Positions 1 to 28,454 of a DNA stretch of 28,454 nt are shown piece by piece. The first letter of the stretch is position 1; each line of letters begins with the position of its first letter. This DNA is from an uncultured Flavobacteriaceae bacterium. Lineage in GTDB: Bacteria; Bacteroidota; Bacteroidia; Flavobacteriales; Flavobacteriaceae. The notes under the pieces are model-generated. The model was not told the DNA's origin, did no database searches, and worked only from the letters and a program-made list of their open reading frames with translations. The stretch is taken from positions 1-28,454 of the forward strand of contig CAZQBE010000001.1 of assembly GCA_964591595.1 (NCBI GenBank), read 5' to 3'. Made by a program: the position numbers and the translations under genes.

Positions 1-1
1 T

Positions 2-139
2 TTTCTAAATCTAGCTGCAAATAATAATTATTATTTGTTTTTAGAGCATGATGCTTACAATGAAATAATTACCGTACAACATACAGATAAAGGTGTGCGT
101 TTAAAAGACACGTTTACCCTAAATGAAATTACAGAATAA
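2..139 (+). CDS. 3' end of an MBL-fold metallo-hydrolase (partial, starts before the window)
   Basis: Open frame from base 2 reads FLNLAANNNYYLFLEHDAYNEIITVQHTDKGVRLKDTFTLNEITE*, stop TAA at 137-139. The LFLEHDA..EIITV motif resembles the C-terminus of YtnP-like MBL hydrolases of Bacteroidota (recognised from memory). Confidence 0.65.
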   Translation, partial: FLNLAANNNYYLFLEHDAYNEIITVQHTDKGVRLKDTFTLNEITE

Positions 140-255
140 ACTATAAAATATTATAACAATTAAACGTATTGTGTTAATTGCTCTAAGCAAATACTAAATA
201 ATTAAAAAAAACCTTATCTTCGCGTTTTTTATAACTATCCGTTAATCAATTCATT

Positions 256-2157
256 ATGAAACAATTATTGAATTTCGCTTTATGTCTTTCTGTTGTTTTT
301 TCTTATGGGCAATCCTCAACAACAAGTTATTCAGCATATTGGCAACAACATGTAGACTATAAAATGGAGATTGATATGAATGTAAATACATATCAATACA
401 GGGGTAAGCAAACACTAGTATACACAAACAACTCTCCTGATGTATTAAATAGGGTTTACTACCATTTGTACTTTAATGCCTTTCAACCAGGAAGTGAAAT
501 GGATGTAAGATCCCGCACAATTTTAGACCCAGATAGACGTGTAAAAGACAGAATAAGTAAACTTAACCCTAATGAAATAGGTTATATAAAGGTAAACTCA
601 CTAATGCAGGATGAAAATGCAGTAACATATGAAACCGTGGGAACTGTTCTTGAGGTTAACTTAAACAAATCTATTCAACCAGGAGCTTCGGTTACGTTTA
701 CAATGGTTTTTGATGGGCAAGTGCCTGTGCAAATACGTCGTTCTGGAAGAAACAATAAAGAAGGTGTTGCATTATCTATGGCACAATGGTATCCTAAAAT
801 GGCTGAATATGATTTTGAAGGTTGGCACGCAGATCCTTATATAGCAAGAGAATTTCAGGGTGTTTGGGGAGATTTTGATGTAAAACTTACTATTGACAAA
901 GATTATGTAGTTGGCGGAACAGGGTATCTGCAAAACCCAAATGACATTGGTTATGGTTATCAAACAAAAGAGGTTAAGAAGTCTAGCGGCTTAACTAACA
1001 CTTGGCATTTTATAGCACCAAATGTACATGATTTTACTTGGGCCGCAGATCCTGATTATGTACATGATACACTTCAGGTAACTAACGGACCAATGTTGCA
1101 TTTCTTCTATAAAAATGATCCCGAAATAAAAGAAAACTGGAGAAAACTTCAACCAAAAACTGCTGAATTAATGCGGTATTACAGTGACAATATCGGTAAA
1201 TACCCTTACAAACAGTATTCAGTAATTCAAGGTGGAGATGGAGGAATGGAATACGCCATGTGCACATTAATAACAGGTGGAAGAAATCTGGGTAGTTTAA
1301 TTGGCGTAACAGCTCATGAAATGGCACATACCTGGTTTCAGTTTTTATTAGCAACAAACGAAAGTGAACACCCTTGGATGGATGAGGGGTTTACAAGCTA
1401 TATAAGCAGTGTGGCGATGAATGATGTTATGAAAAGAAACAAGTTACACCCTACTGAGGGAGCGTATAAAAACTATATAAAGTTAGCGCTTTCTGGAAAA
1501 GAGCAACCGCTAACAACCCATGCTGATAGATATGAATTTAACAGCTCGTATGGAACCTCGGCATATAGCAAGGGCTCAGTGTTTTTATCACAACTGGGTT
1601 ATATTATTGGTGATGATAATCTAAAGAAGACCATTAAAAAGTATTATACCGATTTTCATTTTAAGCACCCAACACCAAATGATATTATTCGTTCTGCAGA
1701 AAAAGTTTCTGGATTAGAACTAGGATGGTATTTAACAGATTTTGGGCAAACCACTAACACAATAGATTATGGTGTTAGAGGTGTAATGGGGCGAGGAGAA
1801 ACATCTGTTGTTATACTACAGCGCGTTGGGCTTATGCCAATGCCTATTGATATTGAGGTTGTGTATCTTGATGGTGCCAAAGAAAACTTTTATATTCCAT
1901 TGCAAATGATGCGTGGTGAAAAACCTAGCGACTCTCCTAGAACAGTATTAAAAGATTGGGCTTGGGCAAATCCTTCCTATTCATTCACAATTAGTAAACC
2001 TAAAAAAGAAATTAAATCGGTTACTATAGACGTTAAAAATAAAATGGCAGATATTAATAAATATAACAACTCAATACAAGTAGCTACGCAAGGTGCTAAG
2101 GTTACTACAACTAAAAAAAGTACCGCTAAAGCAAATGCTGTAAAAGGACTTAATTAG
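256..2157 (+). CDS. M1 family zinc aminopeptidase, secreted
   Basis: N-terminal signal peptide; GGMEY exopeptidase motif; HEMAH followed 18 residues later by E (WMDEG), i.e. the HEXXH-X18-E zinc site; AYSKG Tyr motif. Confidence 0.92.
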   Translation: MKQLLNFALCLSVVFSYGQSSTTSYSAYWQQHVDYKMEIDMNVNTYQYRGKQTLVYTNNSPDVLNRVYYHLYFNAFQPGSEMDVRSRTILDPDRRVKDRISKLNPNEIGYIKVNSLMQDENAVTYETVGTVLEVNLNKSIQPGASVTFTMVFDGQVPVQIRRSGRNNKEGVALSMAQWYPKMAEYDFEGWHADPYIAREFQGVWGDFDVKLTIDKDYVVGGTGYLQNPNDIGYGYQTKEVKKSSGLTNTWHFIAPNVHDFTWAADPDYVHDTLQVTNGPMLHFFYKNDPEIKENWRKLQPKTAELMRYYSDNIGKYPYKQYSVIQGGDGGMEYAMCTLITGGRNLGSLIGVTAHEMAHTWFQFLLATNESEHPWMDEGFTSYISSVAMNDVMKRNKLHPTEGAYKNYIKLALSGKEQPLTTHADRYEFNSSYGTSAYSKGSVFLSQLGYIIGDDNLKKTIKKYYTDFHFKHPTPNDIIRSAEKVSGLELGWYLTDFGQTTNTIDYGVRGVMGRGETSVVILQRVGLMPMPIDIEVVYLDGAKENFYIPLQMMRGEKPSDSPRTVLKDWAWANPSYSFTISKPKKEIKSVTIDVKNKMADINKYNNSIQVATQGAKVTTTKKSTAKANAVKGLN

Positions 2158-2164
2158 ATTCTTT

Positions 2165-3355
2165 TTATTTATACCAAGGCTGGTTTTTATACATTTTGTT
2201 TTTTGACACTCTTTCTCTGTTAAAAAGAAATATGCTTGTGTTGTTATATTGTTTGTTTCTATATCCTAGTAAGTGAAATATTGGTTTCACCATATATTTT
2301 GCTACTTTAAGGTTTACTTGTAAAATTCCTTTTTTTCTATCTTTCCATGTGACTCCTGGCAAAATGATAAGTAAATTGTCTACTCTAATTCTTCTTAAAA
2401 TTTCAGATAATTTTAAAAAGATTGGATTAATTTTTTTAATAATAAAAAAACCCTCTTTTCCTTTTTTTTGATTTAATGGCATAAATAGTTTAGCGTTAAA
2501 AGGTGAGATTACATTTATTTTATTGTTTATCGCTAAAACTTGTCCTTTGCAAATTGTTTGAAAACTTTTAACTTCTTTTTTTATTTTAAACACATCGCCT
2601 TCTTTGATTTTATGAAGATAGACCACCTCAAAAATTTGATTATTGTTTATAGCATTTATTTTGAGTTGATTGTAATATTGATAATAGCTTAATACTTTGT
2701 TTTCATCAATAACTCTTGAAAACACTAAACTTAAATAAATAAATGCTTCACAATTAGTGACTGCACTTTTATCATTATGTTGTCCAGATTCAAACCCAAG
2801 CGAAACATAGCCTAATTGATTAATATAACTCAATAATGGGCCGTCTAAAAATTCTTCTATTCCTAAAATTATAGGAACAGGAAAAAGTTTTGAAAACTTC
2901 CTATTAATTAATGCATCGTTTATAGTAATAAAAGGGAGTGTTTTTCCAGAAGTGGTGTGTAAGTCGATAAAATAATATGGTTCGCTTTCTTTTTCTAATA
3001 TGGTTTTAAGAATTTTATTTAACTCTTCCTGCTCTTTTTTTTCGTTACTTAATTGTTTTGTTTTGTTGGTGTTCTTTGTGTTTCCATTTAGCCAAAGCCT
3101 ATTGAGATCTTCTTCTATATAACGTTGATTTGAATTAAGCGCTTTCAAATTTCCTGATATTCCGTAAATAACGCCATTAACTTGATTTGGATTAATTTTA
3201 TGTAACACTTCATTAAGAGCGAAAACCCCAGCAGTCTCATTTCCATGGATTCCTCCAAAAAAAACAATTGTTGGTCCTTTTGTTTCCCCTGTTATCTTTC
3301 CAATAATCCTTTCTATGTGAATAGATTTATCTAAAGCCTTACTATAAACTTTCAC
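2165..3355 (-). CDS. Succinylglutamate desuccinylase/aspartoacylase family (M14-like zinc hydrolase)
   Basis: GTG start; GGIHGNE (H/E zinc ligands), DLNR, DLHT (third zinc ligand) and FESG (catalytic Glu) motifs. Confidence 0.88.
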   Translation of the reverse strand: MKVYSKALDKSIHIERIIGKITGETKGPTIVFFGGIHGNETAGVFALNEVLHKINPNQVNGVIYGISGNLKALNSNQRYIEEDLNRLWLNGNTKNTNKTKQLSNEKKEQEELNKILKTILEKESEPYYFIDLHTTSGKTLPFITINDALINRKFSKLFPVPIILGIEEFLDGPLLSYINQLGYVSLGFESGQHNDKSAVTNCEAFIYLSLVFSRVIDENKVLSYYQYYNQLKINAINNNQIFEVVYLHKIKEGDVFKIKKEVKSFQTICKGQVLAINNKINVISPFNAKLFMPLNQKKGKEGFFIIKKINPIFLKLSEILRRIRVDNLLIILPGVTWKDRKKGILQVNLKVAKYMVKPIFHLLGYRNKQYNNTSIFLFNRERVSKNKMYKNQPWYK

Positions 3356-3365
3356 TTTTAATTGT

Positions 3366-5219
3366 TTAAATGTCGTTACTTGTTACCATCCCTATTAATT
3401 TGTCTTCTTTTACTACTGGAAGACAATTTATATTGTTTTTGTTCATAATTTTTTTCGCTTCAGAAAGACTTTTATATTGGTCAATGGTAATTATTTCTTT
3501 TTTCATAATGTCTGTTACGGTATTAAAGTGATTCTGGTGGTTGGTTAAACAATCTGTAAGATCAGACCAAGTAAGCAATCCTATAAGTTCTTTATCATTA
3601 TTTATTACTGGCATGTGATGAAAATTTTTCCATTGCATCATTTGTAACACTAATGCAACGCTATCACTTTCATTTATTGAAAAAATATCTGTACTCATAA
3701 CATGTTTAACAATGCGTTTTTCACGAAAAGGTATTGGTGTTTTATTGTTAATTACGCCCCAAGTGGAAATGGGTTTGTTGCTTTCTTGTTTTTTATACAT
3801 TTCTGAAGTTAGAATTTGAGAAGCTTCAAACTTTTTCTTGGTTTTTAAAAGGTTTCTGTAGCTTTTAGTCATCCATTGTGAGCCATTATTATTTGATTTA
3901 ACCCTCTTTTCAATTATTGCTAAATAGCGCTTGTAATCTTTTTGTGAAACCCCGGCCTTTTCTAGTCCTTTATGCGCCATTGGTAATAATTCATTTAAAA
4001 TTAGGTTGTGACTAGATATATATGCTCCATTCCAATAAAATTGTGTGCTCATACCATAGTGGGCCGCAGAAAAGAAATTTGTTTTAGCGTCCCTGAAGTC
4101 CATTTTTATGTGAATGTTCTTATAGTTGTCTGGTTTACCCAACATTACTCCTACCCAGAAAACCATATTTGCAATCTCGTCTTTAATTGTGGGACCAGAC
4201 GGAATGTATCTATTTTCAATTCTTAAATGTGGCTTTCCTTTTTCAACGCCATAACATGATCTGTTCCATCTATAAATGGTGCCATTGTGTAGGTTTAAAG
4301 CGTGCAAACTTGGAATTTCACCTTTCTGAAGTGTTTCAACACTATCTTCGTTGAACTCTGATGTTAACAAGCTTCTGAACCTAGAAATGTTGTCTTTAAA
4401 TATATCTGTTACAGATCCTTTTGCCCAATCTTTTCCAAAGCTTACTCGTGATTGTTTTTCGGATAATAAAAAAGAATTGGCTCTCGTATCTATACTTTGA
4501 GTAAAAAGGGCCACTCTAGTTTCGCTCCATAGTTCCTTTCCAAACAAAAGAGGTGAGTTTGCGCATGCGCTTAATATTGGTCCGGATATAGTTTGAGCCC
4601 AATTATAGCTATCAATAAATTCATTTGGTGGTATTTGTAAGTGCATTTGAAAACTAGTATTACACCCTTCTAGCATAACTGAATCATGAAGTAAATTTAA
4701 TTCATCAACTCCTTTAATGTGAATATTAAAGTTTTGATTTCTAGATTCTTTTATGGCTTCATTTAACACATAGTAGCGTTGTCTTGGGGTCATGTTTTTA
4801 ACTTTAATGTGCTTGAGCGAAAGTGTTGGCAATATCCCAGTTAGAAGTATTTTTGTATCCCTTTTTTCTGCTGAATATTTCGCCTTATTTAAAAGCATTG
4901 AAAGGTTCTTGTCTAATTTTGAGAAGCATTTATTTTTAAGCTCAATAGGGTCTAAATTTATTTCTAAGTTATAATTCCCTATTTCTGTTGTAAAGTGCTG
5001 GTCGTTTATGTCTCCCAATACATCTAAAGAATTGCGGTTTGGTAAATATTCATTATTGATTAAACAAAATTCTTGCTCAGCTCCTATTCGTATAGGAGAT
5101 TTTTCAATTAAATCCTTTTTTAGCATTATTTCTAATGCTTCAATGTCTTTTAGTAAATGATAAATATAATTTGCTTTGCTTTTTTTGTTTGTGAGTTTAG
5201 TAACTTTTAGACCTCCCAT
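3366..5219 (-). CDS. GCS2-type (glutamate-cysteine ligase 2 / carboxylate-amine ligase) protein with a C-terminal CBS domain pair
   Basis: IGAEQEF, TTEI..NLEIN, NTSFQMHLQ, ANSP and HLRIENR motifs of the GS/GCS fold. The last ~115 aa are two CBS repeats (VKHVMS..HHMPV..LIGLLT; VTDIM..NCLPVV..LIGMVT). Confidence 0.85.
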   Translation of the reverse strand: MGGLKVTKLTNKKSKANYIYHLLKDIEALEIMLKKDLIEKSPIRIGAEQEFCLINNEYLPNRNSLDVLGDINDQHFTTEIGNYNLEINLDPIELKNKCFSKLDKNLSMLLNKAKYSAEKRDTKILLTGILPTLSLKHIKVKNMTPRQRYYVLNEAIKESRNQNFNIHIKGVDELNLLHDSVMLEGCNTSFQMHLQIPPNEFIDSYNWAQTISGPILSACANSPLLFGKELWSETRVALFTQSIDTRANSFLLSEKQSRVSFGKDWAKGSVTDIFKDNISRFRSLLTSEFNEDSVETLQKGEIPSLHALNLHNGTIYRWNRSCYGVEKGKPHLRIENRYIPSGPTIKDEIANMVFWVGVMLGKPDNYKNIHIKMDFRDAKTNFFSAAHYGMSTQFYWNGAYISSHNLILNELLPMAHKGLEKAGVSQKDYKRYLAIIEKRVKSNNNGSQWMTKSYRNLLKTKKKFEASQILTSEMYKKQESNKPISTWGVINNKTPIPFREKRIVKHVMSTDIFSINESDSVALVLQMMQWKNFHHMPVINNDKELIGLLTWSDLTDCLTNHQNHFNTVTDIMKKEIITIDQYKSLSEAKKIMNKNNINCLPVVKEDKLIGMVTSNDI

Positions 5220-5279
5220 TGGTTATCTCTTTAAGGATTTTTGGGCTGTGTTAAATTAATATACATTGTGTTTTTAAAA

Positions 5280-5295
5280 TATGATTTTTATCATA
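5280..5295. promoter_or_regulatory. FNR/Crp-like palindrome TATGAT-TTTT-ATCATA
   Basis: Perfect 6-bp arms with a 4-bp spacer, resembling FNR TTGAT-N4-ATCAA; 61-76 bp upstream of the ligase start. Confidence 0.5.
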
Positions 5296-5332
5296 CCTAA
5301 TTTAATATTGCTGCTAATGATGTCTTAATTGT

Positions 5333-5340
5333 TATTTTTG
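5333..5340 (+). promoter_or_regulatory. Bacteroidota housekeeping -7 promoter element for rnpA
   Basis: TATTTTTG matches TAnnTTTG; a TTG lies at 5308-5310. Confidence 0.45.
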
Positions 5341-5359
5341 TATTCTTTTAATGTAAAAA

Positions 5360-5728
5360 ATGGTTTTTAAGAAAGAAAAATTAAAAATAAAAAAACTTAT
5401 TGAACAATTGTTTCTGGAGGGACAATCTGTTTCTGCTTTTCCTTTGCTCTTAGTGTACCTTCCAATATCTTTTAATGATAATACAATTGTAAAAACAGGT
5501 TTTTCTGTTAGTAAGCGTAATTTTAAAAAAGCTGTTGATAGAAATAGAATAAAGCGATTATTAAAAGAATCTTATAGGCTGTACAAGGCTTCATATTTTA
5601 ACAACATTACAACACAATATGCGTTTATGATTTTGTATATTGGAAATGATAAGCCTACACTAAATCAAATAGAAACAAGAATGAACTTGTTATTTAAAAA
5701 ATTTAACGACGCTGTTTCTATTAAATAA
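5360..5728 (+). CDS. rnpA: Ribonuclease P protein component
   Basis: KEKL..KKLIEQLF, GFSVSKRNFKKAVDRNRIKR (RNR motif); 122 aa, basic. Confidence 0.9.
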   Translation: MVFKKEKLKIKKLIEQLFLEGQSVSAFPLLLVYLPISFNDNTIVKTGFSVSKRNFKKAVDRNRIKRLLKESYRLYKASYFNNITTQYAFMILYIGNDKPTLNQIETRMNLLFKKFNDAVSIK

Positions 5729-5735
5729 AATTACT

Positions 5736-7373
5736 GTGATGAAACAAAAATTTAAATCTAAAATTATACTTCCTGTTTTAATGTTAGCGCTTTTATTTAC
5801 AGGCGCTGCCTTTAAAAGCGATTTTTTTGAAATCGCTAAACAAATTGAAATCTTTACAACTTTGTTTAAAGAAATTAACATGAATTATGTTGATGAAACT
5901 AATCCGGGTGATTTAATGGATACGGCTATAAAAAATATGCTTAAAGACCTTGATCCATACACGGTTTTTATGAACGAACAAGATGTAGAGGCAGCGCGAA
6001 TAAATAATACTGGTGATTACATAGGAATTGGAGCAAGTGTGAAAATACTTAAAGATAAATTACTAATCATGGAGCCTTACAAAGATTATCCCGCAGACAA
6101 TGCTGGTCTAAAGGCTGGAGATGAAATTATAAAAGTAGAAGACATTTTGGTTTCAACTTTTAAAGAAAATGCGGGCGATTTACTTAGAGGAGCTCCTGGC
6201 TCTAAAGTTAATGTAACCTATAGAAGACAAGGAAAAACCAATACAGCAACCATTACACGACAAGAAGTAGAAATTAATGCAGTAACTCTTTTTGATATGG
6301 TAAATTCTAAAACGGGTTATATTGCTTTGACTAAGTTTAATAGAAAAGCGTCTCGAGAAACGGCAAATGCGTTAAAAGAGTTAAAGGCTGAAGGAGCGGA
6401 AAGTATAATTTTAGATTTACGCGGTAACCCTGGAGGGTTATTGTCAGAGGCTATCAACATCGTAAATCTTTTTGTTCCTAAAGGACAATTGGTTGTAACT
6501 ACAAAATCTAAAGTAGAAAAATACAATAAGACATATTTTACTAAAAATAATCCAATTGATACACTAATTCCTTTAATTGTATTAATAGATGGTGGTAGCG
6601 CATCAGCTAGTGAAATTGTGTCAGGATCTTTACAGGATCTAGATCGTGCAGTAATTATTGGTTCTAGAAGTTTTGGGAAGGGGCTTGTTCAGCGTCCAAA
6701 ACCTTTAACGTACGGAACACAGATTAAGGTTACTATTTCTAGATATTATACACCTTCTGGTAGATGTATTCAGGCGTTAGATTATTGGCATAGAAATGAA
6801 AAAGGAGATGCTGTGCGTGTAAAAAAGGAAGATTTTAACGAGTTTAAAACTAAGAATGGAAGATCTGTTTTTGATGGTGGTGGTATAGAGCCTGATGTTG
6901 AAATTGCTTTATCAAAAGTATCTACAATAACCAAAGCGATATTGAGTAATGACTATGTTTTTAATTTTGCTACCAACTATTATTATGGTCATCCAGAACC
7001 CAATATAACTACCTTTAAATTGTCTGATTCAGAGTTTAAAATGTTTAAATCCTATTTAAAATCTAATCGTTTTGATTTTAAAACAGAAACAGAAACAGCT
7101 TTAATAAAACTAAAGGAAGTAGCAAACAAAGAAGAATTGATGAAAGACTTGTCTGGTGATTACAAAAAACTAATGCAAAGCCTTGAGGAATTAAAAAACA
7201 AGGCTGTTGATGAAAACAAAGCACAATTATCTTCTTTGATAGAAAATGAAATTATTAAACGCTATTTTTATAGAGAGGGTTTACATGAATATTATTTAGC
7301 ACACAATGTCGAAATAAAAACTGCTACCGAAATATTGAGTAATATTAACAAATACAATAGCTATTTAAACTAA
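5736..7373 (+). CDS. S41 family carboxy-terminal processing protease with PDZ domain (ATG at 5739 is the probable start)
   Basis: LDPYT, GIG PDZ motif, DLRGNPGG, ASASEI (catalytic Ser), FGKG (catalytic Lys), GGIEPD. Confidence 0.92.
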   Translation: MMKQKFKSKIILPVLMLALLFTGAAFKSDFFEIAKQIEIFTTLFKEINMNYVDETNPGDLMDTAIKNMLKDLDPYTVFMNEQDVEAARINNTGDYIGIGASVKILKDKLLIMEPYKDYPADNAGLKAGDEIIKVEDILVSTFKENAGDLLRGAPGSKVNVTYRRQGKTNTATITRQEVEINAVTLFDMVNSKTGYIALTKFNRKASRETANALKELKAEGAESIILDLRGNPGGLLSEAINIVNLFVPKGQLVVTTKSKVEKYNKTYFTKNNPIDTLIPLIVLIDGGSASASEIVSGSLQDLDRAVIIGSRSFGKGLVQRPKPLTYGTQIKVTISRYYTPSGRCIQALDYWHRNEKGDAVRVKKEDFNEFKTKNGRSVFDGGGIEPDVEIALSKVSTITKAILSNDYVFNFATNYYYGHPEPNITTFKLSDSEFKMFKSYLKSNRFDFKTETETALIKLKEVANKEELMKDLSGDYKKLMQSLEELKNKAVDENKAQLSSLIENEIIKRYFYREGLHEYYLAHNVEIKTATEILSNINKYNSYLN

Positions 7374-7454
7374 GTTCCTAAAATTTATTACACTTTATAA
7401 ATACTTATAAACTAAAAATTGGTTTATATTTATATCTCTATTTAAGATTATAAT

Positions 7455-8291
7455 ATGAGAAAAATTCTAATTTTCTTTTTATTATTGAGCAATTTCATGT
7501 GGTCTCAAAATGAAATTAAACATGTGGTCTATTTTGATACTGATCAGTTTGATGTAACAGACATAGAGCATAACAGACTTCTTTTGTTTATTCAAGATAT
7601 TCAAAAACAGGATGTACAAAGAATAGACATCTACGGATTTTGTGACGATCGTGGAAGTGATTCTTATAACCTTTTATTATCACAGCAACGTGCAAATGCC
7701 ATAAAATCACTATTTTCTGAACATGAAATTGATAATTCCCTAATAAGCAACGTTGATGGAAAAGGAGAGGTGTTATTAAAGACTATTGATACCGAAGATG
7801 CAAATATTATTAGAGGCTTAAATAGAAAGGTTGAGGTTATTGCGGTTGTTTATATTCCTCCGCGACCAGAAGTAATAAAAGAAGAGCAAAATACTGAGTC
7901 TACTTTAAAAGGAAGTCTTAAAGTTGGAGATAAAGTAATTTTAGAAAACATTTTATTTAAAACAGGGTATAGTCAAATTTTACCAGAGTCTATTGAAACA
8001 CTTGAAAAAATAACCAAAATACTAAAAGAACGTGAAGATGTATATTTCACCATTCAAGGGCATGTCTGTTGCACACAATTCGCCAGAGATGCGGTTGATA
8101 GAAAAACCAAAAAGCGTAACCTTTCGGTAGCTAGAGCAAAATATATTTATTACTATTTAGCTGGAAAAGGGGTTAATAAAAAAAGAATGAAATATGTGGG
8201 AATGCGTCGTAAATTCCCTTTAGGAGGTGAGGCTAAATTTGATAGGCGAGTAGAAATATTAATTACTTATATAGCTTCAAAAAAACAGTAG
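7455..8291 (+). CDS. OmpA family protein with two tandem OmpA-like C-terminal domains
   Basis: Signal peptide. Domain 1: VYFDTD..GFCDDRG..YNLLLSQQRA..NRKVEV. Domain 2: ILFKTG..IQGHVCC..LSVARA..RRVEI. Confidence 0.82.
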   Translation: MRKILIFFLLLSNFMWSQNEIKHVVYFDTDQFDVTDIEHNRLLLFIQDIQKQDVQRIDIYGFCDDRGSDSYNLLLSQQRANAIKSLFSEHEIDNSLISNVDGKGEVLLKTIDTEDANIIRGLNRKVEVIAVVYIPPRPEVIKEEQNTESTLKGSLKVGDKVILENILFKTGYSQILPESIETLEKITKILKEREDVYFTIQGHVCCTQFARDAVDRKTKKRNLSVARAKYIYYYLAGKGVNKKRMKYVGMRRKFPLGGEAKFDRRVEILITYIASKKQ

Positions 8292-8292
8292 C

Positions 8293-8736
8293 TTATTTTT
8301 TTATCATCACAATATGTGGGATACCATCTTCTAGATATTCTTCTCCGTCTTCTATAAATCCTATATTATTATAAAATGGTTTTAAATACGTTTGCGCAGA
8401 TAATTTAATTGTGGTCTCGTTGTAAAAATCTTTTATGGCTTTTATAGAGGTGTTCATAATCTCATATCCATATTTATACTGGCGTTCATTTTGTGCTACT
8501 ACTACTCTACCTATACTTGCTTCATTAAAATAATCTCCGGGCTTAAAAACCCTTGTATAAGCCACAATAGTATTGTTTTTAAGCCCTAAAATATGTAAGG
8601 CCTTTTTATCTTTTCCATCAAGATCTGGATATACACAATCTTGTTCTACAACAAAAACGGCACTTCTTAATTGTAATAAATCATAAAGCTCTATTGTTGT
8701 TAACTCATTAAAATATTTAGTTTTTATGGTTAACAT
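8293..8736 (-). CDS. ElaA-like GNAT acetyltransferase
   Basis: LYDLLQLRSAVFVVEQDCVYPDLDG, IGRVVV, LSAQTYL..FY, YLEDGIPH motifs. Confidence 0.88.
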   Translation of the reverse strand: MLTIKTKYFNELTTIELYDLLQLRSAVFVVEQDCVYPDLDGKDKKALHILGLKNNTIVAYTRVFKPGDYFNEASIGRVVVAQNERQYKYGYEIMNTSIKAIKDFYNETTIKLSAQTYLKPFYNNIGFIEDGEEYLEDGIPHIVMIKK

Positions 8737-9644
8737 TAATCTTGAATAATTACGTTTTTAGAGTCTTCTTTATTAAACTCAGGTTGTATAGTTATGTGAT
8801 TTATTTGAAATTTCTCGTGTAGTAAAGCTTCTATTTTATTTAAGATTAGATCAAATTCCGAAATACTAACATTCTCTTTTAAATCAAGATGTGCTTCTAA
8901 ATGGAGTTCATCATCATTTAAATACCAAACATGTACATGATGTAATTTATTAACCTTTGGTATTTTATGTACTACTCTTAACATTTCTTTTATATTCACT
9001 TGATCTGGAGTAAATAACATTAATATTTTGGTGGATTTTTTAAGTAAATCGTAACCCACCCAAATTAAATATATAGCTATTAAAAATGTTAATACACTAT
9101 CTACCCAAAACAATTGATAATAACGCATTAATAAACCACCTATCAATACCGCAACACTTGCCATCATGTCTGTAAAAAGATGGAGATATGCTGACTGTAA
9201 ATTAAGGTTATTTTTAGAATCTTTTTTTATTAATAATACACTAAATCCATTAGCAACAATTGCTAATAAAGATAACCAAATAACGATATTGGATTCTATT
9301 TCTTGCGGATTTTGAAACCGTTTAACGGCTTCAATAATTAATAAAACCGCAACTATTACTAGTGTAGAGGCATTAATAAAAGCTGCTAATATCTCCGCTC
9401 TCTTATAACCAAATGTTCTATTAATTGATGCTTTTTTTTTAGAGAGTTTAGACGCTAAAAAACTAATGACTAAAGAAATAACATCGCTAAAATTATGTAA
9501 AGCGTCACTTAATAAAGATAAACTTCCAGAAACAATTCCACCTATAACTTGAGCAACAGTAATTACAATGTTAAGTAGTATAGTGAAAAAAAGTTTTTTA
9601 TCTTTTAAATCGTGGTGGTGGTTATGTGAATGTGAATTATTCAT
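8736..9644 (-). CDS. Cation diffusion facilitator (ZitB/CzcD-like Zn/Co/Cd exporter)
   Basis: His-rich N-terminus, SLLSDALHNFSD, TFGYKRAE, AYLHLFTD, six TM segments, HHVHVW and HITIQPE. Confidence 0.9.
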   Translation of the reverse strand: MNNSHSHNHHHDLKDKKLFFTILLNIVITVAQVIGGIVSGSLSLLSDALHNFSDVISLVISFLASKLSKKKASINRTFGYKRAEILAAFINASTLVIVAVLLIIEAVKRFQNPQEIESNIVIWLSLLAIVANGFSVLLIKKDSKNNLNLQSAYLHLFTDMMASVAVLIGGLLMRYYQLFWVDSVLTFLIAIYLIWVGYDLLKKSTKILMLFTPDQVNIKEMLRVVHKIPKVNKLHHVHVWYLNDDELHLEAHLDLKENVSISEFDLILNKIEALLHEKFQINHITIQPEFNKEDSKNVIIQD

Positions 9645-10079
9645 TTAACAAGAAACAGGAATCTTATCTACTCTATTCTGGTGTCTTCCGCCTTCAAAAG
9701 GCGTATTTAAAAATGTATCCACCATATCTAATGCTTGAGGTAAAGCGGTAAAACGTGCTGGAATACTTAAAATGTTTGCATTATTATGTTGTCTTGCAAG
9801 AGCAACTATTTCGGTTGTCCAACATAACGCTGCTCTTACGTCTTGGTGTTTATTTGCTGTCATAGAAGCTCCATTCCCACTTCCACAAATAATAATTCCT
9901 ATGTCTGATTTATTACTTTCAACATCTTCTGCTACTGGATGAATAAAATCAGGATAATCAACACTATCAGAAGTATCTGTTCCATAATTTGTAACTGTAA
10001 TACCTTTGGATTCTAGAAGTTTAATTATTGCAAATTTATATTCTGTTCCAGCATGATCGTTCCCTATTGAAATTTTCAT
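9645..10079 (-). CDS. rpiB: Ribose 5-phosphate isomerase B
   Basis: GNDHAG, VDYPD, ICGSGNG, ARQHNNAN, FEGGRH.NRV motifs. Confidence 0.95.
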   Translation of the reverse strand: MKISIGNDHAGTEYKFAIIKLLESKGITVTNYGTDTSDSVDYPDFIHPVAEDVESNKSDIGIIICGSGNGASMTANKHQDVRAALCWTTEIVALARQHNNANILSIPARFTALPQALDMVDTFLNTPFEGGRHQNRVDKIPVSC

Positions 10080-10658
10080 TTTTTAAAGATTATTTTAGTG
10101 TTTTCATGGCGATGAAAATCTAATTATTATTAAATTATAAAAGTACAAAATAAGGATTGTAAAAACACAACTGTTAATTACTATATTAATAAACTGTTAA
10201 TATCTAATGGTTATATTTTATAATTATTTTTTGTTATTTTTATAATTTTTATAAGAAAAAATGTCTATTTAAATTCTAAATATTTTTATGTAAAACAATT
10301 ACAATGTTATGAGTTAAAATTATATATATATAAACAATAAAATAAAAAATTATTATTAAAAAAAGCTGTTATCCTAGCTTTATAAAACTTGTTAATATTA
10401 TTAATTAAAAAGCTATCAATAAATACATTATACTATTAATAACTTGTTAATAGTGATATAATAAACAGTAGATAATGTATTTTCAAAGTAATTATATATA
10501 AAGTTATAGTTACTATTAACACACTATAATAAACATCATTTTATTTTAAATTTTAAAAAGATAAATGTTATTATAATATTAAATGTGAATAAACTAGCTT
10601 TTAGGATTTTTAAATTAATATATATAAATTAGTCGTTTGATTTTTAAACCTAAGAAAC
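10080..10658. other. Very AT-rich intergenic region with repeated TGTTAAT-type boxes; candidate replication origin
   Basis: TGTTAAT at 10172, 10195, 10390, 10445; CTATTAACA at 10513; TGTGAATAA at 10584-10592 (TTATTCACA on the minus strand, fits DnaA box TTWTNCACA). No ORF in the track. Confidence 0.4.
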
Positions 10659-11120
10659 ATGAAGAAACTACTACTTATTGTATTTTCATTACCAACATTA
10701 ATATTTTCTAAAATTCAAATAGGACAAAATATTAATGTAGAAGCAGCTCAAGATCAATCAGGATTAGGTGTTTCATTATCTTCAGACGGCACAATAGTTG
10801 CTACTGGTTCTCGCAGCAATGGTGTGAACGGAGCAAATTCAGGTCAAGTACGTGTCTATGATTTAAGTGCATTACTTTCTAGTAATGGTTTTGTGTTGTC
10901 TCAATTTAATATATACCCTAACCCAGTAAAAGAACAGTTTACTATTAAATTAAGTCAAGGATTAGAATTACAAAAAGTAAATATATATAACAGTTTAGGA
11001 CAGCTTATAAGTTCTACAACAAAAAATAGTATTAACACAGTTAATCTGTCTCAGGGACTTTACTTTATAGAAATTGAAACAACAAAAGGAAAAGCAACAA
11101 AAAAGATAATTATAGAATAA
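10659..11120 (+). CDS. Small T9SS (Por secretion) type A CTD protein with a single FG-GAP-like propeller repeat; possibly an internally deleted remnant
   Basis: Signal peptide, one repeat QIGQNINVEAAQDQSGLGVSLSSDGTIVATG..NSGQVRVY, then the CTD IYPNP..IYNSLGQ..GLYFIEI..KKIIIE. Confidence 0.8.
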   Translation: MKKLLLIVFSLPTLIFSKIQIGQNINVEAAQDQSGLGVSLSSDGTIVATGSRSNGVNGANSGQVRVYDLSALLSSNGFVLSQFNIYPNPVKEQFTIKLSQGLELQKVNIYNSLGQLISSTTKNSINTVNLSQGLYFIEIETTKGKATKKIIIE

Positions 11121-11143
11121 ATAGTTATATATAATCATAAATT

Positions 11144-11176
11144 AAAGGCTTACAATTTTGTTGTAAGCCTTTTTTT
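11144..11176 (+). terminator. Rho-independent terminator after the T9SS gene
   Basis: AAAGGCTTACAA-TTTTG-TTGTAAGCCTTT followed by TTTT. Confidence 0.8.
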
Positions 11177-11210
11177 AACACTAAGAAAATGTAATTTAAT
11201 ATTTAAAACG

Positions 11211-11218
11211 TAGCTTTG
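11211..11218 (+). promoter_or_regulatory. -7 promoter element for rnr
   Basis: TAGCTTTG matches TAnnTTTG about 95 bp upstream of the start. Confidence 0.5.
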
Positions 11219-11311
11219 CAATAAACTTAATACGTTGAACTTCTCTTTTATTGAGTTTTAAATAACAAGTTCCTATATATCTTAGGAAAAAAATATGATT
11301 ACAAATATTAA

Positions 11312-13534
11312 ATGACAAGAAAGAAAAAAAGGAAATCAAGTAACAAGATTTCTAACCTAACAAATACTATCTTAAGTATTTTAAAAAAAGAAATCAATAA
11401 ATCTTTTAATTACAAACAAATAGCTGCTAAACTTGGTGTAAACGATGCTAGTAGTAGAAATCAAATTATAAAAACCTTACAGCGTTTAAAAGCAAAGCAA
11501 GAGATTGAAGAAGTAGATAGAGGAAAATTTAAAGCTATTACATCATTAGAGTATTATACTGGAATTCTAGATATTTCAGCAAGAGGGTCTGGTTATGTAA
11601 TTAGTGAAGATTTTGAGGATGATATTTATATTGCTTCAAATAATATTAACAAAGCTTTAAATGGCGATGAGGTAGAACTCTATGTATATAAAAGGCGTAA
11701 ACGGGGAAAATTAGAAGGTGAAATAACCAAAGTAATTAAACGTGCTAAAACAGAGTATGTAGGTGTTATTCAAATACACAAAAACTATGCATTTTTAATT
11801 GCTGATAACACTAAAATGTATACCGATATTTTTATCCCTATCAATAAAATTAACAAAGCGGAAGATGGCGATAAAGTACTAGTAAAGTTTGAAGACTGGC
11901 CAGAAAAAGCAGATTCTCCTTATGGTAAAGTTATTAAAGTATTAGGAAAACCAGGAGAACACGATACAGAGATTCATTCCATTTTAGCTGAGTACGGCTT
12001 ACCTTATGAATTTTCTCAAGAAGTAGAAGAATACGCTAATAAAATAGACACTTCTATTAATACAGCCGAAATAAAAAAGCGACGTGACATGAGAAAGGTT
12101 TTAACCTTTACCATAGACCCTAAAGACGCTAAAGATTTTGATGATGCTTTATCTTTTCAAGTATTGAAAAACGGAAATTATGAAATAGGCATCCATATAG
12201 CAGATGTTTCACATTATTTACAAGAAGGCACTATTTTGGACGATGAGGCTTACGAGCGAGCAACATCTGTATATTTAGTAGATAGAGTCGTACCAATGCT
12301 TCCTGAAGTATTATCAAATAATGCGTGTTCTTTACGACCAAAAGAAGAAAAATTCACCTTTTCTGCAGTGTTTGAAATTAATGATAAAGCACAAATTAAA
12401 AACCAATGGTTTGGTCGTACAGTAACCTATAGCGATGCCCGTTTTGCTTACGAAGAAGCTCAGGAAATTATAGAAAAAAATGTCACGTTGAGCGAAGTCG
12501 AAACGTCTCAATTAAATACAACAATCCCTAAAGAAATTTCGATTACTGGAAAACAATACAATACAACTCTAGAAATTGCTCAAGCGGTTTTAAAATTAAA
12601 TCAACTTGCAAAAATTATGCGTAAACAGCGTATGCAATCAGGGGCAATATCGTTTGATAAGGTTGAAGTAAAATTTAATTTAGACGAGAATAGCAATCCA
12701 ATTAGTGTATTCTTTAAAACAAGTAAAGATGCCAATAAATTAATTGAAGAATTTATGCTTCTAGCAAACAAAAAAGTCGCAGAATTTATTGGAAAACAAA
12801 GTTCTAAGAAAACATTCGTGTATCGTGTTCATGATGAGCCAAATGACCAGAAACTCGCTGCTTTACAAAATATAGTGAATAAGTTTGGTTATAAACTCAA
12901 TTTTAAAGACCGAAAAAGCACAACCAGTTCTTTAAATAATTTATTAAAAGAAGTTAATGGTAAAAAAGAGCAAAATTTAGTAGACACCCTTACTATACGC
13001 ACCATGAGCAAGGCGGAATATACAACACATAATATAGGACATTATGGTCTAGCGTTTGATTATTATACACATTTTACATCACCAATACGGAGGTATCCAG
13101 ATGTAATGGTACATCGCTTATTACAATATTATTTAGACGGCAATAAGTCGGTTAATGAAGATGTTTTTGAAGAAAAATGCACACACTCGTCAAATATGGA
13201 AAACCTAGCCACAAAAGCCGAACGAGATTCTATAAAATACATGCAAGTTAAGTTTATGCAAGATCATAAGGACCAGGAATTCGCTGGTGTAATATCAGGT
13301 GTTACAGATTGGGGAATTTATGTGGAAATTATAGAAAATAAATGTGAAGGCATGGTACGTATTCGAGATATTAAAGACGACTATTATCGCTTTGATCAAG
13401 ACGAATATGCCCTAGTAGGAGAAGCTACAAAGAATACATATCAATTAGGAGATGAAGTGATTGTTAAAGTAAAACAAGCCGATTTAGTAAGAAAACATCT
13501 AGATTTTACGTTAATAGGTAAGAATGAGGCATAG
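11312..13534 (+). CDS. rnr: Ribonuclease R
   Basis: N-terminal HTH and cold-shock domains, TIDPKDAKDFDDA catalytic motif, VHIAD-like GIHIADV, HFTSPIRRYPD, C-terminal S1 domain. Confidence 0.95.
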   Translation: MTRKKKRKSSNKISNLTNTILSILKKEINKSFNYKQIAAKLGVNDASSRNQIIKTLQRLKAKQEIEEVDRGKFKAITSLEYYTGILDISARGSGYVISEDFEDDIYIASNNINKALNGDEVELYVYKRRKRGKLEGEITKVIKRAKTEYVGVIQIHKNYAFLIADNTKMYTDIFIPINKINKAEDGDKVLVKFEDWPEKADSPYGKVIKVLGKPGEHDTEIHSILAEYGLPYEFSQEVEEYANKIDTSINTAEIKKRRDMRKVLTFTIDPKDAKDFDDALSFQVLKNGNYEIGIHIADVSHYLQEGTILDDEAYERATSVYLVDRVVPMLPEVLSNNACSLRPKEEKFTFSAVFEINDKAQIKNQWFGRTVTYSDARFAYEEAQEIIEKNVTLSEVETSQLNTTIPKEISITGKQYNTTLEIAQAVLKLNQLAKIMRKQRMQSGAISFDKVEVKFNLDENSNPISVFFKTSKDANKLIEEFMLLANKKVAEFIGKQSSKKTFVYRVHDEPNDQKLAALQNIVNKFGYKLNFKDRKSTTSSLNNLLKEVNGKKEQNLVDTLTIRTMSKAEYTTHNIGHYGLAFDYYTHFTSPIRRYPDVMVHRLLQYYLDGNKSVNEDVFEEKCTHSSNMENLATKAERDSIKYMQVKFMQDHKDQEFAGVISGVTDWGIYVEIIENKCEGMVRIRDIKDDYYRFDQDEYALVGEATKNTYQLGDEVIVKVKQADLVRKHLDFTLIGKNEA
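12482..12505 (+). repeat. GTCA-tagged REP-like palindromic unit inserted in frame in rnr (encodes VTLSEVET)
   Basis: GTCA-CGTT-GAGCGAAGTCGA-AACG, with CGTT/AACG pairing. Matches the GTCAnnnTGAGCGnAGTCGAAnnn repeat I recall from Bacteroidota; exactly 8 codons. Confidence 0.7.
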
Positions 13535-13572
13535 TTCTTGTTATTTGCATATAAAATTATAAAACAAAAAAA

Positions 13573-14250
13573 ATGAAAAACACGCTAACATTATTCGCTA
13601 TTCTATTAGCATCGGTTGTAACGGGACAAAATACTATTGAGAAGACAATAGGAGAATTTCAAAAATTAAAAGTGTATGATTTAATAGAAGTGCAATTGGT
13701 TAAATCAAAAGAAAACAAAGTAGTTATTTCTGGTCATAATGCCGACGATGTTGTTGTTATTAATAAAAACGGAAAGCTAAAAATTAGAATGAAACTTGAA
13801 GAAAGTTTTGATGGCAAAAACACAACAGTAACACTGTATTATACAAATATAGACGTTTTAGATGCTAACGAAGGCGCAATTATTACATCTAAAAACAAGA
13901 TAAAACAATTTGAAATAGAACTTAAAGCACAGGAAGGCGCCAAAATAAATGTTAATTTAAAGGTTCAAATTGCTAGTATAAAATCTGTTTCCGGAGGTAT
14001 TATTGAAACTGCTGGAAAAGCTTTAAAGCAAGAGATATCAATAAATACAGGAGGTGTTTATAATGGAAAAGAGCTTAAAACAGAAACAACGAAAGTTTTA
14101 ATCAATGCAGCAGGAGAAGCAGATGTTAATGCTTCAGAGTTGGTAGATGTTAGAATTAGAGCAGGAGGAGATGTATATATTTATGGCAACCCAAAAACAG
14201 TTAACAAGAGTCGAGTAATTGGAGGTAGAATAAAGCACATGAACCAATAA
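13573..14250 (+). CDS. Head GIN domain (DUF2807-like) beta-helix protein
   Basis: Signal peptide; repeated ~19-aa beta-solenoid units (LDANEGAII / LKAQEGAKI / IKSVSGGII / INAAGEA); ends in GG.VYIYGNP. Confidence 0.75.
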   Translation: MKNTLTLFAILLASVVTGQNTIEKTIGEFQKLKVYDLIEVQLVKSKENKVVISGHNADDVVVINKNGKLKIRMKLEESFDGKNTTVTLYYTNIDVLDANEGAIITSKNKIKQFEIELKAQEGAKINVNLKVQIASIKSVSGGIIETAGKALKQEISINTGGVYNGKELKTETTKVLINAAGEADVNASELVDVRIRAGGDVYIYGNPKTVNKSRVIGGRIKHMNQ

Positions 14251-14292
14251 AAGATAGAAGTTAATAATTATAAGAAGTTATACTACATTTAC

Positions 14293-14300
14293 TATATTTG
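14293..14300 (+). promoter_or_regulatory. -7 promoter element for the LysE gene
   Basis: TATATTTG matches TAnnTTTG. Confidence 0.55.
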
Positions 14301-14314
14301 TTTGACTTCATTTT

Positions 14315-14342
14315 AATGCTGAATATTATATTCAGCATTTTT
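14315..14342. promoter_or_regulatory. Perfect 12-bp inverted repeat followed by a T run (terminator, attenuator or operator)
   Basis: AATGCTGAATAT-T-ATATTCAGCATT then TTT, between the promoter motif and the LysE start. Confidence 0.5.
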
Positions 14343-14353
14343 ATTAAAGAACA

Positions 14354-15025
14354 ATGATAGAAGACATTCAAACAGCAATTCCTTTAGGTTTTTTTTTAGC
14401 CTTTATGATTGGCCCTGTTTTTTTTGTACTTCTTGAAACAAGTGTTACTAAAGGGTTTAGAGCGGCAGTTGCGTTTGATTTAGGTGTTATTATAGCAGAT
14501 ATTTTTTTTATTGGAATAGCATATTTCAGTAGTTACCAACTCTTAGAAAACTTAAGCAATCAACCAGGATTGTTTGTGTTTGGGGGCATGATAATAACCA
14601 TTTATGGGATTATTATTTTTCTTAAAAAACCAAAGAAAACCACAACAGAAGCAAGCGAAATACAATTTCCTAAAAACAATTATTTAGGATTATTCATAAA
14701 AGGATTTCTTCTTAATTTTATAAATATAGGAGTTTTAGTATTTTGGTTAGGTGTTATTATTATTACTGGTCCAAGTTTAGAAAATGATACCAACAGGTTC
14801 TTAGTGTTTTTTGGAACGATGATTTCAGCATATTTCTTAACCGATTTACTTAAGATACTGCTTGCGAAACAATTAAAAAGAAAACTAACACCAAATCGTA
14901 TTTTAAAAGTAAAGAAGCTGTTGGGTTTAATATTAATTATTTGTGGGTTTGTACTCATAGTAAAAGGGTTCTTACCTAAGGACAAACTAAACCCACAAGA
15001 GTTTATAGAAGAAATTAGCGAATAA
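14354..15025 (+). CDS. LysE/RhtB family amino-acid exporter
   Basis: FMIGPVFFVLLETS..GFRAA..G...AD; GFLLNFINIG..FW; six hydrophobic segments. Confidence 0.85.
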   Translation: MIEDIQTAIPLGFFLAFMIGPVFFVLLETSVTKGFRAAVAFDLGVIIADIFFIGIAYFSSYQLLENLSNQPGLFVFGGMIITIYGIIIFLKKPKKTTTEASEIQFPKNNYLGLFIKGFLLNFINIGVLVFWLGVIIITGPSLENDTNRFLVFFGTMISAYFLTDLLKILLAKQLKRKLTPNRILKVKKLLGLILIICGFVLIVKGFLPKDKLNPQEFIEEISE

Positions 15026-15054
15026 AAAAGAGACACATATTTGTGTCTCTTTTT
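15025..15054. terminator. Bidirectional terminator between LysE and tRNA-Cys
   Basis: AAAAAGAGACACA-TATT-TGTGTCTCTTTTT (13-bp arms, with A and T runs on either side). Confidence 0.85.
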
Positions 15055-15059
15055 GGTTG

Positions 15060-15130
15060 AGGCGTCTAGCGGATTCGAACCGCTGTACAAGGTTTTGCAG
15101 ACCTCTGCCTAGCCACTCGGCCAAGACGCC
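15060..15130 (-). tRNA. tRNA-Cys (GCA)
   Basis: Minus strand reads GGCGTCTTGGCCGAGTGGCTAGGCAGAGGTCTGCAAAACCTTGTACAGCGGTTCGAATCCGCTAGACGCCT: 7-bp acceptor stem, anticodon loop CTGCAAA, GGTTCGAATCC T arm, discriminator U. CCA is not encoded (TCAA follows). Confidence 0.96.
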
Positions 15131-15145
15131 CTTTTTAATGGACAG

Positions 15146-15153
15146 CAAATGTA
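15146..15153 (-). promoter_or_regulatory. -7 promoter element for tRNA-Cys
   Basis: Minus strand TACATTTG, 16 bp before the tRNA 5' end. Confidence 0.6.
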
Positions 15154-15180
15154 AAAAAAATTAAGTGTTTACCCTACACA

Positions 15181-15546
15181 CTATTGATTTTTTCGTTTTT
15201 CTGTTATTTTAATAGTTACCCTTTCCACATCACCACCTATTGGAGGATTTAACTTAGATATTGCCACAGTTACCTTATTTACTAACAAACTTTCTTTTAA
15301 TATACGATTTATAATTCGATTACAGACGGTTTCAAGAAGTTTTGAAGCTATACCCATTTCCTCTTTTACAATAAGATTAAGCAATACATAATCTACAGTG
15401 TCGTTTAAATCATCTGAAGCGCTAGAAGCCATTAAATCCGCTTTTACGGCAACATCAATGCGGTAATCACTACCAATTATCGTTTCTTGGTCTAAACACC
15501 CATGATGGGCGTACACTCTAATATTATCAACTTTTATTACCCCCAT
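15181..15546 (-). CDS. folB: Dihydroneopterin aldolase
   Basis: YAHHGCL.QE..IG, DTVDY, SKLLE, KLNPPIGG motifs. Confidence 0.93.
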   Translation of the reverse strand: MGVIKVDNIRVYAHHGCLDQETIIGSDYRIDVAVKADLMASSASDDLNDTVDYVLLNLIVKEEMGIASKLLETVCNRIINRILKESLLVNKVTVAISKLNPPIGGDVERVTIKITEKRKNQ

Positions 15547-15547
15547 T

Positions 15548-15958
15548 TTAGTTATTAACTTTTTTTATAAATCGATCCAAGTTAAGAGAATCTTTATCAA
15601 ACAACATCATTAAAAACACCAATAAGACACTTCTAATAAATACATGTTGTAGATCCCAAATAGGAGATTGTAGTCCGTGGCCGAAAGCAACAATTAAAAG
15701 CACAAAAGCAAAAAGATAATACACTTGTTTTCTAAACAAACCAATAATTAATAAAAGCCCACCCAGAAACTCCACAATAGATGTAAAATACACAGTAGGT
15801 TTTAAAACAAACTCAGGCAAAAAAGTATCTTCAAAGGGTTTAAAACTGTTATTATAAACCGCGTCAATTCCCCAAGTAAAAACTTTTCCAAAACCCTGCC
15901 AAAAGAAAATAAGACCAAGTAACAGTCTCACAAAAAGAGCAACAATTTGTATTCTCAT
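15548..15958 (-). CDS. DoxX family membrane protein
   Basis: VRLLLGLIFFWQGFGK, VEFLGGLLLIIGLF.R/K, four TM segments. Confidence 0.8.
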   Translation of the reverse strand: MRIQIVALFVRLLLGLIFFWQGFGKVFTWGIDAVYNNSFKPFEDTFLPEFVLKPTVYFTSIVEFLGGLLLIIGLFRKQVYYLFAFVLLIVAFGHGLQSPIWDLQHVFIRSVLLVFLMMLFDKDSLNLDRFIKKVNN

Positions 15959-15997
15959 CTTAATGTTTTTTTGTAAAAATATGAATTAAAAATTATC

Positions 15998-16005
15998 TAG
16001 TTTTG
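15998..16005 (+). promoter_or_regulatory. -7 promoter element for glnS
   Basis: TAGTTTTG matches TAnnTTTG, 17 bp upstream of the ATG. Confidence 0.55.
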
Positions 16006-16022
16006 TATCATAATAATTTATT

Positions 16023-18068
16023 ATGTCTGAAGTTGGGAAATCGCTTAATTTTATTGAGCACATTATAGAGGAAGATTTAGCTAATGGAATGCCGAAAAGC
16101 AATTTACGTTTTCGTTTTCCACCAGAGCCTAATGGCTATTTACACATTGGGCACACTAAAGCCATTGGGATTAGCTTTGGTTTAGGAGAAAGGTACAATG
16201 CTCCTGTAAATCTTAGGTTTGACGACACCAACCCAACAAAAGAAGAGCAAGAGTATGTTGATGCCATTAAAAAGGATATTTCTTGGTTGGGCTATAAATG
16301 GGCTGATGAATGTTATTCTTCTGATTATTTTCAAACACTTTTCAACTGGGCCATTAATATGATTGAAGATGGTAAAGCCTATGTTGATTCTCAATCTAGT
16401 GAAGCTATAGCAGAGCAAAAAGGCACACCTACACAAGTAGGCACCAACAGCCCTTATCGCAATAGAACAATAGCCGAGAATTTAGACTTGTTTAATCAAA
16501 TGAAGAAAGGTGAGTTTGAGGCAGGAGCACATGTATTGCGTGCTAAAATTGATATGGAAGACCCAAACATGTTAATGCGCGACCCGATTATGTACCGCAT
16601 CATGCACGCAACACACCACAGAACAGGAGATAATTGGTGTATTTACCCAATGTACGACTGGACACACGGTGAAAGCGATTATATCGAGCAGGTATCACAT
16701 TCTTTGTGCTCTTTAGAATTTAAACCACATAGAAAGCTTTATAATTGGTTTAGAGACCAAGTGTATCAGTATAGCTCTAAAATACTTCCATTACCACCAA
16801 AACAACGGGAGTTTGCACGTTTAAACTTAAGCTATACCATTATGAGTAAACGTAAGTTGTTAACCCTAGTTGAAGAACACATTGTTTCTGGTTGGGACGA
16901 CCCAAGAATGCCAACAATTTCAGGATTAAGACGACGGGGTTATACACCAAATTCAATTCGGAAATTTGTAGAAACTGTTGGCGTCGCAAAGCGAGAAAAT
17001 ATAATAGATGTTTCACTTTTAGAATTTTGTGTAAGAGAAGATTTAAACAAAATAGCAAACCGTGTGATGGCTGTTTTAAATCCTATTAAACTTGTAATTA
17101 CAAATTATCCAGAAGATAAAGAGGAGTGGTTAGAAGCAGAAAATAATCCAGAGGATGATAATGCAGGATATAGAAAATTACCATTTTCACGTGAATTGTA
17201 TCTTGAAAAAGACGATTTTAAAGAAGATGCCAACAGTAAATATTTTAGATTAACACTAGGTAAAGAAGTGCGCTTAAAAAACGCATATATTATTAAGGGA
17301 GAGAGTGTTTTTAAAGACGTAGAAGGAAATATTACAAAAATTCACTGTACCTATGATGCTAATAGTTTAAGCGGAAGCGGAAGTGAGGCTAGTTTACGCA
17401 AAGTTAAAGGGACATTACATTGGGTGTCTATAAAACACGCCATAAAAGCGGAAGTGAGAGCATATGATAGATTGTTTTTAGACGAAGCGCCAGATAGCCA
17501 TCAAGATAAAACGTTTACGGATTTTATTAATCCAAAGTCTTTAACTATAACTGAGGCTTATTTAGAACCAAGTCTAGCTGAAGCAAAAATAGGAGAACGA
17601 TTTCAATTTCAACGCTTAGGGTATTTTAATATTGATGACGATTCTACACCAGAAAAGCTAGTCTTTAATAAAACGGTTGGTTTACGAGACACTTGGGCTA
17701 AACAAATACCTAAAACAGAAGCTAACCAAAACCAGTCAAAACCACAGGTACAACACCAATCGCGACGCAAACCTATTGATGTGATTAAACAATTGGGAAA
17801 AAAGTACACAAATTTACCAGAAGTAAAGCAACAAAGAGTTAAAGCAGAAATTCAAGAACTAGCAATGAGCGTTACGTATGATGAGCTGCAACCATTATTT
17901 GCTACTGCAGTAAAAAAAACAGGAACACGAATTGCTGTTATGTTAGCACTAGGGGTTTTACTACACAATGGTTTAGAACGCAATGATGAAATCAAGGCTT
18001 TCATTGAAAAAGCCTTAGAAGATAAAAATGAATTACTGGTTTTAGAGGCAAAAGCTTTATCAAAGTAA
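16023..18068 (+). CDS. glnS: Glutamine--tRNA ligase with an extra C-terminal domain
   Basis: RFPPEPNGYLHIGH (HIGH), RFDDTNP, YPMYD, MSKRK (KMSKS equivalent), FQFQRLGYF, FNKTVGLRDTW; ~121 aa follow the usual end. Confidence 0.95.
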   Translation: MSEVGKSLNFIEHIIEEDLANGMPKSNLRFRFPPEPNGYLHIGHTKAIGISFGLGERYNAPVNLRFDDTNPTKEEQEYVDAIKKDISWLGYKWADECYSSDYFQTLFNWAINMIEDGKAYVDSQSSEAIAEQKGTPTQVGTNSPYRNRTIAENLDLFNQMKKGEFEAGAHVLRAKIDMEDPNMLMRDPIMYRIMHATHHRTGDNWCIYPMYDWTHGESDYIEQVSHSLCSLEFKPHRKLYNWFRDQVYQYSSKILPLPPKQREFARLNLSYTIMSKRKLLTLVEEHIVSGWDDPRMPTISGLRRRGYTPNSIRKFVETVGVAKRENIIDVSLLEFCVREDLNKIANRVMAVLNPIKLVITNYPEDKEEWLEAENNPEDDNAGYRKLPFSRELYLEKDDFKEDANSKYFRLTLGKEVRLKNAYIIKGESVFKDVEGNITKIHCTYDANSLSGSGSEASLRKVKGTLHWVSIKHAIKAEVRAYDRLFLDEAPDSHQDKTFTDFINPKSLTITEAYLEPSLAEAKIGERFQFQRLGYFNIDDDSTPEKLVFNKTVGLRDTWAKQIPKTEANQNQSKPQVQHQSRRKPIDVIKQLGKKYTNLPEVKQQRVKAEIQELAMSVTYDELQPLFATAVKKTGTRIAVMLALGVLLHNGLERNDEIKAFIEKALEDKNELLVLEAKALSK

Positions 18069-18076
18069 AAACAATC

Positions 18077-18113
18077 AAAAAAACCTCAAAGTATTTAGCT
18101 TTGAGGTTTTTTT
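18077..18113. terminator. Bidirectional terminator between glnS and the SPFH gene
   Basis: AAAAAAACCTCAAAG-TATTTAG-CTTTGAGGTTTTTTT. Confidence 0.85.
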
Positions 18114-18130
18114 AGATAGAATGGCTAAAA

Positions 18131-19060
18131 TTATTCGTCCTTATTTTTTCTATTCTGTTCCTTCATTGCTTCACCAATTTGGTTGCTAGCCGTAAAACTT
18201 GCTACCATATCATTAAGCATGTTGCTTCCTGCTTGAGGAGAATTAGGTAATAATATTAAATTACTATTTGTCTCACCTCCAATAGCCTGTAAAGTATCAT
18301 AGTGTTGTGTCACAACGATAAGCGCAGAAGCCTCTTGGGAGTTAATGCCAACCTTGTTTAGTACATCTACAGACTCTTCAAGCCCACGAGCAATTTCACG
18401 TCTTTGATCCGCAATACCCTGTCCTTGCAAACGTTTGCTTTCCGCTTCCGCCTTAGCTTTTTCAACAATCAATATACGTGCAGCGTCACCCTCAAACTGG
18501 GCAGCCACTTTTTCACGTTCAGCAGCATTAATTCTATTCATAGCCTCTTTTACCTGAGAATCAGGATCAATATCTGTTACTAAGGTTTTAATAATATCGT
18601 AACCATAATCCATCATGGCTTCGTTAAGTTCTTTTTTTACAGCTATTGCTATATCATCTTTTTTAACAAAAACATCATCCAGTTTCATTTTAGGCACTTC
18701 AGCACGCACCACATCAAACACATAAGATGTAATTTGATCGTGTGGGTAATCCAACTTATAAAATGCATCATATACTTTAAGTTTGATAACTTTAAATTGA
18801 ACAGAAACTTTTAATCGCACAAACACATCATCTAGTGTTTTGGTTTCAATCATAACATCAAGTTGTTGAATTTTTAGGCTTAAACGACCAGAAATACGAT
18901 CAACCAATGGAATTTTTAAATGTAATCCAGATTGACGAATACTATGAAATTTACCAAAACGCTCAACAATAACAGCGGTTTGTTGTTTTACAATAAAAAA
19001 AGCAGAAATTAGAATTATTAATCCGAAGAAAGCAAGTGGAATGAAAATATATTGACCCAT
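18131..19060 (-). CDS. SPFH / band 7 (stomatin/prohibitin-like) membrane protein
   Basis: N-terminal TM, VERFGK, GLHLKIPLVD, ETKTLDDV, coiled-coil AEAESKRLQGQG. Confidence 0.9.
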   Translation of the reverse strand: MGQYIFIPLAFFGLIILISAFFIVKQQTAVIVERFGKFHSIRQSGLHLKIPLVDRISGRLSLKIQQLDVMIETKTLDDVFVRLKVSVQFKVIKLKVYDAFYKLDYPHDQITSYVFDVVRAEVPKMKLDDVFVKKDDIAIAVKKELNEAMMDYGYDIIKTLVTDIDPDSQVKEAMNRINAAEREKVAAQFEGDAARILIVEKAKAEAESKRLQGQGIADQRREIARGLEESVDVLNKVGINSQEASALIVVTQHYDTLQAIGGETNSNLILLPNSPQAGSNMLNDMVASFTASNQIGEAMKEQNRKNKDE

Positions 19061-19195
19061 GGCAATTTTTTTAAATGGTTAGAAATATGCTAAGTTAATA
19101 GCTTAAAAATTAATAAAAGTTGTATTTGCATATTCTATCTGACTTTTAAAAAATTAAATACGAACAGATAAAAATATTTGATTACTAAATTAAGT

Positions 19196-19203
19196 TATAT
19201 TTG
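19196..19203 (+). promoter_or_regulatory. -7 promoter element for the beta-barrel gene
   Basis: TATATTTG lies inside the TTG-started ORF, which supports the later ATG at 19226 as the true start. Confidence 0.55.
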
Positions 19204-19225
19204 TTTTCCAACATCGAAAACTAAC

Positions 19226-19888
19226 ATGAAAAACAAACAGCTTACCTTATTAGTAGTATTTACCACCCTTTTCGTTACAATAACCTACGCTCAACCACAA
19301 AATTTTGTTATAAAAAACGGATTTAGTATCGGTGGAGGTTTCACCCAATTTAATATTAAAACAGATAATTTCACAACTATTCAAGGCTCTGGTTTTACTG
19401 TTGGCTTTGCCTCAACAGTAGACATACCACACAGATGGTACAACGTAAGTTACGGCATGCAAATCTCGGAAAACACATTTGAAGTTTCTGGAAGGATGAC
19501 TAACGATATTATTGGAAATGAAATGATTGAATATAAGCTTATGGCTGCACAGTTAGGGTTTTTATTTCATAGTAAAATAATTGGAAGTAACCTTACTTTT
19601 GATGTTGGACCACAATTACAATACAACGGCAATCTAGAATTTAAAAACAGCCAACAAGAAATGTATTTTTTGAATGAGTATGACGGTTTATCAGCTTCAG
19701 AGATTACGGATATTTCTAAATTTAACATTAATGGCACTGTTGGTTTTACAGCAGGAATAGGGCTTCTCAAGGTAAGAGCACAATACCTTTATGGATTTTT
19801 AAACATCTTTAGCAAGATTAGCACTACCACAAACAATTTTAAAGGAAATCCAGAAACTTTTGTCTTCTCTGCAATGATTACGTTTTAA
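19226..19888 (+). CDS. Outer-membrane beta-barrel protein (OmpW/PorT-like small barrel)
   Basis: From ATG 19226: signal peptide MKNKQLTLLVVFTTLFVTITYA, alternating beta-strands, RAQYLYG, C-terminal aromatic (MITF). The track starts at TTG 19178. Confidence 0.7.
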   Translation: MKNKQLTLLVVFTTLFVTITYAQPQNFVIKNGFSIGGGFTQFNIKTDNFTTIQGSGFTVGFASTVDIPHRWYNVSYGMQISENTFEVSGRMTNDIIGNEMIEYKLMAAQLGFLFHSKIIGSNLTFDVGPQLQYNGNLEFKNSQQEMYFLNEYDGLSASEITDISKFNINGTVGFTAGIGLLKVRAQYLYGFLNIFSKISTTTNNFKGNPETFVFSAMITF

Positions 19889-19929
19889 CAACCACCACTA
19901 CCTTTTTCAAAAGCGTTACAACGACATTA

Positions 19930-21531
19930 TTATATTGAGTGTGTTAGTTTCTCAATCCGATTTAGCGTTTCGGCTTTTCCTATCAAAAACATAATATTAA
20001 AAACATCAGGACCTTGTAATGCGCCAACCAAAGCTAATCGTAAAGGCATCATTACTTTTCCAAATCCAATGTCGTTGGTTGTTATCCAACCTTTAATTTG
20101 TGTTTGAAGATTTTCAATAGTATAATCATCAACGCCATTAATAATTGAGATTAATTCAAGCAGCAATGCTTTGGTTCCGTCTTTAATAGCTTTTTTAAAT
20201 GCTTTTTCATCATAAGTTTCTGGAGCAACAAAAAAGAAATGACTTAAACCCCAAAAATCGCTTACAAAAGTGGCGCGTTCTTTTATTAAGTCAACCACTA
20301 AAGACACGTACTTACTGTCAATGTCATTACGAGGAGCTTGCGACGTGGTAATCTCATTGTTTGGGGCAGATTGCTTCGTTTCACTCGCAATGCCGTTTAG
20401 TTGATTATTTATAATTGGTAAAAACTGTTTAACCAATCCATCATTACTTTGTTCCTGTATATAATGATGATTAAACCATTTGATTTTATCAGGATCAAAA
20501 CGAGCACCTGCTTTATGTACACGTCCTAACTCAAAGGTGCTTATTAATTCCTCTAAACTAAAAATTTCTTGTTCTGTTCCTGGATTCCAGCCTAAAAACG
20601 CTAAAAAATTAACCATAGCCTCCGGAAAATAGCCATCTTCTTTATAACCCCTTGAAACGTCTCCTGTAATTGGATCTTTCCACTCCAATGGAAATACAGG
20701 AAAGCCTAATTTATCGCCATCACGTTTACTTAATTTCCCTTTTCCCGTAGGTTTTAAGATTAAAGGTAGGTGTGCAAATTCAGGAGCTTTCCAACCAAAA
20801 GCGAGATACAAAGTAATATGTAAAGGAACTGAAGGCAACCACTCTTCACCGCGAATGACATGAGTAATTTCCATTAAATGATCATCAACAATATTTGCTA
20901 AATGATAAGTAGGCATACCATCACTTTTAAACAATATCTTGTCGTCTAAAACTTCTTTTTTAAAAGAAACATGTCCACGGATTATATCTGTTGTTGAAAT
21001 CGTTCCGTGGGAACCCTCTGTTTTTAGGTCAAGCATTTTAAAACGAATTACATAATCATCTCCATTAGAAATTCTGTTATCAACCTCATCTTTAGTTAAT
21101 GAGATTGAGTTTGTTAGTTTCTCTCTATTATGCCAATTGTAAATGAAGGTCTTACCTTTTGCTTCGTGATCTTTTCTGTGAAAATCTAGTTCTTCGGGGG
21201 TGTCAAATGCGTAATATGCTTTTCTTTCATCAACTAATTTCTTAGCATAATCTCTATATATGTGTTTGCGCTCACTTTGTCTGTATGGCCCTAAACCACC
21301 ATCTTTTCCTGGGCCTTCATCAAAAGGAATACCACACCAATTTAAGGCATCAATAATATAATGTTCAGCGCCTTCAACATAACGGTTTTGGTCGGTATCT
21401 TCTATACGAAGCACAAATGTCCCATTGTGTTTTTTAGCAAACAAATAATTAAAAAGCGCTGTTCTTACGCCTCCAATATGTAAAGGTCCTGTTGGACTTG
21501 GTGCAAAACGCACACGAACAGAGTTACTCAT
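19930..21531 (-). CDS. gltX: Glutamate--tRNA ligase
   Basis: RFAPSPTGPLHIGG, LRIEDTD, PTYHLA, HVIRGEEW, KLSKR, PLRLAL..GPD. Confidence 0.96.
   Translation of the reverse strand: MSNSVRVRFAPSPTGPLHIGGVRTALFNYLFAKKHNGTFVLRIEDTDQNRYVEGAEHYIIDALNWCGIPFDEGPGKDGGLGPYRQSERKHIYRDYAKKLVDERKAYYAFDTPEELDFHRKDHEAKGKTFIYNWHNREKLTNSISLTKDEVDNRISNGDDYVIRFKMLDLKTEGSHGTISTTDIIRGHVSFKKEVLDDKILFKSDGMPTYHLANIVDDHLMEITHVIRGEEWLPSVPLHITLYLAFGWKAPEFAHLPLILKPTGKGKLSKRDGDKLGFPVFPLEWKDPITGDVSRGYKEDGYFPEAMVNFLAFLGWNPGTEQEIFSLEELISTFELGRVHKAGARFDPDKIKWFNHHYIQEQSNDGLVKQFLPIINNQLNGIASETKQSAPNNEITTSQAPRNDIDSKYVSLVVDLIKERATFVSDFWGLSHFFFVAPETYDEKAFKKAIKDGTKALLLELISIINGVDDYTIENLQTQIKGWITTNDIGFGKVMMPLRLALVGALQGPDVFNIMFLIGKAETLNRIEKLTHSI
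20323..20394 (+). repeat. 72-bp GTCA-tagged palindromic repeat (RPE/REP-like) inserted in frame in gltX
   Basis: GTCATTACGAG...CTCGCAATGCC imperfect terminal inverted repeats (9/11), with internal GTAATCT/AGATTGC pairing; adds GIASETKQSAPNNEITTSQAPRND. Confidence 0.8.
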
Positions 21532-21547
21532 GTGTATTAACTTTCGG

Positions 21548-21555
21548 CAAAGATA
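21548..21555 (-). promoter_or_regulatory. -7 promoter element for gltX
   Basis: Minus strand TATCTTTG, 17 bp upstream of the start. Confidence 0.6.
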
Positions 21556-21581
21556 AAACGATAATTATGAAAAGAAATATT

Positions 21582-22625
21582 TTATACCGAAATCATTTCT
21601 TTTGGAACACGTTTATTCATAATATAAAACCACAGAGGGGGAATTAAAGCCAACACCATAGAGGTAGGATAGCCAAAAGGAAGTTGTGGACTTTCGTCAT
21701 GACATTCTAAAACTTGATACTTTTTTGAAGATTTGTAGTGATGATCACTGTGCCGTGTAAGCTCATATAAAATAATTCTACCCACAACATGGTTGGAGTT
21801 CCACGAATGAATTTCTTTAACGCGCTGGTAACGATTAGAATCATTTTTTAAACGCAACAAACCATAATGTTCAATATAGTTTACAGTTTCAAGAAGTAAA
21901 AATGCGGTTAGAGCTGCTAATAAGTCAAAAATCAATCCTATTTCGTCAAAAATTAAAAACACAGTAGTAAGGTAAGATGCTTGAAGAATTGCAAACCAAA
22001 ACATATCGTTTTTTAAAGAGAAGAAGGAATTATTATTGTTTTTTAAAAGAGACATTTGAATCTTCCAAGCGCTTATATATTGTCTAATGGTTGAGGTAAT
22101 CCAAAAAGAATAAACATTTTGTTTGTATCTTGCAGTAGCAGGATCTTCTTTTGTAGCAGCATGTAGATGATGACCGTGATTATGTTCAATAAAAAAATGC
22201 ATATACAGAGAAGGAAGTAACAATAATTTCCCTATAAAACGTTCATTACTATGTAGCCTATGACCAAGTTCGTGCCCAACATTAATACCATTTACCCCTA
22301 AGACCATTCCGGTTGTTAGCACTAAGCCAATATATTCAAAAGTTTTAAGAGAGCCAGACGACACTTCTAGTAAAGCCCAAACCAACACAAAACACACTAT
22401 TGGTAAATTAAGGTATAACAGCCAATCAAAAAGGGGGTTTACTTTTCTGTTTTCTGTTTCTTCTTTAGTAAAATTAGCGTCATTTTGAGGCAACAAAAGC
22501 TCTAAAACAGGAATAAAAACATAAGCATACACAGGAGTTAAGTAAAACCAAATATCTTTTAAGTAAATTCCAATTACAGCACATAGCGGAATGCTGAGCG
22601 CTGCTAAATATTTCAAGTCTCTCAT
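21582..22625 (-). CDS. alkB: Alkane 1-monooxygenase (AlkB family membrane di-iron enzyme)
   Basis: His boxes GHELGH, EHNHGHH, NYIEHYG (HYG motif), RHSDHH; PFGYPT; multiple TM segments. Substrate not established. Confidence 0.85.
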   Translation of the reverse strand: MRDLKYLAALSIPLCAVIGIYLKDIWFYLTPVYAYVFIPVLELLLPQNDANFTKEETENRKVNPLFDWLLYLNLPIVCFVLVWALLEVSSGSLKTFEYIGLVLTTGMVLGVNGINVGHELGHRLHSNERFIGKLLLLPSLYMHFFIEHNHGHHLHAATKEDPATARYKQNVYSFWITSTIRQYISAWKIQMSLLKNNNNSFFSLKNDMFWFAILQASYLTTVFLIFDEIGLIFDLLAALTAFLLLETVNYIEHYGLLRLKNDSNRYQRVKEIHSWNSNHVVGRIILYELTRHSDHHYKSSKKYQVLECHDESPQLPFGYPTSMVLALIPPLWFYIMNKRVPKEMISV

Positions 22626-22766
22626 ATATTTATAAAAAGGCGATTATCAATTAAACAAATACAACAATTAGTTACAGGGACTTTAACAGAATGTTATAAA
22701 ATTTTTGCACTACAAGTTAATAATAAAATTGTAGTTTTATTAGTTCAATCTAACAAAGAGCAGCTT

Positions 22767-25700
22767 TTGAGCAACTTTAAAAATATACAAGATAAATTAG
22801 AAGCATTTATTAAAAAGTATTACACCAACGATTTAATCAAGGGAGTAATCCTGTTTTTTGCAATAGGGTTATTATACTTTTTGTTTACGCTTTTAATTGA
22901 ATATACACTTTGGTTAAATACAGCCTTAAGAACAGTTTTATTTTGGGTGTTTGTATTTATAGAATTGTCTTTATTTTTTATGTTTATTATACTGCCTTTG
23001 GCAAAGCTGTTTAAACTTCAAAAAGGAATAAACCATAAAGAAGCATCTAAAATTATAGGAAGCCATTTTCCAGAAGTTAGCGATAAGTTGCTTAATGTGC
23101 TTCAGCTTAACGAAAACTCAGATCAAACAGAATTGTTAATGGCGAGTATTGAGCAAAAAGCAATAGAGCTAAATCCAATTCCGTTTAAACTGGCAATTAA
23201 TTTTAAAAGGAATTTCAAATATTTAAAGTACGCCGCAATTCCTGTGCTTATTATTTTATTGTCTTTTGTTTCAGGTAAGTTTGAATGGTTTAGCGATAGT
23301 TATAAGCGTGTTGTAAACTACCAAATCGCTTACCAGCCGCCAGCGCCTTTTCAGTTCTTTATTATTAATGATAGCCTTAAAACTATTGAAAACAAACCGT
23401 TTACACTTATTGTGAATACTCAAGGAGATGTGGTTCCGGAGAATATTCAAATCAATTATAACAATCAGGCATACTATCTTAAAGAACGTAATTCAGGAAT
23501 GTTTGAATATGTTTTTACCCAACCCAATTCTAATATAGCGTTTAGTTTGTTTGCTAATAATGTAACCTCAAAAACCTATAGACTCGAAGTTCTTAATGCA
23601 CCCATCTTACTTAGTTTTGATATGGTTTTAAATTATCCTGCATATACCAAAAAAGCAGATGAAACTATTAAAAATACAGGGAACGCAGTTGTGCCACAAG
23701 GCACTAAGGTAAAATGGAATCTAAAAACAAAATCTACTGAAAGCGTAATATTACATTCAAGAGATTCCATGATTAATTTCACTAAGGAAGGAGATGAATT
23801 TAATTTTAGTAAACTTGTTTTTAAATCATTAAACTATAGCCTTAACACAAGCAATGATGCCCTAAAGAATTATGAAAGTTTAGCGTTTACAATAGATGTA
23901 ATCAGGGATGAGTACCCTGAATTAAATGTGAGTATGGAACAAGATTCATTAGACGCTCAAACCCTTTATTTTTACGGACAAGTGAGTGACGATTATGGAT
24001 TAAGCAAGCTTCAGTTAGTGTATTATCCAAGCAATTCTGAAAAAGACAAAAAAACAGAAACCATTTCTATTTCAAAATCAAACTTTGATGAGTTTATAAA
24101 TATCTTTCCAAATCAATTAAAGCTTTTAGAAGGCGTTAGTTACGAGCTGTATTTTGAGGTGTTTGACAACGATGCTATAAGTCATTACAAAAGCACAAAA
24201 AGTAATGTTTTTAATTATCGGAAGTTAACCAAGGATGAATTGAAGCAAGAACAATTGAAAACTCAAAGCGAAACTATCGAAGATTTAAATAATTCACTTC
24301 AAAAGATAGAAGACCAAGAAAAAGAGCTTAAAGCGTTTTCTAAGACACAAAAAGAAAAGTCGGAGCTTAATTTTAATGATAAAAAGAAATTAGAAAACTT
24401 TTTAAAACGCCAAAAACAGCAGGATGAGATGATGCAGAATTTCAATAAGAAATTGAAGGATAACTTGGAAGAATTTCAAAACGAAAATGATGATAAAGAT
24501 CTGTTTAAAGAAAGCTTAAAACAACGTTTAAATGAAAATCAGGAGCAATTAGAGAAAGACGAGAAGCTTTTAAAGGAGCTGAAAAAATTATCAGAAAAGA
24601 TTCAAAAAGAAGAGTTATCTCAAAAATTAGAAGAGCTTGCAAAGCAAAACAAGAACAGGAAAAGAAGTTTAGAGCAACTTTTAGAGCTTACCAAGCGCTA
24701 TTATGTGGCTATGAAAACAGAAAAGCTTAAAGTCGAGTTAGAGGAATTGGCTAAAGAGCAAGAAAAATTATCGAAAGAAACAAAAGAAAATAATACTAAA
24801 GAGAAACAGGACGAGTTAAATAAAGATTTTGAAGATTTTCAAAAAGAATTAGAAGAACTTAGAAAAGACAATAAAGAGCTAAGAGAGCCATTAGGTGTAC
24901 CACAAGACATTAAAAAAGAAGAAGAGATAAAGAACGAACAACAAGAAGCTAGTGAAAATTTAGAAAAGAAAGAGCAAAGCATAAGTCCACAAGAGCAACA
25001 GCAACAACAAAATAACGCTAAGAAAAATCAAAAGAAAGCAGCTCAGAAAATGAAACAAATGAGTGAGCAAATGGGTGAATCTATGATGGGAGGAGGAGGT
25101 CAGCAAATGGCAGAAGATATTGATATGCTACGTCAAATTTTAGATAACTTAGTATTATTCTCGTTCAACCAAGAGGATGTTATGAATAGGTTTAAAGGCA
25201 TACAAGTAAATCACAACGAGTACGCCAAATATTTACGCAAACAACAAAATCTTCGAGAACATTTTGAACATGTAGATGATAGCCTTTTTGCGCTGTCGTT
25301 ACGCCAACCAATGATTTCAGAACGTATAAACAAAGAGATTACAGAAGTGTTTTTTAATATTGATAAATCCCTTGCGCAACTTTCAGAAAACAGATTATAT
25401 CAAGGGGTGGCTGCACAACAATATACAGTTACTTCAGCCAATGCATTGGCAAGTTTTTTAAGTGATATTTTAGATAATATGGAAAACCAAATGATGCCAT
25501 CTCCAGGCAAAGGACAAGGGGGTGATATGCAACTTCCAGATATTATAATGAGTCAAGAAGAATTAAACAAACAAATGGAGGAAGGCTTAAAAAAGAGTGA
25601 AGAGGGAAAAGAGAAAGACAGTAAAGAAGGAAATGAAGGAAAACAAAAAGGAGACAAAGAAGGATTGCAACAAGAGAATGGAGAGGGCAATAATAGCGAA

Positions 25701-26111
25701 GAACTTAATGGAGAATTGTTTAGAATCTACCAACAACAACTGCAATTACGACAAGCTTTAGAGGATAAACTAGGAAAAGAAGGAAAAGGTGTTGGAGGTA
25801 ATTTACTAAAGGAAATGGAGAACGTTGAGCAAGACCTTCTAAACAAAGGATTTACTAATAGAACGCTTCAAAAAATGCTTGAGTTGCAGCATCAATTACT
25901 TAAATTGGAGAACGCCACTTTTCAACAAGGAGAAGACACTAAGCGACAATCTAAAACAAACAAGGGTCAGTTTGACAATACCCTTTCTAAACAGTTATTA
26001 AATGCAAGACAATATTTTAATACTACCGAGATATTAAACCGACAAGCATTACCTTTGCAGCCAGTATATAAAAAGAAAGTACGGGCCTATTTTAAAAAGA
26101 GCAATGATTAG
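22767..26111 (+). CDS. Large membrane-anchored coiled-coil protein (DUF4175-like)
   Basis: TTG start, three TM segments, beta-rich middle (SDDYGL), long E/K/Q-rich helical C-terminal half, LPLQPVYKKKV..YF end; position next to ybeY as I recall for Bacteroidota. Confidence 0.7.
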   Translation: MSNFKNIQDKLEAFIKKYYTNDLIKGVILFFAIGLLYFLFTLLIEYTLWLNTALRTVLFWVFVFIELSLFFMFIILPLAKLFKLQKGINHKEASKIIGSHFPEVSDKLLNVLQLNENSDQTELLMASIEQKAIELNPIPFKLAINFKRNFKYLKYAAIPVLIILLSFVSGKFEWFSDSYKRVVNYQIAYQPPAPFQFFIINDSLKTIENKPFTLIVNTQGDVVPENIQINYNNQAYYLKERNSGMFEYVFTQPNSNIAFSLFANNVTSKTYRLEVLNAPILLSFDMVLNYPAYTKKADETIKNTGNAVVPQGTKVKWNLKTKSTESVILHSRDSMINFTKEGDEFNFSKLVFKSLNYSLNTSNDALKNYESLAFTIDVIRDEYPELNVSMEQDSLDAQTLYFYGQVSDDYGLSKLQLVYYPSNSEKDKKTETISISKSNFDEFINIFPNQLKLLEGVSYELYFEVFDNDAISHYKSTKSNVFNYRKLTKDELKQEQLKTQSETIEDLNNSLQKIEDQEKELKAFSKTQKEKSELNFNDKKKLENFLKRQKQQDEMMQNFNKKLKDNLEEFQNENDDKDLFKESLKQRLNENQEQLEKDEKLLKELKKLSEKIQKEELSQKLEELAKQNKNRKRSLEQLLELTKRYYVAMKTEKLKVELEELAKEQEKLSKETKENNTKEKQDELNKDFEDFQKELEELRKDNKELREPLGVPQDIKKEEEIKNEQQEASENLEKKEQSISPQEQQQQQNNAKKNQKKAAQKMKQMSEQMGESMMGGGGQQMAEDIDMLRQILDNLVLFSFNQEDVMNRFKGIQVNHNEYAKYLRKQQNLREHFEHVDDSLFALSLRQPMISERINKEITEVFFNIDKSLAQLSENRLYQGVAAQQYTVTSANALASFLSDILDNMENQMMPSPGKGQGGDMQLPDIIMSQEELNKQMEEGLKKSEEGKEKDSKEGNEGKQKGDKEGLQQENGEGNNSEELNGELFRIYQQQLQLRQALEDKLGKEGKGVGGNLLKEMENVEQDLLNKGFTNRTLQKMLELQHQLLKLENATFQQGEDTKRQSKTNKGQFDNTLSKQLLNARQYFNTTEILNRQALPLQPVYKKKVRAYFKKSND

Positions 26112-26514
26112 CTTTAATTACGAAACAGATTTCACATTAGAAAATAAAGACAAAATATCCATTTGGATAAGTAAAACTATTCAGTCTGAAAATTTCAAAG
26201 AAGGAGAGATAAACTATATTTTTTGTGATGACCCGTATTTATACAAATTAAATGTTAAATTCCTTAATCACGATACGCTTACGGATATTATTAGTTTTGA
26301 TAATTCGATAGGAAAAACCTTACATGGAGATATATTTATTTCTATTGAAAGGGTTAAAGATAATGCCAATGATTTTGGCAACTCTTTTACAGAAGAATTG
26401 CACCGTGTTATAATTCATGGCGTCTTACACTATTGCGGCTATAAGGATAAATCAGAAGAAGACGCCAATTTAATGCGCACAAAAGAAAATTACTACTTAG
26501 AACAACTAGCTTGA
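26104..26514 (+). CDS. ybeY: rRNA maturation endoribonuclease YbeY
   Basis: TDIISF, GDIFIS, HRVIIHGVLHYCGYKD (H-X3-H-X5-like zinc motif); overlaps the upstream stop by 8 bp. Confidence 0.93.
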   Translation: MISFNYETDFTLENKDKISIWISKTIQSENFKEGEINYIFCDDPYLYKLNVKFLNHDTLTDIISFDNSIGKTLHGDIFISIERVKDNANDFGNSFTEELHRVIIHGVLHYCGYKDKSEEDANLMRTKENYYLEQLA

Positions 26515-26540
26515 AAAGTCTAAGATTCAATGTATATTTG
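26511..26540 (+). promoter_or_regulatory. Bacteroidota promoter for mnmG
   Basis: TTG (26511-13), 19-nt spacer, TATATTTG (26533-40). Confidence 0.65.
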
Positions 26541-26567
26541 CAAACTTTAATTTAGTAAAGAATAATT

Positions 26568-26583
26568 TGTTTCACGTGGAACG
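26568..26583. promoter_or_regulatory. parS centromere-like site
   Basis: TGTTTCACGTGGAACG versus the parS consensus TGTTNCACGTGAAACA; the position-12 G variant is a known one, so only the last base deviates. Confidence 0.8.
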
Positions 26584-26586
26584 TTT

Positions 26587-28454
26587 ATGAGTTTATTTCA
26601 AGACATATATGATGTAATTGTAGTTGGTGGTGGTCACGCGGGAAGCGAGGCAGCAGCAGCAGCAGCAAACATGGGGAGCAAAACCCTGCTCATCACGATG
26701 AGTCTGCAAAACATTGCACAAATGTCTTGCAACCCAGCAATGGGGGGAATTGCTAAAGGGCAAATTATACGCGAAATAGACGCACTTGGAGGTTATAGTG
26801 GTATTATAAGTGATACATCGGCCATACAATTTAAGATGCTTAACAAATCTAAAGGACCAGCAATGTGGAGCCCTCGAGTGCAAAGCGACAGAATGCGTTT
26901 TGCTGAAGATTGGAGATTGATGTTAGAAAGAACACCAAATCTTGATTTTTATCAAGAAATGGTTTCAGGGTTACTTGTCGACAATCATAAAATTATTGGA
27001 GTTACAACATCTTTAGGAGTTCAAATAAAAGCAAAAACCGTAGTCTTAACTAACGGAACGTTTTTAAATGGCTTGATTCATATAGGTGATAAAAATTTTG
27101 GAGGCGGAAGAGCAGGAGAGAGAGCCGCAACAGGAATTACAGAGCAACTTACATCTCTTGGGTTTGATTCTGGTAGAATGAAAACAGGAACTCCGCCAAG
27201 AGTAGATGGGCGCTCTCTAGATTTTTCTAAAATGATTGAACAACCTGGAGATGTCAATCCTGAGAAATTTTCATATTTAGATATTACAAAACCATTAGCG
27301 CACCAACGTTCTTGCTACATGACTTATACCAATCAAGAAGTTCATGACCTGCTTCGAGAAGGTTTTGATAAATCACCCATGTTTAATGGTAGGATTAAAA
27401 GCGTAGGTCCTCGCTATTGTCCATCGATAGAAGACAAAATTGATCGTTTTGCGGATAAAAGCAGGCATCAACTTTTTGTTGAGCCAGAAGGCTGGAACAC
27501 TGTCGAGGTTTATGTAAATGGGTTTTCCACATCTCTACCTGAAGATGTGCAGTTTAAAGCATTGCGTTCTGTAGTTGGTTTTGAAAATGTAAAATTTTTT
27601 AGGCCTGGTTATGCCATTGAGTATGATTATTTCCCCCCAACACAACTAAAACACACCCTTGAAACGAAGTTAGTTGAAGGGTTGCATTTTGCTGGACAAA
27701 TAAATGGAACCACAGGCTATGAGGAAGCGGCTTCACAAGGCTTAATGGCTGGGATAAATGCAAGTTTAAAGATTCAAGAAAAGGAGCCATTTATATTAAA
27801 AAGAGACGAAGCTTATATAGGTGTTTTAATAGATGATTTAATTACTAAAGGCACTGAAGAGCCTTATAGAATGTTTACCTCTCGTGCAGAATATAGAACG
27901 CTATTACGACAAGATAATGCAGATTTGCGATTAACGCCAAAAGGATTTAATCTTGGGTTAGCTAGTGAAAAGCGTTTAAAAAGAATGGAGGAAAAGCACA
28001 AACAAGCGGAACAATTTGTTCAATTTTTTAAAAACACTAGCGTTAAACCCTATGAAGCTAATCCTGTATTAGCATCTAAAAACTCAGCATTGGTAAAGCA
28101 ATCTGATAAAATGTTTAAACTCTTTACGAGACCCAATATAGATATTGATGACGTTAGAAAGTTTGATGCTGTCGAGCAATATATACAAGACAATAATCTG
28201 GATAAAGAGGTTATTGAGCAAACTGAAATTCAGGTAAAATATTCAGGATATATAGCCAAGGAAAAAAACAATGCTGATAAACTAAGCAGATTAGAATATG
28301 TTAAGATTCCAGACAATTTCGACTATTCTCGAATTAAGTCAATGAGTTTTGAGGCAAGAGAAAAGCTTAAATACATTCAACCAACATCAGTAGCTCAAGC
28401 ATCTAGAATTAGTGGTGTATCACCAAATGATATTTCTGTATTATTGGTTTACAT
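26587..28454 (+). CDS. mnmG: tRNA U34 carboxymethylaminomethyl modification enzyme MnmG/GidA (3' partial)
   Basis: ATG 26587: MSLFQDIYDVIVVGGGHAGSEAA, MSCNPAMGGIAKG, KTGTPPR, GPRYCPSIEDK, AGQINGTTGYEEAA, in frame to ..SGVSPNDISVLLVY at the window edge. Absent from the ORF track because the stop lies outside the window. Confidence 0.97.
   Translation, partial: MSLFQDIYDVIVVGGGHAGSEAAAAAANMGSKTLLITMSLQNIAQMSCNPAMGGIAKGQIIREIDALGGYSGIISDTSAIQFKMLNKSKGPAMWSPRVQSDRMRFAEDWRLMLERTPNLDFYQEMVSGLLVDNHKIIGVTTSLGVQIKAKTVVLTNGTFLNGLIHIGDKNFGGGRAGERAATGITEQLTSLGFDSGRMKTGTPPRVDGRSLDFSKMIEQPGDVNPEKFSYLDITKPLAHQRSCYMTYTNQEVHDLLREGFDKSPMFNGRIKSVGPRYCPSIEDKIDRFADKSRHQLFVEPEGWNTVEVYVNGFSTSLPEDVQFKALRSVVGFENVKFFRPGYAIEYDYFPPTQLKHTLETKLVEGLHFAGQINGTTGYEEAASQGLMAGINASLKIQEKEPFILKRDEAYIGVLIDDLITKGTEEPYRMFTSRAEYRTLLRQDNADLRLTPKGFNLGLASEKRLKRMEEKHKQAEQFVQFFKNTSVKPYEANPVLASKNSALVKQSDKMFKLFTRPNIDIDDVRKFDAVEQYIQDNNLDKEVIEQTEIQVKYSGYIAKEKNNADKLSRLEYVKIPDNFDYSRIKSMSFEAREKLKYIQPTSVAQASRISGVSPNDISVLLVY

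Follow-up and report, generated by a model that had tools for sequence, protein, structure and literature searches.

A conserved array of variant DnaA boxes between rpiB and rnr is a probable dnaA-unlinked replication origin in a Flavobacteriaceae bacterium

Does the longest non-coding spacer in a stretch of DNA from an uncultured Flavobacteriaceae bacterium contain the origin of chromosome replication? The window that we analyzed comprises 28,454 nucleotides. Within it, the rpiB-rnr gap (positions 10080-10658) is 579 bp long, contains 14.9% GC (85% A+T) and no ORF, and is the longest non-coding and lowest-GC stretch both of the window and of a 44.8-kb composite, in agreement with an earlier note on this DNA, which gave it about 580 bp and 85% AT. 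To the left, rpiB (ribose-5-phosphate isomerase B; 9645-10079, minus strand; NCBIfam NF004051/TIGR01120, E 9e-52) is transcribed away from the spacer. To the right is rnr (RNase R; 11312-13534, plus strand; TIGR02063, E 3e-224), which normally borders the spacer on that side in Flavobacteriaceae. Our reading is that the spacer is probably the chromosomal oriC of this marine bacterium and is unlinked from dnaA. The earlier note had proposed it as an origin, and this proposal is well supported, if indirectly, by a conserved array of variant boxes, by the uniqueness of that array in 45 kb, and by its linkage to parS and mnmG.

We began with the repeats in the spacer. The word TGTTAAT occurs on the plus strand at 10172, 10195, 10390, and 10445 and as an inverted copy at 10515-10521, inside CTATTAACA (10513-10521). 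The related word TACTATTAATA lies at 10431 and a (TA)n run near 10321; all of these are placed as first described. Window-wide shuffles were uninformative for this motif, given that AT content is much higher in the spacer than in the window overall, and were dropped for local shuffles of the spacer. Dinucleotide shuffles gave 0.65 +/- 0.78 expected copies of TGTTAAT/ATTAACA versus the 5 present (P ~6e-4), close to the hand estimate of about 0.5 made previously. In a post-hoc null that asked whether any G/C-containing 7-mer attains 5 copies in the spacer, P was ~0.12, so the window by itself is at most suggestive. For a generalized box, TATN[AC]ACA, the spacer contains 6 copies versus 0.69 expected, a number attained in 0 of 200 shuffles. 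This amounts to 6 boxes per 500 bp, while the runner-up in the 44.8-kb composite has 3.

DnaA boxes clustered in non-coding DNA are expected of an oriC, and orthologous spacers carry such a cluster across the family. A divergent rpiB-rnr pair with an AT-rich spacer of ~500 bp or more is present in 70 of 80 Flavobacteriaceae genomes. Among closed genomes, the spacer maps to about 876 kb in Olleya sp. R77988 (NZ_CP138988.1), 2.286 Mb in Lacinutrix neustonica (NZ_CP113088.1), and 0.149 Mb in Kordia algicida (NZ_CP142125.1). In 49 clean orthologous spacers, we counted 244 copies of TATN[A/C]ACA versus 32.6 expected (z ~39), with the excess individually significant in 48. The check that the earlier note had named, conservation of the boxes in the rpiB-rnr gaps of other Flavobacteriaceae, is thus borne out. 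The GC content of the spacers is 13-15%. A maximal-order Markov k-mer test, in which the signal had vanished into sub-words, was exchanged for a comparison with other non-coding DNA: TGTTAAT occurs 4.2 times per kb in the spacers versus 0.68 times per kb in the rest of the non-coding DNA at those loci. The most enriched 8-mers in the spacers are TTATTAAC, TTATCAAC, and TGTTAATA. Alignment revealed that the order, orientation, and spacing of the boxes are conserved among the orthologous spacers.

The boxes yield the logo g-Y-T-A-T-Y-A-A-C-A. The word family shares 7-8 of 9 positions with the DnaA box, and position 6 alone changes systematically. Of the six strong boxes in the window, only B7 has C at position 6; the other five (B1, B2, B3, B5, and B6) have A. 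The array therefore departs from the canonical box (TTATNCACA, with C at position 6 and an invariant 3′ ACA). However, the site orthologous to B7 alternates by genus between TGTGGATAA, which is a perfect canonical box, TGTGAATAA, TGTTGATAA, and TGTTAATAA. Because this site swaps with canonical boxes, we regard the TGTTAAT-type word as a DnaA-box variant, TTATN[A/C]ACA. Boxes with A6 are outside the classical consensus yet, judged by orthology, are equivalent to DnaA boxes. In the window, the B7 site itself (10584-10592, minus strand) had been called a consensus DnaA box; the site is there, but its sequence, TTATTCACA, is near-canonical, one mismatch from TTATCCACA.

Corrected for composition, A and C are over-represented about equally at position 6, while G and T are not. 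A and C both have an amino group. Since the two bases are enriched about equally and canonical boxes are still in use, position 6 looks relaxed or amino-base-specific rather than shifted. The suggestion of a DnaA with shifted specificity therefore holds only in part: variant A6 boxes dominate the array, but canonical boxes continue to be used and position 6 accepts A or C. Inspection of DnaA domain IV, another check that had been proposed, had a similarly divided outcome. Every one of the 120 family members that we examined has T435A and P423A, but residues 435 and 423 vary widely among DnaA relatives, and because of this natural variability we draw no causal link to the change in the boxes. 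We take Thr435 to be a residue of the DnaA recognition helix. If the reading of position 6 is true, the C6 and A6 members of a set consisting of TTATCCACA, TTATTCACA, TTATCAACA, TTATTAACA, TTATTTACA, and TTATTGACA should be bound and the T6 and G6 members should not; the family would thus offer a natural experiment on how DnaA reads this position.

The boxes fall into groups along the spacer. On the rpiB side is a left cluster of two minus-oriented boxes, B1 (TAATTAACA, 10172-10180) and B2 (ATATTAACA, 10195-10203), with a weaker box, TTATTAATA (10184-10192), near B2; many orthologous spacers likewise have a left cluster of minus-oriented boxes. A box-poor, near-pure A/T stretch follows (10204-10385), which contains the (TA)n run and, at 10319-10358, the 40-mer of lowest stability in the window spacer (dG -33.9 kcal/mol). 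This minimum is peculiar to the window, and its position is not conserved among orthologues. At 10379-10398 lies the remnant of an inverted pair, TTATTAACA-nn-TGTTAATA, whose consensus in the family alignment is gTTATTAACAnnTGTTAATAg. Its left half has decayed in the window to TTTATAAAA (10379-10387), and its intact right half is B3 (ATATTAACA, 10390-10398, minus strand). B5 (CTATTAACA, 10445-10453, minus strand), which has a weak box, TTATTAATA (10434-10442), nearby, is in the alignment the counterpart of a conserved TGTTAATTA block ~55 bp past the inverted pair.

The rnr-side part of the array contains two convergent boxes. B6 (CTATTAACA, 10513-10521), the sole strong plus-oriented box, has a conserved AAAGTTATA(c/g)n block ahead of it and, at 10527-10535, a weak tandem box, TAATAAACA, behind it. 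B7 faces it from 10584-10592. Between them is a conserved A/T block (10536-10583) with the family consensus CATCATTTTTATTTTTTAAATTTTAAAAGAAAA. The mean stability profile of the orthologous spacers has its minimum between B6 and B7, and the 40-mer of lowest stability begins 23-31 bp past the start of B6 in 17 of 33 such spacers. Computationally, then, an AT-rich element suited to unwinding lies beside the boxes, as expected of an oriC, and the A/T block at 10536-10583 is our leading candidate for such an element.

A model that accommodates this layout is that DnaA binds the array of TTATN[A/C]ACA 9-mers, tolerating A at position 6 of the classical box and, in AT-rich Flavobacteriaceae, usually preferring it. 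The array would consist of the left cluster (B1 and B2), a tight central group (the inverted-pair remnant with B3, and B5), and the convergent B6/B7 pair. The duplex would open in the weak A/T block of ~45 bp between B6 (plus) and B7 (minus), and the helicase would be loaded there. The dnaA gene would lie elsewhere on the chromosome, with a near-canonical box over its own promoter, an arrangement expected if the gene is autoregulated. That DnaA binds the array, where the duplex unwinds, and that the origin fires at the spacer are all inferred from the sequence. Consistent with the last part of the model, TT[G/A/T]TTCACA lies over a -7-like TATTTG in every dnaA promoter examined, and the B7 9-mer is also the conserved box of Flavobacterium dnaA promoters.

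The surroundings of the spacer resemble an origin-proximal domain. Sites of the parS type mark such domains, and a parS-like site, TGTTTCACGTGGAACG (26568-26583, 2 mismatches), lies directly upstream of mnmG, which starts at 26587 and extends past the end of the window; rnpA (5360-5728) is on the other side of the spacer. The earlier note had drawn attention to parS and mnmG at a distance of 16 kb and to the lack of an adjacent dnaA, and this description stands: neither the window nor the 45-kb composite contains dnaA. Pairs of parS-like sites flank mnmG in 72 of 80 related loci, whereas 80 rpiB loci contain a single such site and 80 dnaA loci none. On shared contigs, mnmG is 10-20 kb from the spacer (~16 kb here). 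The spacer is the only dense box cluster in the 44.8-kb composite, and in every mnmG-centered locus that includes the spacer, the box-cluster maximum is the spacer. An mnmG-linked cluster is also found outside the family, with canonical boxes in Roseivirga and a mixture in Weeksellaceae (TTATCCACA and TTATTCACA are used). Of 80 dnaA loci, 68 reach no more than 0-2 boxes per 500 bp, and only ~100-200 bp lies upstream of dnaA.

We considered whether the spacer could instead be a non-origin cluster of DnaA boxes, either a titration or recycling site of the datA/DARS kind or the DnaA-regulated divergent promoters of rpiB and rnr, with the true origin in a nearby gap such as that at mnmG or gltX. 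DnaA boxes can be regulatory, as in the dnaA promoter, and a datA- or DARS-like cluster would share several features of the spacer. The datA and DARS loci of E. coli are non-origin clusters of DnaA boxes. They are short, have no extremely AT-rich block for unwinding, and to our knowledge are not conserved family-wide with a fixed architecture. The spacer is like them in being a DnaA-box cluster outside dnaA, but differs in its AT-rich block, conserved as weak duplex between convergent boxes, and in its family-wide architecture.

Published predictions also lend this alternative some weight, as Ori-Finder-based papers name mnmG or gltX as the neighbor of the origin. By whole-genome GC skew or Ori-Finder, the origin was reported at mnmG in Mariniflexile, with the rrn operons on the leading strands (PMC11278836), and in Algorimicrobium (PMC12843772), and at gltX in F. 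enshiense, with dnaA 710 kb away (PMC9867689). In Elizabethkingia, a 649-bp oriC lies far from dnaA (PMC8994065). Such Ori-Finder/DoriC-type predictions for Flavobacteriales resemble the spacer in neighborhood, in being unlinked from dnaA, and in pointing to an intergenic element of ~650 bp. However, they tally only boxes with at most one mismatch from TTATCCACA, while the spacer array is mostly beyond that consensus. Because only one to three boxes are then seen in AT-rich genomes, the predictors report the nearest indicator gene. The distance from the spacer to mnmG or gltX does not exceed the 10-20 kb to which GC skew resolves an origin, and the published origins also count in favor of the spacer. 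As far as we could tell, these papers name neither the rpiB-rnr spacer, nor the TTATTAACA class, nor the conserved architecture, although the interval may already be a DoriC entry.

The gaps themselves argue against an origin at either gene. Those flanking mnmG are merely 73 and 32 bp in the window genome, and in most genomes the spacer near gltX spans 68-270 bp, although in Flavobacterium species this short spacer does contain 2-3 boxes. Elsewhere in the 45 kb, gaps hold at most 3 boxes per 500 bp and none is comparably AT-rich; nor was a second box cluster found in 80 dnaA loci or in 80 mnmG loci without the spacer. Finally, in two genomes (L126 and L100) a homologous module lies between gltX and another ORF, with rnr elsewhere; in L126, rpiB was found neither beside the module nor beside rnr. 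Thus, the module is independent of the flanking genes rnr and rpiB. In the same two genomes, a skew switch at fourfold sites falls near rnr, 7-9 kb from the module, which favors an origin elsewhere, and the relocation test of polarity was mixed. On balance, we consider a non-origin cluster unlikely.

Could the array serve some other protein, such as a transcription factor or nucleoid protein, or be the promoter or long 5′ UTR of rnr, with its likeness to DnaA boxes accidental? The near-palindrome TTATTAACA-nn-TGTTAATA of the family consensus has the typical shape of a site for a dimeric regulator, and the spacer must house the promoters of rpiB and the downstream genes. The runs that contain the sequence in a sequencing-run search are all DNA metagenomes, and the spacer may be transcribed. 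Yet a search of the spacer for the strict Bacteroidota -7 element (TAnnTTTG) and for small ORFs yielded neither, and no Rfam family matched the spacer at the gathering threshold, the sole match being tRNA-Cys at 15059-15130. Accident also fits poorly with the perfect TGTGGATAA at orthologous positions, the canonical TTATCCACA and TTATTCACA of the Roseivirga and Weeksellaceae counterparts, and words whose one systematic departure from the DnaA box falls where A and C share an amino group. The module is, moreover, kept without rnr or rpiB in L126 and L100. We give this reading only a slim chance. A structured ncRNA or riboswitch in the rnr leader was likewise rejected, as no curated RNA family matched.

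Strand asymmetry was less straightforward. The earlier note had found no switch in third-position skew, which is only partly right. At fourfold sites, AT skew does flip sign within 8.2-13.1 kb (LLR 19.8 versus a null maximum of 9.4), whereas GC skew has no switch in the window genome. Genes pointing away from the spacer are A-rich: left of the spacer the plus strand has an excess of T and a slight one of G, and right of it an excess of A and a slight one of C. Leading strands are classically rich in G and T, so the AT-skew polarity here is opposite to the T-rich rule. Among relatives, the AT-skew switch is clean, and at the spacer, only in the window and L145, and the sign differs in L133 and L136. 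Since GC skew is uninformative and polarity is inconsistent across the family, we count the fourfold-site skew as support for the window genome only. By a tally from the gene table, ~65% of the coding length left of the spacer points left and ~73% of that to the right points right.

Read under the classical rule of a G+T-rich leading strand, the fourfold-site skews of the window would mark convergence, making the spacer a replication terminus or point at which forks meet. We regard this as highly improbable. The skew polarity is inconsistent among relatives, the genes diverge from the spacer, the element is an array of DnaA boxes, and parS pairs are conserved at a distance of 16 kb. Many genera also share the gene order around the spacer; around termini it usually varies more. 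Published whole-genome skews place the origin in this neighborhood, with rrn operons on the leading strands. A search for dif-like sites gave best matches no better than those in shuffled sequence; no 28-bp XerC/D site of a dif/terminus region was present beyond chance. As for the last alternative, that an A/T-rich word has clustered by chance in DNA of low complexity, the post-hoc P within the window alone would allow it, but the family-wide excess and the conserved positions and orientations refute it and leave it next to no probability.

As an oriC, the spacer would be an element of an ordinary kind, and we compared it with known origins. The oriC of E. coli lies between gidA/mnmG and mioC, ~42 kb from dnaA. 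Like the spacer, it is a compact non-coding array of DnaA boxes with an AT-rich unwinding element (a candidate one here), is unlinked from dnaA in the neighborhood of mnmG, and has boxes of opposite orientation bracketing part of the element. In contrast to E. coli oriC, the spacer boxes mostly have A rather than C at position 6, the spacer is ~16 kb from mnmG instead of adjoining it, and the candidate unwinding block is between two convergent boxes, not at one edge; nor were GATC clusters or 13-mer repeats apparent on a reading of the sequence by eye. Lineage-specific DnaA boxes have precedents in TTGTCCACA of Mycobacterium, TTTTCCACA of cyanobacteria, and the 12-mer of Thermotoga. In these examples, as predicted here, a family-level change in the 9-mer is read by the lineage's own DnaA. 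However, they vary at positions 1-5 and keep CACA, whereas the spacer boxes vary at position 6 (C to A) and canonical boxes are still used beside the variant.

The basal unwinding system (BUS) of the B. subtilis type consists of a DnaA box pair, a spacer, DnaA-trios, and AT-rich DNA (PMC8287927, PMC6669920). The search rule requires a DnaA box, a spacer of at most 16 bp, and at least 3 DnaA-trios (3′-NAN-5′, ideally 3′-GAT-5′ after a GC-rich cluster). B6, the weak tandem box, a 13-nt spacer, at least 4 NTN triplets (ATC ATT TTA TTT), and A/T-rich DNA form a similar series that formally fits this rule (PMC8287927), although such runs arise by chance in 85% A+T DNA. Unlike in the BUS, the triplets are not of the 3′-GAT-5′ type, there is no GC-rich cluster, and B7 faces B6. 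The arrangement of B6 and the A/T block is therefore loosely BUS-like and inseparable from the AT-rich background.

We tentatively extend these observations to a possible rule for Flavobacteriaceae and, less so, other Flavobacteriales. The origin may be unlinked from dnaA and carry mostly TTAT[T/C]AACA boxes; an Ala435 DnaA may read position 6 as an amino base (A or C); and the duplex may open in a conserved A/T block clamped by convergent boxes, unlike in E. coli or B. subtilis. The literature searched contained no experimentally characterized Bacteroidota origin, and we know of none; these searches, which covered DnaA-trios and oriC in the phylum and the TTATTAACA string, also yielded no earlier description. 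If correct, our reading would give the phylum Bacteroidota its first defined origin architecture and DnaA-box grammar. Together, the TTATN[A/C]ACA grammar and the conserved module would pinpoint the origin in hundreds of Flavobacteriaceae from the sea and fresh waters. Peak-to-trough ratios of metagenome coverage would give sharper estimates of growth rate, genome records could be rotated correctly, since a start at dnaA would be wrong for these genomes, and oriC-based replicating vectors for genetically difficult Flavobacteria would be aided.

Two further features of the locus were noted. The orientation of rRNA and tRNA genes was uninformative as a marker of polarity: one orthologous tRNA-Cys is the only such gene close by, and it is directed toward the spacer, which counts against an origin there. 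The spacer is bounded on the right by a small ORF (153 aa; 10659-11120, plus strand), situated before rnr, with a T9SS C-terminal sorting domain (TIGR04183, E 1e-15), relatives of which occupy this place in few genomes (L002, L031, and L038).

The spacer studied here is flanked on its left by rpiB (9645-10079, minus strand) and on its right by a 153-aa ORF (10659-11120, plus strand) that has a T9SS C-terminal sorting domain and precedes rnr (11312-13534, plus strand). It spans 10080-10658 (579 bp, 14.9% GC) and carries TGTTAAT on the plus strand at 10172, 10195, 10390 and 10445, an inverted copy at 10515-10521, and B7, TTATTCACA, which departs from the canonical DnaA box at a single base (10584-10592, minus strand). 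The earlier note had described these features correctly throughout. Scanning the spacer revealed neither an ORF nor a strict Bacteroidota -7 promoter element, and no match to an Rfam family. In dinucleotide shuffles of the spacer itself, 0.65 copies of TGTTAAT were expected and 5 were seen (P ~6e-4), and the broader motif TATN[A/C]ACA occurred 6 times against 0.69 expected. Since the post-hoc chance that any G/C-containing 7-mer would reach five copies was ~0.12, the window by itself is suggestive, not conclusive. Relatives fill the position of the T9SS ORF only in L002, L031 and L038, with a larger gene (~480 aa), and the ORF in the window looks like a lineage-specific insertion or remnant.

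The boxes are conserved in the rpiB-rnr gaps of other Flavobacteriaceae, a check proposed in the earlier note. An RpiB-based scan of species-representative genomes yielded 80 Flavobacteriaceae loci, from which the window's own species is absent (top match 85% identical, Xanthomarina and Formosa). In 70/80, rnr and rpiB sit next to each other in divergent orientation, with an AT-rich spacer between them that seldom falls below 500 bp, and 49 of these spacers have no inserted genes. TGTTAAT was found in 47/49. The most enriched words, TTATTAAC, TTATCAAC, TGTTAATA and TGTTGATA, reach 7-9x their density in other non-coding DNA of the same loci and are all parts of a single 9-mer, TTAT[T/C]AACA. 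Over the 49 spacers, TATN[A/C]ACA occurred at 244 sites vs 32.6 expected from dinucleotide shuffles (z ~39), with 48/49 individual spacers above z = 2.

Several lines of evidence tie this motif to DnaA: a conserved array, a canonical box at an orthologous site, equal enrichment of A and C at position 6, and a gradient of boxes across lineages. The motif differs from TTATCCACA only at positions 5 and 6, of which position 5 is already free in the classical consensus. Read from the rpiB side, the orthologous spacers contain a left cluster of minus-oriented boxes, an A/T-only stretch, and a tight group with the consensus gTTATTAACA-nn-TGTTAATAg, often with an extra TTGTCAACA ahead; a minus box follows ~55 bp on, a plus box ~68 bp further, and a last minus box 60-71 bp beyond. 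This last box is the perfectly canonical TGTGGATAA in five genomes, TGTGAATAA in the window and one genome, TGTTGATAA in eight and TGTTAATAA in seven. Composition-corrected observed/expected ratios were 12.0 for TATCAACA and 12.3 for TATCCACA, an equal over-representation, and we likewise regard TATTAACA (9.7) and TATTCACA (5.7) as equally over-represented, while T or G at position 6 showed no enrichment after composition correction (1.2 or lower). Of the four bases, it is A and C whose amino group faces the major groove. We infer that either amino base is accepted at position 6 and that genomes rich in A+T have drifted toward A. Five of the six strong window sites lack the C at position 6 that defines the classical box; by orthology, they probably work like DnaA boxes.

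Counterpart clusters elsewhere form a gradient from canonical boxes to boxes with A at position 6 (A6). The Roseivirga (Cytophagales) cluster, 2.5 kb downstream of mnmG, contains TTATCCACA, TTATTCACA (twice), CTATTCACA, TTATGCACA and ATATCCACA, and Chryseobacterium and Kaistella have a mixed canonical and A6 cluster between mnmG and rpiB. The Roseivirga seohaensis locus (L162, 14330-14665) holds seven canonical-type DnaA boxes, partly at the end of a coding region, and is likely the Cytophagales counterpart of the origin.

We also examined DnaA and its promoter. An approximate Bacteroidota-like DnaA sequence served purely as bait and retrieved 120 real Flavobacteriaceae DnaA proteins (475 aa). 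Domain IV residues R399, R407, Q408, D433, H434 and H439 are conserved (E. coli numbering, which we take to be that of entry 1J1V). Alignment of this domain to B. subtilis DnaA (PDB 8BTG) and the E. coli sequence revealed P423 → Ala and T435 → Ala in 120/120 proteins. At position 435, the 146 nearest representatives at 50% identity include 76 with S, 34 with A and 31 with T; at position 423, they include 55 with K, 22 with S, 14 with Q, 12 with T, 11 with A and 6 with P. At 435, Ser is found in Chryseobacterium and Eisenibacter and Ala in one Bacteroidales cluster. Because both positions vary among relatives, T435A is no more than a candidate determinant. Upstream of dnaA, ~95 bp from the start codon, all 69 full-length loci among L169-L248 carry a box that is TTGTTCACA in 62, TTATTCACA in 4 and TTTTTCACA in 3. 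It is fused to TATTTG, which resembles the Bacteroidota -7 promoter element (locus position ~5905). In the classical arrangement for autoregulation, it seems to be a conserved DnaA box that overlaps the promoter. The presence of such near-canonical boxes upstream of dnaA indicates that they are still read. The earlier note had invoked a DnaA of shifted specificity. This proposal is only partly supported: near-canonical boxes are still read and A and C are equally enriched, making relaxed recognition at position 6 more likely.

Within a 44.8-kb composite, in which the window is extended by two metagenome contigs of the same organism, the spacer alone has a dense cluster of boxes, and GC is at its lowest there. 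An unbiased scan of 80 mnmG-centred 22-kb loci placed the box-density maximum in the rnr-rpiB spacer (5-8 boxes/500 bp) in the six loci that fully contain it; a seventh locus with the spacer (L148) had 3 boxes/500 bp, and loci lacking both the spacer and any relocated or lineage-specific cluster had 0-3. Since 68/80 dnaA-centred loci had only 0-2 boxes/500 bp, and merely ~100-200 bp lie upstream of dnaA, there is no competing origin beside dnaA, which is 1.14 Mb from rpiB on the one contig common to both scans. Sites resembling parS, TGTT[T/C]CACGTG[A/G]AACA, lie immediately up- and downstream of mnmG in 72/80 Flavobacteriales and Cytophagales loci (155 sites, at ~9800-10000 and 11800-12200 in L089-L168), against a single one across the rpiB loci and none around dnaA; the window copy is at 26568-26583. 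In this order, mnmG seems to be the gene that consistently carries parS. On contigs with both, it lies ~10-20 kb from the spacer.

Published origins, all GC-skew or Ori-Finder calls, were placed at mnmG with dnaA elsewhere in Mariniflexile litorale, where both rrn operons are then leading-strand (PMC11278836), and in Algorimicrobium bowmanii (PMC12843772), and at gltX, 710 kb from dnaA, in Flavobacterium enshiense (PMC9867689). The M. litorale text puts the Ori-Finder oriC by mnmG and the terminus by leuB, and its Figure 3 legend has these reversed; one is a slip, and this bears on polarity. In Elizabethkingia, a 649-bp oriC was predicted 1.9 Mb from dnaA (PMC8994065). The gaps flanking mnmG are just 73 and 32 bp in the present genome, which leaves no room for an origin at mnmG itself; the spacer, 16 kb away, is within skew resolution. 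Cluster uniqueness, conservation, linkage to parS and mnmG, and published skew origins all give indirect support to the origin proposed in the earlier note, and we consider it probable that the spacer is the chromosomal replication origin.

The earlier note had seen no skew switch in small third-position codon samples. This holds for GC skew at fourfold sites, which has no family-wide switch, but AT skew does switch in the present genome. On the plus strand of the composite, fourfold-site AT skew is negative in 11/13 informative genes left of the spacer (one exactly zero) and positive in 19/20 to its right (one exactly zero), independent of the gene's own strand. By likelihood, the change-point is at 8.65 kb (LLR 19.8; null maximum 9.4), and its support interval, 8.2-13.1 kb, contains the spacer and leaves out gltX and mnmG. 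L145 has the same pattern. Pooled over 70 loci, coding-strand AT skew on both sides is -0.05 in genes pointing away from the spacer and -0.12 to -0.13 in genes pointing toward it. With genes pointing away being A-rich, the polarity is opposite to what the classical leading-strand rule says. Because of this reversal, the missing GC switch, AT skew of opposite sign in L133 and L136, and an offset between switch and boxes in L126 and L100, we take skew as supporting evidence for the present genome only.

A reversed skew could also mark a replication terminus. We disfavour this reading, as no dif-like site was found and as parS, gene orientation and the published whole-genome analyses, on which polarity rests in place of skew, all point to an origin. 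In our tally of the composite gene table, ~65% of coding length left of the spacer points left and ~73% of that to its right points right. The single tRNA gene near the spacer, tRNA-Cys (15059-15130), always points toward it in the window and 29 related loci; should the spacer be the origin, replication would meet this gene head-on.

L126 and L100 argue against a promoter or leader element of rnr or rpiB, which would have moved together with its gene; there, the module moved with neither. In these two independent assemblies, a homologous module, with the inverted pair, the TGTTAATTA box and the CTATTAACAaaCAATAATAAC...ATTTTAAAAATTTTAAAAAAAGAAAAA block, occupies a gap of ~730 bp between gltX and a large ORF (L126 5510-6265, L100 5495-6217). 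There, rnr is downstream of mnmG; in L126, whose sequence reaches far enough to show this, it has only 240 bp upstream and is directly followed by a cation-efflux gene, with no rpiB between. The fourfold-site AT-skew switch in both is near rnr, 7-9 kb from the module, and the three genes between (large ORF, ybeY and mnmG) are unusually T-rich (-0.33 to -0.48). Gene orientation, unlike skew, favours the relocated module. Three Flavobacterium spp. (L103, L137 and L138) have 2-3 boxes in a short spacer between gltX and the large ORF (159-177 bp, at ~5.7 kb); these may be why the F. enshiense origin was called at gltX, or may form a secondary DnaA site.

Where the duplex may open was assessed from predicted stability. 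The least stable 40-mer of the window spacer, 10319-10358, contains the (TA)n run, and this minimum is not conserved among orthologues. In 17/33 orthologous spacers, the least stable 40-mer starts 23-31 bp after the start of the plus-strand box B6 (10513-10521 in the window), where the mean profile of the 33 is also lowest. This conserved minimum corresponds to window 10536-10583, a conserved CATCATTTTTATTTTTTAAATTTTAAAAGAAAA block, and opening may occur in this block, clamped between B6 and the minus-strand B7. Read in the orientation of a basal unwinding system (BUS), B6 is followed by a weak tandem box (10527-10535), a 13-nt spacer in total, and ATC ATT TTA TTT. The published BUS search rule formally returns this match, but it is without GAT-type trios or a GC cluster and indistinguishable from AT-rich background.

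The element is functionally similar to E. coli oriC, being compact, located near mnmG and not linked to dnaA, and it is also similar to lineage-specific DnaA-box systems. In the searchable literature, we found no account of TTATTAACA-type boxes or of the rnr-rpiB spacer as an origin, although DoriC may list the interval, and no experimentally characterised Bacteroidota origin. Automated predictions name neighbouring indicator genes. In Flavobacteriaceae, the finding should help to annotate origins, infer growth rates and design vectors. Metagenome contigs of the same organism stop near the spacer, L086 535 bp past rpiB and L085 inside the T9SS ORF. As L085 is only 98.8% identical to the window over their overlap, it represents a different strain. 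Such ends of independent contigs, in the spacer or just past it, suggest a tendency of assemblies to break where the DNA is so extremely AT-rich.

Follow-up and report, generated by a model that had tools for sequence, protein, structure and literature searches.

An inverted dimer of small hairpin repeats, probably of REP type, lies in frame in the glutamate--tRNA ligase gene of an uncultured Flavobacteriaceae bacterium

The DNA analysed here, hereafter the window, is a stretch of 28,454 nucleotides of contig CAZQBE010000001.1 from an uncultured Flavobacteriaceae bacterium, in which two genes, gltX and rnr, were found to carry short palindromic segments in frame. The features considered are the following:

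11312 to 13534, plus strand: rnr, ribonuclease R, the second host gene (740 aa; Pfam RNB, CSD2, OB_RNB and S1; PDB 8cdu at 6e-139)
12482 to 12509, plus strand: single in-frame unit in rnr, peptide VTLSEVETS, (t)GTC-ACGTT-GAG-CGAAGTCG(A)-AACGT-CTC
19930 to 21531, minus strand: gltX, glutamate--tRNA ligase, the host gene (533 aa; from the ORF list and translation, Pfam and orthologue names)
20323 to 20394, minus strand: in-frame insert, an inverted hairpin dimer with its tags outward (72 nt, aa 379-402, GIASETKQSAPNNEITTSQAPRND)
about 20367/20368 to 20394, minus strand: unit 1, first in the mRNA sense (unit B of the preliminary description), (c)GGC-ATTGC-GAG-TGAAA-CGAA-GCAAT-CT
20356 to 20367, minus strand: spacer between the gltX units, 12 nt (GCCCCAAACAAT), codons A-P-N-N
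20323 to 20355, plus strand: unit 2, tag-forward (unit A of the preliminary description), (t)GTC-ATTAC-GAG-GAGCTTGCGA-CGTG-GTAAT-CTC

The gltX insert measures exactly 72 nt, equal to 24 gltX codons, and the frame is kept; as a preliminary description of this DNA had proposed, two inverted hairpin units make up an exact 24-codon insertion, and their sequences agree letter for letter with those given there. Two Pfam domains were found in the protein, tRNA-synt_1c at residues 5-352 (1.3e-90) and Anticodon_2 at residues 402-528 (1.4e-34), and the insert sits at the junction of the catalytic body and the anticodon-binding domain, according to both Pfam and the alignment with PDB 6b1z. This structure, the closest one solved, aligned to GltX residues 4-375 and 409-530, leaving about 23 surplus residues at the domain junction. 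Modelling of the insert position, a check suggested in the same description, gave a low-confidence loop between two helices, with residues 377-403 appearing as coil (pLDDT <50) flanked by helices 363-385 and 406-433; this AF2 model, of moderate quality, counts weakly, since its mean pLDDT was 66 and one conserved region was poor too. Moreover, when a 32-aa peptide spanning the insert was searched exhaustively against 1.8 billion representative proteins, no protein relatives were retrieved, the sole match being a junk repeat ORF (P0121), and a word-indexed protein database search with the insert peptide gave no candidates. Since only that junk ORF was matched, the 24-aa peptide is no recognisable protein module at the sensitivity of the search. 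Its length being divisible by three and its gltX frame free of stop codons, the insert would, judging from frame conservation, be translated as a 24-residue loop that the enzyme tolerates; the peptide itself probably has no specific role.

The units follow the grammar (C/T)GTC-A-NNNN-GAG-loop-N'N'N'N'-T-CTC, and the 12-nt spacer separates the two of them in gltX. In each unit, an unpaired (C/T)GTC tag and a CTC tail flank a stem of 5 bp that opens with A-T; this encloses a conserved GA/G-N-R internal loop of the form GAG...CG(A/T/C)(A/G) and an inner hairpin or loop that varies. In the gltX stems the opening A-T is followed by T-A, and only 5 bp are uninterrupted before the GA/GNR internal loop and an inner part of 5-24 nt; a kink-turn reading of this loop was considered and dropped on geometry, by reasoning alone. 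On the minus strand, unit 1 reads GGCA-TTGC-GAG-tgaaacgaa-GCAA-TCTG, and its tag is mutated in the window from CGTC to CGGC, the orthologues showing CGTCATTGCGAGTGAAACGAAGCAATCT with the tag CGTC. Unit 2 reads GTCA-TTAC-GAG-gagcttgcgacgtg-GTAA-TCTC on the plus strand, with a loop that nearly matches canonical loops of the family (GAGCTTTGCGACGAA in locus L083 and GAGCGCAGCGACGTG in several contigs). The termini of the insert, GTCATTRCGAG and CTCGYAATGAC, are inverted repeats. Neither a target-site duplication nor a clean empty site was definable at the gltX insert, the insert-free orthologues differing in 10 upstream residues too. In Rfam, no relevant match was obtained in the window, nothing for positions 20250-20470 at E up to 10, and nothing for seven copy-rich viral contigs at E up to 1. 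In the literature, the DNA motif and its usual translations led to unrelated primers only.

Folding energies, taken by themselves, would leave room for the inverted repeats being a chance feature of a variable linker. The 92-nt gltX region folded with z = -0.69 and the whole dimer at -16.4 kcal/mol (z = -1.43), while single units folded at -6.6, -1.7 and -4.3 kcal/mol, none of them beating shuffles, and the repeat-finding run on the gltX region did not report the arms, which are too short. The support for the hairpins is given by the family grammar and by covariation, not by folding stability. In particular, when no more than one departure from the grammar was allowed, four matches were found in the window, compared to a mean of 0.35 in twenty shuffles; three of the four were the two gltX units and the rnr unit, and the fourth (22479-22501) is probably due to chance. 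No intergenic copy was detected in the window by this grammar, in agreement with what the preliminary description had stated. The exact grammar gave 15 matches in 1.6 Mb of related loci, 0 in five shuffles and 0-1 in five decoy grammars, and allowing at most one deviation gave 69 matches in 1.69 Mb of relatives (about 11 expected). Scanning more loosely, for 'GTC plus any hairpin', produced too much noise in AT-rich DNA, with 40 matches vs. ~24 in shuffles. With the grammar exceeding shuffles and decoys in the window and in related loci, and with hundreds of near-identical copies present elsewhere, the chance explanation is already refuted, and its probability is practically nil.

The copy in rnr reads GTCA-CGTT-GAG-cgaagtcga-AACG-TCTC, and its positions 12482-12509 match the gltX grammar, a likeness that had been claimed beforehand; on this match, the rnr insert can be assigned, as a single unit, to the same superfamily as the gltX units. 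An 11-aa presence/absence polymorphism was found among rnr orthologues, and relatives hold alternative members of the family at the site. In those with an RNase R 89-94% identical, the site is either empty or occupied by a unit of GAG or CGTC-1 type, the CGTC-1 form being tgtc-ATTCCTGC-gaag-GCAGGAAT-cca with the peptide VIPAKAGI.

Most Flavobacteriaceae GltX proteins have 503-512 aa and lack the insert, which several genera carry at the same site, the carriers including Wocania ichthyoenteri, Winogradskyella maritima CECT 8979 and Ca. Marifrigoribacter Uisw_064. The orthologue forms, all in frame, comprised proteins of 503 aa without the insert, others with the 24-aa insert, a 12-aa deletion and longer ones. 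The alignment of GltX orthologues, proposed beforehand as a check, revealed this presence/absence, with repeat-less orthologues 21-30 aa shorter; repeat-less orthologues of equal length, or a lack of similar sequences elsewhere, had been named as grounds for rejecting the insertion, and neither was found. Closely related syntenic genomes also lacked the gltX insert, and the close relatives L204, L205 and L206 had either no insert or a remnant of 12 aa whose stems are broken. Different genera share a conserved peptide (consensus VIASETKQSxxNxEITTSQxPRND), which adjoins the anticodon-binding domain; both facts would favour the view that the 24 residues serve GluRS as a lineage-specific functional module, such as a tRNA contact, and that the DNA palindrome is incidental. 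However, the same DNA appears between genes and in PurL, Mfd and GcvP, its conservation is at the nucleotide level, third positions included, and the spacer codons are free to vary. Together with the syntenic genomes lacking the insert and with the absence of a related module among the 1.8 billion representative proteins, these observations largely refute such a module, which is very improbable.

The conservation of the repeat DNA was unevenly distributed within the insert. Mean pairwise identities among the orthologues were 97.0% and 95.8% for the two units and 62.5% for the spacer, so that units ~96-97% identical were shared by genomes whose gltX genes are 71-84% identical, with the spacer and the flanks at background (90-nt flanks 67-83% identical, near the gene means of 72-77%). 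Third codon positions at identical amino acids of the insert matched at 94-100% among the five orthologues with the canonical 72-nt insert and at 73-84% in pairs with L137, compared to 54-60% in the remaining gltX of distant pairs. Furthermore, the loop sequences of the units were conserved, beyond stem pairing, and the spacer codons varied freely. The fourth stem pair of unit 2 at the orthologous site was A-U in four, G-C in three and U-A in two distinct sequences, unpaired in none of them, and its covariation score was reached by 0 of 500 shuffles. The preliminary description had read TTAC/GTAA vs. TTGC/GCAA as a compensated difference; the pairing is indeed kept, but rather than an in-place change within gltX, the ATTGC-type and ATTAC-type units are two standing subtypes pairing as heterodimers; intergenic dimers show the same pairing.

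Near-invariant units point to constraint on, or homogenisation of, DNA or RNA, and may reflect hairpin recognition by some putative factor or homogenisation against other copies. Units that hardly vary next to a spacer that evolves freely, within one 72-nt insert, provide a built-in control unreported in earlier surveys. One extension of the tolerated-loop explanation, adding to it rather than replacing it, is that the repeat was put to use, the gltX units being selected in cis as nucleic acid (as an RNA or DNA site bound by a conserved factor, by affecting mRNA stability or by pausing translation at the domain boundary). It is favoured by the almost invariant synonymous sites of the units beside a spacer and flanks at the background rate of the gene, by the conservation of loops besides stem pairing, by a fourth stem pair altered only with compensation, and by unpaired family motifs kept across very different genomes. 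Against it, close relatives have no insert or the 12-aa broken-stem remnant (L205, L206, L204), the hairpins are weak, and the unit sequence is common elsewhere, so that conservation could stem from copying between copies, not from selection at gltX. Such a use in cis is unlikely on balance. An equally improbable, broader form of it would make the units an undescribed cross-phylum nucleic-acid motif with a putative conserved factor, defined by the 5-bp helix with its GA/GNR internal loop, by an inner helix that varies and by (C/T)GTC and CTC flanks that do not, the copies in gltX, rnr, purL and mfd being cis-elements under purifying selection at the nucleotide level. If true, copies in coding sequences would be working cis-elements, not decaying passengers.

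Likewise, the similarity of the copies bears on whether all genera inherited one insertion. Were the gltX site a hot spot, hit repeatedly or overwritten by gene conversion, the copies would look so similar without all deriving from a single event. The rnr site fits this idea, with GAG-type, CGTC-1-type and absent units alternating there among relatives whose RNase R proteins are 89-94% identical, as does the gltX site of L146, in which an ACCCT/AGGGT unit replaces the ATTGC unit and is followed by the 3' end of unit 2. In addition, the gltX unit and the rnr unit of L207 share a similar 15-nt inner palindrome, and gltX is a mosaic among close relatives, with 79-87% aa identity vs. 90-99% for most neighbour genes. 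On the other side, spacer sequences divide the gltX copies into a pair of related groups (xxxCCAAACxAx and GTTTCTAATGAT), a donor with the identical spacer was not seen, and the upstream flank PI(I/V)(N/D)xxLN accompanies the insert in carriers, a co-occurrence that fits inheritance of the whole segment; L145 and L151 have this flank and no recognisable insert. Repeated hits or overwriting at the site are a minority possibility, somewhat less remote than selection in cis.

Outside the two genes, the family was found in large numbers. Viral contigs matching CATTGCGAG..GCAATCT numbered at least 120, with at least 166 matches, and compact dimers were found in at least 68 viral contigs. A relaxed parse of the listed viral contigs returned 159 units, of which 92% were preceded by TGTC or CGTC and 62% were followed by a CTC tail. 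Among the matches listed, the base ahead of GTC was T in 114 and C in 33 of the 159 units, and the 3-nt tail was CTC in 99 and CCA in three of them, with CTT, CCC, CTG and CTA as minor forms. The listed matches in viral and metagenome contigs yielded 270 distinct inner regions; the 3' side of the internal loop was CGAA, CGTG or CGCG in 237 of them, and many inner regions were covarying hairpins. Dimer layouts among the matches listed were tags-outward in 11 cases and tags-inward in two, with seven tandem pairs in the same orientation. Moreover, the 27-mer of unit 1, common in unrelated metagenome contigs, was found together with the dimer layout in at least 120 metagenome contigs, mostly without an overlapping ORF.

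With regard to their genomic context, dimers lay in the same reading frame as in gltX within PurL (L290 and L350) and Mfd (L366), and in a frame different from that of gltX in GcvP (L306). A further dimer, between the Mu portal and Mu F domains in L254, may therefore be an intergenic spacer read open and was left out of the intragenic count. Most long dimer-spanning ORFs in viral contigs had no Pfam domain. Intergenic ATTGC/ATTAC dimers included one heterodimer in L207 (9851-9934), directly after the gltX stop, and three between convergent genes in L137 (18020-18393), and in related genomes the copies outside gltX and rnr were mostly intergenic. The family is mostly intergenic and spans many bacterial lineages and phage-like contigs. 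The earlier suggestion that it is 'colonising housekeeping ORFs here' overstated recency and preference, because the gltX insertion is common to many genera and the copies of related genomes are mostly intergenic.

Rickettsia palindromic elements (RPE), reportedly described by Ogata et al. in Science in 2000, are in-frame palindromic repeats in housekeeping genes, read as extra surface peptides and present or absent among orthologues; RPE-1 is 100-150 bp long and Rickettsia-specific. The gltX insert shares with them the in-frame insertion in conserved genes, the presence/absence among orthologues and a surface position, at a domain junction with a low-confidence AF2 loop. It differs in length, as its 27-33-nt units form a dimer of 72 nt, in its hosts, which are free-living marine Flavobacteriaceae, and in belonging to a family common to many bacteria and phage-like contigs. 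The link rests on RPE-4 and RPE-6 being called CGTC-type in the text of Di Nocera, De Gregorio and Rocco 2013 (BMC Genomics 14:522, PMC3733652).

According to that paper, the CGTC-tagged REPs include Neisseria dRS3 (CGTC-1) and RPE-6 of Rickettsia conorii besides RPE-4, and have CGTC/TGTC tags (with TGTC and CCTC as variants beside CGTC), and AT-opening stems; their units are predominantly arranged as inverted dimers and also form heterodimers, and dimers that fall within genes encode 20-30 aa. In the families described there, the stem is 8-9 bp long and starts with two A-T pairs, the loop measures 4-5 nt, and the unpaired 3-nt tail has the consensus CCA; the supplement gives the peptides VIPAKAGI and ...DSRLRGND, and the text reports these repeats in Bacteroidetes (Gramella forsetii), with no dedicated transposase known. 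In-frame dimers of 20-30 aa are therefore already known in that superfamily (PMC3733652). The units studied here have in common with it the unpaired tag (TGTC in unit 2 and the rnr unit, CGGC in unit 1 and CGTC in its orthologues), the A-T stem opening, the short unpaired tail, the lack of a known dedicated transposase, the prevalence of inverted dimers and heterodimers (tags-outward over tags-inward by 11 to two among the matches listed) and a multicopy, mainly intergenic distribution with in-frame singles and dimers (gltX, rnr, purL and mfd here, and gcvP in another frame). A likeness to CGTC-tagged repeats and RPEs had also been put forward in the preliminary description, and it holds for the tag, the A-T opening, the inverted dimers and the in-frame copies. 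In contrast, the published 8-9 bp stem with a 4-5 nt loop is replaced here by a 5-bp stem, a GA/GNR loop and a variable inner part, and the CCA tail by a conserved 3-nt CTC. Judged from the text of PMC3733652, CGTC families 1-4 do not fit the gltX units, and the stem and loop of CGTC-1 are seen in the rnr alleles of relatives (ATTCCTGC-gaag-GCAGGAAT), not in the gltX units. The gltX units stand closest to the CGTC-tagged REP superfamily, possibly as an undescribed subfamily.

In the REPIN and RAYT system (Bertels and Rainey 2011, PMC3116915), an inverted doublet of REP hairpins, each bearing a conserved 5' tetranucleotide at its foot, is considered to be what moves. Insertions of REPs in frame, even within subclass 2.4 tnpA_REP genes, are described in the work on TnpA_REP classes (PMC6006769), where subclass 2.6 is mostly from Bacteroidetes and flanked by 'atypical secondary structures'. 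The inverted doublet layout with a conserved tetranucleotide at the hairpin foot is shared with the insert, but its tag is (C/T)GTC followed by A, vs. GT(A/G)G in REPINs, and no RAYT gene was found beside any copy in the fetched loci. Small dispersed repeats (SDR), said to have been reported by Elhai et al. in 2008 from Nostoc and other cyanobacteria, are hairpin repeats of <30 nt with conserved flanks and compensated stems, nested, and present or absent at otherwise homologous sites. Compared by description only, they share the tiny size, compensated stems, nesting and presence/absence, and differ in phylum and sequence family.

Considering the anatomy, family membership, in-frame presence/absence, domain-junction position, one covarying stem pair and nucleotide conservation of the units, all established for the gltX insert, this segment is probably a REP-type inverted dimer that entered the interdomain linker of GluRS in an ancestor of some Flavobacteriaceae and has persisted as a tolerated loop. 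Under this explanation, a REPIN-like doublet of a small REP-type repeat would have entered the gltX linker in the ancestor of a subset of the family and, being a multiple of three and stop-free in the gltX frame, would have been read through as a 24-residue loop tolerated by GluRS. By analogy with REP/RAYT and IS200/IS605, the element may have arrived by transposition of single-stranded hairpin DNA. No parent insertion sequence of the MITE kind is known for the insert, and the look for a mobilising nuclease or transposase proposed in the preliminary description found none, the HUH/Y1 protein motif HUH...W(Q/E)...Y(I/V)xxNP being absent from 4.06 Mb of fetched loci; loci as short as these make the scan a weak test.

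The gltX insert is a known kind of event with an unusually strong conservation of the repeat DNA, and this conservation of the units goes beyond the known picture of in-frame repeats. It is, moreover, a clear non-rickettsial example of how a small palindromic repeat makes a new peptide loop in essential or housekeeping enzymes (GluRS, RNase R, PurL and Mfd), and belongs to a very widespread family, including phage-like contigs, with no Rfam model and no known mobilising enzyme. Cultured marine Flavobacteriaceae offer a natural allelic series (no insert, single unit, dimer, nested-hairpin dimer and deletion remnant), so that two questions can be put to the test: how proteins absorb insertions, and whether DNA or RNA properties are what preserves the repeat. 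Finally, when the folding energy of each unit was compared with that of its reverse complement, the tag strand was the more stable in 184 of 217 units; the constant internal loop adds a fixed offset to this comparison, and G-U counts were similar (62 vs. 50).

The preliminary description of a palindromic element lying in frame within gltX was confirmed as an observation, and its interpretation as a repeat insertion was supported. Most likely, a REPIN-like hairpin dimer (two inverted units separated by a spacer, with their tags, the unpaired (C/T)GTC at the hairpin foot, pointing outwards) was inserted in frame long ago into the interdomain linker of GltX, where it would be tolerated as a loop. 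The sequence was re-read at 20323-20394 and 12482-12509, and all the details previously reported for the gltX units and the rnr unit were found to be correct.

Features of the window
19930-21531, minus strand: gltX, 533 aa
GltX residues 5-352: class I catalytic domain
GltX residues 402-528: anticodon-binding domain
20323-20394 (GltX residues 379-402), exactly 72 nt: insert, GIASETKQSAPNNEITTSQAPRND
20394-20368, mRNA strand: unit 1, GGC-ATTGC-GAG-TGAAA-CGAA-GCAAT-CT
12 nt between the two units, mRNA strand: spacer, GCCCCAAACAAT
20323-20355: unit 2, inverted, with the plus-strand reading GTC-ATTAC-GAG-GAGCTTGCGA-CGTG-GTAAT-CTC
12482-12509: third unit, in frame in rnr, GTC-ACGTT-GAG-CGAAGTCGA-AACGT-CTC
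15060-15130, minus strand: tRNA gene (Rfam RF00005, 60.9 bits)

The alignment with the closest solved GluRS (6b1z) covered GltX residues 4-375 and 409-530, and the gap between 375 and 409 thus placed the extra residues where the two halves meet. Residues 377-403 were a low-confidence coil flanked by two helices in an AF2 model of moderate quality.

GltX ranged from 503 to 543 aa in Flavobacteriaceae. In most of the 80 genomes compared, the protein was 503-505 aa long, with a short linker (FKxxxxELxxID). A near-identical peptide (VIASETKQSxxNxEITTSQxPRND) occupied this site in Wocania, Hyunsoonleella, Algibacter, Pontimicrobium, Winogradskyella maritima and several metagenome-assembled genomes, with diverged forms in Psychroserpens, Gelatiniphilus and Hwangdonia. 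The site was also compared in five syntenic close relatives (L124 and L204 to L207), whose neighbouring proteins were mostly 90-99% identical. The window and L124 had the full dimer, L207 the full dimer with an inner palindrome of 15 nt added to the unit 1 loop, and L204 a 12-aa remnant with broken stems, while L205 and L206 had no insert. Since every length variant at this site was a multiple of three without a stop codon, the segment was taken as translated.

Moreover, L204 and L129, from two distant lineages, had lost the same 36 nt from the interior of the dimer (leaving ETKQP.ND), either because deletions across the hairpins recur or because the allele is old. At the gltX site of L146, an ACCCT/AGGGT-stem unit (peptide VTLSAIEGS) stood in place of unit 1, and the 3′ terminus of unit 2 (CTCGTAATGTC) came immediately after it. 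In L207, both unit 1 of gltX (9367-9408) and the rnr unit (18148-18189) had a loop enlarged by a 15-nt inner palindrome with the common core CCGAT-nnCT-ATCGG, adding 5 aa to each of GltX and RNase R; it may come from a nested insertion or from conversion by long-form copies. A second indel site in gltX lay near residue 74, where L205 and L207 had a 9-aa insert, ASTKLSDQK (in other genera, TSATLSTGS), for which the reverse strand of a short unit of similar grammar (GTC-GCT-GAG-ttttgt-CGA-AGC) codes; the window lacked it, the empty site being near 21305-21315. Furthermore, gltX was 79-87% identical among the close relatives, compared to 90-99% for most neighbouring genes, and from window positions ~21004-21039 (residues 165-176) on to about residue 245 it fell into two allelic blocks (MLDLKTEGSHGT...HVSFKKE...VPLHITLY vs. 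SPQDET...DIKIDTN...LALHYQLY) that assorted independently of the insert, a mosaic pattern that suggests recombination.

The contrast between the TTAC/GTAA and TTGC/GCAA stems, previously read as compensatory change within this insert, is real but is a property of the family, as ATTGC/ATTAC heterodimers were also present in intergenic copies. Covariation was tested at orthologous gltX sites located by gene context and not by the hairpin itself. Of all stem cells, 95.6% were paired, and the only varying pair was the fourth of unit 2, which was A-U in four, G-C in three and U-A in two distinct sequences and unpaired in none. The covariation score was reached by none of 500 shuffles, and slid registers collapsed.

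Folding energy says little about whether the hairpins exceed chance. The 92-nt region had a z of -0.69, the single units folded at -6.6, -1.7 and -4.3 kcal/mol with shuffles at least as good, and the whole dimer at -16.4 kcal/mol (z = -1.43). On the other hand, the grammar GTCA-N4-GAG-(3-28 nt)-N4′-TCT was highly specific, with 15 exact matches in 1.6 Mb of related genomes vs. none in five shuffles and 0-1 in five decoy grammars. Allowing at most one deviation, 69 matches vs. ~11 were found in the relatives (1.69 Mb), and four in the window vs. a shuffle mean of 0.35, three of which were the gltX and rnr units. The fourth (22479-22501, GTCATTTTGAGgcaacAAAAGCT; one deviation), within a fatty-acid desaturase gene, is probably due to chance, 0.35 such matches being expected per window.

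What deserves further work is how strongly the units are conserved at the nucleotide level. The insert was 86-93% identical between genomes whose gltX DNA was 71-76% identical (75-85% in pairs with L137, from Winogradskyella maritima) and counted among the best-conserved 72-nt stretches of gltX; the 90-nt flanks on each side were 67-83% identical, near the gene means of 72-77%. At identical amino acids, third codon positions matched in 94-100% of cases among the five inserts of the canonical 72 nt (for pairs with L137, 73-84%) and in 54-60% in the rest of gltX for distant pairs. Within the insert, the two units reached 97.0% and 95.8% identity, and the 12-nt spacer 62.5%. The peptide cannot account for this pattern, which points to one of two causes: either the nucleic acid, with its loops, is under purifying selection, or the units are homogenised against other copies of a family that itself has a strongly conserved consensus. 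Turnover or conversion is favoured by the different elements that occupy the rnr site, by the L146 unit with its ACCCT/AGGGT stem and by the inner palindromes that L207 has, in similar form, in both genes, while the related spacers, and the upstream flank PI(I/V)(N/D)xxLN that accompanies the insert, speak for the gltX insert having been inherited whole. In two loci (L145 and L151), this flank was present and a recognisable insert absent.

At the rnr site, ~11 residues were present or absent among orthologues, and different lineages had different members of the repeat superfamily. A GAG-type unit (GTCA-N4-GAG grammar; peptide VTLSEVETS) was found in the window, L205, L207, Formosa and Xanthomarina, and a classical hairpin, tGTC-ATTCCTGC-GAAG-GCAGGAAT-CCA/CTC (VIPAKAGIS), in Lacinutrix, Winogradskyella and Gelidibacter, being decayed in the latter. 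The close relative L204 had a one-mismatch version of the classical hairpin (VISAKAGIS), of the type of the published CGTC-1 family, and the site was empty in L124, L206 and others. Thus, three states (GAG-type, CGTC-1-type and no insert) occurred among close relatives; both types of unit also recurred at this site in distant genera.

Beyond these genes, at least 166 matches to CATTGCGAG-N(6-20)-GCAATCT were found in at least 120 viral contigs, with compact dimers in at least 68. A relaxed parse of the listed viral contigs gave 159 units, preceded by TGTC or CGTC in 92% and followed by the tail CTC in 62%; inverted dimers with outward tags were the commonest arrangement (11 vs. two with inward tags), with seven same-orientation tandem pairs. 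The 3′ side of the internal loop was CGAA, CGTG or CGCG in 237 of the 270 distinct inner regions from the listed viral and metagenome contigs, and many inner regions among the listed matches were covarying hairpins. A metagenome scan keyed on the unit 1 loop found the exact TGTCATTGCGAGTGAAACGAAGCAATCT in many contigs of 0.30-0.55 G+C among the matches listed, and the gltX units therefore count as unremarkable representatives of a widespread family. Most listed metagenome matches were dimers without an ORF over them. In metagenome contigs, the same dimer appeared in the same reading frame in PurL of two organisms (L290 4798-8613; L350 3473-4450), at the same site just before the glutaminase domain, and in Mfd (L366 1322-4753), between the UvrB-interaction and RID domains, and in another frame in GcvP (L306 2052-3599). 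In a Mu-like phage contig (L254 1857-4055), a dimer lay between portal and protein-F domains within one long ORF; it may join two genes, or may be an intergenic spacer open by chance. Copies outside gltX and rnr in the Flavobacteriaceae loci were mostly intergenic, including an ATTGC/ATTAC heterodimer 5 nt past the gltX stop codon of L207 (9851-9934), whose genome also has the intragenic dimer, and three tandem dimers between convergent ORFs of L137 (18020-18393), with a period of ~137 bp, a conserved 25-nt spacer and a long covarying inner hairpin in each unit.

No Rfam model matched the hairpin repeats. The available text of Di Nocera et al. 2013 (PMC3733652) defines CGTC-tagged REPs, present in Bacteroidetes without a dedicated transposase, by a CGTC (often TGTC) tag, A-T-opening stems and 3-nt tails. 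[quoted passage not shown] The resemblance proposed earlier held against that text for the tag, A-T opening, tail position, dimer habit and intragenic behaviour, and VIASETKQS...APRND has the layout of the supplementary peptide SIPAKAGIQ...DSRLRGNA, listed there along with VIPAKAGI. However, the window units fall outside the 8-9 bp stem, 4-5 nt loop and CCA tail published there. Because they share these features and fail that definition, they were treated as a related subfamily, probably one undescribed in that text, of the CGTC-tagged superfamily. By analogy, a single-stranded hairpin may be the intermediate through which the dimer moves. The mobiliser could plausibly be a RAYT-type enzyme; members of subclass 2.6 come mostly from Bacteroidetes and have 'atypical secondary structures' on their flanks (PMC6006769). 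A motif scan of the 4.06 Mb of fetched loci detected no RAYT-type gene.

Finally, GlnRS (glnS, 16023-18068; 681 aa) had a Q/N-rich variable stretch near its C-terminal end (residues ~573-580), in which no repeat grammar was seen and which differed by 2-7 aa in length among close relatives.
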